A DNA stretch of 64,000 bases from Pirellulales bacterium (GTDB taxonomy: Bacteria; Planctomycetota; Planctomycetia; Pirellulales; Lacipirellulaceae), in assembly GCA_963841515.1 (NCBI GenBank), contig CAWJDB010000010.1:431237-495236 (forward strand), given 5' to 3'. A program made the translations under genes and the position numbers. The stretch's first letter is position 1; the number at the start of each line of letters is the position of its first letter. The notes beneath the pieces are model-generated. The model worked only from the letters and a program-made list of their open reading frames with translations. It was not told where the DNA came from and ran no database searches. Of the stretch, positions 1 to 64,000 are shown piece after piece.

Positions 1-115
1 GCAGCCAGCACAATGCGCCAGCTAACGCCTCGCCAACAGAATCGTCGTAATGTCTGAGTGAATAACCTGTGGCGGCCGGCTCGGACGCCGATGACTTCTT
101 GAAGTCGCTAACTAC

Positions 116-1393
116 TTGGAGCTCGACGAGGCCAGCGCGGCGTCCGAAAAGGCCGCAGGGCTTGCGAATAACAAACCGACCACGTTTCCCGATCAAACGC
201 TCGTCCATCGCAGCGCGCATTCCCGCCCCATGGAACCCCTCACGCAACTGCCGTTGAGCGAAGGAATCGTCGACTCGGCGCTCGCGTTTCGCGGCTACAA
301 CATCACCAATCTGGGCCGCACGCCCGAATTGCTTGCCGTCCCCGCCTATCGGGCGACGATTCTGCAGGAGTTCCAACGGTTCGGCGCCATCGGCGGCGAC
401 GTCACGGGCACGACCATCGACCTGCTGCGGATTGTCGAAGAGCGCCTGGAACCCGATCTCGATCACTACGGCGCCGCGGTGGCGCTGATCGTTGCCGTCG
501 CGTCGGCGCAACTGCGGCTGCTGCGAGAAGTCCATGGCGTCGACTACATGCGGGCGAAGCTCGTCTACGGCTACAGTCTCGGTGAGATGTCGGCCGTGTG
601 CGCGACGGGCGCGTTTGCCGCCGAAGATTTGATCCGCATCCCCCTGGCGATGGCGCGCGATTGCGGCGAGCTGGCTCGCGACGTGACGATGGGCGTGCTT
701 TTTTCGCGCGACGAGTCTTTGGCCGAAGACGAGGTGCGCCGATTGTGCGTGCAAATCACCCGCGAAGGCCAGGGGACCATTGGCGTGTCGAGCGTGCTGT
801 CCCCTAATTCGTACCTGGTGATCGGACAACGTGACTCGGTCGCCCGGTTCAAGGCGGCCATGCCCAAGTGGTTGCCGCCGGCGGTTCACTTGCGCATAAA
901 CAGTTACCGCTGGCCGCCGCTGCACACGCCCATCGTGCGACAAAGGTACGTGCCCGACCGGGCGTCGGTGTTGATGGAAGCCGTGCCGGGTCGCCCTTTC
1001 CCCGCGCGTCCGGCAGTCGTGTCACTGGTCACGGGCAAGAGGAATTACGACGAGTACAACGCCCGCGAAATCCTCCGGCAGTGGATCGACCACCCGCAAC
1101 GGTTGTGGGACGCCGTATGCGAAACGCTCGCCGCGGGCGTCAAGACGCTGATTCACGTCGGCCCCGAACCCAATCTCATTCCCGCCACGTTTTCTCGCTT
1201 GAGCGACAACGTGCGTCAGCAGACGCTCCGTCGCCGCCACATTCGCGCCATGTCGGAATTGGTGCGCCGGCCGTGGCTGGCGGCGCTGTTGCCCAGCCGC
1301 GCGTCGCTCTTGCGGGCGCCGTTTGTCCAGCAGATCGTGCTGGAGGACTGGCTGCTGGACCACGCGCCGCGACAGTTAGCCCCCGGTCACTGA
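116..1393 (+). CDS. Acyltransferase-domain protein (FabD-like malonyl-CoA:ACP transacylase superfamily)
   Basis: 425-aa ORF with nucleophile-elbow motif GYSLGE (GHSxG type). The real start is probably the M at 227 (MEPLTQ...). Confidence 0.55.
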   Translation: MELDEASAASEKAAGLANNKPTTFPDQTLVHRSAHSRPMEPLTQLPLSEGIVDSALAFRGYNITNLGRTPELLAVPAYRATILQEFQRFGAIGGDVTGTTIDLLRIVEERLEPDLDHYGAAVALIVAVASAQLRLLREVHGVDYMRAKLVYGYSLGEMSAVCATGAFAAEDLIRIPLAMARDCGELARDVTMGVLFSRDESLAEDEVRRLCVQITREGQGTIGVSSVLSPNSYLVIGQRDSVARFKAAMPKWLPPAVHLRINSYRWPPLHTPIVRQRYVPDRASVLMEAVPGRPFPARPAVVSLVTGKRNYDEYNAREILRQWIDHPQRLWDAVCETLAAGVKTLIHVGPEPNLIPATFSRLSDNVRQQTLRRRHIRAMSELVRRPWLAALLPSRASLLRAPFVQQIVLEDWLLDHAPRQLAPGH

Positions 1394-3172
1394 CCGGGGG
1401 CTAAATTGGACGCCAGCGGCGCCGCCTCGCGCAGCGGCAGCTCGAAGCACGCGGCTTCCTCGGCGTTGCGCACCACGAGGAGATTCCCCGCGAGGGCCGG
1501 GTTGTTCCAAGTAACGCCCTCGATCGCCTGCAGGTTGGCCAACTCGTGGTATTTCTTGGGAGACGCCTCGACGAGGATTAGCTCGCCCGATTCGCTCAGC
1601 ATCAGGATGACGTCGCCCACCAGGATGATCTGCCCGTGGCCGAACGTGGGACTGCGCCGCTTGTTCCATGTGGCGTGGCCGTCGCTCAGGTCCACGCATT
1701 GCAGGAACACGTCGTTCAACCCGTAGGCGAAGTCGTCGCGGATCACGACGTTGCCAAATTTCGTCTTCAGCACAGCCGGGTTTTTCCACACGGTCTCTGT
1801 CGTCCACTCGTCGCCGTCGCGCTTCACCTGGATCAGCTCGGCGCCGGCGCCGTAGCCCATCGACAGGAGCACGCGATCGTCGCCCACGGGCACGGGCTGC
1901 GCGGCGGCGGCGCTGGAATCGCTGCTGCTGGGCCATGAATGCCGCCACAGCTCCTGGCCGTCGTCGAGCCGATGGGCGGTGACGAAGCCTTCGTCGACCG
2001 ACAGAATTTGCCGCACGCCAGCCAACTCAGCCGCCAACGGCGAGGCGTAGCTGGAGGCGCAGGTCGCCCGCCGCCCAGGCCTGCTTGCCCGTACCCAGGT
2101 CGTAGGCGACGAGCGAGTTGCCCTCGGCGCCGCCGACGCTAATCACCACGCGCTGGTCGACCATCAGCGGCGAACCGGCCTTTCCCCACATCACCATGGG
2201 GGCGTCGTTCTCGGCCAGCGTGTCGTGACTCCACAGGAGCTTGCCAGTGCGGGCGTCGAGGCAGTTGACGATGCCGGTGGCGCCCTGAGCGATCACCCGG
2301 CCCTGAAAAACGGTTGGCGTCGCGCGGGGACCCGCGCCGCCGAGAGCGCCGCCGCCGCTGGGATCCCAACGCACCGCGTCGGCATGCGTCCACAACGGCT
2401 TGCCGGTGCGCAGCTCGTAACACACCACCAGCTCCTGGTCGCCGCGTTGCTCCTGCGTTACGGCGTAGTCGCCCACGAGGGCAAAGCCCGACCACCCGGC
2501 GCCGATCTTGTGCTTCCACAACTCGCGTGGGGGATGCTCCCGCCAATCAGTTTCGAGCGCGACGCCTTTCACCTCGGCCCAATAGCCATTGCCGAGAAAT
2601 CGCGGATAATCTTGCGGCGTCTCGCGCCAGTCAAGGGCGCCCCCAGCCGTCGTCTCCGGTGAAGTCAGGGCCCGATCGGGATCAGCCCACCGCCACCGCA
2701 CGCTCTCGATCCCAACGTCGCCATTGAGCACGACCTCGAAGGGCATCAGCTGCAGGTAATAGGCGGCCACGAGACCGCAGGCCGCCGCGGCCAACGACCA
2801 TCGCAAGCGTCGCGACAGGCCGCTGCGGCGCACCAGCCAGAGGGAATCGCCGACCACTGCGAGAGCGACCGCGATGTTAATCACCGTGTTGGTCACGCCA
2901 GGATCGACGTCGCTCCGCCATAAGACGGCGCAGCCCATCGCCAGCGCCAACGGCCAGGCGATGGGAAACCAGGCTCGTCGCGGTAGCGCTTGATCGGGCG
3001 CCACGGATGGCTCGGCGACTGACGAATTGACGGAAGAACTCATAGCCACATCATTCCTGGTCCGACCACGTAGCGCGCGTGCCATGTCCTCGTCCGCGTG
3101 GACATGCCTTGCCCCGTCGTCAACATGTCCACGTCGGCGGACCTCCGAGGACATGCCACCCACGCTCGGCAA
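1387..3172 (-). pseudogene. PQQ-like beta-propeller repeat protein with N-terminal TM helices; frame broken near 2030
   Basis: ORFs 2027..3172 and 1387..2037 overlap by 11 nt in different frames and both carry WxxxG/GxV beta-propeller repeats. Together they would make one ~590-aa protein. Confidence 0.5.
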
Positions 3173-3262
3173 CCAATCCTAAGTCTAGCTTTACCTGCCG
3201 GCAACGGCTGAACGATCGCAGCGTGGTTGCCAGCGGCGTCACGTCAAACTACAACCGACAGA

Positions 3263-4027
3263 ATGAGCACCCCTTCACAGCCACTCGCCGATTGCCGCGC
3301 GGTGGTCACCGGCAGCACCAGCGGGATTGGCCGTGCGATCGTCGTCGAGCTGGCCCAAGCCGGCGCAAGCGTGGTCGTCCACGGCCGCAATCGAGAGCGG
3401 GCTGAGAGCGTCTGCGCGTCGCTCCAGAAGATGAAGCGCGAGGCGACGGCGATTGTTACCGACCTGGCCGATGCCAGCGGTTGGGAAGGATTTGTCGACG
3501 GCCTGTGGCGCGAGCGGCCGATCGACGTGTGGGTCAACAACGCCGGCGCCGACGTGCTGACCGGCGACGCGGCAAACTGGACTTTTGAGCGAAAACTCGA
3601 AGCCCTGTGGCGACTCGACGTGGCGGCGACGCTAGGTCTGTCCCGCGCGGTCGGCCGCCGGATGCGCCAGCGCGGGCGCGGCGTGATCATCAACATTGGC
3701 TGGGATCAAGCCGAACTCGGCATGGCGGGCGACAGCGGCGAGATGTTCGCCGCCGCCAAGGGCGCCGTCATGGCGTTTACGCGCAGCCTGGCCAAGTCGC
3801 TGGCCCCGCAAGTGCGCGTCAACTGCCTGGCCCCGGGGTGGATCCGCACCGCGTGGGGCGAGACGGCCTCCGACTATTGGCAACAGCGCGCCACGCGCGA
3901 GTCGCTGCTGGGCCGCTGGGGCGAGCCGGAGGACGTGGCGCGGGCAGCGTGCTTCCTCGCGTCGCCGGCGGCGGCGTTTATCACCGGTCAAATCCTCGAC
4001 GTCAACGGCGGCCGCGCCGGTCCCTGA
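3263..4027 (+). CDS. Short-chain dehydrogenase/reductase (SDR) family oxidoreductase
   Basis: TGSTSGIGRA Rossmann motif, NNAG motif and C-terminal ITGQILDVNGG. The expected YxxxK reads FAAAK. Confidence 0.7.
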   Translation: MSTPSQPLADCRAVVTGSTSGIGRAIVVELAQAGASVVVHGRNRERAESVCASLQKMKREATAIVTDLADASGWEGFVDGLWRERPIDVWVNNAGADVLTGDAANWTFERKLEALWRLDVAATLGLSRAVGRRMRQRGRGVIINIGWDQAELGMAGDSGEMFAAAKGAVMAFTRSLAKSLAPQVRVNCLAPGWIRTAWGETASDYWQQRATRESLLGRWGEPEDVARAACFLASPAAAFITGQILDVNGGRAGP

Positions 4028-4140
4028 ACAATCCCTCCGGCCCCCTCGCCCTGGCGGGGAGGGTTGGGGAGGGGGGTTGAAGTGGACGGCGATTCGCCAC
4101 TTCTACACCCCTCCCCTAGCCCCTCCCCATCGAGGGGAGG
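4028..4140. repeat. Two REP-like GC-rich palindromic units (CCCTCCCC..GGGGAGGG..GGGGAGGGGGG)
   Basis: 4030..4078 is ~85% identical to 28905..28958. The GGGGAGGGGGG core is shared with the REP copies that flank the RAYT gene. Confidence 0.6.
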
Positions 4141-4160
4141 GCAGCGGAGGATCGAACATC

Positions 4161-5594
4161 ATGCCACGCGAGCACATCCATTTCGTCACCGGCCGATTGG
4201 CGGAGCATGCGCTCAAGTCCATCGTGGCGCCGCTGGCGGCACAGGCGGGGTTCGACTACACGATCGACGTGCTGCCGATCACCGTGGCCGCACTGATGAC
4301 GCCGGAGTGGATCGCCCGCCACTGCACGTGCCGCCGCGGCGACCACGCGGATCATTCTGCCGGGCTACTGCGAGGGCGACCTGGCGCCGCTCGGCGGCGA
4401 CCACGTCCGCCCGGTCGAGCGCGGCCCGCGCGACTTGCGGCAGCTTGCCGGCCTATTTCCTCCGCGAGCCGCCGCCGCAGGATTACGGCGCCTACGACAT
4501 CGAGATCATCGCCGAGATCAACCACTGCCCCGGTTGCCGCTGGACGAGATCCTGCGCCAGGCCGACGCAGCTGGCGCGCGACGGCGCCGATGTCATCGAC
4601 GTCGGCTGCGATCCGGGCGACGCCATGGCCGGCGTCGGCGACGCCGTGACGGCGCTGCGCGACGCGGGCATCCGCGTGTCGATCGACAGCCTCAACCGCG
4701 CGAGATCGCGCCGGCCGTGGCCGCCGGCGCCGAGCTGGTGCTGAGCGTCAACAGCACGAACCGCGACGCGGCGCCCGATTGGGGCGTCGAAGTGGTCGCC
4801 ATGCCCGACGTGCCGGCCACGCTCGAGGGACTCGACGAGACGATCGACTATCTGGCCCGCGCCGGGCGTGCCGCTGCGGATCGATCCGATCCTCGAGCCG
4901 ATCGGCTTCGGCTTCGCCGCCAGCTTGGGCCGCTACCTCGAAGTCCGCCGCCGCTATCCCGACGCCGAAATGATGATGGGCATCGGCAACCTCACCGAGC
5001 TGACCGACGTCGACTCGGCCGGCGTCAACGTGCTGCTGCTTGGCTTCTGCCAGGAGCTGTGGCATCCGCAGCGTGCTGACGACGCAGGTGATCAATTGGG
5101 CCCGCACCAGCGTCCGGGAGTGCGACGTCGCCCGCCGGCTGATGCATCATGCTGATCACGCACCGCGTGCTGCCCAAGCACCTCGAGCCGCGGCTGGTGA
5201 TGCTGCGCGACGCCGAAGTCGCAGGAAACGCCGATCGAAGCGCTCGCCGAGCTGGCCTGCGCAGATTCGAGATCCGAATTACCGCATCTTCGCCGCAGAC
5301 GGCGAGGTGCACCTGGTCGGCGCCGGCCTGCACCTGCACGACCGCGATCCGTTCGTCGTCATGGAACAGCTTCGCCGCGCCGGTCCCGACGACGGCCTGC
5401 CGAAAAATCTCGACCCGGGGCACGCCTTCTACCTCGGCTACGAAATGTGCAAGGCCGCCACCGCGCTCACCTTGGGCAAGACCTACCGCCAGGACGAAGC
5501 GCTCGACTGGGGTTTTGCGACGCAACCCGAGTCGCGCCACTACCTGAAGCGCTCGCGCGCCGTCGACCGGCGCGGGGAGCGACGATACGATTAA
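4161..5594 (+). pseudogene. Dihydropteroate-synthase-like pterin-binding protein (methanopterin-pathway DHPS-like); frame broken at least 4 times
   Basis: DHPS-like segments ([32 protein letters not shown]) are spread over six overlapping ORFs in all three + frames, starting at MPREHIHFVTG. Confidence 0.5.
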
Positions 5595-5597
5595 CGG

Positions 5598-7013
5598 ATG
5601 ACCGTCCCCCCTGCCCTGCCCTTGGTCGAACCACTGCCGGCGAGCCTCTCCGCCGTCGAAGCCTTCCAGCGACTTGCCAATCGGCCGCACGTCGTGTTCT
5701 TCGACAGCGCGGCGCATGACCCACGGGTAGGCCGGTACTCGTTCGTGGCGGCCGATCCGTTTCAGTGGATTGAGCGTGCGGCGACGGACGGCGACGCCTT
5801 GGAGGCTGTCGAGCAGCTGTGTCGGCGCTATGTCGGCGACCCGCGCCAAGATTTGCCGCCGTTCCAGGGCGGCGTCGCCGGGTTGTTTGGCTACGAGCTG
5901 GGGCGCACGCTCGAACCAGTTCCGGCGGCCCGCTACGACGACCTCCCGACGCCCGCGGTCGCGGTGGGCGCCTACGACGTCGTGGCGGCGTTCGACCACG
6001 CCGTCGGGCGAGGTTGGCTCATTTCGCAAGGCTTTCCCGAGACCGATCCAGACGCCCGCCGCAATCGGGCCACGGCCCGCCTTGCCGAGTTTCGATCGCT
6101 GCTTGCCGCGCCGCCAGGCGGATGTTGCATGGCGCCTCGCGAAATGCACGCTCCGCGACGACTTCGCGAATCTGGCGCCCCAACATGAAGTTGGCCCGCC
6201 CGGTGTTACCAGCAATCTTTCCGCCGACGACTACCGCCAGATGGTGCGCCGAGGCGTCGAGTATGTCCACGCCGGCGACGTGTTCCAGGTCAATCTGGCT
6301 CAGCGACTGCTCGCCAAGGCCCAAACAAATTCGGTAGACCTCTACCTGCACCTGCGCAATCGCAATCCGGCCCCTTATGCCGGCTATCTCGACCTCGGTC
6401 CTACGCAGGTCTGCAGCGCCTCGCCCGAGTGCTTCCTGACCGTCCGCGACCGTCACGTCGAGACGCGTCCGATCAAGGGCACCCGCGGCCGGTCGCTGCG
6501 CCCCGAGGCCGACCTGTTCGCCGGCGACGACTTGACGCTCAGCGAAAAGGACCGTGCCGAAAATGTGATGATCGTCGACCTGCTGCGCAACGACCTGTCG
6601 CGCGTGTGCCGGCCAGAGAGCGTGCACGTCTCGCAGCTATGCCGGCTGGAATCGTATGCCTTCGTGCAGCACCTGGTGTCGGTGGTGCGCGGCGAGTTGA
6701 AACCCGAGTGCACGCCGCTCGACCTCTTGCGGGCCAGCTTCCCGGCGGTTCGGTCACCGGGGCGCCCAAGGTGCGGGCCATGGAGATCATCGCCGAGCTG
6801 GAGCCCACCGCCCGCGGGGCCTACTGCGGCTCGCTCGCCTACATCGGCTTTGACGGCCCGATGGACGCGAGTATTCTCATCAGAACGATCACCGCCGGCC
6901 GCGGCTGGTGGCAACTCCCAGTCGGCGGCGGCATCGTCGCCCAGAGCGACCCCGACGAGGAGTACCGCGAAACCTGGCACAAGGCGCGGGGATTGCTGAA
7001 GGCCATCAGTTGA
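5598..7013 (+). pseudogene. pabB: Aminodeoxychorismate/anthranilate synthase component I, frameshifted twice
   Basis: The N-terminal Anth_synt_I_N-like part is in 5598..6188. The chorismate-binding motifs (GDVFQVNLAQR, IKGTRGR, DRAENVMIVDLLRNDL) are in 5770..6999. The C-terminal GGSVTGAPK...GGGIVAQSDP is in 6429..7013. Confidence 0.65.
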
Positions 7014-7017
7014 AAAC

Positions 7018-7133
7018 CCAATGAACAAATCCCAATGACCAAGCACCAATGACCAAGCACCAATGACCAATGACGGAGGAAAGACTGCTCTCGGCCAATT
7101 GGTCATTGGTGCTTGGTCATTGGTCATTACTCC
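7018..7133. repeat. Long imperfect inverted repeat (hairpin) made of CCAATGACCAAGCA units, lower GC, between pabB and pabA
   Basis: ccaatgaccaagcaccaatgaccaagcaccaatgaccaatgac ... ggtcattggtgcttggtcattggtcatt. Confidence 0.6.
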
Positions 7134-7136
7134 GCC

Positions 7137-7803
7137 ATGATTCTTCTCATCGACAACTACGACAGCTTTGTCCATAACCTCGCCCGGTATTTCCAGCGGC
7201 TGGGGCAGGAGACGGTCGTGCGTGCGCAACGACGCGGCGACGGCCGCTGACGTGCGCCGGCTGGCGCCGCAGGCGATCGTGCTGTCCCCCGGGCCGTGTA
7301 CGCCCGCCGAAGCGGGCTGCTCCGTGGATGTCGTGCGACAGCTTGCTGACCGAGTCCCCATCTTAGGCGTGTGCCTTGGCCATCAGGCAATCGCGGCCGC
7401 GTTGGGCGCCCGGATTGTCCGCGCCGCGGAACCGCGACACGGCCGCACCTCGCTGGTCGAACACTCGCCGTCCGGACTGTTCGCCGGCCTGCCGACGCCG
7501 CTGGTCGCGTGCCGATATCATTCGCTAGTCGTCGACGAGGCCACGCTCCCTCGGGAGTTGCGTCCCACGGCCCACGCCGACGACGGCGAGCTGATGGCGT
7601 TCGAGCACGAAACCCTCCCGGTGTTTGGCGTGCAATTTCATCCCGAGGCGACGCTCACCGAGCATGGCTACGCGCTGCTGGCGAATTTCTTGCGCCTGGC
7701 CGGCGTAGCCATTAGCGGCGATCCAGCGGCGCTCGCGGCGTCGGAAAATCGCACTCCGCCCGCATTTGAGTTCGCCGAGCCTGCGCTGCCAGTCACATTT
7801 TGA
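7137..7803 (+). pseudogene. pabA: Glutamine amidotransferase (PabA/TrpG, component II); frameshift near 7230
   Basis: N-terminus MILLIDNYDSFVHNL starts at ATG 7137 in frame 0. The rest (GVCLGHQ, FGVQFHPE) is ORF 7168..7803 in frame +1. Confidence 0.65.
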
Positions 7804-8441
7804 GAGAATTCGCCGCCATGTCTGCAGCCGACGCGCGGCCGCCTGAGCTAGGCGCCGACGGCCGCATATTGGAAGGCATTGTCACGACGCTCAACGTCGA
7901 CGGCAGCGCCAACATTGCTCCCATGGGGCCGATCGTCGACGAGCGCCTGGACTGGCTCTGGCTGCGCCCGTTTCGGACTTCGAGGACATTTGAAAATTTG
8001 ACTCGTCACGCTCAGGGCGTGTTTCATGTCACGGACGACGTCATGCTGCTGGCCCAAGCAGCGATTGGACAGCCGGATCCGCTGCCCGCGTCTATGTCCG
8101 CCAAGAAAATCGAGGGCGTGATCCTTGTCAACGCGTGCCGATGGTTTGAGTTTGAAGTCGAATGGATCGACCCTCACGAAGAGCGTTTCGCCATCTTGGC
8201 GCGCGTCGTCGACCGCGGCGTGCGGCGTGATTTCTTTGGCTTCAACCGCGCCAAACATGCCGTCGTCGAAGCAGCCATTCTGGCTACCCGCGTACATCTG
8301 CTGGACCGGCACGAAATCATGGCCGAATTCGATCGGCTTGCCGTCCCCGTCGCCAAAACGGGCGCCGCCGCCGAACGCGAAGCGTTCGAATTCCTGCGCC
8401 GCTATGTTACATCCCAGATAGAGCAATCTCGCCCAGGCTAA
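7800..8441 (+). CDS. DUF447-like protein; from memory this family co-occurs with methanopterin-linked C1 genes
   Basis: 213-aa intact ORF. The family assignment comes from memory of sequence character only. Confidence 0.35.
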   Translation: MREFAAMSAADARPPELGADGRILEGIVTTLNVDGSANIAPMGPIVDERLDWLWLRPFRTSRTFENLTRHAQGVFHVTDDVMLLAQAAIGQPDPLPASMSAKKIEGVILVNACRWFEFEVEWIDPHEERFAILARVVDRGVRRDFFGFNRAKHAVVEAAILATRVHLLDRHEIMAEFDRLAVPVAKTGAAAEREAFEFLRRYVTSQIEQSRPG

Positions 8442-8550
8442 TCCGCGCCGCGTCGTGTTAGCCGGCATCGTCTCGATGCCGCGTCCCGACGAGCGATCGC
8501 GCCGCCGCGACCGCGCCGGCCAACTCATCCCCCAAGTTGCAATTCGCCAC

Positions 8551-9510
8551 ATGCCCGTTTTTGTCTCCGCTCCCAGCCGCCTCCACTTTGGCTTGCTCCG
8601 CTTCGAGCAGCCCACAGGCCCCAGCTTCGGCGGCCTGGGCATGATGATCGACCGGCCGCGCCTTGAAGTCGCGGTGTCGGCGGCCGACCAGTGGAGCGTC
8701 GACGGCTTCGCCGCCGCTCGCGCCCGCGAAGCCGCCGAGCGGGCCCTCGCGTCGACCCCGGCCGCCCACAAGCCCTCGGCGCTGGCCCTGCGAGTGACCG
8801 CCGACGCCTCGCTGCACCACGGGCTGGGCGGAGGAACTCAACTGGCGCTGGCCATCGCGGCCGGCGTCCGCGCGCTCGTGGGCCTGCCTCCCGGCGACGC
8901 CGCCACGCTGGCCGCCGCCGTCGGCCGCGGCCAGCGCAGCGCTGTGGGAAGTTACGGCTTCGTCCACGGCGGGCTCATTTGGGAGCTCGGCCGTCAACCC
9001 AACGAGCCGTTGTCCGCGCTGGGCGCCCGCATCGACGACGCCGCCCGATTGGCGGTGCGTACTGGTGGACTCGCCGGACGACTGCGGTCTGAGCGGTCAA
9101 CTCGAACGCGACGCCTTTCAAGCGCTTCGCCCGATGCCGGCCGCGACGACCGAGCGACTGCGGGCGCTGGCGGAAGACGAAATCCTCCCCGCCGCCCGCC
9201 GCGCCGACCTCGATGCCTTCGGCGAAGGCGTGTACCGGTATGGCCGCCTCTCGGGCGAGCAGTTCGCCGCCGTGCAGGGCGGCGCCTTCGCGTCGCCTCA
9301 GATCGGCCAGCGCGTGGCGGCGATTCGCGCCCTGGGCGTGCGCGGCACGGGACAATCGTCGTGGGGGCCGACAGTGTTTGCCCTCGTCGCGAGCCAGGCA
9401 GAGGCCGACGCGCTGATGCAGGAACTGAAAGGGCACCCCGCGACCGCCGGCTGCATCATCGACGCAGCCCGGCCCGACAACCACGGCGCGCCTTTCAGCA
9501 TCAGGCCCGC
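8551..9510 (+). pseudogene. beta-ribofuranosylaminobenzene 5'-phosphate synthase-like (MptG, GHMP-kinase fold); frameshift near 9055
   Basis: MPVFVSAPSRLHFGLL and GLGGGTQLALAIAAG (GHMP-like) are in frame 8455. The continuation DSPDDCGLSGQLERDAF...GTGQSSWGPTVFAL is in frame 9065. Confidence 0.5.
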
Positions 9511-9571
9511 CCCGAGGGTAATCGCTTTTCAACCGGGCCGCCAAACCGCCGTCCCCGAAAAGCCAAAGAAT

Positions 9572-9605
9572 GTTGCTGAAAATGGCCGCGCACTTTGCTA
9601 CGGTG
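9572..9605. repeat. 32-bp repeat GTTGCTGAAAATGGCCGCRCACTYTGCTA (partner at 16529..16560)
   Basis: Near-identical direct repeat that brackets the mobile-element-rich segment. Confidence 0.55.
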
Positions 9606-9668
9606 GGGAAAGGGGGGGAAAGGGGGGGGGAGGGGGGAAAGGGGACATTCTACTTTATTGCCCCCTTC
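9600..9668. repeat. REP-like element copy a (..GGGGGGGAGGGGGGAAAGGGGACATTCTAC)
   Basis: G-rich run ending in GGGGACATTCTAC. It is inverted relative to copies b and c and sits at the 3' side of the RAYT gene. Confidence 0.6.
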
Positions 9669-9859
9669 CGCGGCCGACCCCGCGGCCGCAGCGTGAATTC
9701 CAGCCCGAGCTTCCCTGCCGTCCGCCGCTGCCACCTCGGCGCACCAAAAGGACTGCCCCGCACCACGCTCGTCCGCAGCGCCGCCAGTTCCGCCTCGGTC
9801 TGCGGCTGGTTCACCCACTGGAGCCAGTCGGCGCCGCGGGGAACCGGCCCCGGGTCCAG

Positions 9860-10340
9860 TCGCGGCGCCTCGACGCCGGCCGGCAGCACGACCAATCGAC
9901 GACCACGGCCAACGCTCCGCCTTCCGCACGCCCAGCGACTTGGCCCGCACGGGATTGCGCTCCACGTAGCGCAACACCGCCAGCAAATGTTCGTCGCGCT
10001 GAATGGGAAACGCCTTGAACCGACCCTGCCACACATGGCCGCTCGTGCCGTAATGCCGATGGTAGCGCCGCACGTGGCTGGTCAAGAGCCACTGCATCCA
10101 GCGGCTCAAGTCGCCGCCCTCGCGCGGCCACAGCACCAGGTGAAAATGATTGGGCATCAGCGAGTAGCCGACGATGCGCATCGAGACGTTCTTGACCCGT
10201 TCGCCGGCCTCGACCATCAGCTTCAGAAAGGCGGCGTAGTCGTCGTCTTTGTGAAACACCTCCTGCCGACCGTTGCCGCGGTTCAGGACGTGATAACAGT
10301 AATTGCCGGCCGAAGCCCGAGCCGTGCGAGGCATGCCCAC
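9860..10340 (-). CDS. REP-associated tyrosine transposase (RAYT; IS200/IS605 TnpA-like HuH Y1 transposase)
   Basis: YHVLNRGNGRQEVF...VGYSLMPNHFHLVLWP...HVWQGRFKAFPIQRDEHLLAVLRYVERNPVRA. The ORF reads on to 9501, but the domain ends at ~160 aa. Confidence 0.75.
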
Positions 10341-10369
10341 AAGCTAGTCCAGCCGCCAGGTCGTGTCAA

Positions 10370-10398
10370 GAAAAGTAGAATGTCCCCCTTTTCCTCCC
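10370..10398. repeat. REP-like element copy b (TAGAATGTCCCCCTTTTCCTCCCCC)
   Basis: Reverse complement of copy a. It lies just upstream of the RAYT start. Confidence 0.55.
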
Positions 10399-10618
10399 CC
10401 GACGCTGCGGACCTACGAGATGGTCTGCCTTTATCTGCAAGGCTGGGCCGATCAGCAGGAGCTGTTGGCGCAGCCTCGAAAAACTGAAGCCTCACGTCGC
10501 CTAGGCCCGCTCTTGCTCCCGAGCCGGCTCGCCTGATGCTGCGCCCTTCTGCCGCGCGGGGGCCGCTTCCTGCGCGCCGCCGCCGCCACCTCCTCAAGGC
10601 AGTCGTTTGAACGCGCGC

Positions 10619-10962
10619 TCAACGACCCTCACAATGCCTTGGGGCAACTCCAGAGCCGAACAGCCGTGAGAATGTCCCCTTTCCCCCCTTCGTGGCGAGG
10701 CAGACGATCCCTGCCAAACCCATCAACACGAGGCCGATCGAGGCTGGTTCCGGCACCGATTCTTGGTAGGCATGGGCATAGTCAAACCCGGATGCCGAAA
10801 TGATGGACCATCCCGTGATCGGTTCGCCGGTCAGGGCGTCGGTGACACTCGTGATCCCGCCCCACTTCAGGGTGTTCCCAAAAGCGCCGATGAACGATGT
10901 CTCGAATAGATTCCCATCTGGACCTAACGCAGAATTATAACTGTTGCTGGTTGTCCTACCCT
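10619..10962 (-). pseudogene. C-terminal fragment of a PEP-CTERM protein truncated by the IS66-family insertion; REP copy c (10662..10692) lies in its 3' tail
   Basis: ...QESVPEPASIGLVLMGLAGIVCLATKGG. The ORF continues straight into the IS terminal repeat, and the upstream remainder resumes at 12489. Confidence 0.45.
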
Positions 10963-12488
10963 GTAACCGTTCACGCCCTGGGGAGCAGTGACGGGGCTTT
11001 TTGGCGTGCGAAGTGGGCGTGCACGGCGGCGGCGACGAATTCGAAGGCGTTGCGTTTCTGTTGACGGCAGGTTTCGATGACGGTGAGCATCGTTTCGGCA
11101 AAGCGGCTGCCGCCGGCGCTTTGCGTGCCAAACGAGAGTTTCCGCCAGATCACGGCGTGGCGCAAGGCGCGCTCGCTGGCGTTGTTGGTCGGTTCGACGC
11201 CCTCCACGCGGACGAACGTCCACAGCCAATCGCGATGGTCATAGAGTTCGCGACACATCCCCGCGATCGATCGGTTACCGCTGCTGGCCCCGCGCAGCAG
11301 CACGCGTTCGACCTCGCGGCGGACCGGCGCCATGCGGCGGATGAAGGCCGTCCGCGTGATCGTGCCGTCGCGATAATTGGCCCAATGCTCGAACAGCTTG
11401 CCGGCGGCGCGGCGGAGGTCGTACCCGAGCCGTTTGGCCTGACCGTCGCCGCCGTCGATCAGGGCTTGAAAATCGCGTTTCAAATGCGCCCAACACCATT
11501 GCAAACGGCCGGTGTGCCAGTACATTTTGGCTCGATCGCAGGTCACCACGCCGCCGAACTCCGCCGTGAGCAGATCGACCAGCGCCGTCGCCTCGCGCAT
11601 AGCGCGGACCGCAAACACGGTGAAGGTCCGGGCCACGAACGTCCACAGCCACGCCTTCCTGTTTTGTTCCTTGGTCGCCGTTTCGTCGATGCTCAGTCGG
11701 TCCTGCGTCGGCAGTTGAGCGGCCAACTCGTCGTATGCCGGCCGCAGGGCCGCCGTCGCCTGATGTTGCATCTTCACCGTCAGCGCCGGGCAGCACGGCT
11801 GACCCGCGAGCGCCGAGAAACTCGGCCGTCCGCCGCTTGCTTTGTCGATAGTAGGCCATCAACAAGGCGACCAGCGCCGTCAGCCGCGGACCCGACTGGC
11901 CCTGCGGCACGCCGGCCGGCAACTCCGCGCACGTCGTTTCGCCGCAGCACGGGCACGCCAGCCGATGTCGCCGGTACTCGGTGACGTGCGGCTTGATCTC
12001 GGGCAGTTCCCACACCTGGTGACGCAGCGGGTCGGGATCGCGGCCGGTCAGCTTGCCGCCGCAGCGCCGGCACTCCGCCGGCTTGAGTTCTTGCACCTCG
12101 TCGCAGTCTTCGCTCGGAACGAGCGGCCGCTCGTGTTTCGCGTGGCCCGGTTGACCGCCGCGGCGCTTCGTCGATTTCCGCTTCCGCGGCGGCGGGGCCG
12201 GCCGGGCGTGCGGATGCTGCGTGCTCGGTGGCAGCGAGGAGTTTTGCGGCGTCTTGCCCTTCACTTGTCGTCGCAGGTCGTCCAACTCCGCTCGCAGGTC
12301 GTTCAGCTCCGCCCGCAGCCCGGCGATCTCCGCCAGCAAGACACGGATGATCTCCTGCCCTCCGGCGACTGGCGAGCGATGACGTTATCAGAAACGTTGC
12401 ACCACATGCCCCATGGTGTCGCCGAAAAAGCCAAGGCAAGTAAAGATCAATTTCCCTTCCAAAAGCTCCCCAGGGTGTGAACGGTTAC
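10963..12488 (-). mobile_element. IS66-family insertion sequence (single-ORF type)
   Basis: 24-bp terminal inverted repeats GTAACCGTTCACGCCCTGGGGAGC / GCTCCCCAGGGTGTGAACGGTTAC starting with GTAA. An IS66 transposase lies inside. Confidence 0.7.
10971..12339 (-). pseudogene. IS66-family transposase, split into two frames near 11780
   Basis: The N-terminal zinc-finger/leucine-zipper part is in 11275..12339. The C-terminal DDE part (WAHLKRDF...NNASERALRH) is in 10971..11777. Confidence 0.7.
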
Positions 12489-12721
12489 CATCATGAAGTC
12501 GATGGTAATTAATTCACCCTCGGCCACAAAGAGTGTCACTGGAATCATTCCTGGAGCGGTTTCATTCACATCAACAGTGACGACGGAGCTTTTAGCACCG
12601 CACAAAGAAGGCGCCGTAGGTTGGATCCGGCAAGGGATCCAATCCAGTTACTCTGGCAGCTGTAAGCCTTAAAGTAACCGCGGAAGAGGCCAGGCGATTG
12701 GCGGTGGAAAAAGGTGGCGTC

Positions 12722-13715
12722 TGCTCAGTAGAAAACGTGCCTGTGCTAGCTAAACAACGGTTTTTGGCGGTTCGTATTGAGATGGATGAAGACAAGCAAG
12801 AGTCCGAAGCGGGTGTTGGTCGAGGCGCTCAAGGTCGCCGAGGCGGCGCTGCCGGCGTATTCGCACCGATTCAGCCCGAAGAAGTTTACGCTGCACCAAC
12901 TGTTCGCCTGCTTGGTGCTGAAGGACTTCTACAACCTGACCTATCGCGGCACGGTCGGCCTGCTGGCGGACGGCGACTCGCTGTCCGGGGCGATCGGCCT
13001 CAAGGAGGTCCCTCACTGGACCACGCTGCAGAAGGCGGCCGACCGGCTGCTCTTGGCCCGTTCGTTTCGGCGGCTGCTCTCGGCGACGGTCGAGCGGAGC
13101 CAGCAGGCGAAGATCGTGGGCCGGCGACGCGTTCGCCTGGCGGCGATGGACACCAGCGGCTTCGAGGCGCAGCACACCAGTCGGTACTACGCCGCACCGG
13201 CGAAAAATGACGGGAAACGACGGGCGGAAACGCCGGGTGACGTATCGACGCTATCCGAAGCTGGGCTTGGCCTGCGACGCGGCGAGCCACTTCATCTTGG
13301 CGGCCCGCACAAGCCAGGGACCGCAACCCGACTTCGGCGACTTCGCCCCGTTGTATGCGGCGCAGGCGCGCATGGGATTGACAACGATCGCGGCGGACGC
13401 CGGCTTCGACAGCGAAGCGAACCACGAGTTGGCTCGCGACGAGTTGGGGATCCAATCGCTGATTCCGGCGACTCATGGCCGACCCGCTCGCGGCGAGCCG
13501 ACAGGTCGGTATCGGAAACAGATGAAGCGACATCTTGGTCAAAGCCGTTACGGCCAGCGCTGGCAGGTCGAAACCGTCAACTCGATGATCAAACGCCTGA
13601 CCGGAGAGGTCGTCAACGCCCGCACCTACTGGCGCCGCTGTCGACTCCTCCTGCTGAAAACCCTCACGCACAACATCAGCATCCTTAGACAACAGCTAGG
13701 TTTTCTACTGAGCAT
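12722..13715 (+). mobile_element. IS4/IS5-superfamily (DDE_Tnp_1) insertion sequence
   Basis: 15-bp terminal IRs TGCTCAGTAGAAAAC / GTTTTCTACTGAGCA, flanked by an 8-bp direct repeat GTGGCGTC (12714..12721 and 13716..13723). Confidence 0.65.
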
Positions 13716-13767
13716 GTGGCGTCTCCTTGTTGGTGATACCAATGTTCCCACTCAGATCCAGAAATGA
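12777..13767 (+). pseudogene. DDE transposase of the IS5-like element; frameshift near 13205
   Basis: ORFs 12777..13688 and 13207..13767 (FDSEANHE, YGQRWQVETVNSMIKR). Confidence 0.65.
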
Positions 13768-13915
13768 TTCAAGTTTGACTATCCTACCAGGATAGGATCG
13801 AAGGTATGAACGAATCTGCTAGTATCCTGCCACCTTGCTTGCCCGTACGCATATATCAATTCCGCGTTAGCGATCGCCAAATTGGAAGCAGAACTCGCGC
13901 AATTTGCCATCGACT

Positions 13916-14374
13916 TCAACTCTTAAAGCGCCCGGTTACGGCACTCGCCTCGATTGTCACGGACCCCGCCGCCATACTTTCGCCAGACATGACCGCGTCG
14001 GCAACCGTCCCTTTAATTGACGCCGGGATTCTCGGGTAATCGGCTTCATCGTCCGGATCTACGGACGTAAAGCCGAACGTTTTTCGCAAATCACTGCCAT
14101 TGAGAGACCCACCTCTATAGGTCGGGGTTTCACGTCCATGATAAGTACTGACGATGCCCGCCACGTTATAATTGACCGTATTGACGGCGACGTGCCCAGG
14201 TATCTCGGCCGAACTAGTTGCTGAAAAGCTCACGAAGAAACCGCAAACAACGGCGCCGAAAACAACGCTCTTCACCCTCGTGAGATTGACGAGGCCCCAG
14301 CAAAGTTTTTGCAGTGGAAGCCGGACCGGGAACTGGAGAGCCCGAGCGGAGAAATCAGACCAGCCCATCGACAT
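13916..14374 (-). CDS. Hypothetical small protein in a ~50% GC segment (13770..14850)
   Basis: 152-aa ORF with a hydrophobic N-terminal stretch. Confidence 0.2.
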   Translation of the reverse strand: MSMGWSDFSARALQFPVRLPLQKLCWGLVNLTRVKSVVFGAVVCGFFVSFSATSSAEIPGHVAVNTVNYNVAGIVSTYHGRETPTYRGGSLNGSDLRKTFGFTSVDPDDEADYPRIPASIKGTVADAVMSGESMAAGSVTIEASAVTGRFKS

Positions 14375-14847
14375 GGGAGCACCCTTTCGCTGGAGTTGGA
14401 TTCAAGCGGATCGTAACCCCGTGGAGGGTTTGCACGCAGTTACAAAGTGACTCGGTCCCCAAAAAAAGCTGCGTCTTGAGCCAGGGCCGAGGGCACTGAG
14501 TGTAACAGGTCTGATAAGCAACAAGTCTCGAATTATCGCCAAGACGCGAAGTTCGCCAAGAATAAGAATTAACTCACTCCAGTTCGGCACGGCGTTTGAA
14601 ATTGCTCATTCGACATTTCACCTAAGAACTGAGCCTCAATCCTCGGCGGAATCGCCAACCGCACTCGAGAATGTGGAACACGGGGACAGCCACACATCGG
14701 CGGGGGGAACACGGGGAGAACCCAGCCAACTGGCGACGAGCTACGAGGGTGCTACCGTCGCTGGTGCCCAGGCCGGTTCGGCCGTCGGCATTCAAGCCAA
14801 AGGAGAATACTTGCCCGTATAATATAAGGGTAATATAAGGGGACGCA

Positions 14848-16363
14848 GCTCGAATGGCACTCGGATAGCTCTAACGTCGGTGCATCAAACGTTTTCGTGC
14901 GAGGCGTCGGGGTTCGCGGAGGTGTTTGTACTGTTTAGGCCTGCGTTTGACGAGCCGCGGCTCAATTCGGTCGGGTCGATCGGCGACGCGGTGGCTGCCG
15001 ATCATCCAGAGGAGAGCTGCGTAGAGCCGATCAGCATTGCGCGAGTCGGCGATCACCAGGCCCAAGAACGCGTTGATTGACTGCATCGCTCCTTTGAAGC
15101 TGAGCTGATGCGGCGCAACGCCTGCGGACAGGGCCGCTTCCAGCATCAAGCCGCGGATCAAGTTGTAGGCTAACAGGTGCGCATAGAACTCTTTGCGCAC
15201 GGTACTCGGCTTCTTGCAGCGTAAGCGCTCCATTTGCATGTGCGTCTTGAGCTTCGCAGGTGCAGTTCGGCGTCCCAACGACGGCGATAGAGGTTGGCCA
15301 GGTCTTCCGCCGGATAGGCGATCGGATCCACCAGCGTGGTCGCCAGCAGGATGACCCGCGGGCGAAAACCTGGCTGGTCGACCCGATAACGCAGATGACG
15401 AATCCCAGCGAGCGACGGCAACCGCTCGTACGTCGGCCGATCCATCCAGGCAGGGCCTGCGTCGGCTTCTGATAGACACGTCAACTGGTCGGCGTCGCCC
15501 GAGCTTCAGTCCGGTGCGAAAGTCGATCTTGCGTGAGCTGGCCTGGGCGCACCAGGTCGACGCGGGCGTCTCCGCAGCAACGCAAAGTCCCAGAAGGACG
15601 CATAGTATCGATCGGCCAGCGCCACTTCGCCCGGCCGGCAAACTATCGAGCAAGCGGCGAAACAAGTTGTTTTCGCCGGTCTGCTTCCCTTCGTAGGGGC
15701 CGATCGCCACCTCGACGACCGCTCCTACGGCCAGCGAAAAGACGACCACGATCCCGCGATCGGAAAGCCGATGGCTCTCCGCTTGAATGGACTGTTGCGG
15801 ATATTCGCGCTGGTTGTCCGGCGTGTCGGCCATCGATGATGGTCGAGCCGTCGACGACCTTGACCGCTCGGCCGAGCCACTGCCAAGCCCGGTCGGCACT
15901 ACAACGCCAGTTCCTGGCCGGTGGAACGCACCAATCGACAAGAGTTGCTCGGGCAGCCGCTCGCGCGCTTCGCAGTAACTGTTGGTGTCGGGATGGCACG
16001 GCGGGAGGTTCTGCGAGCCGCCAGAAGTTCAGCTTGGCAACAGCTTCACGGCACGAATGGTCTGCACCACGACCTGGCTGAGGAACACCCACAGCGTGAC
16101 CGCCGGAGAGTAGACCCGTTCTCGAAACTCGTGTTGCAACCGCTGGCAGGCCGCAATTTACACTTTTCCGAAGACAAACGCTCTGCTGAAAAACAACCCC
16201 TGACAGCTATGCGCCAGTCGTGAACCGCGGCGCGCAATTGCGCTTCCGACGCATCCAAACATCTCACAACCTCCTTGTTATGGCTTGGCATCGGTCCACG
16301 CCAACCATCTCAAGGAGGTTGCTTTCAATCCATATCAATTCAACTCACAAACACTTACGACTA
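14848..16363 (-). mobile_element. IS4-family insertion sequence
   Basis: 18-bp terminal IRs CGAATGGCACTCGGATAG (14849..14866) and CTATCCGAGTGCCATTCG (16345..16362). Flanking ~10-bp direct repeat GGACGCAGCT(C). Confidence 0.6.
14871..16090 (-). pseudogene. IS4-family DDE transposase broken into at least three frames
   Basis: Pieces in 14871..15941 (..RIEPRLVKRRPKQYKHLREPR), 15170..15484 (YRRRWDAELHLRS) and 15643..16092 (VVDGSTIIDG). Confidence 0.6.
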
Positions 16364-16528
16364 TCCGAGTGCCATTCGGGACGCAGCTCATTACAACGTC
16401 TGTCTCTCCATCATCGGAAATCTGCGTCATCGGCGGACACGTTCCTCTTGATCCGCGTCCTCGGCGAGCCTCCGCGGTCAATTCCTTCTCCGAGTCTGCG
16501 CGGCTCCGCCCAAAACGTTCTCAAAAAA

Positions 16529-16560
16529 AGTTGCTGAAAATGGCCGCACACTCTGCTAAG
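16529..16560. repeat. Second copy of the 32-bp repeat GTTGCTGAAAATGGCCGCACACTCTGCTA
   Basis: 30 of 32 nt match 9572..9605. Confidence 0.55.
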
Positions 16561-16859
16561 CTGCTCATGGTGTACGTCTGTGTACACGTGCAGTTCTTTG
16601 ATAATTGAAAAAGCAGCTCTTAGCTGTTAGCCCTTAGCTGTCAGCCCGAGGGGAGAAATGCGCGCTCACCCCGGCGTGGGATCGCCGACGCGGCACGCTA
16701 GTTTTGGCGTTCCAATACAACGTGCGTGCGGCGCAAACGCCGCGAGTATTGGACCGGCCGCAGGAAAGAAATGCCGCGGTTCGTCGGCTCACAGCGCGCT
16801 GCGGGCGATCAAAACCCACCGGGGTTTTGGCGTAAAAAACTGGGACCCCCGCGGGCTCC

Positions 16860-16928
16860 AATTCCAAAACCCTACCGTAGCCGAGTCTCTCCGAGACTCG
16901 AATCTCCGCGGCTCAAAGAGCCGCGACC
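16860..16928 (-). terminator. Tandem GC-rich hairpins downstream of dapA (minus strand)
   Basis: CGCGGCTCTTTGAGCCGCG and CGAGTCTCGGAGAGACTCG hairpins followed by GGTTTTGG. Confidence 0.35.
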
Positions 16929-16936
16929 ACGTGGAA

Positions 16937-17890
16937 TTACTTGGCCGCCAATTGCGACCCGCCCGTCCGCTTCGCTGGCGCCGGGCCACGCCCTTCGCCG
17001 AGCAGGCCGTAAGCCACGAGCGTCTTGCGGAGCGCCGCCTTCTGCGGCGCATCCAGCGGCGTCATCGGCAGCCGCATCTCGCCGGTGTCGCGGCCGAGCA
17101 TTTTCATCGCCGCCTTGATCGGGATCGGGTTGGTGGACAGACCCGAGCATGTCGCGGCAGAGCGGGAACAGCTTGCGGTGCCACTGCCGCGCCTCGGCCA
17201 GGTTGCCGCGTCGAAGGCCTCGATCAGCGCGATCATGTCCCGCGGCACGATGTTGCCGACGACCGAGATGACGCCCCGGGCGCCGATCGCCATCAGCGGC
17301 AGCGTCAGGCTGTCGTCGCCGCTGAGCACGGTCAGGTTCGGTCGGCGCGATGATCTGCGAGGCCTGGTCCAGCGAGCCGGTGGCTTCCTTGACCATCGTG
17401 ATGTTCGGCAGTTCGGCCAGCCGGGCGATCGTCTCCGGCTCGATGTTCTTGCCGGTGCGGCCGGGGATGTTGTAGACGCAGATGCGGCAGATGCCGACTG
17501 CCTCGGCCAGGCGCTTGAAGTGCTGGTAGAAGCCCTCCTGCGTGGGCTTGTTGTAGTAGGGGGCGACGACCAGCGCCGCGTCGGCGCCGGCCTTCTCGGC
17601 CAACTTCGTCAGCCGCAGGGCCTCGGCCGTGCTGTTGGAGCCGGTGCCGGGCATGACCTTGATGCGCCCGCCGGCGATCTCGCACGACGAACGGCGATCA
17701 CGCGCTCGTGCTCTTCGTGGGTGAGCGTCGGCGACTCGCCGGTCGTGCCGACCGGGCAGAGGCAGGTCGTGCCGGCGGCGACCTGAAACTCGATCTGCTC
17801 GCGGAAGCTTCGTAGTCGACTTCGCCGTTCTTGAACGGCGTGACCATGCGCCACCGACAGGCCGGCAAATGCTTCGCCTTTGGTCGTCAT
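16937..17890 (-). pseudogene. dapA: 4-hydroxy-tetrahydrodipicolinate synthase, spread over three frames
   Basis: N-terminus [11 protein letters not shown]...[17 protein letters not shown] in 17609..18181. Middle [20 protein letters not shown]...NIPGRTG in 16872..18044. C-terminus [23 protein letters not shown] in 16937..17329. Confidence 0.7.
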
Positions 17891-18084
17891 GCGGGCAGGC
17901 TCCTGATGCTCGCGGGGGACGAGCCGAGTGCGCGGGACGACTGCAATTTGCGTGACGTGGCGGAAGATCGGCGTACGCACGCGACAATTGGCGCCACGGC
18001 GAGGATGTCGTCGCGCTGGCAATAGCCGGCCCGTGCGATGCCATCGGCGGACGTCAGGGGATGTCACCGATATGCCGTTACGTG

Positions 18085-18870
<786 letters not shown>

Positions 18871-19257
18871 TCAGGCGGCCCTTATGCGCACACAACGCCA
18901 TGTCTCGCGCACTGCGCCGCCATCTGCCGTTGTAATTCCCCCGCCAAGGCCTTGTCCAGTCGCGGTGCGCCCAGCACAGCCGGCACAGTGCGCAGTGTAC
19001 GCGCCACATCCGGACAGGCGGGGACGCTTGCCGGTTCGCGAGCTACGCTTGTTCCAGAGAAGAAATTAATAATGAAGCCGTTTAATCGCCGCCGCACAGC
19101 GGCCAACCAAGCTCATCTGGCAATTTACCCAACATCCTAGCGTATAGGACGCCGCGCAGCCGCGGGCGCCGTACCGCAACGATCTCGCCCTCGCGACGCG
19201 ACCCGCGCTCCTTTGCCGCCGCCAGGGACTGCTCGCTCTCCAGGAGGAAGGTGCACC

Positions 19258-19593
19258 ATGAAATGTCGAGAACTCGCCGAAAAAATCGAGCAGCTCGAAC
19301 CCGCCGCCAGCGCCCAGGACGTGGCGCGAGTGTGCCTGTTGCTGGCCAATAACAACGACCAACTCGACGACCTGCGCAACGTCGACCGGCTGAAAGCCGC
19401 GTGGAACGACACGAGTCTCAAGCTGCAGGCCGCCACCGACCAGCACGCGGCCATGACGCAGGAGCTGGAGACCTTGGCCAGCTCCGACCCCGAAAAATAC
19501 TCCCGCGACCAGGTGTGGGTGCTGATCCGCGCGATCAAAGTGCAAAGCCAGGTTCTGCAGCTCTACGTGGGCCAGCCGCTGTTGGACGTGTGA
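19258..19593 (+). CDS. Hypothetical coiled-coil protein
   Basis: 111-aa ORF with RBS AGGAGGAAGG 8 nt upstream of ATG. An antisense ORF (19066..19641) is a high-GC shadow. Confidence 0.4.
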   Translation: MKCRELAEKIEQLEPAASAQDVARVCLLLANNNDQLDDLRNVDRLKAAWNDTSLKLQAATDQHAAMTQELETLASSDPEKYSRDQVWVLIRAIKVQSQVLQLYVGQPLLDV

Positions 19594-19837
19594 ATAGTGC
19601 AACGTAGGCAGTCGCACCGCGAGCAGCCTCTCGCGGAGCAAGAGGACGACAATCGGGCGGCAGCCGATGCGCCACGAGAAGTCCCCAAGGTTTGACTATC
19701 GCGGGAAATCCGATTAGCCTACGATACTATTGGGGAGCACCGATTCCTCTTTTTCCCGTTCTGCGAGGGCTCTGCCGCCGCAGGGGTTGCCGACAGGCGA
19801 CCGCTGCGGCAGCGAAGCTTCCGCGACGCCCCTTGCG

Positions 19838-20617
19838 ATGAGCACCGATTCCGCGACCGGCGCCAGCGACGTTCGCCGTCCCGATCTCGATCTTTGCCAG
19901 GCCAAGATCGGCTACCGATTCGCCGACTTGCAGCTCTTGGAGTCGGCCTTCACCCACGCCTCGGGGGTGCAGCACCGGCTGTCCTCCAACGAGCGGATGG
20001 AGTTTCTCGGCGACGCAATCCTCGGCATGGTGGTCTGCGAGCAGCTCTTCGAGCAATATCCGGAATACTCCGAAGGCGAGCTGACGAAAATCAAATCCGT
20101 CGTCGTCAGCCGCGACACCTGCGCCCGGCTGAGCGACGCGCTGAATCTCAACGACCACCTGATTCTCGGCAAAGGCATGGCCGCCGACCCGCAGGTGCCG
20201 CGGTCGGTGCTCGCCGCGGCGTTCGAATCGCTGGTGGCCGCCATCTACCTCGACGGCGGCATGTCGGCGGTCAAGCCATTTATCCTCGAGCACGTGCTGC
20301 CGGAGATCGACTCGGCCGTCTCCAGCGAATTCGGCGGCAACTTCAAGTCGCTGCTCCAGCAACTCGCCCAGCGCGAGCATGGCGTGACGCCCAGCTACCA
20401 ACTCCTCGACGAGAAGGGGCCGGACCATAGCAAGTGCTTCAAGATCGCGGCGCAAATCGGCAAACACCGTTTTGCCCCGGCGTGGGGTAAGAGTAAAAAG
20501 GAATCCGAACAGCGCGCCGCCCATAACGCCATCAATCAACTCCGCGGCGAGCCTGAGCCGTACCCGTCGGAAGAAACCGATCCGGGTTCGCCGACGTCCA
20601 CGCAAAGCGATGAGTAA
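19838..20617 (+). CDS. rnc: Ribonuclease III
   Basis: ERMEFLGDAILG signature and a C-terminal dsRBD (KSLLQQLAQREHGVTPSYQLL..GPDHSKCFK). Confidence 0.8.
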   Translation: MSTDSATGASDVRRPDLDLCQAKIGYRFADLQLLESAFTHASGVQHRLSSNERMEFLGDAILGMVVCEQLFEQYPEYSEGELTKIKSVVVSRDTCARLSDALNLNDHLILGKGMAADPQVPRSVLAAAFESLVAAIYLDGGMSAVKPFILEHVLPEIDSAVSSEFGGNFKSLLQQLAQREHGVTPSYQLLDEKGPDHSKCFKIAAQIGKHRFAPAWGKSKKESEQRAAHNAINQLRGEPEPYPSEETDPGSPTSTQSDE

Positions 20618-20932
20618 ATCCTGGGGTGCTTCTGACATTTCGCAATCGACTTGGTAGACTGGCCTCCGATGGTAACGCGTTCCGAGCGTAATGCGTTCGA
20701 CCTCGGCGTGATGCCGGTGCTGCAATTTTTTTCCGACCCACGCCCAGTTGGTGATCGATTTTCAGCCCGATCCAGCGCTGCAAATGCGCCTCGAGGAATT
20801 AGCATGCAAATCCACGGAGGGCGTACTCACGGAAGAGGAACGAGCGGAATATGCGGGCTACGTGCGAGCGAACAAATTCATCTCCATCCTCAAGCGGCAA
20901 GCCGAGCGACTGCAGGCCACGGACTGTCAATC

Positions 20933-22453
20933 ATGAAACGCTTTTTACCCCTGGTCGGCGCGGCCGTAGCCTGCGTGTTGTCGCTGGGGAACAACGCAGC
21001 CAACGCCGCCGAATTCACCGACCTCATGCGGCGGCTTCCCGCGGGCGCCAATGCCGTGGTGGTCATCAACGCCGCCAAGGTGTTCGCTAGTCCGCTGGCC
21101 CAACGCGAAGGCTGGCAGCAGAAATATGCCAGCGCCTTCGAGGCCGCGCCGCTCATCCTGCCCCCGACGGCGACCCAGTGCGTGATGGGCGCCAGGCTCG
21201 ATCTCGAATCGCTGCGGCCCGATTGGCAAGCCGCGGTCATGGAGCTGGCCGTCGACCCGACGCCGGCCGATATCGCCCAGCGGCGCGGCGGCACGGTCGA
21301 TTCGCTCGCCGCCGTCGACGCTATCTGGCTTCCCGGCAAAGCGTGCGTCCTCAAATTTGCTCCGCACACGTTCGGCTTGCTCGCCCCCGCCACACGGCAG
21401 CAGGCCGGCGCCTGGGCGGCCGCGGCCAAGTCGCCCGACGCCGCCCAACTGTCGCCCTATCTCATGCAAGCCGTGGGTTACGCCGACGCCGTGGGAACCG
21501 AGGTGATCCTGGCGCTCGACCTCCGCGACGCCTTCCGGCTAGAACACATCCGCGCCGCCGTCGCCAAGTCCGACGTGTTGAAGGGCGTGTCGCCCGACCA
21601 GGCCACCGCCATTCTCGCCAGCGTGCAGGGCGTGAAGCTCGGCGTGCTGGTGGGCGACCGTCTCACCGGCCAGTTGCAACTCGATTTCGCCGAAGACCCC
21701 GCCCCGCTGGCCAAGGTCGCCAAGCCGCTCATCCTCAAGCTCGTCGGCAAGGCTGGCGCCATGCTCGATGAGTTCGCGGAATGGGAACCCGTGGTGGACG
21801 CACATAGCTTGGCGCTCAAGGGCGAACTGACGACCGACGGCATGCGCCGGCTGTTCAGCATACTGGCGATCGACGCCGGCGCCATCGACCGCAGCGAACC
21901 CGAGGAGGGGCCGACGCCGGCCGCCAAGCAGCCCTCCCCCGAAGCCAAAGCGTCGCTTCGCTACTTCAAAGCGCTGAGCAAGTACGTGGACGACGCGCAG
22001 CGCATCGGCCGAGCTAACTCGTTCCAGCAGGCGGTGTTCTGGATTGAAAACTATGCGCGCAAGGTCGAGACGCTCCCCGCGCGGAACGTGGACCCGGAAC
22101 TGGCGCAGTACGGCGATTACGTGGCCAAGACATTTCGCGCCGTCGTCGATCAGGCGTATGGCGTCGCCCAAAAAGTCGAAAACGCCGAAAACTCCAATCC
22201 CGAAGTGAAAAGCTACCGCATGGGCTTGCTGCCGACCGGCCGCACGGTGAACTATGGCGGCTACTTCACGCGCGAGTACGCACCCTACGGCTACGCCGAC
22301 ATCGACCCCTCCGCCGGCGAGCACGCGCGGCAACAGACCGAGGACGAAGTCTACCGCGCCATCGAAACCGCCCGCACAACGCTTACGCAATTAGCCGCCG
22401 ATCAGGAGACGGTGCGGAAGAATCTCACGGAGCGCTACGGCCTGAAGTTCTAA
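20933..22453 (+). CDS. Hypothetical secreted protein
   Basis: The start MKRFLPLVGAAVACVLSLGNNAANAAEF is a signal peptide. ~506-aa intact ORF with no domain recognised. Confidence 0.45.
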   Translation: MKRFLPLVGAAVACVLSLGNNAANAAEFTDLMRRLPAGANAVVVINAAKVFASPLAQREGWQQKYASAFEAAPLILPPTATQCVMGARLDLESLRPDWQAAVMELAVDPTPADIAQRRGGTVDSLAAVDAIWLPGKACVLKFAPHTFGLLAPATRQQAGAWAAAAKSPDAAQLSPYLMQAVGYADAVGTEVILALDLRDAFRLEHIRAAVAKSDVLKGVSPDQATAILASVQGVKLGVLVGDRLTGQLQLDFAEDPAPLAKVAKPLILKLVGKAGAMLDEFAEWEPVVDAHSLALKGELTTDGMRRLFSILAIDAGAIDRSEPEEGPTPAAKQPSPEAKASLRYFKALSKYVDDAQRIGRANSFQQAVFWIENYARKVETLPARNVDPELAQYGDYVAKTFRAVVDQAYGVAQKVENAENSNPEVKSYRMGLLPTGRTVNYGGYFTREYAPYGYADIDPSAGEHARQQTEDEVYRAIETARTTLTQLAADQETVRKNLTERYGLKF

Positions 22454-22460
22454 CGGCCGT

Positions 22461-24556
22461 CTATTCTTGCGGCCGCTTGACGACCTTCACGCGCACGCCC
22501 GTCGCGCCCTGCAGTTCGACGCCCTGCCCCGCCGCCATCTCGATCGGTCCCGCGGGGCCGATGCCGTTCACGCTCACCTTTCCGTCACGCGTGGCCGTCA
22601 CGTCGAGCACCCAGTCGTGCAGGTAAATGCGCGTCACCGTCAGCTCCGGCCAGTCCGCGGGCAATTGCGGAGCGATGGCGAAACCCGTGGGCGTCGGCCG
22701 GAAGCCAAGGAATCCGTAGAGCATGACCTGCGGCACGAGCACGCTTTCGAAGAACTCGCGATCAAGCCCCAGCCCGCCGGCCACATTGCCGCCTTGTAGC
22801 GAGCCGCGTGCGGGATCTTTTTCGTAGTAAGCTCGATAGCCGCCCTCAGCTTGGGTCTCGCCAAACCATTGGGCAACTTCCGCGAGTTGCGCCGCTGCGT
22901 CATCAGGACCTGCGGTCTTCAGCCGGGCCATCACGTCGTAGTACGACCATCCCAGCACCGCGCCGCCGTCCTGCACCTGGTAGCCGAAGGGAATGCTCTC
23001 GGGCGACGACCACCCCCAGTAGTAGTAATCCAAATTTCGCCGCGTGGTGGACCGCGGGCCGAATCGCCAGTGATAAATGTCGCCCGCCACGGCTGTGTCG
23101 CCCTCGACGGTGCGCTCGCCGCTCAGCCACTGGTGGATCGACCGCGCCTGGTCCGCCGTCGCGAAATCGAAGTAGACGGCTTCGTTGTTGAGAAAGGTAA
23201 AGCCGTAGTCGTGCATCGCACCATCGAGGTCGACCGTGCCGAACCGCCCGGTCTTCTCATTCCAGAATCGTTTTCCGCCGTAAGCCTTGACCTCCGCGGC
23301 GAGTCGCCGCAAGTCGGCCGGGTCGTGGGCGTCGGCGCCGTGGGGCAGCCGCCACTCCGGGTGGTTGACGGCGAGCCCCTCAAGCTCCGCCAGATCCAGC
23401 AGCGTGTCGTAGCAATAGACGGTCGCCAGCGCATCTTCGCCGCCGAATGGCAACAGGTCCCAATAGTTCCCGCCCACCCCTTCGCCGGCAACGACTTGCT
23501 TGTTGCCGTCGACCCAGCGCACGCCGCTACGGCCCTCGTGGCCCACCCATGTGGTGTAGACGCACTTCCTCTCGCGAAGCTGGAACTCTCGCTCGACGAA
23601 CCGCATCGCCGTCCGCACGCGCGGCAGTTGCTCGCGCAGAAAGTCCACGTCGCCCGTCCATAGAAAGTAATCGTGGCAACCGCGGATGAAGTTGAGATTG
23701 TTCACCGTGTGCCGTGTGTCGCATGCCGTATGAAGCGACTTGATCACAATTTTCGTCGGCTTGCAGTTGCCGAAGCTCAGCCGCAGTCCCGTGATCGTGC
23801 CTTTCCAGCTTGGCACGTGGTAAAGCGGGATCATGGTTCGCGTGTCGCGCTGCGGCGACGCCGTGCGCGGTTCGCCGTCGGGTGGCCCATCAAAGTAAGC
23901 TCGCCGCTCCCCGGAGAACTCGGGCGCTTCGGCCGTCGTCCATTCCACGTAGCATTCGGTCGACCCCAACTCCTCAGGCCACCAGTTGAGCCGCAGAAAC
24001 GGGACCTTGGCGGCATCAATCGCAAAAGGCGGCGTTTGCACCGAGGCGCGGGGTCCCGTCAGCTCGACGACCCAACCCTGATCGTTGACGCCGTCGCTGG
24101 CGGCGCCCGCCAGCTTCCAATCATCCGGCGTGACCAGCGGTGCGTCGTACCCGGCAACCCCTGTGCCGCGAAAGTGCCATCCCACGCCGCCGGCTTGAGT
24201 CCACAGTGGAAATGGCCAGCCCCGCGCATGACCCAACCCGTCGTGCTGCTCCGTGTTGATATAGCCATCGGAGTCGAGGCCGCGACCAGCCAGCGCACGA
24301 GCCCACCGTTGCGCCATCGCGTCGAGCTCGGCGCCTGCCCCCGCGCCGGCCAGAGCGTGGCGTCGGGCAACCACTCGTCCCACAACGGAATCAACGGCCC
24401 AGCTCCTTCGTAGTGCTGCCAGAAGAGCGAGCGCAGCAGCTCCATCTCCGGTTCATGGCCCGGAACGACAAACCGTGGAAAATCCTCCGGCGGAGCGGCC
24501 GTGGCGTGAGCGACGGCCAGGAGCATTGGCAGAATCAAAGGTGCAACTCGACGCAT
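22461..24556 (-). pseudogene. Putative glycoside hydrolase (alpha/alpha-barrel-like) with signal peptide; frameshift near 24380
   Basis: Signal peptide MRRVAPLILPMLLAVAHATAAP is in 24059..24556. The body (YYWGWSSP, GGYRAYYE) is in 22461..24383. Confidence 0.35.
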
Positions 24557-24637
24557 GACTCCGCCATCGTAACCCCAACCAGATACCGGGGCTACAAGCT
24601 GCCCACGGCTTGACGACCGGCGCCCACGACAGTCAAG

Positions 24638-26316
24638 TTGACATTCATGATTCTGACCGGATATCGCACTTTTCTCACGTTGACGCTGCTAGTGGCGCTT
24701 GGGGCTCCGCCTCCGCGCGCCACCGCCGCGGCGCCGACTCAGACATACGATGTGGTCGTCTATGGCGGCACGTCGGCCGGCATTGCCGCGGCCATTCAGA
24801 CAACTCGACTGGGCAAGTCGGTCGTTCTCATCGAGCCCGGCCACTGGGTCGGCGGGCTCACCACAGGCGGACTAGGGGCCACCGACATCGGCAACAAGCA
24901 GGCCATCGGCGGGATCGCCCGCGAATTCTACGCCCGCATTTGGAAATATTACGACGACCCGGCGAACTGGACCCATGAGACGCGCGACGAATACCTGGCC
25001 AACCGCGCCGATCGTCAGGGCTCCAGTGAACCGACCATGTGGACCTTCGAGCCCCACGCCGCCGACGCCGTCTTTGCCGACATGCTCCGCGAGGCCGCCG
25101 TGCCGGTCGTGAAGAGAGAGCGGCTCAACCTCGACGACGGCGTGGTGAAGGAGGGCCCGCGCATCGTGGCCATCAAGATGGAGTCCGGCGCGAATACCGG
25201 GGGCGCGTGTTCATCGACGCCGCCTACGAAGGCGATCTCATGGCCAAGGCGGGCGTCAGCTACCACGTGGGTCGGGAAGCCAACGCCGATTACGGCGAAA
25301 CCCTCAACGGCGTGCAAACGCGCCGCGCCGTGAAGCACCAGTTCGAAAAACGCGTCGATCCCTACGTCATCCCTGGCAACGCGAAATCGGGGCTGCTGCC
25401 AGGAATTGACGCCACGGGACCAGGCGAAGAGTTCACCGGCGATCATCGCGTGCAGACATACAACTTCCGCCTGTGCACGACTGACGTGCCCGAGAATCGG
25501 CGACCCTGGCCGAAGCCCGCCAACTACGATCCGGCCAAATATGAATTGCTGCTCCGCAACTGCGACGCGGGCGACACGCGCATCCCCTGGGCGCCCATTT
25601 GGATGCCCAATCGAAAGACAGATACGAACAACAATCACGCCATTTCGACCGACTACATCGGCCAAAACTACGACTACCCGGACGGCGATTACGCCACCCG
25701 CGATCGGATCTGGCAAGAGCACGTCGAATACACCCAGGGCCTGCTGTGGACGCTCGCCAACTCGCCCCGCGTCGCCGCGGCCGTGCAGGCCGACTTCCAG
25801 CGGCTCGGGCTGGCCCGCGACGAGTTCGTCGACAACGACAACTGGCCCCGTCAGCTCTACATCCGCGAAGCGCGCCGCATGGTGAGCGACTACGTCATGA
25901 CCGAGCTGGACTGCCGCCGCCAGCGCGTGGCCGAGGACTCCGTGGGAATGGGCGCCTACAACATGGACTCGCACAACGTCCAGCGCTATGTTTTGCCCGA
26001 GGGGTTCGTCCGCAACGAAGGCGATATTCAGGTGGGCGCTCGGCCCTACCCGATCAGCTACCGCTCAATCTGCCCGCGGGCGGGCGAGTGCACCAACCTG
26101 CTCGTGCCCGTATGCTTAAGCGCGACGCACATCGCCTACGGCTCGATCCGCATGGAACCGGTGTTCATGGTCCTAGGCCAATCGGCGGCGACCGCGGCGG
26201 TTCAGGCCATTGATCAGGGCGCCAACGTGCAACAAATCGACTACAATCGCCTGAAGAGACGGCTGCTGGCCGACCGGCAGGTCCTCGAACTGAATCCTGA
26301 GGAAATTGGCCGATGA
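24638..26316 (+). pseudogene. FAD-dependent oxidoreductase (FAD_oxidored family, common in polysaccharide loci); frameshift near 25200
   Basis: Signal peptide then YDVVVYGGTSAGIAAAI (GxGxxG) in 24638..25333. It continues RVFIDAAYEGDLMAKAG in 25039..26316. Confidence 0.5.
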
Positions 26317-27461
26317 CCATCCGATTCATTGGGGCCGCCGGCATTCTCTTCATGGTCTCCGTCGCCGCCGCCCAGGACCGGCCGGTGGATCGAGCCAAGA
26401 TCGATGCGCTCGCGCGCCGGATCGAGCCCTCGCACGCCGGGGTCGCTGATCGGCTTCCGCAGTACATCGCGTTCTTCCGCAAGCACATGGTCGACGAGCC
26501 GCGGCTGTATGTGTTCGACGTGCAAGCCGCGCCAGCGGGCGATCGCGGAGCGGCGCTGCGCGGGTTTGTCGAGCTGCGGGAGTCGCGTAACGCCGTGGCC
26601 GTGTACCTGCAGATGTTGGGCTTTGACCCGGTCGACAACCAGATCGAGGTGCTGCCCGCGGCAGATCTCGGCGAAAAAAAGTTTGGTTTTATCAAGTCAG
26701 CGCACGCATTGTGCTACGAGGAGCCCGGCGCCGGGCTCGTGGCCACCGACGGGTTTCTCGGCGAACCGGTGCTGCTGTTGCGCGAACAGGATGGCAACCT
26801 GCTGGTCCACTGCGGCGACGGCTACCTCGGTTGGGCCCACGGCGAGGACGTTCACCGCGTCGACGCCGCCGACTTCAACGCGTATCTCGACAGCCCGGCG
26901 GTCGACGTGCACACCGACTGCCAGGCTAAGTCGGGCATGCTCGTGCCGGCCGGGGCGCGACTCAAGCTCGTTGGCTCCGACGACGAGGCGGTAATCGCCC
27001 AGACGCCTACCGGCGAAGAACTCTCGTTGCCGGCCGTCTCGTGCGAGACCTGGCAGCCGCCGACGGCGGCGATCGAGGCCATCATCGCCAACGCCCGTAA
27101 GCTGTTGGGCACGGAATATGTGTGGGGCGGCAAGACGTCGAAAGGGATCGACTGCTCGGGTCTAGTGCAGGTGTCTTACGCCCGCGCCGGCTTCAGCCTG
27201 CCGCGCGACGCCAGCCAGCAATTTCAAGTCGGACAACTAACTGGCACTCGCTGGTGGACCGCCGGCATGCGCCGGGGCGACACAATGTACTTCGTCGATC
27301 CCCAGGGGCACATCAGCCACACCGGGATCTACCTGGGCGACAACGAATACATCCACGCCGTAACGCCCGTGGTAACCATAAACAGCTTCGACCCGAAGGC
27401 CAAGAACTACAGCCAGGGTCGCCGCGACGGCTTCGCCTTCGCCCGGCGGCCGCTGCACTAG
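26313..27461 (+). CDS. NlpC/P60 family peptidase, secreted
   Basis: Signal peptide, and C-terminal YVWGGKTSKGIDCSGLVQ...HTGIYLG (Cys-His catalytic pair). Confidence 0.65.
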   Translation: MTIRFIGAAGILFMVSVAAAQDRPVDRAKIDALARRIEPSHAGVADRLPQYIAFFRKHMVDEPRLYVFDVQAAPAGDRGAALRGFVELRESRNAVAVYLQMLGFDPVDNQIEVLPAADLGEKKFGFIKSAHALCYEEPGAGLVATDGFLGEPVLLLREQDGNLLVHCGDGYLGWAHGEDVHRVDAADFNAYLDSPAVDVHTDCQAKSGMLVPAGARLKLVGSDDEAVIAQTPTGEELSLPAVSCETWQPPTAAIEAIIANARKLLGTEYVWGGKTSKGIDCSGLVQVSYARAGFSLPRDASQQFQVGQLTGTRWWTAGMRRGDTMYFVDPQGHISHTGIYLGDNEYIHAVTPVVTINSFDPKAKNYSQGRRDGFAFARRPLH

Positions 27462-28652
27462 CCGCGGTTGCCCTGCTGCGATTGCTTTTTGGCCATCCGT
27501 TCCTTGCGCACCTGTTCGGACTTCTCGCGGGCGGCTTGCCGCGCGGCGGCGCGCTCGGCCACCATTTGTTGCTGCTTAAGCTGCCGGTTCACCACCGCCG
27601 TCAGCCGCCGGGCGTCCACCACGTACAGCTTGGGATCGTCGATCACAAACGGCGTGGACCACGTGCGGCCGTCGTTGCGGTTGCACACGTCGAAGAAGTA
27701 CGTGCGCATCTGCCGGGCGGTGTAGCTGTACGGATACTGCGAGGTGATGTAGTCGGCCTGCGTCAGTTCGTCGACGCCGGGGCTGGCGTAGTAGTGCACC
27801 ATGCCGTCGGCGCTGTACGAGACGCCAAGCGTCCACCAGCCGAACTGGTCAATTTCCTTGGCGATAAAGTCGCGGCCCATGCGGTCGCCGCGGACGGTAA
27901 TGTACGCCGAATCAGGCTTGGCTTCCTTGCCGTCGCGCGAGCCGCCGGGGCGGAAATTGATCCACATGCCCGGCCAATAGGCTTCGATCTTGTCCTCGCT
28001 CGACCAGCTGAACAGGCCGGCGGTCTTCGTGGTGGTCAGCGTCGAGGCGCTCGTGCGGAAACCAAACTGCGGTCCGCCGCGGCGCTCCCACTGCTCGGCC
28101 GGCGGCAGGTAGACGCGCACCGTGACGCTTGGCCGCTCGCTCACCGGAATGCCGCCGCGGAGGCGACCCAGGGCGTTGGAGATGAGATCGTCCTGTTGCA
28201 CGTCGTTCGAGTTGTAGCCAGGAATCCCCGAGTGGAGCGTCCGCAACAACAGCGCCCTGACTGCTGCCCGGCAGGCCGCCCGCGGGCGTGGGGATGACCT
28301 GAATCTGGTCCGGCTGGCCGCGCTCGGGCCCCTCGTGCCAGCGATTATTGGTCGAGAAACCCATCGGGCCGCGCTGGCGCTCGTCCTGCTCGCGCGAACT
28401 CTTGGGCATTTGATGCACGAATTTCCAGTCGGCTTCCTCGAAGTCGTCGCTGCCGTACTCGATGCACGTGCCCGTGCCCGGCACGATCGCGCTGGCGGAC
28501 GGCCGATTGGAGGCCGGACGGTTGACGGTGTAGACCGGATTCTTTGACGGCTTGGCGGCTTCGGCGTTCCGCATGGCGGCCAACGGGAGGACGAACGCGC
28601 AACAAACAGCGGCCAAGGGCGCCTTTGGGCGCCAAAAACGGCGGGTGGGCAT
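27458..28652 (-). pseudogene. Hypothetical secreted protein; frameshift near 28250
   Basis: MPTRRFWRPKAPLAAVCCAFVLPLAAMRNAEAA signal peptide in 27912..28877. The body is in 27458..28795. Confidence 0.4.
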
Positions 28653-28904
28653 GGGTCTCGTGCCAGGCGGGTGATTTTGGCGGGGGCGGCTGAGCCGCCG
28701 CAGTCGGCGCTGCGGCGGCCTGCTCGCTTTGTATCGGCACGCCTGTTGGGCTCCCTTACGCCCGTTACGCGTTCCCCCCAAGTCGGCGCCATCAATGATA
28801 TCGCCGAGCGTGCTCGCCGGCGCCAGCATCCGTTGCGGCCTGGCGTTTGCTTGCCTCTTGGCTAGCGCCGCGTACACTTATAGTGGGCGCGTGTTCAGAT
28901 CGCT

Positions 28905-28958
28905 CCCTTCCGGCTCCCTCCCCCTCCGCGGGGAGGGCTGGGGAGGGGGGAAATTGTG
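28905..28958. repeat. REP-like element (CCCTCCCCCTCCGCGGGGAGGGCTGGGGAGGGGGG)
   Basis: Homologous to 4030..4078. Confidence 0.6.
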
Positions 28959-29862
28959 AGGGCTTTCGAAATGGTCAAAGCCGTTTCCCGACGAACGCCC
29001 GTCCCCATGCGCCGACCAACGGCCAGATCGCCGCCCACCTGGACGAAGCGGCGGACCTGCTCCAGCGCGAGGGAGCCAACGAATTCCGCGTCCGGGCCTA
29101 CCATCGCGGCGCCGAGACCCTCCGCGCGCTGGGGCCGCCGATCGACGAGGTGTTTCGGCGACAGGGCCTCGCGGGCGTCAAACGGTTGCCCGGCATCGGC
29201 GACACGCTGGCGCAGGCGATCGAGGAAATGCTCGAGTCAGGGCGGTTCCCGCTCTTGAAGCGCCTCCGCGGCGCAGTGCGCCGGCTCGACTGTTCACCAC
29301 TGTGGCCGACATCGGCCCCAAGCTGGCCGCGCGCATTTACGACGAACTGGGCATCGAAACGCTGGCCGAACTGGAGGCCGCGAGCTGGGACGGCCGGCTG
29401 GCCCGCGTGCCGGGGATGGGCCCCAAGCGAATCCGCGCCGTGCGCGAGTCGCTCGCTGGCCGCTTTCGTGATTCGCAGCGAGCCCACCGCGAGCGCAAGG
29501 CCCCGCCGCTCGACGACGAGCCTGCCGTCGAGGAACTGCTCGACGTCGACGAGCAGTATCGCCGGCTGGCCGAGCGCGACCGGCTCATGCGCATGGCGCC
29601 GCGCCGATTCAACCCGGGCGGCCAGGCCTGGCTCCCGATCCTGCACGCCGAGCGCGGCGACCGCCGCTACACGGCGATGTTCTCGAACACCGGCCGGGCG
29701 CATGAGTTGGGCATGACGCATGACTGGGTGGTCATCTACCGCGACGAGAAGGGCGCCCGCGGCCAGTGGACCGTGATCACGTCGCGACTGGGCCGGCTCA
29801 AGGGACGCCGCGTCGTGCGCGGCCGCGAAGACGAATGCGCCCAGTGGTACGCCGACCGTTGA
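28956..29862 (+). pseudogene. DNA polymerase X N-terminal-like helix-hairpin-helix protein without polymerase domain; two frameshifts
   Basis: NGQIAAHLDEAADLLQREGANEFRVRAYHRGAETL...LPGIGDTLAQAIEE in 28847..29716. The second HhH region VADIGPKLAARIYDELGIETLAELEAA...VPGMGPKRIRAV is in 29302..29862. Confidence 0.4.
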
Positions 29863-29863
29863 T

Positions 29864-30559
29864 TCAGACCGTTTCGGCCAATTCGCGCGGCATCGCACGG
29901 TATGTCGACGGGCGCCGCGGACGCGGCGGCGGCGCGAGCCCGGCGCCGATTTGGCCGCCCAGTTCTTCCAGGTTCCAGCGCTCCTCGGCATCGGTCGTGT
30001 CGCGGGCCACGGAGGTGACGGCGTTCATCAAACCGTAGCGCGAGCGGTCGCCGCTCCGGAAGAAGCGGTCCTTGATGTCCCGCAAGGCGCGGCCCAAAAA
30101 CGACAACTCCCGCCGCGAGAAGTGCGACATCAAGTCGAGCGCCAGGTCGGCGTCGGTGCCGCCGGCCTCACGCAGGCGCGACATGATCCCCGTAAAGGTT
30201 TCCTCGGTCGCGCAGGCGTCGATGGCTTCACGCAACAAGTAGAAAGCCTGATCGCGATCGTAGAGATCAAGATCCCCCACTTCGCGGCTGCTGAGCACGC
30301 GGGCCGTGATCGCGCCGTTGCGGCACACCTCGCGGAACAAATACGGGTGCACAAGGACTTCGTCCTCATTGGCCTTGACGGCGACCCCGGCCTGCATGCG
30401 ATCGCCGGGGCGCACTTTCTCAACCCGCGGCAGCACCGAGCGGGCCAATAGCCCATCGCCCTCCTCGAACACGGATGTCACGCGACCGCCGCGTGCGGTG
30501 ATTTCCTCCGTGAAGATGTCCAGGACGTCGGCGTTGGCGAGCGCGTGGCTCCTACTCAT
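29864..30559 (-). CDS. DUF932-domain protein (phage/plasmid-associated family)
   Basis: 232 aa from MSRSHALANADVLDIF, with VLVHPYLFREVCRNGAI as in DUF932. Confidence 0.45.
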   Translation of the reverse strand: MSRSHALANADVLDIFTEEITARGGRVTSVFEEGDGLLARSVLPRVEKVRPGDRMQAGVAVKANEDEVLVHPYLFREVCRNGAITARVLSSREVGDLDLYDRDQAFYLLREAIDACATEETFTGIMSRLREAGGTDADLALDLMSHFSRRELSFLGRALRDIKDRFFRSGDRSRYGLMNAVTSVARDTTDAEERWNLEELGGQIGAGLAPPPRPRRPSTYRAMPRELAETV

Positions 30560-30699
30560 GGTTGTTCTCCTCACGTGTGCGATGCTCAGGATGCAAACCG
30601 AATCAGCCGTTGCAATACGGCGCGCTTGGGCGGCGCGTGGCGGCGGTATTATACCGATTGCAGAAGCCGCCCACGGGTTCGCAACTTGCATGCCGGCCA

Positions 30700-31188
30700 A
30701 TCGCCGCCGACGCATTCTGCGGTGCACGAAGTTACTTTCGCGCTCAAGCGGCGCGGACTTAGGGCCTATGCGCAGAGCGGGCAGAAAGGGCTGACCGCAC
30801 CCCTCCAGCTTCTCTTCCAGCCGAGCCGTGCAGTCGCACTCGCCGCACGCCCACGGGTCTGTCCCATTTTCGTCGCGGCAGTTGCGCCGCGCGTGGGCGT
30901 CCTGGACTTTCACCACCTCGAAGAACTCTTCCCAGTACGGCAGCTCCTCCGCCAGCGGCGTAGGGCAGTAGCACACCTCGACCCAGCGGGCCGTGCCGTC
31001 GTCGCACAGCCGTGCGTCATGCATGTTGCGCAGATATTCGTCGCCCGCCACCGAGCCCGCGCCGGCGCGGCGGTTTCGATGGCGTTCAACAGGGCGGCGT
31101 GCTGGCCGTCCTTGACACGTGCGCGGACGAGATAACGCATAGTCGATGCCGCTACTGTTCCCGTCTCAGCTTTCTCGCCGGACGGCAA
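30700..31188 (-). pseudogene. Cysteine-rich hypothetical protein (CYCPTPL...WACGECDC); frameshift near 31075 and no in-frame stop before the DUF932 gene
   Basis: The N-terminus MRYLVRARVKDGQHAALLNAIETAA is in 30910..31188. It continues GDEYLRNMHDARLCDDG... in the 29864..31051 frame. Confidence 0.35.
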
Positions 31189-31259
31189 AAGTCCAAGAGC
31201 CGGATATTGGACATTCTACGCTCGCTCGGTCGCGTGCGGGTAGGTGCAACAGTACGCGC

Positions 31260-31301
31260 GGCAGGAGTCGAACCTGCAACCCCGGCTTCGTAGAATTTTC
31301 A
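31260..31301 (-). repeat. Partial copy (3' 42 nt, anticodon stem to acceptor) of tRNA-Arg(ACG); direct repeat of 48410..48452
   Basis: acgcgcggcaggagtcgaacctgcaaccccggcttcgtag is identical, apart from one indel, to the 3' part of the tRNA at 48410..48484. Confidence 0.7.
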
Positions 31302-31450
31302 CGCCGAACGCGGAGACCGGCGCTTTTCCCTACGAATTCTCGGGATGTTAGCAACTATGACCTTGCCTCGCCAACGATTAGAGATTGCCGGGATCGCATT
31401 AATGAATTCGGAGGCCGAGATTACTCCCGGCCTCCGGTCGTCATAAACCA

Positions 31451-32551
31451 CTACAACAAATTGACCACACGGTCGGCCAAACCCTTCTCGCCCAGGACCA
31501 CGTTGAGCTTGCCGCTCGCCGCGACACGCTCCAGGACTTCCAGCTCCCGTAGTCGCATGAGCGTCGGGTTGTCGGCCAACAGCCGGGCGGTATTCGCCTG
31601 ACTGCGCATGGCCGCCGTCTCCTCGCGGCGAACGATCAAGTTGGCCTCGGCAGCCTTCTTGGCCTCGGTCACCTTGTTCATCAGGTCCTTCATGTCGCCC
31701 GGCAGGATGACGTCGCGGACGCCCACCGACACGACCGCCAGACCCAACTCGCCGGCGCAACGGCGGACCGCTTCCTCAAACTCGCCGGTGACCACGTCCT
31801 TGTCGGTCAAGAACGAGTCGAGATCGCGAGCCGCCACGACGGCGCGCAACGCCAACTGAGCCTCTCGGTACAGCGACTGCATTGCGCCCTCGGCCACCGT
31901 GACCGACTGCCGCGCATCAGTCACTCGGTAGGTGACGACGGCGTTCATCCGCAGCGTCACCTTGTCGGCGGTCATGATTTCCTGACCGGCGACGTCCAGG
32001 GTCTGCTCGCGGAGGTCGACGTCGACCACTTTTGCGTCGGCCACGCCGCGCCACCAGGCATAGTCGCCCGGGGTAAGCGTTTCGACGTATTCGCCGTCCT
32101 GGAAGGCAACGCCCACGTGGCACCGCGGAACCGAGCAGACGTCGAGCACCTGCGCGGCATGCGGGCTGCGGACAATCACCTTGAAGTCCGGATGCTGGAA
32201 CCGAACTTCGCGGGCGTCGACGACCTCGATGCGCACCTCCTTAACGCCGGTCCAGTACGCATACAGACCCGGCGGCAGGAGGTGGCTGAAGCGACCGTCG
32301 ATCCACACCAGCGCACGCTGGTAGTCCTTTAGGTCGACGACTTCAGCGCGATCGGCTAGGGCGCCGCTCTTGACGATCATGTCGAGCTTTTCGTGCTGGA
32401 GCCACGGAGTGCGCTGCGACACGACGTCGACCTTGACATTCCAGAGCGGGTCAAACAGCCAATGCCGGCCGGCGCCGAGCACGCCGCGGAACTCGCCGTC
32501 GCGGAAGTACAGACCGACTTCGTAAGTGTGGATGTGAATTCGCTTGAACAT
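31451..32551 (-). CDS. SPFH/band-7 (slipin-like) domain protein
   Basis: 366-aa intact ORF starting MFKRIHIHTYEVGLYFRDGEF, with a C-terminal coiled-coil. Confidence 0.65.
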   Translation of the reverse strand: MFKRIHIHTYEVGLYFRDGEFRGVLGAGRHWLFDPLWNVKVDVVSQRTPWLQHEKLDMIVKSGALADRAEVVDLKDYQRALVWIDGRFSHLLPPGLYAYWTGVKEVRIEVVDAREVRFQHPDFKVIVRSPHAAQVLDVCSVPRCHVGVAFQDGEYVETLTPGDYAWWRGVADAKVVDVDLREQTLDVAGQEIMTADKVTLRMNAVVTYRVTDARQSVTVAEGAMQSLYREAQLALRAVVAARDLDSFLTDKDVVTGEFEEAVRRCAGELGLAVVSVGVRDVILPGDMKDLMNKVTEAKKAAEANLIVRREETAAMRSQANTARLLADNPTLMRLRELEVLERVAASGKLNVVLGEKGLADRVVNLL

Positions 32552-32950
32552 GATGGTCGTACCTCCTTTCCTGGAATGTGCGGCGGTTGCCGCAGGAAGA
32601 TCAGGACGATGTGCGTATTCAAATGGTTCGGCGTTGAGCCAAAAAAACCCTCAGGCAACGGAACGAATGACCGATCACGCCTCCGCGCACGGAGTGCTGT
32701 TTGAGCAGTCACGGCCGCAGCGTCGTCCACAGGCTTCCGCCATGTGCATCGCACAGCCTGAGGCCGCGCGACGCCTTCCGGTTTACCGCTTGTTCGTGAC
32801 GCTGCGCAGCGTAAGCGCGGAATCCACGCACTGCATAGCGCCGGTATGCGTTGCCGAAGCGTCATCGCCTCGCCGAAGCGAGAACGACGACGCGCGGCCA
32901 ACCCATCATTCGTCCGTTGCCCTTGGGGTTGCTGGTGCGAGCTTGCGCTC

Positions 32951-33028
32951 GCGGCGGTACGGGAGTCGAACCCGTGACAGCCAGGTTACGAGCCTGGTGC
33001 TCTATCCACTGAGCTAACCTTGGTGGCG
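32951..33028 (-). tRNA. tRNA-Thr(CGT)-like; acceptor stem imperfect (possible pseudo-tRNA)
   Basis: D arm GCTC/GAGC, anticodon arm CCAGG-CTCGTAA-CCTGG, T arm ACGGG-TTCGACT-CCCGT. Only 3-4 of 7 acceptor pairs. Confidence 0.4.
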
Positions 33029-33147
33029 GACGACAATCGCCTTTGCTCGATCCCATGTCCGGAACGCGCGACGCTAACCATGTCACTGAAGCGTGCGCAC
33101 CGCTGGGCCCGGCAACCCTCGACCTTGCTTGAAGCTGCTTGAAAAAA

Positions 33148-33218
33148 GACGCTGACAGGAGTCGAACCTGTTTCAAGCTGCTTTGTAGGCAGCCGCCTCG
33201 CCGTCAGGCTCCAGCGTC
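33148..33218 (-). tRNA. tRNA with anticodon ACA (Cys-type, unusual A34)
   Basis: Perfect acceptor GACGCTG/CAGCGTC, anticodon arm GCTGC-CTACAAA-GCAGC, T arm ACAGG-TTCGACT-CCTGT. Confidence 0.55.
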
Positions 33219-33226
33219 AATAAAAT

Positions 33227-33298
33227 GCCCTCGCCAGGAATCGAACCTGGTCTTCAACCTTCGCACGGTTGCGTGCTGGTCCGGCACACTCCGAGGAC
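33227..33298 (-). tRNA. tRNA-Arg(GCG)
   Basis: Acceptor GTCCTCG/CGAGGGC, D stem GTGT/GCAC, anticodon arm CAACC-GTGCGAA-GGTTG, T loop TTCGATT. Confidence 0.6.
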
Positions 33299-33303
33299 TC
33301 AGT

Positions 33304-33375
33304 ACCCAGTAGAGGAATTGAACCCCTTCTTCGACGTTCGAAGCGTCGCGTGCGATTCCGGCACACTCACCGGGC
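33304..33375 (-). tRNA. tRNA-Arg(TCG)
   Basis: Anticodon arm CGACG-CTTCGAA-CGTCG, T loop TTCAATT, acceptor GCCCGGT/ACTGGGT. Confidence 0.6.
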
Positions 33376-33381
33376 GAAAGC

Positions 33382-33453
33382 GTCTCGACTAGGATTCGAA
33401 CCTAGACCCGCCGCTTAGGACGCGGCTGTGCGTTCCCGTAACGCTTCCGAGAC
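33382..33453 (-). tRNA. tRNA-Arg(CCT)
   Basis: Acceptor GTCTCGG/TCGAGAC, D stem GCGT/ACGC, anticodon arm GCCGC-GTCCTAA-GCGGC, T arm CTAGG-TTCGAAT-CCTAG. Confidence 0.65.
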
Positions 33454-33459
33454 TCAAGG

Positions 33460-33530
33460 GCCGGCGATAGGATTCGAACCTACATTGGGCTCATTACAAA
33501 TGAGCTGCTTCCCCATCAAGCCACGCCGGC
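33460..33530 (-). tRNA. tRNA-Thr(TGT)
   Basis: Perfect cloverleaf: acceptor GCCGGCG/CGCCGGC, D GCTT/AAGC, anticodon GCTCA-TTTGTAA-TGAGC, T GTAGG-TTCGAAT-CCTAT. Confidence 0.8.
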
Positions 33531-33539
33531 ATAGGAAGC

Positions 33540-33608
33540 AGGCCCGCCAGGATTTGAACCCGGTGCGTCAGTTTTGGAGGCTGACTGCTCTCCCAGGAGC
33601 ACGGACCT
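33540..33608 (-). tRNA. tRNA-like gene with 9-nt anticodon loop (CCTCCAAAA); identity unclear
   Basis: Acceptor AGGTCCG/CGGGCCT, D arm GCTC-CTGGGA-GAGC, stem GTCAG/CTGAC, T arm CCGGG-TTCAAAT-CCTGG. Confidence 0.4.
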
Positions 33609-33646
33609 GTAAAAGCACCCGGGCGGCCGACCCGGCGCCGATCAAA

Positions 33647-34237
33647 TCACTTCTGCAATTCCACGTTCCAGTACGCCTCGCTGATGAACTTCGACCAACT
33701 CTCAAGACGAACCTGCTGATCGGCGTACACCGGCCTCCACGTTGGACACGTCGGCGCCTTCTTGAGGTTCATGTCCGCCTGCTTCGGCGTCCGGTCGGCC
33801 TTACGCTTATTGCAGGCAATGCAGGCGAGAACGCAGTTCGTCCAGCTCGAAACGACTCCCCGAGCGCGAGGAACCACGTGGTCGATCGTGAGCTCTTCGC
33901 CGCCCGGGTTGACGCCGCAATACTGGTACTGAAAGCGATCTCGCTTATAAATGTTCCGCCGACCGAACGTCACCGCTCTGATCGGCAATCGATCGAAACC
34001 CGTGCGCGTGATGACTTCCGGCACGCGCAACCGGAAGTTAACGCCGCTCATGAACGGAGCTCCGTCCCGCGGTCGCAGCCGCGACCAATCGTCCCACGAG
34101 AACGTCTGGTAATCGGCCGCGTCGACGACGCGCAGCATCTTTCCACAACAGCACGAGCGCACGCGCTGTGGTCGCGACGTGCACGGGCTGCCAGTTCTTG
34201 TTCAGAACGAGCACAGGTTGTTGTAGTGAAGTCATAG
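33647..34237 (-). pseudogene. HNH endonuclease embedded in the tRNA array; frameshift near 34140
   Basis: N-terminus MTSLQQPVLVLNKNWQPVHVATTARALVLL in 34038..34334. HNH core YQYCGV...LTIDHVVPRARGG..CVLACIACNKRKADR in 33647..34162. Confidence 0.65.
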
Positions 34238-34249
34238 CTACTCCCATGC

Positions 34250-34337
34250 GGAATGGGCAGGATTCGAACCTGCAAGGCTGTTGAAGGCTCGGCCGGCTTC
34301 CAAGTGGGGTTTCGTCGCCAAGTCGATTTGCCATTCC
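34250..34337 (-). tRNA. Class II (long variable arm, 88 nt) tRNA; anticodon not resolved (Leu/Ser-type)
   Basis: Perfect acceptor GGAATGG/CCATTCC, T arm GCAGG-TTCGAAT-CCTGC. Confidence 0.5.
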
Positions 34338-34348
34338 GTGTTGTCAGC

Positions 34349-34419
34349 CGCCCGCCGATGATTCGAACATCGCCTCACGATTTAGAAGATCGTCGTGCGT
34401 TCCACCACACTCGCGAGCG
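34349..34419 (-). tRNA. tRNA-Arg(TCT)
   Basis: Acceptor CGCTCGC/GCGGGCG, D GTGT/GCAC, anticodon ACGAT-CTTCTAA-ATCGT, T CGATG-TTCGAAT-CATCG. Confidence 0.75.
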
Positions 34420-34423
34420 CAGG

Positions 34424-34496
34424 GTGACCGAGCGGACTCGAACCGCCTCATACCTGGTTCACAGCCAGGCCCCTCGACCACTTCGGGATCGGTCAC
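34424..34496 (-). tRNA. tRNA-His(GTG)
   Basis: Acceptor GTGACCG/CGGTCAC, discriminator C, anticodon CCTGG-CTGTGAA-CCAGG, T loop TTCGAGT. Confidence 0.7.
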
Positions 34497-34499
34497 AGC

Positions 34500-34584
34500 G
34501 GAAGGCATGGGATTTGAACCCACACGGCTATTACGCCGCACGGTTTAGCAAACCGGCCCGACAAACCGTATTCGGCTACCTTCC
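34500..34584 (-). tRNA. tRNA-Ser(GCT), class II
   Basis: 85 nt. Acceptor GGAAGGT/GCCTTCC, anticodon CGGT-TTGCTAA-ACCG, variable arm CGGC-GTAATA-GCCG, T GTGGG-TTCAAAT-CCCAT. Confidence 0.7.
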
Positions 34585-34592
34585 GTTCGAGT

Positions 34593-34662
34593 GGAGCGCC
34601 GGGGAATCGAACCCCGATTTCCTGAGTGCAAACCAGGCGTCGTCCCGTTGGACCAGCGTCCC
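34593..34662 (-). tRNA. tRNA-Ala(TGC) with G3:U70
   Basis: Anticodon CCTGG-TTTGCAC-TCAGG, T CGGGG-TTCGATT-CCCCG. Short D loop and one acceptor mismatch. Confidence 0.55.
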
Positions 34663-34675
34663 GTACTTTTGAGTG

Positions 34676-34746
34676 GAGGATACCGGTCTCGAACCGGTGA
34701 CCTACAGACTGCCAGGCGAGTCGCTCACCCAACTGAGCTAATCCCC
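34676..34746 (-). tRNA. tRNA-like with 8-nt anticodon loop CGCCTGGC (GGC/Ala-like?)
   Basis: Acceptor GGGGATT/TATCCTC, D GCTC-AGTTGGGT-GAGC, stem GACT/AGTC, T ACCGG-TTCGAGA-CCGGT. Confidence 0.4.
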
Positions 34747-34751
34747 CGACA

Positions 34752-34821
34752 GGCCCAAGCGAGAATCGAACTCGCACCACCGCACTACCAATGCGGTGCT
34801 CTGCCACTGAGCTATCAGGCC
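34752..34821 (-). tRNA. tRNA-Thr(GGT)
   Basis: D GCTC-AGTGGCA-GAGC, anticodon CCGCA-TTGGTAG-TGCGG, T GCGAG-TTCGATT-CTCGC. Confidence 0.75.
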
Positions 34822-34825
34822 GTGG

Positions 34826-34894
34826 GGGGACATGGGAGTCGAACCCAATGTTTCAAGCTTATGAGGCTTCCGTGAAACCGTTTCACTCGTCCCC
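34826..34894 (-). tRNA. tRNA-Met(CAT)-type
   Basis: Acceptor GGGGACG/TGTCCCC, anticodon AAGC-CTCATAA-GCTT, T loop TTCGACT. The D arm is short. Confidence 0.55.
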
Positions 34895-34900
34895 GTCAGT

Positions 34901-34971
34901 AGTCCCTGCTGGAATCGAACCAGCTGTCTTCTCCGTGTCATGGAGACGCCGTGCCGGTGGGCCAAGGGACT
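34901..34971 (-). tRNA. tRNA-Val(GAC)
   Basis: Perfect acceptor AGTCCCT/AGGGACT, anticodon TCTCC-ATGACAC-GGAGA, T GCTGG-TTCGATT-CCAGC. Confidence 0.75.
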
Positions 34972-34980
34972 ACACGAGTG

Positions 34981-35054
34981 GTCGGGAGAGGGCTTCGAAC
35001 CTCCAAAATCACCGCGCTCTTGACGCGATCGCTTTTCCAGTTTGCGTACCCGAC
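34981..35054 (-). tRNA. tRNA-like; anticodon loop TCAAGAG (AAG with C33?) uncertain
   Basis: Acceptor GTCGGGT/TCCCGAC (6 of 7 pairs), palindromic stem CGCG/CGCG, T loop TTCGAAG. Confidence 0.35.
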
Positions 35055-35060
35055 CGAAGT

Positions 35061-35128
35061 AGCTAGCCCCGGAGTTGAACCGAGCGCGCCGAGCTTATGG
35101 GGCTCAAGTGGGCCAACCTGCGCTAGCA
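35061..35128 (-). tRNA. tRNA(CAT)-like with C33 and a compact D arm
   Basis: Anticodon TGAGC-CCCATAA-GCTCG, variable GCGCG, T CTCGG-TTCAACT-CCGGG, palindromic acceptor GCTAGC. Confidence 0.45.
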
Positions 35129-35130
35129 AT

Positions 35131-35202
35131 GACCCAAGCGGGATTCGAACCCGCGATTCCCGCCTTGAGAGGGCGGCGACTACTCCGCAAGTCCACTGGG
35201 CC
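35131..35202 (-). tRNA. tRNA-Glu(CTC)
   Basis: Acceptor GGCCCAG/TTGGGTC, anticodon CCGCC-CTCTCAA-GGCGG, T GCGGG-TTCGAAT-CCCGC. Confidence 0.7.
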
Positions 35203-35210
35203 ATATAAGT

Positions 35211-35297
35211 GAGACGTGAAGGAATCGAACCTCGCGTCGCCACCCCGCTGTTTAGTGACTCGTGTTCTACAGACACGGCCGCGAGGGAACGCCTCTC
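35211..35297 (-). tRNA. tRNA-Tyr(GTA), class II; acceptor with two mismatches
   Basis: 87 nt. Anticodon CGTGT-CTGTAGA-ACACG. D region TTCCC..GG and T arm GAGG-TTCGATT-CCTTC resemble bacterial tRNA-Tyr. Confidence 0.55.
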
Positions 35298-35304
35298 GTC
35301 GAGT

Positions 35305-35379
35305 GCCAAGGGCGGGAGTCGAGCCCGCGGAGTCACGAAGGTTTGAGCTTCGCCGCTTTCCCTGTTGCGTACCTTGGCA
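35305..35379 (-). tRNA. Class I tRNA with anticodon CAA (Leu codon UUG; unusual because Leu tRNAs are normally class II)
   Basis: Perfect acceptor GCCAAGG/CCTTGGC, anticodon CGAAG-CTCAAAC-CTTCG, T GCGGG-CTCGACT-CCCGC. Confidence 0.55.
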
Positions 35380-35385
35380 GCAAGC

Positions 35386-35459
35386 GCCCCCGACGCGATT
35401 TGAACGCGCGATCTCCTGCGTGACAGGCAGGCGTCCACTCCGGGCTGGACCACGAGGGC
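35386..35459 (-). tRNA. tRNA-Asp(GTC)
   Basis: D GTCC-AGCCCGGAGT-GGAC, anticodon CCTGC-CTGTCAC-GCAGG, T loop TTCAAAT. Confidence 0.75.
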
Positions 35460-35465
35460 AATAGT

Positions 35466-35540
35466 ACCGGCGGCAGGATTCGCTCTCTGCACTGTTCTCG
35501 TTCTAAGCGAGACGCCTCCTTCCGTTGGGCTACGCCGGCT
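35466..35540 (-). tRNA. Class I tRNA-like with anticodon TAG (Leu codon CUA) and an aberrant 10-nt T loop (AGAGCGAATC)
   Basis: Acceptor GCCGGCG/CGCCGGT, anticodon TCTCG-CTTAGAA-CGAGA. Confidence 0.45.
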
Positions 35541-35545
35541 TAAGT

Positions 35546-35617
35546 CGTCCCGAGTGGACTCGAACCACTGATCGTCTCCTTGTAAGGGAGCTGCCTTTGC
35601 CGCTAGGCCACGGGACG
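35546..35617 (-). tRNA. tRNA-Val(TAC)
   Basis: Perfect acceptor CGTCCCG/CGGGACG, anticodon CTCC-CTTACAA-GGAG, T AGTGG-TTCGAGT-CCACT. Confidence 0.7.
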
Positions 35618-35623
35618 TAAGGC

Positions 35624-35709
35624 GGAAGCGGTGAGACTCGAACTCACAAGCGGGTATAAGCCGCCAGCCGTTTTCAAGACGGTTTCCTCAGCCATTCGGA
35701 TCACTTCCG
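35624..35709 (-). tRNA. tRNA-Ser(TGA), class II
   Basis: 86 nt. Acceptor GGAAGTG/CGCTTCC, anticodon CCGT-CTTGAAA-ACGG, T GTGAG-TTCGAGT-CTCAC. Confidence 0.65.
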
Positions 35710-35714
35710 TAAGC

Positions 35715-35785
35715 AGCGGCGGTCGGTATCGAGCCGACTCCAACTGCTTCAAAGGCAGTCATGCTGACCTTTACACCACGCCGCA
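35715..35785 (-). tRNA. tRNA-Gln(TTG)
   Basis: Anticodon ACTGC-CTTTGAA-GCAGT, T GTCGG-CTCGATA-CCGAC, acceptor GCGGCG/CGCCGC. Confidence 0.65.
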
Positions 35786-35792
35786 CCAAACA

Positions 35793-35861
35793 GGCTGAGC
35801 GCCGAATCGAACGGCGTCCGACTGGTTCAGAGCCAGTCGTGCGACCACTACACCAGGGGCC
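35793..35861 (-). tRNA. tRNA-Gln(CTG)-like with defective acceptor stem (pseudo-tRNA or indel error)
   Basis: Anticodon ACTGG-CTCTGAA-CCAGT, T GCCG-TTCGATT-CGGC. The 5' GGCCCCT and 3' GCTCAGCC ends do not pair. Confidence 0.35.
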
Positions 35862-35864
35862 AAT

Positions 35865-35934
35865 ACGGGTGCGCGGAATTGAACCGCGGCTGTCAGTTTG
35901 GAAGACTCGCCGTGCTGCCGCTACACCACACCCG
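35865..35934 (-). tRNA. tRNA-Trp(CCA)-like; the 3' strand of the anticodon stem is scrambled
   Basis: Acceptor GCGGGTG/CACCCGT, D GTGT/GCAC, loop TTCCAAA after GAGTC, T CGCGG-TTCAATT-CCGCG. Confidence 0.4.
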
Positions 35935-35942
35935 CAGAAGCG

Positions 35943-36025
35943 GAAGCGGCAGGAGTTGAACCTGCAAGGCAGTTACGCTCGACTGTTTTCGAAACAGCTG
36001 CCGTCGCCAATCGGCTGGCGCTTCC
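35943..36025 (-). tRNA. tRNA-Ser(CGA), class II
   Basis: Perfect acceptor GGAAGCG/CGCTTCC, anticodon GCTGT-TTCGAAA-ACAGT, T GCAGG-TTCAACT-CCTGC. Confidence 0.65.
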
Positions 36026-36032
36026 ATGAAGC

Positions 36033-36108
36033 TGCGGAGGCTGGGATCGAACCAGCGCACGAACGTGTTTAACAGACACGCGCAACTACCAGCAGTTGCC
36101 CCTCCGCA
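36033..36108 (-). tRNA. tRNA-Asn(GTT)
   Basis: D CAAC-TGCTGGTA-GTTG, anticodon CGTGT-CTGTTAA-ACACG, T GCTGG-TTCGATC-CCAGC. Confidence 0.7.
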
Positions 36109-36115
36109 AAGGAGT

Positions 36116-36188
36116 CTGCGCGGTCGGATTTGAACCGACGATCTCGACGCCCCGAACGTCGCGGGATGCCCAACTTCCCCACGCGCAG
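36116..36188 (-). tRNA. tRNA-Pro(CGG)
   Basis: Perfect acceptor CTGCGCG/CGCGCAG, D GGGA/TCCC, anticodon CGACG-TTCGGGG-CGTCG, T GTCGG-TTCAAAT-CCGAC. Confidence 0.75.
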
Positions 36189-36197
36189 TCAAACGAA

Positions 36198-36267
36198 GCA
36201 TCCGGCGGGTTACGATCCCGCACCTCCACCTTGGCAAAGTAGCGTGCAACCACTACACCACGGACGC
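36198..36267 (-). tRNA. tRNA-Gly(GCC) with unusual T loop ATCGTAA
   Basis: Acceptor GCGTCCG/CGGATGC, D GTGT/GCAC, anticodon CTACT-TTGCCAA-GGTGG (two G-U pairs). Confidence 0.55.
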
Positions 36268-36298
36268 AGTTTTGGCTTGTCAAATTGTCAAAGACCAA

Positions 36299-36370
36299 AG
36301 GATCGGGTCAGAATCGCTCGTGACGTTGCGACGGTACGAGCGTCGCGTCTTACTACTAGACGACAGATCC
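36299..36370 (-). tRNA. tRNA-Thr(CGT)-like with variant T loop CGAGCGATTC
   Basis: D GTCT-AGTAGTA-AGAC, anticodon CGACG-CTCGTAC-CGTCG, acceptor GGATCTG/CCGATCC (one mismatch). Confidence 0.45.
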
Positions 36371-36381
36371 AGGTTTGCAGT

Positions 36382-36452
36382 GGGGCTGGTGAGAGTCGAA
36401 CTCACAACGTCCTGGTTAAAAGCCAGGTGCTTGGCCTTTCAGCTTCAACCCC
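36382..36452 (-). tRNA. tRNA-Lys(TTT)
   Basis: Acceptor GGGGTTG/CAGCCCC, anticodon CCTGG-CTTTTAA-CCAGG, T GTGAG-TTCGACT-CTCAC. Confidence 0.7.
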
Positions 36453-36461
36453 ATGTCAAGT

Positions 36462-36534
36462 TGGCGGCCTGGGAATCGAACCCAGATCGTCGAGTTAATA
36501 AGACCCAACAGGTCAAGTGAGACCGTCGCCGCCC
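36462..36534 (-). tRNA. tRNA-like, anticodon probably TAT (Ile AUA-type) in loop CTTATTA; 1:72 mismatch
   Basis: Stem TGGGT/ACTCG with two G-U pairs, T CTGGG-TTCGATT-CCCAG. Confidence 0.4.
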
Positions 36535-36537
36535 AAT

Positions 36538-36610
36538 GGCTTCGGCGAGATTCGCGCCTCGCACCAAATCGATTAAAAGTCGAGTATGCTGCCGTTGACA
36601 CCACGAAGCC
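36538..36610 (-). tRNA. tRNA-Lys(TTT)-like with 8-nt T loop GCGCGAAT
   Basis: Perfect acceptor GGCTTCG/CGAAGCC, anticodon TCGA-CTTTTAA-TCGA. Confidence 0.5.
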
Positions 36611-36669
36611 GATTCAGGCTCGCGACGTCGCGTTTCATTCGAAGTTGCATATCGTTTCTCCTAACAAGT

Positions 36670-36740
36670 GGTAGCCCTGCGAATCGAACGCAGCGCAACT
36701 CGCTTATCAGGCGGATTTGGGCAACCAGCCCTCGACTACC
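36670..36740 (-). tRNA. tRNA-Ile(GAT)
   Basis: Anticodon loop CTGATAA, T CTGCG-TTCGATT-CGCAG, 3' end GGCTACC-A resembles bacterial tRNA-Ile. Confidence 0.65.
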
Positions 36741-36754
36741 GTCGTCGTGTATCA

Positions 36755-36860
36755 GTCGGGCGCCTCGGGGTCGAACCGCCAGTATTCAATTTGTTGGCTC
36801 CTGCTCCCATGGCTCACCGTGCTCCCATCTGCACCTCCGCCCGATTACAAGTCAGCATGG
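36755..36860 (-). other. Unresolved spacer with a T-loop-like motif (GGCGGTTCGACCCCG); possibly a degenerate or indel-damaged class II tRNA
   Basis: No consistent cloverleaf could be drawn. Confidence 0.2.
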
Positions 36861-36865
36861 CAAGT

Positions 36866-36939
36866 ACCCTGTGGGGGATTCGAACCCGCCTCCTGCGGCT
36901 TGAAAGGCCGCCATCCTAAAACCAGTAGACCAACAGGGC
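36866..36939 (-). tRNA. tRNA-Glu(TTC)
   Basis: Anticodon GCGGC-CTTTCAA-GCCGC. The D region GTCT...AGGA matches the bacterial tRNA-Glu pattern. Confidence 0.65.
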
Positions 36940-36999
36940 GTGTTAAGTCGTTTCGTGTTTCTTAAGTTGAGTTTTTGCGCGCACCGCAAGCGCATTAGT

Positions 37000-37070
37000 G
37001 GGCTGGGAGGCGCTCGAATCCTCGTCTGTGGTTCTTCAGACCGCCGCTAGACCGTCTCAGCTACCAGCCC
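37000..37070 (-). tRNA. tRNA-Phe(GAA); first gene of the array
   Basis: Perfect acceptor GGGCTGG/CCAGCCC, D GCT/AGC, anticodon GCGGT-CTGAAGA-ACCAC, T loop with a 2-nt insertion (ATTCGAGCG). Confidence 0.6.
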
Positions 37071-37087
37071 GTCATCAAGGCAGGGGC

Positions 37088-37128
37088 GCGTGCGACGAGG
37101 CCAACAAAAAAGGCCCGGCGTCACGTTG
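37088..37128 (-). terminator. Rho-independent terminator (minus strand) upstream of the tRNA array; terminates the DUF1080 gene
   Basis: Hairpin AAGGCCTGGCGTCA-ACG-TGACGCCGGGCCTT followed by TTTTTTG on the minus strand. Confidence 0.6.
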
Positions 37129-37527
37129 ACGCCAGGCCTTGGTGGCTCACTTAAGAGTTTGGCCGAGCGTCATAGGCGCCTTCTATCGTTGGCGGGCGCA
37201 TAACCGGACTGTTCGTTCGCCCCTTGGGTGAACGGCAAGCCGGCGCTCCCTTGCGGCAAACTCGCCGCCGCGAGCACTGAGCGTATGAGACTCGACCGAA
37301 ACATGGATGGCACTCCTCCTAATGAAATATACCCGGCAGATCGCTTTGCGTTTCTCTGATAACTATAGATGTCGGATAATAACCGAAGTTCGCGCAGTCT
37401 TTTCGGAAAAACTGGGAATTTGGAAACTTTCTTCGATTACCCAAATTGCTCGCTGGCGCCGGCTGAACCCGTACTTATCGGTAAGCGAACCCGCTCTCGC
37501 TATCCTGCGAGGCTATCCGAAACCTGT

Positions 37528-38142
37528 CTACTTAAGCTCTTTGATCCGAATGTTGCGAAACGAGACCGTGCCGTGATCGCCTTGGAGAAAGATCGAGCCT
37601 GGCTTGTCGACCTCGTCATCGAGCTGACTGCCGGTCGCCTTGTTGCAGGCGACGTTGTCATGCACCTTTTCGCCGTTGAGCACGAGCGTGATCTTATCGT
37701 CGATCATGGTCGCTTCGGCCGTTTGCCACTGGTCGCCGGGCCGCGAAACGAACTTATCGGGGGCCTTGAAGTTGTAGATGGCGCCGTTGCCGCTGAGCGA
37801 CGCCTTGCCGCTGGCGTGGTCGCCGAGAATCTGGAGCTCGTGCCGGCCGCGAAGGTAGAAGCCGCTATTGGAGTTGTCGGGCACGAGGTACTCGTACCTG
37901 ACGGTGCAGTTCCAAAACTTCTTGTCGGTGACCAAGTCGGTTCCGTGGGCGCCATCGTCGACGGTGTTCTTTAGGACGCCGTCTTCGACGGACCAGCTGT
38001 TGTGCCCTTTCGGATCGCGCAGATGCCAACCGGCCATGTCCTTGCCATTGAAAAGCGGCCGGAAGCCTTCTTCTTTGTCTGCGGCCCGGACGATAGCGGG
38101 GGCGGACCCAATCACCGCTAGAACCAGGAACATTCTTCTCAT
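37528..38142 (-). CDS. DUF1080 (3-keto-disaccharide-hydrolase-like, LamG fold) secreted protein
   Basis: Signal peptide MRRMFLVLAVIGSAPAIVRA, then PLFNGKDMAGWH...GSIFLQGDHGTVSFRNIRIKEL. Confidence 0.6.
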   Translation of the reverse strand: MRRMFLVLAVIGSAPAIVRAADKEEGFRPLFNGKDMAGWHLRDPKGHNSWSVEDGVLKNTVDDGAHGTDLVTDKKFWNCTVRYEYLVPDNSNSGFYLRGRHELQILGDHASGKASLSGNGAIYNFKAPDKFVSRPGDQWQTAEATMIDDKITLVLNGEKVHDNVACNKATGSQLDDEVDKPGSIFLQGDHGTVSFRNIRIKELK

Positions 38143-38323
38143 GACATTAGCCTCTGGGGGTTTTGATCGGGATCGATTCGCTCGACACGTACGGCGCTTG
38201 TAGGCATGATCGCGTCGGTTACGCCAAGGCGCCATAGTTAAAAAATGGACGGGCGCCCGGCCAGCAGAGCCCGCGTTGCCCCCCGGCGTGCAGACTGATT
38301 GCAGGCTGTGGCGCCCATCCAGG

Positions 38324-39682
38324 TTACTTCATGAGTCTCTTGCGACAGTTTGCGATTGCTGCCGCGCCTATGAGAACAACAGCCGACGGCGGTTCCGGCA
38401 CGGCGCTTGACGCAGGTTTGGCCCAGAGGCCGAAGCCATAGTTTTGCTGCCAGGCAAGCAGATCGCCTCCCGCGAGATCGACGCCAAATCGATTGTTCCA
38501 GCCATCGACGCCGGTCAGATCATTACCGTCAACGCGGCCGTTATTGTCAAAGTCCCCGGGGATAGGATCGCGCGTTTCCTCGCGAAGTATGTCCAGGTAG
38601 AGATCGCCATAGCCTTCGTAGTATTTGTTTTGGGTGTAGCCGTTTTGAGTCGCGGTATCGTCGGTATTTGTGCGAGCGGCGATGATTGTCGGCTCGATTT
38701 GCGTATCCTCGTGCCATTCGTTGAACGAGTTCACCATGATCAGGTTGTTAAGATCGGCGTCCAGATGAGGCACCGCCGCGCGCTCAAGAATCTCGCGTAG
38801 CGTCGACCCCTGCGCATCAGGTCCGTAACCAGGCCCCTCAATGTATCGAGGCGAAGCGGTGTTGCCCAAACGCACGGCCCGGTCGTTGTAGCCGGCCGAC
38901 ACGCCAGGGATAAAGTCCACTCCCAGGGCGTCGGCCTGGTCCTGCGCGGCATCATAAATATCCTCGAGCTTGTTCACCTGGGCGATGCTCGTTGGTTTTC
39001 CGTTGAACACCTGTCCGTAAACATCGAACGTGGTCACCGCGTCGAGGTACTGGGCGCCGGGGGCCATGGTATTGAAGAAGTGGTCGCCAATGATGTAGGG
39101 GTCGTAGCCGTAGTTCGTCTGCATCATCGACCGCACATTCTCCAGCGCCGTCCAGCCCGCTTGGGTCTTGAAGTACTCGCGGCTCAGGTACATGACGACG
39201 ACCGGTCGCCCGTCGATCCGCATGTAGTTGGGATTATTGAAGATATTCGCGCCGAGATATTGGAAGTCCGACATCAGGTTGGCATAGTTCGGCGCGGCGA
39301 ACGACCCCAACCGGCCCGCCGACTCATAGTGTACCGTGTACGTCAGCTCTGCTGCCCGGGGGTTCGTCAAGATGTAGTTGCGAATTGTGATGTCTTCGAA
39401 TGTATTTGGCCCCCACCAACTCATCGACCACATGGAAATGTTGCCCTGATGGCTCTGGTCGATGTGCCCCGCGATGACGTTGGGGTCGCGGCTATTGTAA
39501 AGACCCAATGCGGGCAGTTGCTCTTCGGGCGTCAGGTGGGTGCGCAGCGTGTCGTTGTAATGATGGCCGCCCGCCCCCGGTCCGTACCATGGATAGTAAT
39601 AGACGCCGACCGTTGCAGCGCCATGCGCGGTCACTGCGCCGATCGCCCACATCGCCAAAACACAACCTGCGCGCTGCAGCAT
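38324..39682 (-). CDS. GH99-like glycoside hydrolase with dockerin-like motif and PEP-CTERM anchor
   Basis: VGVYYYPWYG N-terminus, SFNEWHEDTQIEP, DFDNNGRVDGNDL, C-terminal VPEPPSAVVLIGAAAIANCRKR. Confidence 0.45.
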   Translation of the reverse strand: MLQRAGCVLAMWAIGAVTAHGAATVGVYYYPWYGPGAGGHHYNDTLRTHLTPEEQLPALGLYNSRDPNVIAGHIDQSHQGNISMWSMSWWGPNTFEDITIRNYILTNPRAAELTYTVHYESAGRLGSFAAPNYANLMSDFQYLGANIFNNPNYMRIDGRPVVVMYLSREYFKTQAGWTALENVRSMMQTNYGYDPYIIGDHFFNTMAPGAQYLDAVTTFDVYGQVFNGKPTSIAQVNKLEDIYDAAQDQADALGVDFIPGVSAGYNDRAVRLGNTASPRYIEGPGYGPDAQGSTLREILERAAVPHLDADLNNLIMVNSFNEWHEDTQIEPTIIAARTNTDDTATQNGYTQNKYYEGYGDLYLDILREETRDPIPGDFDNNGRVDGNDLTGVDGWNNRFGVDLAGGDLLAWQQNYGFGLWAKPASSAVPEPPSAVVLIGAAAIANCRKRLMK

Positions 39683-39843
39683 GACCAGCACCTCTTCGAG
39701 GCTTCCCGGAAGCCTCATTTTAGCCGTCCGTTCCCGGATCCAAGTCGCGTTAGCGTCGCGCAGTGCTTAAAAAACGGCCCGGCGCCGAAATAGGGCGCCG
39801 GGCCGGAGACTGTACGTCACTTCAATCGAACGACGATCCGCTC

Positions 39844-41025
39844 TCAAGCTCTCTTTCGCCGGACGGCCGTTATTCCCACGCCGGCCAACGCCAACAAGGC
39901 CAGCGATCCCGGCTCGGGCACGTTCGAGTGGAAAACCGCGATTTGCCGATTCGGATCGTCCGTTGTCGACGGCGTGGCGATTGTGCTCCACCAGGGCCCC
40001 GTGCCCGGATTGGTCGCTGAGTAAGATGCCCCGTTGATCTTGATCCGCGCAAGGACCGCGGGATTGGTGAAGCCGCCGTCTGGCCCATATTGTCCAAACT
40101 CGAGCGTGTCGAGTCCTTGCTGAAAATTCTGAACCTGGAACCCGCCCGGACCGTTCAGGCCTGCGGCGGCGTCCCAGATCAACGTATTGGCTCCGCTGAC
40201 GGCGCCGAAGTCGATGACCAGGGCCGCGGGCGCATCGCCCATGCCGAAAAACTCGACGAACTGGTCGTACCCGTTCAGGTCGAACTTGTTCACCGTGTTG
40301 CGCGTCCAGATATCGGTTTCGCCGCTAGTGCCCAAGGCGTTGTCGGCCAGCAGCCTGACAATGGCGTTGTCGTAGATATTGAATACGTCCAGCCCCGGGA
40401 GCCATCCGCCGCCGCCGTCCGGCCGAAAGAGCTTGGCGCCGGCGCCGAGTTCGATTACGGGATTATTGTTGATGCCGTGGTTGTTGTTGCCCCAGTAGAA
40501 CTCGTTGTTGATGACAATCTTCGAACCCCCGCCGATGCTCATGAATTCATCGGTCTGCGTCACTCTGCCGTTTAAGGTCGCCGTAGATCCGCCAAAGGCC
40601 TCGACCTTGCGCACCGTAATGTCGCCGTTAAACGTAACGCTGTGAGTGCCGTTGGTCTGGATGTTCTTGGTAGCGACGATGTCGACGTCGATTGTCGACG
40701 ACTGGGCGTCGCCTGCGGAGAAGAATTGGGAATCATCGGTCCCGACCAGGTTGAGCACGCCGCCGTCCCCGGTATCGCCAATATTGTTAGCGAAGAAGAG
40801 GTCTAATTTCCCCCACGTCGCCGATTGTCCGGCGAAGTTCGGGGACTGCGGCGAACTTCCAATTTGCGCCACGTCGCCGGCGCCGGGGGCGACCCCGCCG
40901 TCCCAATTGGCGCCGCTCAGTGGATCGGCGCTCGTTGAGCCGTTCCACATAATTTGCGCCGTCGCATGATTGGCGACGAAGCAAACCGTCGCGCCGAGGA
41001 GCGCCGCCAGGACTTGTCTTTTCAC
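39844..41025 (-). CDS. PEP-CTERM sorting-domain protein
   Basis: GTG start after RBS GGAGGTG, signal peptide, C-terminal VPEPGSLALLALAGVGITAVRRKRA. Paralog of 41196..42716. Confidence 0.6.
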   Translation of the reverse strand: MKRQVLAALLGATVCFVANHATAQIMWNGSTSADPLSGANWDGGVAPGAGDVAQIGSSPQSPNFAGQSATWGKLDLFFANNIGDTGDGGVLNLVGTDDSQFFSAGDAQSSTIDVDIVATKNIQTNGTHSVTFNGDITVRKVEAFGGSTATLNGRVTQTDEFMSIGGGSKIVINNEFYWGNNNHGINNNPVIELGAGAKLFRPDGGGGWLPGLDVFNIYDNAIVRLLADNALGTSGETDIWTRNTVNKFDLNGYDQFVEFFGMGDAPAALVIDFGAVSGANTLIWDAAAGLNGPGGFQVQNFQQGLDTLEFGQYGPDGGFTNPAVLARIKINGASYSATNPGTGPWWSTIATPSTTDDPNRQIAVFHSNVPEPGSLALLALAGVGITAVRRKRA

Positions 41026-41195
41026 GAGTTGCACCTCCACGAATGAGAAAAGGGCTGAAATATCGTTCACGCTGCGTAAGCGGTGTTGCCGTCGCTTTCC
41101 TAAATCGCTGCCGCGGACGACCGTCGCGTCGTTCCCCTCCTGCAACACATCCTTCTAGCCTCTCAACCGGTTCAAATCCCCCATTCCGAAAACGC

Positions 41196-42716
41196 TCAAC
41201 GAGCGCCTCGTCGCCGCAGCGCCAAGCCGGCGCCAGAGACGCTGGCAAGCGCCATCGACAGGGTCGCTGGCTCTGGCACGGCGGCCGCGACCGTGGGCGT
41301 GGTTCCAAATTGCGCTTTGAACACCGCAAGATCGGCGGCGTTTACTGTACCATTTTTGTCGGCGTCGCCGTTGGCGTTGGTCGTCTGCCCCGTTAGTCCG
41401 AAGCCGCGCTGCCAGATCAAGAAATCAGCGCCGGAAACTGCGCCCACGCCGTCGAAATTGGCGTTCGGCGTTGCATTGAAGAATTGCACGGCCCGACTCG
41501 CCGCAGGATCAACCACCGTCCAGTAGGGCGTGGTCGTCGCCGGGTTGAAGGGAGCGAACGAAAGGCCGTCGATTTTGATCTGCGACAAGCGCACCGCCTC
41601 GCCGGTGGGGTCGCCGGTTTCGAACCAAAATCCGTTGCCCGGGGCGCCCAGTTCCAGCGTGTCCGTTCCAATCTGGAAATTGACAATGCCGTACTGGCCG
41701 TTCATTTGATGCGTCGCGTCCCAGTGCAGAGAGTTGGCGCCAGCGGCGGCGCCGTAGTCGAGAACCAGCGTCGCGTCGCCGGCTGTGCCGAGAAACTCGA
41801 CGCTGTCGCTGTGACCGTTCAAATCGAGCTTGTTGGTCAAGATCGAGTTCGCGCCGCGGCTCCAAACGTCGTTCGACCCGCCGAGCTTGTTGTCGCCGAA
41901 CAGCCTGAGGACCGATCCGTTGTAGAGATTGATTTCTCCCCATCCTTCCGTATCAATGTCGGACGATAATGCCGCGTTGGGCCCAAGGTTTACTGTCATT
42001 TGATTGCGAATGCCGAAGCCTGTCCCTCCAGAACCATCTTGAGGAAACAGGGCGACGCCCGCATTGAAGGTGACGATCGGAAGCGTGTCGTTGCCGGTGA
42101 TAAATCGCGCGTCCGGCGCGGGGCCGGCGGTGAGCGTCACATTGCCGTTGAAGACGACTCGCGTGCCGGCGTAGGCTTGCACGGTGAGCGCCTCGACGTC
42201 GCCATTGAAAGTTAAACTGTGGCTGCCATTGGCTTCGATGTATGACTGGGTAACGATATTCGGATTGATCACCGAGGGCACGCTGGGGCCGCCAAAGGCA
42301 TCGCCGCCGTTCGCGTAGACGCCCCATTCATCGATGAACGGATCAAATGGATCGATCTGCCCGCCGTTAAGCGGATCGCCGTTGCCGCTGACGTCCGAGG
42401 GGATCGCAAGCGTGATGGTCCCCGTCCCGTTGACGGTGACGGGACCGTTGTTGTTCAAGTGCATCCGATACCACGTGACGTTATTGGAACCGAGATTGAG
42501 CACCTTGTTGAAATTGCCGCCGCCCGTCAGGAGCGCGCCCGTCGTGGCGTCAGGAACCAGTTGCGGCGACCAACTGGTGGAATCCAGAGCGTCGCTGGAT
42601 AATTCGCCCTCGTGGCCCAGCCAAACGACCTCCGGCGGAGCCTGAGCTTGCGCCGCCGCCACCGCAACTTGCCAAAGGAATCCCGCGACGATCAGACGTC
42701 GGAACGTGCATGACAT
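41196..42716 (-). CDS. PEP-CTERM sorting-domain protein with dockerin-like repeat
   Basis: Signal peptide, GDADKNGTVNAADLAVFKAQFG, C-terminal VPEPATLSMALASVSGAGLALRRRGAR. Confidence 0.6.
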   Translation of the reverse strand: MSCTFRRLIVAGFLWQVAVAAAQAQAPPEVVWLGHEGELSSDALDSTSWSPQLVPDATTGALLTGGGNFNKVLNLGSNNVTWYRMHLNNNGPVTVNGTGTITLAIPSDVSGNGDPLNGGQIDPFDPFIDEWGVYANGGDAFGGPSVPSVINPNIVTQSYIEANGSHSLTFNGDVEALTVQAYAGTRVVFNGNVTLTAGPAPDARFITGNDTLPIVTFNAGVALFPQDGSGGTGFGIRNQMTVNLGPNAALSSDIDTEGWGEINLYNGSVLRLFGDNKLGGSNDVWSRGANSILTNKLDLNGHSDSVEFLGTAGDATLVLDYGAAAGANSLHWDATHQMNGQYGIVNFQIGTDTLELGAPGNGFWFETGDPTGEAVRLSQIKIDGLSFAPFNPATTTPYWTVVDPAASRAVQFFNATPNANFDGVGAVSGADFLIWQRGFGLTGQTTNANGDADKNGTVNAADLAVFKAQFGTTPTVAAAVPEPATLSMALASVSGAGLALRRRGAR

Positions 42717-43410
42717 GGCGCCGCCCTCTGTTTCGGATGATTGCGAGAAGCGGCCACCTGCCGAGACGAATAACCGCGACCGCCTTTACGTGAATCGAAA
42801 TTGCGATGAGTGGATCGACGAGCCGTAGTGAGAGGACGCCGCACGATCCTCCTAACCGCCAAGGTCGACTGTACCAAAAATGGTCTATTCGTCAAGCTTT
42901 CGTACTGAGAATTCGGGAATTCGCACTGTCCCGGCCTCGTTTTCTGCTAATCCGTCGGTCAAATGCCAGCCCACGCCTGGAGCTCGGGTCGCTGCCGTAA
43001 TTGGGATAGGGCGTTCGGCATGCACAAAGGAACCCTCAAAGGAGACTTCTCGCTGATCCCGACAGGTAGTGAATGCAAGTCGCTCAGGGAGATGACTTTA
43101 AGTTGGCTTTCGGCGTTTCCAATGTCGTCGTAACTGATGTGATGCCGTTGGCGGTGGAGTCACGGCTGCGTGGGGAGAAAAATCCCACTGCCAGCTCGCC
43201 ACCGGCTGTCGGCTTCAGCGAGAAGTCTCCTAAAGCCATGGGTATCACTTCAAAAACTCCTGCTCGTCGACTTGCCTCCTCGATCCATCACGAAAGCAAA
43301 CGTCTGGGCGGGTGTGGGTCGATAAAAATTGTCAGTTCGATTTGCCGCCAACCTGAGGGCGGCGCAGAATTGGCTACAGCGGTCGTCGGTGCTTTTCCGG
43401 ATGGGAACGA

Positions 43411-44508
43411 ATGAAACACCTGCAGATCTCCAGCTTGCTTGAGCGTCGCATTCTGAAGGGCGACTACGCCAAGACCGGGCTTCCAGCCGAGCGTGATTTG
43501 GCCGATGAAATCGGCGTTAGTCGCGTAACGCTCCGCAAGGCCCTCGACGACTTAGGACGCAAGGGGCTAGTCGAACGCTCCCCCAATCGGCGACTGGCGC
43601 TAGCCGCCAGGGTCGGATCGGATTCGTTCGGACCCGAAATTGCCTTTCTGACGCCGTCAATCGCGCCCGACTCTTTTTCGCCTGACCTTCAGCAGTGGCT
43701 GGCGATGGCGGAGCACGTCGCCCGACAGCACAAGGCGCGCATCCGTGTGCTCAATTACAAGCATTGGGACGATCCCGTCCTCACCGAATCTCTGCGCACC
43801 TATCCCGGAGTGCTGCTGGTGACGAGCGCCGAGCCGATTCCGCTCTGGACTTCCAAGCTTCTTGCGCAAGCGGACGGGCTGGTCGTGCTCTCCGAAGACC
43901 TGACGCACTTGGGCATACCATCCGTCGTGCTCTTTCCGCCGCGGTGCACCAAAACGATGCTCGACCGATTGGCACAGCTCAGCCATAAGCGCATCGACTG
44001 TCTCAACGTGCAGGGCCATAACTCGATTACCGTGGCGCGCATCGACGCGTGGCGAGGCTGGTCGGCGTCGAAAGGGGGAACCGGCGAGTTATTTGACGAT
44101 CCCTGCCCCGGCGATTTCAGTATTTTTGAATGGGGCGTCCAGAGCGCCAAACGCTGGCTTGAGCAGACTTCGCCCGAAACAACCGCTGTCATGTGCGTTA
44201 CCTTGCCTGGGGCGCTGGGCGCCTTACGAGCGGCCAGGGATAGCGGGCTTGAAGTTGGCAAGGACCTCTCGGTCTGTACGATCGACAGTGAAGGCCTGGG
44301 CAAATATCTTGGCCCCTCGATAACTTCCTTCGAGCGGCCCAATGCGCAACCTTATCTCTCGATTTGCTTCGACTGGATTGTCGGCGGCGGAAAAAAAGAG
44401 AAGTGGGACCGCCCGCTCTTGATTGAACCGCGAAATTTGCGGTTGTTTCAAGGCGACTCCACCGGGCCCGTCGCCAAAAAACGCGCTAAGAGACGCTCGA
44501 CGCGTTAG
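43411..44508 (+). CDS. Transcriptional regulator: GntR-type N-terminal HTH fused to a LacI/periplasmic-binding-protein-like sugar-binding domain
   Basis: LPAERDLADEIGVSRVTLRKALDDL, then a ~300-aa PBP-like region. Confidence 0.55.
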   Translation: MKHLQISSLLERRILKGDYAKTGLPAERDLADEIGVSRVTLRKALDDLGRKGLVERSPNRRLALAARVGSDSFGPEIAFLTPSIAPDSFSPDLQQWLAMAEHVARQHKARIRVLNYKHWDDPVLTESLRTYPGVLLVTSAEPIPLWTSKLLAQADGLVVLSEDLTHLGIPSVVLFPPRCTKTMLDRLAQLSHKRIDCLNVQGHNSITVARIDAWRGWSASKGGTGELFDDPCPGDFSIFEWGVQSAKRWLEQTSPETTAVMCVTLPGALGALRAARDSGLEVGKDLSVCTIDSEGLGKYLGPSITSFERPNAQPYLSICFDWIVGGGKKEKWDRPLLIEPRNLRLFQGDSTGPVAKKRAKRRSTR

Positions 44509-46589
44509 ACGCCGGGGTGATCGCGGCGACGGCGGCGGCGGCGGCCTGCCTGGCGTCCAGGGAAAGACCAACCTCGCCTCTTTGGCTGGCGAAGTGTGCG
44601 CGGGCGTCGGCGACGATGCGATCTGATTCGTTAAGATGACGCAGCCACCCGAAGTACAGCATGCCCAAAGCGCCAGCGACGATCAGCAGACACACGCCGC
44701 TCGTTGTCCAACTGTGAATCACCGTCAGCATTGGCGTCAAGATGATCATCACTTGGAACAGTAACGCCACAGGCAGCGCAGCGATGTCGCGCCGGTGCTC
44801 TGCCGTCACCCGGGCCCGGAGCCACGTAGGCAGCTCTCGCGAATACGGCTTCCATAAGCCGAACGGAAGCGTCGACTGGTAGAAACGGCGCAGCACCGCG
44901 TCGGGCGTGGGCGCCGAGGCCAACGAGCCCGCAATTCCCGCGGCCAGCCCCACGGCGCCCAGCAAAGGCAGCAACCACGATTCTTGCTGCAGGAAGCTCC
45001 AAGTCGCCCCCAGCCACGGCGCCGCGAAGCGGACCAGGACGGCCGCCGCGACCCCCGCGAGGGTTCCGGCGGTATAGCCGACGCCGTTGAAACGACGCCA
45101 ATAAAGCGGCAGGAGTTGCGGCATCATCATGCCGCTGCCCAGTCCCATGATGATCCAGGCCCAAACGTCATTGATGCTTGGCACCGAAAAGGCGAACAAG
45201 AAGCCAGCCGTCACCATGGAGCCGATGAACAGCCAGCTCACGATCATCATCTCCGATACTGTCGCCGCCGAGCGGAAATGTTTCTGATAGATATCGTGGA
45301 CGAAGAACCCCGCCGATTGATTGACCCACGCCCCAAATCCCGCCATGGCGGCCGCGATTAACGACACCACCATCAAGCTGCGAAATCCGGGGGGGATTTT
45401 CAGCAGCAAGACGGCGGGCATGATGCGCTCGGGATTGATGTTGCCGTGGGAGCCCACCAGCAGCAGCTTGGTTTGCCACTGGTCGCCCAATATTTCGCGC
45501 AACTTCGCAGTGAAATCCGACGGGAAGGCTTCCGGGTGATTGGCGATTTTCGAGGTAATCGTCGCCCAATTCTGGTCAGACGCCGAAACGTGCGACTGCA
45601 CGACTTCGCCAGCCTCGCGGACCGCGGCGCCATCAGGGAAAAGCTGGTTCACCACTCCCAAACCCAGCACGGCGATGCCGACCATCATCGGCCAGCGGAA
45701 CGAAATGAGGCAAATCCATAGAAAGGTGAGTTTGCCGCAGTCGGCGTCGCTGCGTGCGGCGAAGTATTTGGGATCATCGCCGGCGCCCATGCCAAACAGG
45801 ATGTTGCGCAGCAGGTAGAGGCAAGCACAAAGCGCCAGCGATCGGTAGGGTTCGTAGCCCGCTGGCATGACGGCGTGGACCGTCGGCGCCGCGGCGGTCC
45901 AAGCGGGATTCATTGTCACCTTCCGCGCCAGATCTGCGAGCGACTCGACGGCCGAGGTTTGGTGCGCCTAAGACAATGATCGTAATCGCGGCCGCAATGA
46001 CGATTCCCATCTGTACCAGGTGGATGATCACGACCCCGTAGAATCCTGAGAACATCGAGTAAACGGTGGCGCTGACTACGAGTACTAGCGCGCAGGTGGC
46101 CGGCGAGAAGGGTACGAAGGTGGACAAGAAGAGCCCGATACCCTTCACCAAATAAGCGATCATCCCAGTGGTCACGACAATGCCCGCGAGGGCGCGCGCC
46201 GCCTGCGCCATTCGGCCAGCCGTGCCGTCGCCAAACCGAAAGATCATCCATTCGGCCCCGGTCAAACAACCGGAGCGGCGATGCCACTTGCCGGCCCATA
46301 GCATGGTGACCGCCAGCACGAGGACCGCTCCCCCGCGGAACTCGATGAAAAGCCCGCGCGGCCCGAGCAAATACAGGAACGACACGATGATCATCGTGCC
46401 GGCCAGGTCCCAGAAGTCCATCACGCCCGAGACGCCGAGCATCCACCAGGGCATCGACCGTCCGCCGATGAGGTATTGCTCCAGACTCGCCGAAGCCCGG
46501 CGCTTAAGATGGAAACCCAAGGTGACGATGACCGCCAGATATAGCGCGATGATCGCGTAGTCGATTCCATTGAGGTAGTTCTCGCCCAC
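44486..46589 (-). pseudogene. Sodium:solute symporter (SSF) family transporter; frameshift near 45930
   Basis: ORFs 45774..46589 (N-terminal TM helices) and 44486..45919 (rest). Multi-TM throughout. Confidence 0.55.
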
Positions 46590-46809
46590 GGCGACGCTTG
46601 CTCCCGGGCATGTGGCGGAACCGCCCAGACGTGGCGGCTCGAGACGGCGGCGATAGTTCGCGGCCGCCAGTCTTTCAGCATGGGGTAGGGACCGAACGAT
46701 GACAACGACCGAAATTAGGAATTGCCCGCTGCGGTTTTCTGGCGCCCTAAATGGTCCAAGTCTGGTACGTTTTGGGGCGTGCCGTGATCACTTCGCCATC
46801 GAGCCAATC

Positions 46810-48027
46810 ATGCATCTGTCCGCCCAAACCTCGCGATCCCGCCGCCGAACGCTGATTTGGCAAGCTGCAGGGGCATGTTGCCTAGCCGCGTGCGCATTGG
46901 TCGTTCGCGCCGGCGCCGAAGGGCGTGCGGCCATCAACTTGGTCAGCGATGGCGTCGTACCGGCGGACGACCCGATCGTCGGCGCTGATTACTATCCCTG
47001 GTACGGCGTCAAGCCGCGCCCAGTTGCCGACGATTGGCGAAATGTCCTGCGGCGTCGGCTCGTTCCGCCGCAAATGCCGGCGGCGGGGCTTTATCGATCG
47101 GATGATCAGGCCGTCGTCAAGAAGCACATCGACCAGAGTCGACGCGGAGGCATTGCTTTCTGGGCCGTAAGTTGGTGGGGTCCTCGCTCCGCGACCGACC
47201 GGGTGTTCCTCAACGCCATTGTTCCGCATCCCGACGCCGCGGACTTCCGATTCGCGGTGCTTTACGAGAGCACGGGCCGCCTTGGCGAGTACAAAAGTCC
47301 AAACTACGACAACTGGACCAGGGATCTGGCGTACCTTGCGGAGAATTATTTTCACCGTCCCAATTACCTGCGCATCAACGGACGGCCGGTCCTATTCGTC
47401 TACCTCACGCGGGTCTACTTCCGTGATCAGGGCGCCGAGGCCCTGAGACTTACGCGGGAGCAATTCAAGGACGTGTATTTGATTGGAGACGATGTCTTCG
47501 GGGCCGGCTATCGCGCGGAGTGGGCGCGACAATTCGACGCTGTAACAGTCTACGACGTGTACGGTCAATCGACGGCGATCCATCGAGCCACTTCCAAAGC
47601 CATCGAGACGCTTGCGGCAAACTACGCCGCCGCGCGCAAGACGGCCAATTCAGCAGGCGCCGCCTTCATTCCTACAATTGCTCCGGGCTACAACGATAGG
47701 GCTGTCCGCTCGGGGCACCACGGCACGGCGCGATATTTCGTCGATCAGCCAGACTCGCAAGAGGGCGACCTTTTTCGCGCTATGATTCGCGACGTGGCGG
47801 TCCCCAACCTCGACGATCGTGCGGGCCGGATGTTGATGGTGACAAGCTTCAATGAGTGGTACGAAGACACCCAAATCGAAGCGACGACCGGCCAGTCGAC
47901 GGCAACATTGACCGACGATTCGGACACCGGCCAAAAGCTAACCGGCGGCGACCGGTATGAAGACTACGGAACCCTGTACTTGGACATCCTTCGCGACGCC
48001 GTCGGCGACGACGGCCGCACGCCGTAG
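46810..48027 (+). CDS. GH99-like glycoside hydrolase (paralog of 38324..39682) with signal peptide
   Basis: GADYYPWYG...SFNEWYEDTQIE, collinear with the other copy. Confidence 0.45.
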   Translation: MHLSAQTSRSRRRTLIWQAAGACCLAACALVVRAGAEGRAAINLVSDGVVPADDPIVGADYYPWYGVKPRPVADDWRNVLRRRLVPPQMPAAGLYRSDDQAVVKKHIDQSRRGGIAFWAVSWWGPRSATDRVFLNAIVPHPDAADFRFAVLYESTGRLGEYKSPNYDNWTRDLAYLAENYFHRPNYLRINGRPVLFVYLTRVYFRDQGAEALRLTREQFKDVYLIGDDVFGAGYRAEWARQFDAVTVYDVYGQSTAIHRATSKAIETLAANYAAARKTANSAGAAFIPTIAPGYNDRAVRSGHHGTARYFVDQPDSQEGDLFRAMIRDVAVPNLDDRAGRMLMVTSFNEWYEDTQIEATTGQSTATLTDDSDTGQKLTGGDRYEDYGTLYLDILRDAVGDDGRTP

Positions 48028-48107
48028 CCGCCGAACGTAGACTGAAGTTCGTTCGAGGAGTTCTGGATGCAAACGTTCAACGATTCCCATTCGACTACTG
48101 CGGACAA

Positions 48108-48341
48108 ATGTCCCCGTGGTGCGAATTTTCCGCCCTCGGCTTCTATCTAACGAATCCTGCCGATGGCACGTACGTCCTGCGTAGTCCGCTCGTGAAGGAA
48201 ACGCCGATAACGCCACCCCGCGGAAAAATGTTTCGCATCGAAGCCATTCATAACTCACCGGACAATAAATTCATCCAATCGGCGGAGTTGAATGGGCGCC
48301 CGTTCAACCGCAAACGGTACATTTCGTGTTTGGTTCGGTGA
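48108..48341 (+). pseudogene. Possible C-terminal gene remnant next to tRNA-Arg (lower GC, protein-like composition)
   Basis: 77-aa ORF ..KMFRIEAIHNSPDNKFIQSAELNGRPFNRK. It lacks the Arg-rich shadow-ORF character. Confidence 0.2.
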
Positions 48342-48409
48342 AAAAACGCCGCACCGCCTAACGTCGGCAGGTGACAGAAACCCTTGTCCGGCGTGGACTT
48401 CGATCTACT

Positions 48410-48484
48410 ACGCGCGGCAGGAGTCGAACCTGCAACCCCGGGCTTCGTAGGCCCGTGCTCTATCCAGTTGAGCTACGCGCGCTC
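48410..48484 (-). tRNA. tRNA-Arg(ACG)
   Basis: GCGCGCG-TA-GCTC-AACTGGATA-GAGC-A-CGGGC-CTACGAA-GCCCG-GGGT-TGCAG-GTTCGAC-TCCTGC-CGCGCG. Confidence 0.8.
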
Positions 48485-48794
48485 ACGCGCCGCGACGGTT
48501 CGCCCTGTGGAGAACGAGGCGGCCTCTTGAATGTATCAATTGGGCGGCTGCGGGTGAAGTGCCGCCAGGCCGCCGCGTGTAGCCAGTCGGGAGGCACGGG
48601 CACGACGGACCCGCGCGGGAAAACCGGCATATTCGGCGTAAGGCGTCGTCATGGGCGCTCGCCGGCGCCCTGATTTCGCTGGCAGGCGCCGCGGCGGCCA
48701 ATCAAGATGAAAGCGCTGACGCCGCGCGCTACTCGTGCGGACGCCCACGGCTGCCGACGTTCCGTCGGCCTCGTCTCTGAGCTGCCGAGCAACT

Positions 48795-49697
48795 ATGGCG
48801 CGCACATTTCTCATTTTGTCCCTCGCTTGGTCCGCGTTCGTGGCTGACGTCGATCGAGCAGCCGCCGACGACGCGAATGCCCAGCAAGTTTTCGTAACGA
48901 TGGCCGACGGACGCAAGGCGGCAGGCGTGGTCGACCAGCGCACAGACGACCAAACTTTGTGGCTGCGGCAGACCGGCGACGGCATTGTGCTCACGACTGC
49001 GTTTGCGTGGAGTGATCTGGCTTCGGCGACGCTTGAAGGCGTCGCGGTGGATCCTGAGGCGCTTCGACAACGCCGCGACAAGCTAGCCACGGCCGATCCG
49101 CAACCTCTGTATGCAGCTGCGGCGGGACGGTCGGCGACGCCGGCGCCCCCACTGGCGATTGACCACGCAGCGCCTCGCTCCCGCGTGCGGATGCGAAACC
49201 TTGAAATCGTCGACTCCCTGCTCGTGAACCTCGACCGCGACGTGGAGCCCGACGGGCTACAGGTCGCCGTCGCCGCGATCGGCCAGGACGGATGGCCGAT
49301 GGCGGTGGCCGGGGAACTGACGGCCGAACTCGTTGGCGAACGGCGTCCGTGGCGCGTGGCGGAGGTCGACTATGGTCCGCTCGACCGTTGGAGCCAACCC
49401 GTCAAGCTGGCCGACTTCGTGGACGGCGCGGCGACCTACGTCTTGCCGTTTCGCCACACGGCGCCGGAATGGCGGTTCGATGTGCTCCCCGACGCCATTC
49501 TTTCAGTGCGGCTCGGCGCCGTGGGGCACGGCAACTTCGCGGCCTCGGCGCCCGTGGTAATTCGTCCGCTCAACCCGATGCGGGACAATCGGCAACTGCT
49601 CGACAAGACGCGGTTCATGCCCGGCGAGCTTCGCGGCCGTAATTCGCGCAATACTCTCGCGCCCGAGGACGGGCTGTGGTTGCACTGGACGCGGTAG
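48795..49697 (+). CDS. Hypothetical secreted protein
   Basis: Signal peptide MARTFLILSLAWSAFVADVDRAAA, no recognised domain. Confidence 0.4.
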   Translation: MARTFLILSLAWSAFVADVDRAAADDANAQQVFVTMADGRKAAGVVDQRTDDQTLWLRQTGDGIVLTTAFAWSDLASATLEGVAVDPEALRQRRDKLATADPQPLYAAAAGRSATPAPPLAIDHAAPRSRVRMRNLEIVDSLLVNLDRDVEPDGLQVAVAAIGQDGWPMAVAGELTAELVGERRPWRVAEVDYGPLDRWSQPVKLADFVDGAATYVLPFRHTAPEWRFDVLPDAILSVRLGAVGHGNFAASAPVVIRPLNPMRDNRQLLDKTRFMPGELRGRNSRNTLAPEDGLWLHWTR

Positions 49698-49998
49698 CTG
49701 GAACGCTATTTCCGCTTATCTTCGCGATCTATGCCCTCTTGGCGGCGTTCCAGCAGTTCTGCTGGAACCTCGGCGACGTCGTCGATGGCGTATGGTTGGG
49801 CGGCTCGAAGCGGCGCGTCATCGGCCGCCGGGACGGGTTCAGCGCGGCGATCAGGGCTTGTGCGGCCCTCCTCGCTGGCGCGGCGGTCGGCCTGCTCTCG
49901 ATTTTCGATGAGCGACTTGAGGTCGGCGGGAACGGTCAGTCGATTGGACATGGTGATTCTCCAGGGTCGGCCGGCGGGCGCGTCGTCCACGGGCTCCG

Positions 49999-51903
49999 TT
50001 ACGGCATGAGCAGCATGGGTTCCGTGGCGATCGTCTCGGGCGCGTCTTCAGGCGCCGGCACGGGTCGTAGCTCCTCGAACTGTTCGGTCATGCTCGGCAA
50101 TTCACACGGGGGGACATGGCCAAAGGCGTCGACGATGTCGCCATAGGCCCACCAATCTTCTCCCTTGTACTTCTCCTTGTGGTGGTTGAAGGTGTCGGGC
50201 AGCCGCGGCTCGTACGGGCGCGGATACGTGTGGATGCCGCCCCAGGTAAGCGGCTCAGTCGAGCGGATGAACTCAGCGTCGTTGCGCGCCTGCTCGATGG
50301 GGCAATACGGGAGCACATGCGGCAATAGCGTGACGATGATTTCGGACCGCGATCTTATGACCTGCCGCTTTTGAAACAGTACGCCCAAATACGGCACGTC
50401 GCCGAAGAATGGCAGCTTGCTTTGCACATTCGAGTCCTTTTCCTGAATTAGTCCACCGATGACTATGCCCTGGCCGTCGTTGAGCAACACGTCGGTCTCG
50501 GTCTCGGCCGTCCGCTCCGCCGGCAGCCCGGTGTCGGCGACGACCTGGCCGGTCGACACCTTGGGCATCACCCGCATAATGACGCGGCCGTCGCGGGTGA
50601 CGCGGGGAATAACCTTCAGCACGACGCCGACGTCAAGAAACTGCACGCTCTCCAACGTGCTGGTTTGCGTCGTGGTGGTCACGCGGTAGCCCAGCTTCTC
50701 GCCGATCTGAATGTGTGACTCCTGGCCGCTCACGACCAACAGCCGAGGTGAGGCGAGCGTCTTGGCGTCGGTCGTGTTCTTCAAGAGCTCGACCAGGCCG
50801 TCGAGGCCCGTCCCATCCGCGTCGATGAAAAACCCGGTCGTCGCGGATTCATTGGCGAAGCCGATGGACTTTAACGTGACGCCCGCACTAGACATGCTAA
50901 TCAGGTTGTTGAAGTTGACGCCGTTTTTGCAGTCGTCAGTCAGCTCCACTTGCAGGATGTGGGCCTCGATCATGACCTGCCGCGGCGGCTGGTCCGCCTG
51001 GCAAATGTAGTCGGCGATCCGCCCGAGGTACGCCGGGTAATCGACCACGGCAATGGCTTCTTTCGTCCTGCGATTGTCGGAGGAGTCGGTCTCGACGATC
51101 CACGAATGGCCGCCGCTGGATAGCAGTCCTTTGACCGCCTGATCGGCGTCGACGGCTGAGGCAAAGTCGAGCTCGAAGACTTCCACCTGCCGTCCCTCGG
51201 CGCCGGGCGGCATGCCGTCGGTGGCGTCTACCTTCGAGACGAAGATGATATTGCCGCGGGTCGTCCAAGCGTAGCTGGACGCAGACAGGAGCGAATCGAC
51301 GATCGTTTGCCAGGGCTGGCGATCGAACGAGGCGGTGACCTGCACATCGTCGGCGCCGGCGAAGACGATATTGAGCTTCTGGGTTTCCGCGATCATGGTG
51401 ATCACCTGTCGCAGCGAGCCCTGGCGGACCGTGAGCGAGACCAGGCCGTCCTTGTCGTCGTTGACCACCACGTTGTCCGACGGCGCGTTGAGAGGAATCA
51501 GAAGATTAGAGCTGGCTGGGGCCGGCGGGGAGGCTGGCGGCGCCTGAAGATTGGGATTGGGCAGCACTTCGGTCGGAGCGGAGGCGGGCTGTTGGGCGTT
51601 CATCCCCGCGGCTCGCAGCGCGGCCGAAAGCATGCCTTCAAGCTGCGCATTGGTCGGAGCGGCGGCCGGCGCCGCTGCGGCGCCCGATGCTTGAGGACCA
51701 GCGTACGGCTGGGCGGCAGGCGCCTGATAGACGGGGACCGGCTGCGGGCTGGGCTGCGCGGGAATGTACGCGGCCGGAGGCGTCGGCTCGGAAAATCGCG
51801 TCTGGGCCGATGCCAATCCGCCGGCGCACGCTGCCAGCGCCACGGCTGACGCCATGGCGGCGTAGCGCAAGCGGTGGCGCGGCAGTGTGAAAATCGCGCG
51901 CAT
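49999..51903 (-). CDS. pilQ: Type IV pilus secretin (secretin/GspD family)
   Basis: Secretin C-domain ...VLLNDGQGIVIGGLIQEKDSNVQSKLPFFGDVPYLGVLFQKRQVIRSRSEIIVTLLPHV, plus N-terminal domains. Confidence 0.75.
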   Translation of the reverse strand: MRAIFTLPRHRLRYAAMASAVALAACAGGLASAQTRFSEPTPPAAYIPAQPSPQPVPVYQAPAAQPYAGPQASGAAAAPAAAPTNAQLEGMLSAALRAAGMNAQQPASAPTEVLPNPNLQAPPASPPAPASSNLLIPLNAPSDNVVVNDDKDGLVSLTVRQGSLRQVITMIAETQKLNIVFAGADDVQVTASFDRQPWQTIVDSLLSASSYAWTTRGNIIFVSKVDATDGMPPGAEGRQVEVFELDFASAVDADQAVKGLLSSGGHSWIVETDSSDNRRTKEAIAVVDYPAYLGRIADYICQADQPPRQVMIEAHILQVELTDDCKNGVNFNNLISMSSAGVTLKSIGFANESATTGFFIDADGTGLDGLVELLKNTTDAKTLASPRLLVVSGQESHIQIGEKLGYRVTTTTQTSTLESVQFLDVGVVLKVIPRVTRDGRVIMRVMPKVSTGQVVADTGLPAERTAETETDVLLNDGQGIVIGGLIQEKDSNVQSKLPFFGDVPYLGVLFQKRQVIRSRSEIIVTLLPHVLPYCPIEQARNDAEFIRSTEPLTWGGIHTYPRPYEPRLPDTFNHHKEKYKGEDWWAYGDIVDAFGHVPPCELPSMTEQFEELRPVPAPEDAPETIATEPMLLMP

Positions 51904-51956
51904 GCCCCCCTCGAGCAAGCGGGATCAGGTTTTCGAAAAGACTTTTAGATCAGACT

Positions 51957-52463
51957 TCAGTCGGGATGGCGGAGTACGATGCCCGCCGACGAGATTCCTT
52001 GGATTTCCAATCCCCCCACTACATCTCCTACGCGGTACTGCTTGGCTCCGACCTGGGCGACGGTTTGGCCGTTGGTCGTGAAAATAATGGCATTCTGAGC
52101 GTTGCGTAATTCGTTGATCTCCGCGGCTTCCTCCGCAGGCGTGGCCAGGACGTCGGCCTCGCCGTCGTCGAACGGGTCAAACTTGGCCAGCTCGCCGGCC
52201 GGCGTTGGCGTCCAGTCGTGGTCTTCGGCAAACTCTCCAAACGTTCCATCCGCGGGCTTGGCGCCGGCGACAGCCCCGGACGTAGCGCCGTTCAGGGCGC
52301 TCGCGGCCGGTCGCTCGGCTCTCTCCGCCGGTCGGGCGTCGACGTCGCTCTCGTTCGAGCTGAAGTTGGAAGCCACGACGCCGATGAGGACGACTCCCAA
52401 TCCGGCGATCAATGCTAGCTTTCCCTTCGTGACGCCCCCGCGGGGCGGAGTCCTTCGAGCCAT
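51957..52463 (-). CDS. PilP-like pilus assembly lipoprotein
   Basis: Small ORF between the pilO-like and secretin genes, with an N-terminal TM/lipobox-like stretch. Confidence 0.4.
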   Translation of the reverse strand: MARRTPPRGGVTKGKLALIAGLGVVLIGVVASNFSSNESDVDARPAERAERPAASALNGATSGAVAGAKPADGTFGEFAEDHDWTPTPAGELAKFDPFDDGEADVLATPAEEAAEINELRNAQNAIIFTTNGQTVAQVGAKQYRVGDVVGGLEIQGISSAGIVLRHPD

Positions 52464-53056
52464 CAGGTTCCCCGCTTTACTTCTTTATCGTGGGTATCGG
52501 TACGGTAATACAGTTGAAACGTAATTTGTGCGGGATACGCCAAGGAATCGGGCGCCGTCGCGACCTCGAGGCGTGAGACCTTCGATATCTGGGGAAATTG
52601 GTCAACGGCGGCAAGGCACTGGCAAATGCTGGCGTAGCTGCCGCTCAAGCGGCAGCTGACTTCGACGCTCGCGTGGTCGGGATGGACCTCTGTGGCGCTG
52701 GCGCCGCACTGATCGATCTTCAGCCCCAGCGATGCGGCCGTTTCGGTGAATTGTTCGATGAACTTGCTGGGCTCGATGGCCGCGGGCATGCGGCGGCGCG
52801 TTTGCGCCGCCGCCTCGCGGAGACTGGCAAGCCGGTCGCTCAACTTGCGGTGCTCGTCAGTCACCTTGTCGCTGGTGGCAAGCAACCTCCGCAAGTGCGC
52901 GGACCGCTCGATGCGCTCCGCAACATCGCGCTGCCAGGGCGCGTACAAGCCTTGGTAAAACCCCATCACGACGGCCAACGCCAGGCCAGCGCCGGCGGCG
53001 TGAACCACCCAAGTGCTGGGCAAACTTGGCGATGCGGACTTAAATTTGGCGAACAT
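52463..53056 (-). CDS. PilO-like type IV pilus inner-membrane assembly protein
   Basis: Single TM then coiled-coil. Position in the operon. Confidence 0.5.
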   Translation of the reverse strand: MFAKFKSASPSLPSTWVVHAAGAGLALAVVMGFYQGLYAPWQRDVAERIERSAHLRRLLATSDKVTDEHRKLSDRLASLREAAAQTRRRMPAAIEPSKFIEQFTETAASLGLKIDQCGASATEVHPDHASVEVSCRLSGSYASICQCLAAVDQFPQISKVSRLEVATAPDSLAYPAQITFQLYYRTDTHDKEVKRGT

Positions 53057-53156
53057 GGCGGGGTGCGAACGTCAGCCCCCGGCTCTGCCGGGGGGTTCTG
53101 CGCTTCGGTTGGTCGGGCTTCAAATAACCCCCAGGCAGCGCCCGGGGCTGAGGTCC

Positions 53157-53759
53157 TCAAAAATCACATTCAATGCCGTAACTCTTGCGCGTGCCGCTGG
53201 GGTCGGCGGCGGTTTCGGTCGAGAGCAACTTGACCTCGGCCAGCGGCGGCTGGTTGAGGGTCTTTACAAATCGCTGGATGTCGTAGGCGACCGAGCTGGA
53301 TGCTTCGAGCGCCAGGCGACCTCCCTCGGCGGCCGCCGCGGCTTGCTCGTTGTTGACAGGGGTTTGAGTCAACGTCAGTCGCTTCAGGTACAGTTCACCG
53401 TCGCTTTGGGCGGCGGCTTGCCCCACCAGGCCCAACAGCGTCGACGGCGGTTGATCCTGCGCCAGCTGCAACGCCGTCCGCTCGTTGTGGACCAACGCGA
53501 CGGCTTCGTTACGAAGGCGGCGGGCGTCGAGAGTGAGCTGGTGGATCGGTTCGTATTGGACCTCCAAAGCTTCCTGCTCGGCGACCGCGGTCGAGCGCTC
53601 GTGCCAGGCGTAGGCGCCCAACGGAGCCAGCGCCAGCGCGACCAGCGCCAAGACAATCGCCCAGGCAACGGTAAATCGCGTGGCGGCAGCCCGAAACTGC
53701 GCCTTCTCCGACATCAAGTTGACGTAGTTGGCGTTGGCCATCACAGTCACATCGCCCAA
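53157..53759 (-). CDS. PilN-like fimbrial assembly protein
   Basis: N-terminal TM after a short cytoplasmic tail. Overlaps the pilM stop. Confidence 0.5.
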   Translation of the reverse strand: MGDVTVMANANYVNLMSEKAQFRAAATRFTVAWAIVLALVALALAPLGAYAWHERSTAVAEQEALEVQYEPIHQLTLDARRLRNEAVALVHNERTALQLAQDQPPSTLLGLVGQAAAQSDGELYLKRLTLTQTPVNNEQAAAAAEGGRLALEASSSVAYDIQRFVKTLNQPPLAEVKLLSTETAADPSGTRKSYGIECDF

Positions 53760-54790
53760 GCCAGCGCACTCAGGCCGAGCGCGGGCCCCAGCAGGTGGGC
53801 TGGGGGTAAGTGGTCGGCTTCCGAGCTCGTTTCGGGCGGCAAGTTCCAGATGCGAGTTTCGATCCCCAGCGCCTCGCTCATGCGCTCGGCGACGCCGACG
53901 AGCGACGCCCCGCCGCCGAACAAGTAAATGACTTCAGGCACAGCGTCGCGGGCCTGGCCGTGCCAATAGTGAAGCGTGCGTTTCAACTCGCGGTGGAATC
54001 GATCGAGCGGCTCGGCCACCACCGACGCCATCGTCGCGGCGCACTGGGCCGAGGCCCCGGGGCACGACAGCCCATATTTTTGGAGCAGCGCTTCGGCGTC
54101 GCGCTCGTCGAGCCGCAGCTCGGACTGAGCGGCGGCCACGATCGTCTGGTAACCGCAGTCCTTGAGCCGGCGCACCAGCGCCGGGGCGCCGCCGTGGACC
54201 AGGCACGCCGTGGCCGTCGAGTGGCCCCAGTCCACGGCCACGGCGGCCGTGGGCGGGTCGACGCGGTGGACCATGCCCACGGCGCGAGCCAGGGCCCACG
54301 GTAGGGCGTCGATGGCGCGGCAATGGCGGCCGGCCGCGGCCACGTCGGCGCTGACCTGGTCGGACCAGCGCCTGGGCGCCGTAACGACATTGAGCCGATC
54401 GGGCTTGAGCGGCGAGGGACGCCAATCCACGACGTGGTCTTCCAGGGTTTGGTGCGTTTCGGCCTCAATGGCTCTGAGCAGCGCTGCAGCGCCCCGCTTT
54501 TCGGCAATGGCCGCGTCCACTTGGGCCACTTCGCACAGCGGCATGGGAAGCACGATGCTCGCCGCGGCGCCCGAGAACCGATCGCCCACGGAGATCGCCG
54601 CCCGCAACTCATCGACGCTCGTGCGGGGCGTGCCCTCGGTAAGCATCGCGGCGTCCCATCGTTCCGGTCGCGGGATCACGGCGGCGGCGCGGATAAAGTA
54701 CTCGCCGGCCAGGCGCACCGCTTGCGCCGCCTTGACGCTCGTGGCCCCAAGGTCAAATCCAATCCAACCGGTTTTGCGCGTGCGAAGCAT
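53747..54790 (-). CDS. pilM: Type IV pilus assembly protein PilM (actin-like ATPase fold)
   Basis: WIGFDLGATSVKAAQ N-terminal motif. Confidence 0.65.
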   Translation of the reverse strand: MLRTRKTGWIGFDLGATSVKAAQAVRLAGEYFIRAAAVIPRPERWDAAMLTEGTPRTSVDELRAAISVGDRFSGAAASIVLPMPLCEVAQVDAAIAEKRGAAALLRAIEAETHQTLEDHVVDWRPSPLKPDRLNVVTAPRRWSDQVSADVAAAGRHCRAIDALPWALARAVGMVHRVDPPTAAVAVDWGHSTATACLVHGGAPALVRRLKDCGYQTIVAAAQSELRLDERDAEALLQKYGLSCPGASAQCAATMASVVAEPLDRFHRELKRTLHYWHGQARDAVPEVIYLFGGGASLVGVAERMSEALGIETRIWNLPPETSSEADHLPPAHLLGPALGLSALAWAM

Positions 54791-54837
54791 GGCAAGTGGA
54801 AAGGCCGTTAGTCTGCGCGATGAAATAACCAATTACC

Positions 54838-54900
54838 GAGTACTGAGTTCCGAGTACCGAGTACTGAGTACCAGGTAATAAGTACTGCGTCCTGGCATCA
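54838..54900. repeat. Low-GC palindromic tandem repeat of GAGTAC(T/C)GAGT units between pilM and pilC
   Basis: ccgagtactgagttccgagtaccgagtactgagtaccaggtaataagtactg. Confidence 0.5.
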
Positions 54901-54934
54901 CGCCGCTAACCAGTTGCTCCCTCCAATTCTCTGA

Positions 54935-56179
54935 TCACTCCCCTCCTTGCTGCAAACTCGACAAATCGAAAATGGGCAGCATGACCGACAGAACGACGAA
55001 CGCCACGATGGCCCCCATCACGACTGTGATCATCGGCTCGAGCAGGCGCACGAGCTGCTTCATCTTGTTTTCGGCTTCTTCCTCGTAGTAGGCGCCCAAC
55101 AGCAACGTGACCTCGCCCAGGTTGCCCGTCCGCTCGGCAGTGCCGATCATTTCGCGGGCCGAGGGTGGAATGATCTCCGTCTCCTGCAGCTTGGGTCCCA
55201 TGCCCTGGCCGTTGATCACGGAGTCGACCATCTCGTCCAGCAGGTCCTTGTAATGCAGATTGCTGACTGCCTCGCGGCAGAGCTTCAGGCCGTCCAGCAG
55301 GGTGACGCCGCTGGCCAATAGCAAGCCCATCATGCGGCACAGCCGACCGGTGAGCATGGGCCTCGTCACGCTGCTGATTTGCGGGCAGTTGATCAGGAAG
55401 CCGTCGATGCTGCGTCGCCCGTGCTCGGTGCGCCGCCACGCCAGGCCGCCCACGATCGCCCCCCCGAGTAGTGGAAACCATAGCCACCAACGGGTCTGGA
55501 TCTCGCTCGCCATGGCGATCAGTATCTCCGTGGTCACCGGCAGCTTGGCGTCGTACTGCTTGAAGATCTCCGCAAACCGCGGCAACACGACAACCACCAG
55601 CACGGTGATCACCGCCGAAGAGATGACCGTGAGCAGGATCGGATAGGTCATCAGCCCGACGATCGATCGGCGCAGCCGCAGCTCGTTGCGCTGCATGTCG
55701 GCTAGTTGCCGCAGGACCTCCGCCATGCGGCCCGAGGCCTCCGCGGCGGCGATTGTGGCGGTGTATGCTGCGTCGAATACATCGGGGTACTGCTTGAGCG
55801 ACTCCGAAAGCGTGTTGCCGCCGATCACCATCTCGTTGATGTCGTCCAGCACGCCTGCCAGGGCCGGCCGCTCGCATTGCGCGGAGAGGGAGGTGAGCGC
55901 CGACGACAGATCGACGCCGCTTTTGATCATGATCGCCAGTTGGGCGGTCATGTCGCAAACCTCTTGCTTGGACACTTTCCCGCGCTTGCCCTTCGACGGC
56001 GGCGCATCGACGTCGAAGACGTCGTTGTCACTGTGACCAAGTTCCGACAGCGCGTGCGACCCCGGGCCGGATCGCTCGAGCTTGGCCGGGGGTTTGCCCG
56101 ACGACCTAGCTGGCGGCGCGGCGGCGCCTCGATCTTTGACAGGTGGCGGCGTTTTGGTGAGTTGGGCGGCCATGGTCAA
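54935..56179 (-). CDS. pilC: Type II secretion system F-family platform protein (PilC)
   Basis: Two T2SSF repeats, 3 TM segments. Confidence 0.75.
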   Translation of the reverse strand: MTMAAQLTKTPPPVKDRGAAAPPARSSGKPPAKLERSGPGSHALSELGHSDNDVFDVDAPPSKGKRGKVSKQEVCDMTAQLAIMIKSGVDLSSALTSLSAQCERPALAGVLDDINEMVIGGNTLSESLKQYPDVFDAAYTATIAAAEASGRMAEVLRQLADMQRNELRLRRSIVGLMTYPILLTVISSAVITVLVVVVLPRFAEIFKQYDAKLPVTTEILIAMASEIQTRWWLWFPLLGGAIVGGLAWRRTEHGRRSIDGFLINCPQISSVTRPMLTGRLCRMMGLLLASGVTLLDGLKLCREAVSNLHYKDLLDEMVDSVINGQGMGPKLQETEIIPPSAREMIGTAERTGNLGEVTLLLGAYYEEEAENKMKQLVRLLEPMITVVMGAIVAFVVLSVMLPIFDLSSLQQGGE

Positions 56180-56276
56180 GTTTATGTCACTCCGAGGTCG
56201 GCCGGCGGGTCCGCGGAAACTGCCGCGGATCTCGGGGCGACGGGCGCCACGATCAGGTCAGGCTGGAAAGCCTGGC

Positions 56277-58062
56277 CTACTCGAAAAACGCCACGCGGGC
56301 GACTTCCTCCAAACTGGTTTCCTCGGCTTCGGCCAGGCGCATGCCGCATTCCAAGAGCGTGCAGTGGCCATGTTCGACGTGCCACTTGCGAATGGCCTCG
56401 ATGGACGGGTCGCGCGCGATCAGCCGCCGCAGCTCGGGGTCAGACGGCAGCACCTCGTAAATGCCCGTGCGCCCATGGAACCCAGTGTCGAAACACTCGC
56501 GGCAGCCCTCGCCGCGGGCGAAGCTGCGGCGTTTGTCGCCCTTGTAATGCAGCGCTTCGAGATATTCCGCCGCGGGGTAATAGGTGGTGCGGCACTTCGG
56601 ACATATTGACCGCACCAGCCGCTGGGCGACCACGCCGACCAGCGCCGCGGCGAGCTTGTAGCTCTCGACGCCCATGTCCATCAGCCGCAGCACGGCGCCG
56701 GCGCTGTCGTTGGTGTGCAGCGTGCTGAGCACCAGGTGGCCGGTCAGCGCCGCCTGCACCGCCACCTGCGCCGTCTCGGCGTCGCGGATTTCGCCGACCA
56801 TGATCACGTCCGGGTCTTGCCGCAAAATCGACCGCAGCGCCGCGGCGAAGCTCACGCCGCGCGTGCTTTCAATCTGCACTTGGTTGATCAGCTCGATCTG
56901 ATACTCGACCGGGTCCTCGACCGTCACGATGTTGCGGTGGACGCTCTTGATCAGCTCCAGGGCCGAGTAGAGCGTCGTGGTCTTGCCGCTGCCCGTGGGG
57001 CCGGTCACCAGCACCAGGCCGTACGGCTTGCGGAGCAAATCCTTGACAACCACCAGCACATCCTGGGGCATGCCCAGTTCGTCGAGGTTGAACGTGAGCC
57101 GGCCCTTGTCGAGCACGCGCATCACCACCTTCTCGCCCAGCACGGTGGGGAGAGTCGAAACGCGCAAGTCGACTTCCTTGCCGTCGGCCACCACCTGAAA
57201 GCGGCCGTCCTGCGGCAGGCGGTGCTCGGCGATGTCCATCTTCGCCATAACTTTGATGCGCGACACAATGGCCGGGTAAATGTCGCGGCGAGGGCGCAGC
57301 ACCTCGACGAGCTGGCCGTCGACGCGATAGCGCACCGTGGCAAACTTGCGACCGGGCTCGACGTGGATGTCGCTGGCGCACTTGCGAACGGCCTGCAGCA
57401 CCAGGTAATTCACCAGGTTGATGACCGGGCTGCCCTCGACCAGTTGGTGTACCGAGGCGACGTCCATCTCCGAAGCGTCGGCGCGGAGCTCGACCGCGGC
57501 GTCGTCCAGGTCGGCGGTCACGGCGTCGACATGGAAGTCGTCCTCGTACGCTCGCCGCATCATCCGCTCGATGGCGGCGCGGAAGGCGAACGCCGGGCGG
57601 ACCGTCAGCCCCGTGGTCCGCTCAATGCGGTCGATCTTCTCGAGATCCAGCGGGTCGTCGGTGACGACCGTCAGCTCGTCCCGCACGCGAAACAGCGCAA
57701 TCACGCTGTGCCGCTCGGCGAACTGACGCGGCAATACATGCACGGCCTGCGGATCGAGCAGGCCTTCGCGCAGCCGTACGGCGGGCACGCCGAGCTGCGA
57801 CTCGATGAACGGCAGCAGCTCCTCTTCAGTGACGAAGCCCAGATCGAGCAGCACCTCGCCGAGCCGCTCGCCGCTTTCGGCCTGACGGCTCAGCGCGGCT
57901 TCCAGCTCCTTCTCGTCGAGCAGGTTGGCCCCGACCAGCCGCTGCCCCAGCGGGCTGCGCGCAGCGGCGACTGGACCAGCGCGTCGGCCATGTCCGCATC
58001 GAGCGGAGCCAGCTCGTGGCCGACCCCTGGGCGGTCGGCAATTGGTTCGGCGACCGTATTCA
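56277..58062 (-). CDS. pilB: Type IV pilus assembly ATPase PilB (GspE family); probable frameshift near 57965 at the 5' end
   Basis: Walker A VLVTGPTGSGKTTTLYSAL, Asp box, His box, tetracysteine motif. The N-terminal GSPII_E_N-like part is LGQRLVGANLLDEKELEAALSRQ. The likely native start MNTVAEPIADRP... is in another frame. Confidence 0.75.
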
Positions 58063-58069
58063 TTCCGCA

Positions 58070-58396
58070 AAACTTCCCACGGCGCGTCTTCACCAGTCCG
58101 TATTGCTCAAACTTGTAACCCACGCCGGTGAGGCGCAGAATGTCGCCGCACAACGCGTTGACCGCGGCTAACTTGATGGCCCCCCCGCGGGCTTCCACCC
58201 GATCGCGCAGCTCCACCAGCGCTTCCAGGCCCGCGCTGTCCAACAGCGGCGCCTCGTGCATGTCGACCACGACCATCGGCCGACCTTGACCAAGCTTGCC
58301 CAGGGCGCTCTTGCGGAAGTCCTCGGCCTGCGCGACCGTGAGCGGACCAACGGGCCGCACGACGGTGACCGCGCCTTGCTTTTCGACGGTGACCAT
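58070..58396 (-). CDS. STAS-domain protein (anti-sigma-factor antagonist-like)
   Basis: MVTVEKQGAVTVVRPVGPLTVAQAEDFRKSA...LLDSAGLEALVELRDRVEARGGAIKLAAVNALCGDILRLTG. There is no stop before the pilB start in the same frame. Confidence 0.55.
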
Positions 58397-58569
58397 GGGG
58401 GCGCCCCTGTTTCATCGACTCGGACGGCTAATCCGCACGCAATCCCACGTTCCTAGCCGCCGGCGGGAGCCGGCGTCCTCTCTCCCTCGACCGCCGGCTT
58501 CCGCCGGCGGCTATCATGCCATTGGCCTCCTCCGCCGGCGTGATTGGCCGCCGACCGAGCGTTCATCCA

Positions 58570-60396
58570 TTAAGTCAATGGCAACGACATCACGAACTTG
58601 CTGCCTTGGTTCAATTCGCTTTCCACCGTAATCTCGCCGTGGTGCATGCGGACAATCTCGCGGGCCAGCGACAAGCCCAAGCCGGTGCCCGTCTCCGCCT
58701 GCACGCGCGGGTCGTCGCTGCGGAAGAATTTGTCGAACACTTTGTCGACCTCTTCCGGCGCGATGCCATAGCCTGTGTCTTCGATGGCGACGCGGAGGCG
58801 CCCCTCCTCGACTTTGACCTTGAGCGCCACGCGACCGCCCGTCGGGGTGTACTTGACCGCGTTGCCCAGCAAGTTGACCACGACGGCGACTATCTTGTCT
58901 TTGTCGAGCGACAGCTCGGGCATTTTGGGCGGCAGCGAGGTTTGAAACTCGATCGACTTCTGCTGCATGAGCGGCTCGACCTTGATCAAGATCTCCGCGA
59001 ACATGCGCTCCGTCTCGACTTTTTGCCGCGTGATCGCCAGCGCGCCGACTTCCATGCTGCTGATGCTCAGCAGATCGTCGATGAAACGGGCCAGCCGCGT
59101 CACTTCGCTGTTGATGATGTTGCAGAACTCCTTTTGCAGCTCCACGTTCACGTGCTCCGTCGTCGCCAGGGTCTCGGCGTAAGCCTTGATGTTCGACAGC
59201 GGCGTGCGCAGCTCGTGCGTGGCGGTGTCGATGAAGCGGTCGCGGGTCTGCTCGGTCAGCTTCTGCTGCGTGACGTCGCGCATCGACCACACGTGCCCCC
59301 GGCTCTCGTCGCCGGCCAGCGGAAATCTGGCCACCCGCAGCACACGTTCCTCGTCGTCTGACTTTTGCACGATTTCGCAGACGGCCGTGCGGACGCGCGC
59401 CGGCGCCGACAACCACTCTTCGCCGGGCGGCTTGACGGCCGACTCTAGCAGGCGCTCCTCCAGGGCGGCGCCCGTCAAGTCGGCACTCTCGGCGTCGTCG
59501 CCCAACAGGGCGGCGATCGCCTGATTGGCAAATGCAATTCGACCCTCGGCGTCGGTCACCGCCACGCCGTCGGAGAGGCGCTGCAGCACTTCCTCCAATT
59601 GGGCGTCGCCGCGACTCTCCGCCGCGCGTGCCAGCACCGCCGTGACGTCGCCCTGCGCGGCCTGTCGCTCGAGCGACGCGATGTGCTCGACCACGCGATT
59701 CCACCCCACCGTCAGGGCATCGCGCGCGCGCAGCGGCGTCAGCTCCAGCTCGGCGCCGGCAGTACGCCGAGCCAAATGCCGCAACAGCGCATCCACGTCG
59801 CCGGCCGGCTTGGCGAGCCGCGACAGCACAAAGGCGCCGGCGACGATCAGCGCCAGCGGCGCCAACACGGCCCACGGCGCCAGCCGCGCCGTGGCTTGAA
59901 TCGTCGACCACACGCTCGGCTGCTCTACGCCGAGACGGAGCTCGCCCAGGCGCTTGCCGCCGGGCGCCAGGGGTACGCGGTACTCCAGCACGGTCTGGCC
60001 GGCCGCGTTGGCGTACTCCAGTCCGGTCACCTCGCCCCAACGCGATTGGCTGCCGCTGGGCTCCTCGTTGCGGCCGCCCACCAGCGCCGGCGAGCTGTGC
60101 GCCAGGATCTTGCCGTCGGTCCCGACGACCTGGCTGTACGACGCGCGGCATTCGCCGCCCAACCGGGCCAGCAGCGCGTTGAGCCCCTTGGTTCCGTGCC
60201 GCAGGTAGTGAATTTCAATCGCCGAGCTGGCCCGACCCACGCGCATCAGGCACGACCCGATGGCCTGGTCGCTAAGCACAGCGTGCGACGTGACGACAAT
60301 TCCCGCCGCGAGCCAACAGACGGCGATCAAGCAGAACAGCAGGTAATACGCGACGATCTTGCGCGAGAGGCCCGGCTTGGGTCGGCTGCGAAACAT
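58570..60396 (-). CDS. Sensor histidine kinase (TM sensor, PAS-like, HisKA, HATPase_c)
   Basis: H-box TATHELRTPLSNIKAY and G-boxes GTGLGLSLAREIV. Confidence 0.75.
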   Translation of the reverse strand: MFRSRPKPGLSRKIVAYYLLFCLIAVCWLAAGIVVTSHAVLSDQAIGSCLMRVGRASSAIEIHYLRHGTKGLNALLARLGGECRASYSQVVGTDGKILAHSSPALVGGRNEEPSGSQSRWGEVTGLEYANAAGQTVLEYRVPLAPGGKRLGELRLGVEQPSVWSTIQATARLAPWAVLAPLALIVAGAFVLSRLAKPAGDVDALLRHLARRTAGAELELTPLRARDALTVGWNRVVEHIASLERQAAQGDVTAVLARAAESRGDAQLEEVLQRLSDGVAVTDAEGRIAFANQAIAALLGDDAESADLTGAALEERLLESAVKPPGEEWLSAPARVRTAVCEIVQKSDDEERVLRVARFPLAGDESRGHVWSMRDVTQQKLTEQTRDRFIDTATHELRTPLSNIKAYAETLATTEHVNVELQKEFCNIINSEVTRLARFIDDLLSISSMEVGALAITRQKVETERMFAEILIKVEPLMQQKSIEFQTSLPPKMPELSLDKDKIVAVVVNLLGNAVKYTPTGGRVALKVKVEEGRLRVAIEDTGYGIAPEEVDKVFDKFFRSDDPRVQAETGTGLGLSLAREIVRMHHGEITVESELNQGSKFVMSLPLT

Positions 60397-60442
60397 GGAT
60401 ATGGCGACATGGGGCTCACGGCAGCAGGGCGCCTGGCGGTCA

Positions 60443-60822
60443 AACGGCGGCGGCAAGCAGTTGGCAGGCAGTCTCTACCACCGCCGAGGGGCTGAATGGC
60501 TTGGGAAACACCGCGTTGATGTCAAGCTCTTGCTGGATGCGAGGCAGCTCGAGCTCCAACCCCTTGGCGGTCAGCAAAATAATCGGCGTCGCGGCGTACG
60601 CGGGCAGGTCGCGCAAACGCCGACACAGCTCCAACCCCGTCATCTCGGGCATTTGCTGGTCCGAGATGACGATATCGAACGACTCCGCTTGCGCCAGCTC
60701 ATAAGCTTCGCGCCCGTTGCGCCGGTGCGCGTCTCAAAGCCGGCGCGTTCCAGGGCAAATTGGGTGACGCGCGCCAAGGCCACGTTGTCGTCGACAATCA
60801 GGGCGCGGCCTCGGACGGTCAT
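60443..60822 (-). pseudogene. Single-domain response regulator (CheY-like receiver); frameshift near 60710
   Basis: ALIVDDNVALARV in 60640..60822 and MPEMTGLELCRRLR...PIILLTAKG in 60440..60652. Confidence 0.6.
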
Positions 60823-60855
60823 TATCGTACCCTCACGGACTGGCGACTCGACGAC

Positions 60856-61284
60856 TTAGAACTGGCTGTACTTAACGCTGGGCGTCTGCGAATTGCTGTC
60901 GCAATTGGCGATGAACGTGCCGTTGGTGGTGTTGTACATCCATCCCGACGTGTTATCCGCGGTCGTGCTCGCGCCGGTGACCGGATGGACGACCGAGTCC
61001 TTCAGGCCCACCGGGCTGGTCGGAAAAACGCCGCGAACATACTGCGGGGACAACAGGCCTTTGAAGTCGGAGCCGGTGGCATTGCACGGCGGCAATTGTC
61101 CGCCGTTGTCCGCGGCGTACAGCTCGATGGCGTCGCGAACGATCGCCAGCGTCTGCTTCAAGCCGTTGTCGGTCGCGTTGCCCGACGTCTTGAGCAACTT
61201 CGGCGCGGCGACGCCGGCCAAGATGCCCAGAATCATGATGATCACCACCAGTTCGATCAATGTGAACCCTGCACGCCGTTTCAT
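60856..61284 (-). CDS. Prepilin-type N-terminal cleavage/methylation domain protein (pilin/pseudopilin)
   Basis: MKRRAGFTLIELVVIIMILGILAGVAAPK. Confidence 0.7.
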   Translation of the reverse strand: MKRRAGFTLIELVVIIMILGILAGVAAPKLLKTSGNATDNGLKQTLAIVRDAIELYAADNGGQLPPCNATGSDFKGLLSPQYVRGVFPTSPVGLKDSVVHPVTGASTTADNTSGWMYNTTNGTFIANCDSNSQTPSVKYSQF

Positions 61285-61629
61285 GTTCGCACCCTTTCTG
61301 AAAAACAATGGCGTCGGCCGTTTCCCGCGAAACGCCGATGCGTAGCCTGCCTATAGACTCACGAGTTCCCGCTCGGGGGGCGCTCCTCGTCCGAAAAAAG
61401 GTAGCACGCGATTAACGCACGTGACTTGGTGGTTTCGCGCCGACTTCCGCCGGGCCTCCGCAGTCAAAACCGTCACGACCGCGCTGAGCTGCAGCCTCGG
61501 ACCGCCGTGGCGCCGCCGGGGATAAGTGGAGCGTGAACTAGACTTTCGGTGCGGCGAACGACCGTGGCTTCGCTACCGGCGTTGTGCAGGTGCATCGCCA
61601 GCAGGAATTCGCATTACATTGGGGGGAGG

Positions 61630-63261
<1,632 letters not shown>

Positions 63262-63282
63262 GGGCGCCGGGAGACGCCAATC

Positions 63283-63757
63283 ATGCCCCACCGTCGATTC
63301 GCCCTCCGCGATCGCGGCGCGTTCACGATCGTCGAGTTGGTCCTCGTCGTGTTGGTGATCGGCATCCTGGCGGCCGTGGCGGCGCCAAAATACGGCGGAG
63401 GCGCTGGCGAACTATCGCGCCAACACGGCTGCCCGGCGGGTCGCCGCGGACCTGCGGTTGGTGCGCACCTACGCCCGCAAGAGCAGTCAGGCGCAAACCG
63501 TGACGTTCAATACCGCATCCGACGCCTACGCGGTTGCCCCGATGCCGGATCTCGACCGACCCGACGCCGCGTACTCAGTGAACCTGGCCGTCCAGCCGTA
63601 CCTCGTCGATTTGAACTTGGTCAACTTCAATGGAACCGCCTCGGTGCAGTTCGATATCTACGGCCGGCCGAATAACTCGGGCTCCGTGATCGTCAAGTCC
63701 GGCAGTCGACAATACACTGTGCAAGTCGACGCGGCGGGCAACGTCTCCATCCAATAA
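63283..63757 (+). pseudogene. GspH-like pseudopilin (prepilin-type N-terminus); frameshift near 63395
   Basis: GAFTIVELVLVVLVIGILAAVAAPK in 63283..63675. It continues ..YARKSSQAQTVTF.. in 63458..63757. Confidence 0.5.
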
Positions 63758-63784
63758 CCCGAGCGGCGCGGCCAAAGCTTAACC

Positions 63785-64000
63785 ATGATCGGCTCGAACC
63801 TCCAACGCCGCTGCCGCTGGGCGGCCTCCGCGCATCGCCGGGGTTACACGCTCCTCGAGCTGATCATCGCCTCCAGCGCCGGCGCCCTTGTGGTCGCCGG
63901 GCTGGCTTCCTCGTTGGTCATCGCCAGCAAGGCTCTCGTGCCCGACGCGCCGGCCACCGCCGACGCCAATCGCGGTGCGCTGGCTCTTTCCCAACTCACC
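63785..64000 (+). CDS. Pseudopilin with prepilin-type N-terminus (partial, runs off the window end)
   Basis: MIGSNLQRRCRWAASAHRRGYTLLELIIASSAGALVVAGL. Confidence 0.5.
   Translation, partial: MIGSNLQRRCRWAASAHRRGYTLLELIIASSAGALVVAGLASSLVIASKALVPDAPATADANRGALALSQLT

What the first reader, a model, noticed from the sequence alone, without database searches (positions are those of the whole stretch)
33647..34237. HNH endonuclease gene embedded inside the tRNA array
The only protein-coding gene inside the array is an HNH nuclease (YQYCGV...IDHVVPRARGG...CNKRKADR). It sits in a lower-GC pocket between tRNA 7 and tRNA 8, with its start codon 13 nt from the 3' end of the next tRNA. HNH homing endonucleases are a hallmark of phage tRNA clusters and are thought to drive their spread. 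Finding one here supports a mobile or phage-derived origin for the array. The gene itself carries a single frameshift.
Basis: partly seen in the sequence, partly recalled or inferred. Interest (0 to 1): 0.55.

Follow-up and report, generated by a model that had tools for sequence, protein, structure and literature searches.

The report
Decayed HNH nuclease in tRNA array
A broken copy of a small DNA-cutting enzyme gene sits between two tRNA genes of a roughly 36-gene tRNA array; intact copies occupy the same slot in hundreds of related planctomycete arrays and are cleanly absent from others, as expected of a selfish homing nuclease cassette of an already described kind.

Summary
A minus-strand HNH nuclease gene (ATG 34235, stop ending 33647) is the only protein gene inside a ~36-gene tRNA array. 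It is a pseudogene: a 2-nt deletion at 34128|34127, plus loss of a zinc-ligand Cys (C104Y) and other hits at near-invariant sites. The 'lower-GC pocket' is not real (0.599 against 0.592 for the array).

The gene is not a casual invader. In 71 of 80 related Pirellulales loci an intact ortholog (dN/dS 0.04-0.25) lies on the tRNA strand, usually between tRNA-His and tRNA-Trp. It forms a compact cassette: a short Shine-Dalgarno leader, a 196-198-codon ORF and a covarying hairpin.

At least 120 metagenomic contigs carry a tRNA abutting the array-type tRNA-Trp with no HNH; in 37 it is tRNA-His, 3-26 nt away. The cassette is therefore a precise presence/absence polymorphism.

The protein is homologous (about 34%, full length) to the HNH beside the Anabaena trn operon and to one embedded in a Mycolicibacterium plasmid array. 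Relatives also lie in phage tRNA clusters.

Most likely it is a free-standing homing-type nuclease cassette, here in its degeneration phase. A co-opted translational-stress role is the main rival. It is a new member of a known kind.

The parts
33647..34235 (-). HNH nuclease pseudogene. It has an N-terminal beta-beta-alpha-beta domain plus a CxxC...CxxC ββα-Me HNH domain, and reads as 196 aa once 2 nt are restored.
34127..34128 (-). Frameshift site. A GT dinucleotide is missing from cgtGTCgtcgac, which splits the ORF into frame A (34235 onwards) and frame B (GTG 34162 to 33647).
   Evidence: Alignment to 10 or more intact homologs and reconstruction.
33926..33928 (-). TAC (Tyr104) replaces the first Cys of the CxxC zinc motif. 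This Cys is at least 95% conserved among 80 homologs.
33854..33856 (-). GTC (Val128) replaces the second Gly of the PRAxGG motif next to the catalytic His120 (33878-33880).
34241..34245 (-). GGGAG Shine-Dalgarno within the 13-nt leader between the tRNA remnant and the ATG.
   Evidence: Sequence. Related loci have comparable short purine-rich leaders.
33619..33635 (-). GC-rich hairpin between the HNH stop codon and tRNA-Trp. It is conserved in position across loci, with compensatory changes.
   Evidence: 9 pairs, 7 of them with changes on both sides
34249..34340 (-). Decayed tRNA-Ser(GGA) remnant. The acceptor and T arms are intact and the anticodon stem is broken.
34422..34496 (-). tRNA-His(GTG). 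It is the usual upstream neighbour of the cassette in relatives. In this clade tRNA-Arg(TCT) (34347-34419) and the Ser remnant lie between it and the HNH gene.
33538..33608 (-). tRNA-Trp(CCA) with the array-specific D-arm. It is the usual downstream neighbour of the cassette.
32956..37070 (-). tRNA array of about 36 tRNA or tRNA-like genes, running from Phe to Cys, all on the minus strand.
31451..32551 (-). SPFH/Band_7 protein gene immediately downstream of the array on the same strand. It accompanies the array in 25-29 of 80 related loci.

Best explanation
Window 33647-34235 (minus strand) is an inactivated copy of a roughly 196-aa two-domain HNH nuclease. This nuclease is the characteristic protein-coding passenger of the long tRNA arrays of Pirellulales planctomycetes.

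In intact relatives the gene forms a compact cassette. It consists of a leader of about 17-29 nt carrying a Shine-Dalgarno sequence, a 196-198-codon ORF, and a GC-rich hairpin. The cassette sits on the tRNA strand, usually directly after tRNA-His and directly before tRNA-Trp.

Inferred from this layout: the gene is transcribed within the tRNA polycistron. tRNA 3'-end processing and RNase P then release its mRNA, and the hairpin protects the 3' end.

Shown: the cassette is a precise presence/absence polymorphism at this one junction.

Inferred mechanism: the protein acts as a free-standing homing-type nuclease, as T4 SegB does. It nicks or cuts arrays that lack the cassette at or near the His-Trp junction. 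Repair from a cassette-bearing array then copies in the gene, and probably co-converts neighbouring tRNA genes. This would spread and homogenise arrays between and within genomes.

In this genome the nuclease is dead. It carries a 2-nt deletion, has lost a zinc ligand and has further changes at conserved sites. This is the degeneration phase of such an element, in an array whose tRNAs also show decay.
For: Identity and decay:
- The protein is an HNH nuclease.
- It is frameshifted.
- It deviates at 6 of 92 columns that are at least 95% conserved, the worst of 81 copies, for which the modal count is 1.
- It has 10 derived amino-acid changes on its lineage, against 3+2 on each sister lineage (L001, L002).

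Fixed position in arrays:
- 71 of 80 GTDB loci carry the gene inside a same-strand array. The upstream neighbour is tRNA-His in 57 and the downstream neighbour is Trp in 37 or Thr in 11, with stereotyped spacers.
- All 80 ORFs are intact and dN/dS is 0.04-0.25.
- The hairpin shows covariation.

Empty sites:
- The pattern for 'tRNA directly followed by array-type tRNA-Trp' has 0 hits in 91 HNH-bearing or reference loci.
- It hits at least 120 metagenomic contigs. In 37 of them tRNA-His is followed by Trp after 3-26 nt, with no HNH; the four arrays listed in full (L100, L135, L149, L167) share the HNH+ gene order.
- The flanks of an HNH-less array (L100) align to an HNH-bearing array (L006) with abutting breakpoints.
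- HNH-less arrays are interspersed among HNH-bearing ones on a flanking-tRNA tree, needing 4 state changes.

Same family in other arrays:
- The Anabaena HNH next to the trn operon is 34% identical (E 1e-24), with 24 tRNAs starting 200 nt downstream.
- A homolog is embedded in the pCBMA213_1 array.
- Homologs lie in phage tRNA clusters.

Literature:
- PMC8421152 and PMC5966550 already propose a SegB-like role in array spread.
Against: - No cleavage activity, target site or gene conversion has been shown for any member of this family.
- Strong purifying selection and a fixed position across an order also fit a host-beneficial, vertically inherited gene. On that view the HNH-less arrays are either ancestral or simple losses.
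- The tree showing interspersion rests on only 231 aligned tRNA positions and 8 HNH-less arrays, with no support values.
- The taxonomy of the HNH-less metagenomic contigs is unknown.
- The gene is co-regulated with a translational-stress regulon in Anabaena.
- Arrays are linked to SPFH, YbjN and Ro60 genes, which hints at a physiological role.
- 9 of 80 loci are solitary copies without tRNAs.
Confidence: 0.5

Rival explanations
1. The HNH protein is a domesticated component of a translational-stress or tRNA-quality-control module. It is co-expressed with the backup tRNA array, and with SPFH, YbjN and Ro60/RtcB-type partners. It acts on nucleic acids during stress rather than moving the array.
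For: - dN/dS is 0.04-0.25 and all 80 ORFs are intact.
- The gene is laid out for co-transcription, with a processing-compatible leader and hairpin.
- Band_7, YbjN and Ro60/TROVE genes are linked to the arrays.
- In Anabaena the homolog all8564 is induced together with the trn operon. It is derepressed in the trcR mutant along with RtcB and a slipin/SPFH protein.
- Phage homologs lie near RtcB-like ligase, CCA-adding enzyme and TROVE genes.
Against: - Many arrays of the same type lack the gene cleanly, so it is dispensable for the array.
- The window genome has let it decay.
- No RNA-related activity is known for this family.
- The closest structural and sequence relatives are DNA-cleaving HNH domains of Cas9, IscB and the Gme nickase.
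Confidence: 0.28
2. It is a McrA-type (type IV, modification-dependent) restriction or defence nuclease that merely happens to lie in the array. JGI's automatic names suggest this.
For: - Sources name many homologs '5-methylcytosine-specific restriction endonuclease McrA'.
Against: - The matches cover only the HNH core (about 71 residues). The N-terminal domain is unrelated to the McrA 5mC-reader.
- The placement inside tRNA arrays is fixed in three phyla and in phages, and chance does not explain that.
- No defence-island context was seen around the window.
- PADLOC was not run.
Confidence: 0.04
3. The gene is intact and functional in the organism, and the frameshift is an assembly or sequencing error.
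For: - The source is apparently a metagenome-type assembly (657 kb contig), and single indels are common errors in such assemblies.
- The neighbouring Band_7 gene is intact.
Against: - The lesion is a 2-nt deletion in a GTC/CGT repeat context, not a homopolymer.
- Independent substitutions hit near-invariant residues, including a zinc-ligand Cys.
- Adjacent array members are also decayed: the Ser(GGA) remnant and Cys with anticodon ACA.
Confidence: 0.1
4. It is an OMEGA-like (IshB-type: PLMP + HNH, about 180 aa) nuclease that uses an RNA to find its DNA target. The guide or cofactor could be an adjacent tRNA or the flanking hairpin.
For: - The best sequence matches of the HNH domain are IscB and Cas9d.
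- The predicted N-terminal topology is beta-beta-alpha-beta, like the IF3-N-like PLMP fold described in PMC9581776.
- The size and two-domain layout fit IshB as summarised in PMC11610941 and PMC10734217.
Against: - None of 100 family members matches Pfam PF14239 (RRXRR), the family annotated on the one retrieved relative of the DtIsrB PLMP segment, at E<=1.
- An HMM of the N-terminal domain scores the DtIsrB PLMP segment no better than shuffled sequences.
- No IS200/IS605 neighbour or omega-RNA-like conserved region appears in the neighbour clustering.
Confidence: 0.05

Closest known systems
HNH endonuclease all8564 (WP_010999558.1) next to the trn L-array of Anabaena/Nostoc sp. PCC 7120 plasmid delta (Santamaria-Gomez et al. 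2021, PMC8421152; TrcR regulon, PMC10272220)
   Same: - It is a full-length homolog: 34% identity, E 1e-24, covering both the N-terminal domain and the HNH domain.
- It lies on the same strand as a long tRNA array, which starts 200 nt downstream.
- The literature proposes that it spreads the array.
   Different: - It lies upstream of the array under its own TrcR-controlled promoter, rather than embedded between two tRNAs.
- It is on a plasmid.
- It is 178 aa rather than 196.
- The array gene order is unrelated.
HNH genes embedded in Mycobacterium tRNA array units (Morgado & Vicente 2018, PMC5966550; Yano et al. 2026, PMC12803027)
   Same: - A single HNH gene is embedded among the tRNAs of a 26-32-gene array.
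- The pCBMA213_1 copy is a homolog (34% identity over residues 8-171). It sits between tRNA-Ala and tRNA-Glu on the tRNA strand.
   Different: - The hosts are Actinomycetota plasmids and phages.
- The insertion site and array order differ.
- These arrays sit on demonstrably mobile replicons.
Phage T4 SegB and other free-standing homing endonucleases in phage tRNA regions (cited in PMC8421152; PMC13096335)
   Same: - It is a free-standing nuclease gene between tRNA genes.
- There is a presence/absence polymorphism at a fixed site.
- The proposed co-conversion of flanking tRNA genes is the working model adopted here.
   Different: - SegB is a GIY-YIG enzyme and is not homologous.
- SegB's activity is experimentally shown, whereas nothing has been shown for this family.
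IshB / IscB-type HNH domains of OMEGA systems and Cas9d (Altae-Tran 2021 as summarised in PMC11610941 and PMC10734217; PDB 9k30, 9k32, 8dmb)
   Same: - These are the closest HNH-domain sequences and folds.
- The protein is small, with an N-terminal beta-rich domain followed by HNH.
   Different: - There is no significant PLMP (PF14239) sequence signal.
- There is no transposon or omega-RNA context.
- Membership is not established.
Gme HNH nicking endonuclease, Geobacter metallireducens (PDB 4H9D)
   Different: It is a single-domain protein of about 110 aa, with no N-terminal domain and no tRNA context.

Membership tests
HNH (ββα-Me) nuclease superfamily | A significant match to HNH profiles, with the D-H...N...N catalytic residues and CxxC...CxxC zinc ligands. 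| tested here: met
   PF01844 7.5e-10, PF14279 and PF13395 all match. D119, H120, N134 and N143 are present. In the window copy one of the four Cys is mutated (C104Y).
tRNA-array (L-array) associated HNH family (all8564-like) | Full-length homology to the HNH beside or inside long tRNA arrays of other phyla. | tested here: met
   BLASTP against the Anabaena protein gives 34% identity, E 1e-24, over both domains. The Mycolicibacterium pCBMA213_1 homolog lies inside a 29-tRNA array.
tRNA-array (L-array) associated HNH family (all8564-like) | Physical linkage to an array of at least 20 same-strand tRNA genes. | tested here: met
   The window array has about 36 tRNA-like genes. 71 of 80 related loci are linked to arrays.
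Free-standing homing endonuclease gene | A precise presence/absence polymorphism of the gene at one conserved genomic site. | tested here: met
   The empty-site pattern has 0 hits in HNH loci and at least 120 in metagenomes. Thirty-seven arrays have His-Trp spacers of 3-26 nt, and flank alignments have abutting breakpoints.
Free-standing homing endonuclease gene | The enzyme cleaves the gene-less allele at or near the insertion site, and the gene is copied in by repair. | not testable with these tools
   This needs biochemistry or genetics. No experimental data for this family were found in the literature searched.
Free-standing homing endonuclease gene | A patchy distribution that requires repeated gain or loss. 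| tested here: inconclusive
   An NJ tree of flanking tRNAs implies 4 state changes, but it uses 231 columns and 8 HNH-less arrays and has no support values.
IshB (OMEGA; PLMP + HNH) | An N-terminal PLMP domain (Pfam RRXRR PF14239-type). | tested here: not met
IshB (OMEGA; PLMP + HNH) | An IS200/IS605-type transposon context or an associated omega-RNA. | tested here: not met
   Clustering of neighbour ORFs over 81 loci finds only Band_7, YbjN, TROVE and unnamed families, and no shared transposase family. The solitary copies lie in ordinary contexts. No dedicated TnpA profile scan was run.
McrA-type modification-dependent restriction endonuclease | An N-terminal modified-cytosine reader domain plus a C-terminal HNH. 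| tested here: not met
   Fold matches to EcoKMcrA (6ghc) are confined to about 71 residues of the HNH core. There is no profile hit outside HNH.

The most novel reading that the evidence does not exclude
The array-embedded two-domain HNH protein is a minimal relative of IscB/IshB. It would use an RNA from its own locus to recognise the matching DNA of cassette-less arrays, making it a tRNA- or RNA-guided homing nuclease. The RNA could be an adjacent tRNA or the conserved flanking hairpin transcript. That would tie tRNA arrays to the ancestry of RNA-guided nucleases.
Probability: 0.04. Interest if true: 0.85.

Novelty: new member of a known kind. Interest (0 to 1): 0.42.

Why it matters
HNH genes in or beside long tRNA arrays have been described in cyanobacteria, mycobacteria and phages, but their role is untested.

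This locus belongs to a large planctomycete set. There were 391 tblastn-confirmed stretches in GTDB species representatives, often two or three arrays per genome.

In this set one nuclease family occupies one fixed inter-tRNA slot under strong purifying selection. Sister arrays lack it cleanly, and this copy is caught decaying.

That gives a natural series of intact, absent and degenerating states. It also gives a defined candidate target, the His-Trp junction. Together they allow a direct test of whether these nucleases move or homogenise tRNA arrays, or instead serve a stress response together with the linked SPFH and Ro60 genes.

For this window itself the result is modest: an ordinary pseudogene of a known type of array passenger.

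Tried and rejected
- **First structure prediction.** The model built from 16 close homologs failed (pLDDT 36). It was replaced by a 100-sequence alignment, which gave pLDDT 93.
- **PLMP homology by sequence.** This was negative or inconclusive. The HMM against the DtIsrB seed scored no better than shuffles. PF14239 matched 0 of 100 family members. A word-index search with the 55-aa PLMP seed returned a single protein.
- **Short tblastn 'HNH remnants' in HNH-less arrays.** These are artefacts. The query ORFs carried N-terminal extensions that read through upstream tRNAs (seen).
- **Altae-Tran 2021.** The paper could not be read, so IshB is cited from two reviews.
- **Solitary HNH loci.** They were inspected by eye for transposases and nothing obvious was found. 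No profile scan was run.
- **Promoter scan.** It gave no more matches than shuffled sequence, so no promoter is claimed.
- **The lower-GC claim.** It was rejected.
- **A McrA restriction role.** It was rejected as a family assignment.

Full report
**1. What is in the sequence**

The feature is on the minus strand. An ATG at 34235-34233 follows a GGGAG Shine-Dalgarno (34245-34241). It opens a reading frame, MTSLQQPVLVLNKNWQPVHVATTARALVLLWKDAAR..., that runs into a stop. A second frame, from GTG 34162 to the TGA ending at 33647, encodes the remaining 171 residues, including ...IDHVVPRARGV...CNKRKADR....

Aligned to intact homologs, the two pieces join at LLWKDAAR|VVDAADY. The window reads gcgcgt|cgtcgac where cgtGTCgtcgac is needed. 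Two nucleotides are therefore missing between 34128 and 34127. Restoring them gives 196 aa, which matches the 196-198 aa of the homologs.

The protein matches Pfam HNH (PF01844, 7.5e-10), HNH_5 and HNH_4. It matches PHROG 16726 over its full length at 3e-28.

ARAGORN finds 29 tRNA genes on the minus strand between 33147 and 37070. Rfam adds several that ARAGORN misses, plus two partial ones. The array therefore holds about 36 tRNA-like units. The HNH ORF is the only gap large enough for a gene.

It aligns to the tRNA-Ser(GGA) that ARAGORN calls at the same place in locus L010. Its anticodon stem is broken, and neither ARAGORN nor Rfam (E<=1) recognises it. The ATG does lie 13 nt after its 3' end.

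Three details of the finding need correction:
- The gene ends at 34235, not 34237.
- 'RARGG' is RARGV.
- There is no lower-GC pocket. The gene is 0.599 GC, the rest of the array 0.592 and the window 0.639.

**2. The copy in the window is decaying**

Besides the frameshift, the window copy departs from the consensus at 6 of the 92 columns that are at least 95% conserved among 80 homologs. That is the highest count of all 81 sequences (30 copies have none and 35 have one).

Polarised with an outgroup, 10 substitutions are derived on the window lineage, against 3+2 on each sister lineage (L001, L002). They include C104Y, the first Cys of the CxxC...CxxC zinc site (TAC at 33928-33926), and G128V in PRAxGG next to the catalytic His120.

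The lesion is a dinucleotide loss in a GTC/CGT repeat, not a homopolymer. The adjacent tRNA-Ser(GGA) is also degraded. The terminal tRNA-Cys carries ACA instead of the GCA seen in most related arrays. I therefore read the gene as a true pseudogene. Only the raw reads can exclude an assembly error, which I rate at about 10%.

**3. The gene is a fixed, conserved part of a planctomycete array**

A protein search found 2,733 homologs at E<=1e-5. The best were 65-87% identical, 196-198 aa long and labelled Planctomycetaceae. An all-against-all HMMER search counted 356 clusters (at 50% identity) at E<=1e-30.

In one genome per GTDB species, 391 stretches encode a relative. The best 80 come from Pirellulales, Lacipirellulaceae, Thermoguttaceae and similar MAGs.

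In 71 of these 80 loci the gene lies within a large tRNA array on the same strand. The gene order is Phe-Glu-Pro-Ile-Lys ... Ser(gct)-Arg(tct)-[Ser(gga)]-His-HNH-Trp-Thr(tgt)-Arg x3-4-Cys.
- The tRNA just upstream is His(gtg) in 57 loci and Arg(tct) in 6, the latter including the window's closest relatives.
- The tRNA just downstream is Trp in 37 loci and Thr(tgt) in 11.
- The spacers are stereotyped.

Several genomes carry two or three such arrays, each with its own HNH. One example is L012, L020 and L050, which lie on a single contig.

All 80 ORFs are intact. Pairwise dN/dS is 0.04-0.25, including between paralogous arrays of one genome.

The cassette is compact:
- The leader is about 17-29 nt, with GGAG or AAGGA.
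- A GC-rich hairpin sits between the stop codon and the next tRNA in virtually every locus.
- The consensus hairpin has 9 pairs, 7 of them with compensatory changes.
- It is mostly not followed by a T-run.
- In the window it lies at 33635-33619.

My inference, not shown, is that the ORF is transcribed as part of the tRNA polycistron and excised by tRNA-processing enzymes, with the hairpin stabilising the 3' end.

**4. The cassette is cleanly absent from other arrays of the same type**

I designed a pattern for 'a tRNA T-arm followed within 20-50 nt by the array-specific tRNA-Trp D-arm'. It has no match in the 91 loci already held.

In these contigs the tRNA before Trp is His(gtg) in 37 cases and Ser(gga) in 15. 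The full arrays (for example L100, L135, L149 and L167) have the same gene order as the HNH-bearing arrays. Their His-Trp spacers are only 3-26 nt, with a mode of 5.

The flanks of L100 align at about 80% identity to both flanks of HNH-bearing L006, with abutting breakpoints. The difference between them is exactly leader + ORF + hairpin.

On a neighbour-joining tree of His+Trp+Thr sequences, the 8 usable HNH-less arrays fall in several places among 28 HNH-bearing ones, implying 4 state changes. This is weak evidence: 231 columns and no support values.

Short tblastn hits that looked like remnants were artefacts of query ORFs reading through upstream tRNAs.

**5. The same protein family accompanies tRNA arrays elsewhere**

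- **Anabaena.** tblastn against plasmids finds the HNH gene of Nostoc/Anabaena PCC 7120 plasmid delta (WP_010999558.1). It is 34% identical over both domains (E 1e-24), and 24 tRNA genes start 200 nt downstream on the same strand. From its position immediately upstream of the trn operon on pCC7120delta, I take this to be the gene called all8564 in the literature; the locus-tag equivalence was not checked. all8564 is conserved upstream of cyanobacterial L-arrays and co-induced with the trn operon, and it has been proposed to spread arrays as T4 SegB does (PMC8421152). It belongs to the TrcR regulon together with RtcB and a slipin/SPFH protein (PMC10272220).
- **Mycobacteria.** A homolog (34% identity) is embedded between tRNA-Ala and tRNA-Glu in the 29-tRNA array of Mycolicibacterium plasmid pCBMA213_1. 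This matches reports that an HNH gene is the most widespread CDS in mycobacterial arrays (PMC5966550; PMC12803027).
- **Phages.** Homologs at 25-40% identity sit inside or beside tRNA clusters in Tunturiibacter phage Tunturi_5, Synechococcus phage S-CBWM1, Myxococcus phage Mx1 and Arthrobacter phage Mimi. S-TIM5 and an uncultured 595-kb phage are exceptions.
- **IMG/VR.** Two contigs carry Pirellulales-type arrays. About half of the more distant jumbo-phage homologs adjoin arrays.
- **Solitary copies.** Other family members are solitary, as are 9 of the 80 planctomycete loci.

Tran et al. (PMC4758250) list Planctomycetes among the phyla with a few array units. I found no description of this conserved planctomycete array with its HNH slot.

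**6. The protein**

A 100-sequence alignment gave a confident model (pLDDT 93, pTM 0.77). Residues 7-78 form an N-terminal beta-beta-alpha-beta... domain. A ββα-Me HNH domain follows.

Sequence and fold searches place the HNH domain closest to those of IscB, Cas9d/YnpsCas9 and the Geobacter Gme nickase. EcoKMcrA matches only through the HNH core.

Sequence tests do not support this link, however. None of 100 family members hits Pfam PF14239 at E<=1. A domain HMM does not score the DtIsrB PLMP segment above shuffled sequences. No transposon or omega-RNA context is present. I therefore do not file the protein under IshB.

**7. Mechanism and rivals**

The best-supported reading (about 0.5) is a free-standing homing-type nuclease cassette specific for the His-Trp junction of this array type.
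- Shown: nuclease family, fixed site, precise presence/absence, intact and constrained copies, multiple arrays per genome, and recurrence of the family in arrays of other phyla and phages.
- Inferred: cleavage of cassette-less arrays, repair-mediated copying, and co-conversion of flanking tRNAs.

The window copy is the degeneration stage.

The main rival (about 0.28) is a co-opted role in a translational-stress or RNA-quality-control module. Purifying selection, the Anabaena co-regulation and the linked SPFH, YbjN and Ro60 genes all favour it. The two readings are not exclusive.

Three further readings are minor:
- McrA-type restriction (about 0.04).
- An assembly-error frameshift (about 0.1).
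- An RNA-guided IshB-like nuclease (about 0.05).

**8. Verdict**

The HNH is of the kind associated with array spread. But here it is an ancient, position-fixed and now dead component. By itself it does not show that this array is phage-derived, and the flanking genes scanned are ordinary chromosomal genes.

Novelty: a new member of a known kind.

Interest is moderate. The planctomycete series of intact, absent and decayed cassettes, with its defined junction, makes the long-standing hypothesis that these nucleases move tRNA arrays directly testable.

Noticed in passing
window 31451-32551 (-); L023:10802-11893, L023:11929-12702, L023:13814-15511; L007:3020-4798; L212:9737-10849; L213:9224-10882: The arrays carry further conserved protein genes on the tRNA strand. 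An SPFH/Band_7 protein is present in 25-29 of 80 loci, including the window, and sometimes lies inside the array. A YbjN-domain protein and a Ro60/TROVE+vWA (Rsr-like) protein also recur. [quoted passage not shown]
   Followed up: partly
window 33147-33218, 34978-35055, 34673-34747, 35801-35855, 32956-33019: Several array tRNAs look altered or decayed. tRNA-Cys has anticodon ACA where most related arrays have GCA. tRNA-Leu has AAG, another A34. One tRNA has an abnormal anticodon loop (ARAGORN '???'; Ala-GGC in relatives). There are two partial tRNAs. Some units are called only by Rfam or score below its gathering threshold (33302-33375 at 23 bits).
   Followed up: partly
L027:7007-7395; L020:6652-6743; L041:6618-6710, 7343-7436; L044:2386-2478 and others: Many array 'tRNAs' in related loci are 87-97 nt long for isotypes that should be about 73 nt (Gly, Arg, Phe, Pro, Val). 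This suggests recurrent inserts or introns of about 20 nt.
   Followed up: no
L112, L134, L163, L187 (metagenomic HNH-less arrays): ARAGORN calls a tRNA with anticodon TTA, a UAA-reading suppressor type, directly upstream of the array-type tRNA-Trp in four contigs.
   Followed up: no
window 33538-33608 and tRNA-Trp of 38 related loci: The array tRNA-Trp has a distinctive, conserved D-arm (GTSCTCCTGGGAGAGSA). This made a specific search pattern possible. In the window it scores only 29.8 bits against Rfam tRNA.
   Followed up: partly
window 37110-37140 (-): A strong terminator-like hairpin (14 pairs followed by TTTTTGTT) lies only about 40 nt upstream of the first array gene, tRNA-Phe. This leaves very little room for an array promoter, and no sigma-70-like promoter was found above the shuffle expectation.
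   Followed up: no
L213:12290-15544: One Pirellulales-type array, in an IMG/VR contig, is followed within about 5 kb by two ParB-like genes and a large serine recombinase. At least some arrays therefore sit on mobile or episomal elements. Nothing comparable was seen next to the window's array.
   Followed up: partly
L012, L020, L050 (one contig); L014, L026, L031; L071, L080; L008, L013; L043, L048: Single genomes carry two or three complete array+HNH copies, or duplicated solitary HNH segments. This implies tRNA gene counts well above 100 and intragenomic duplication of the whole module.
   Followed up: partly
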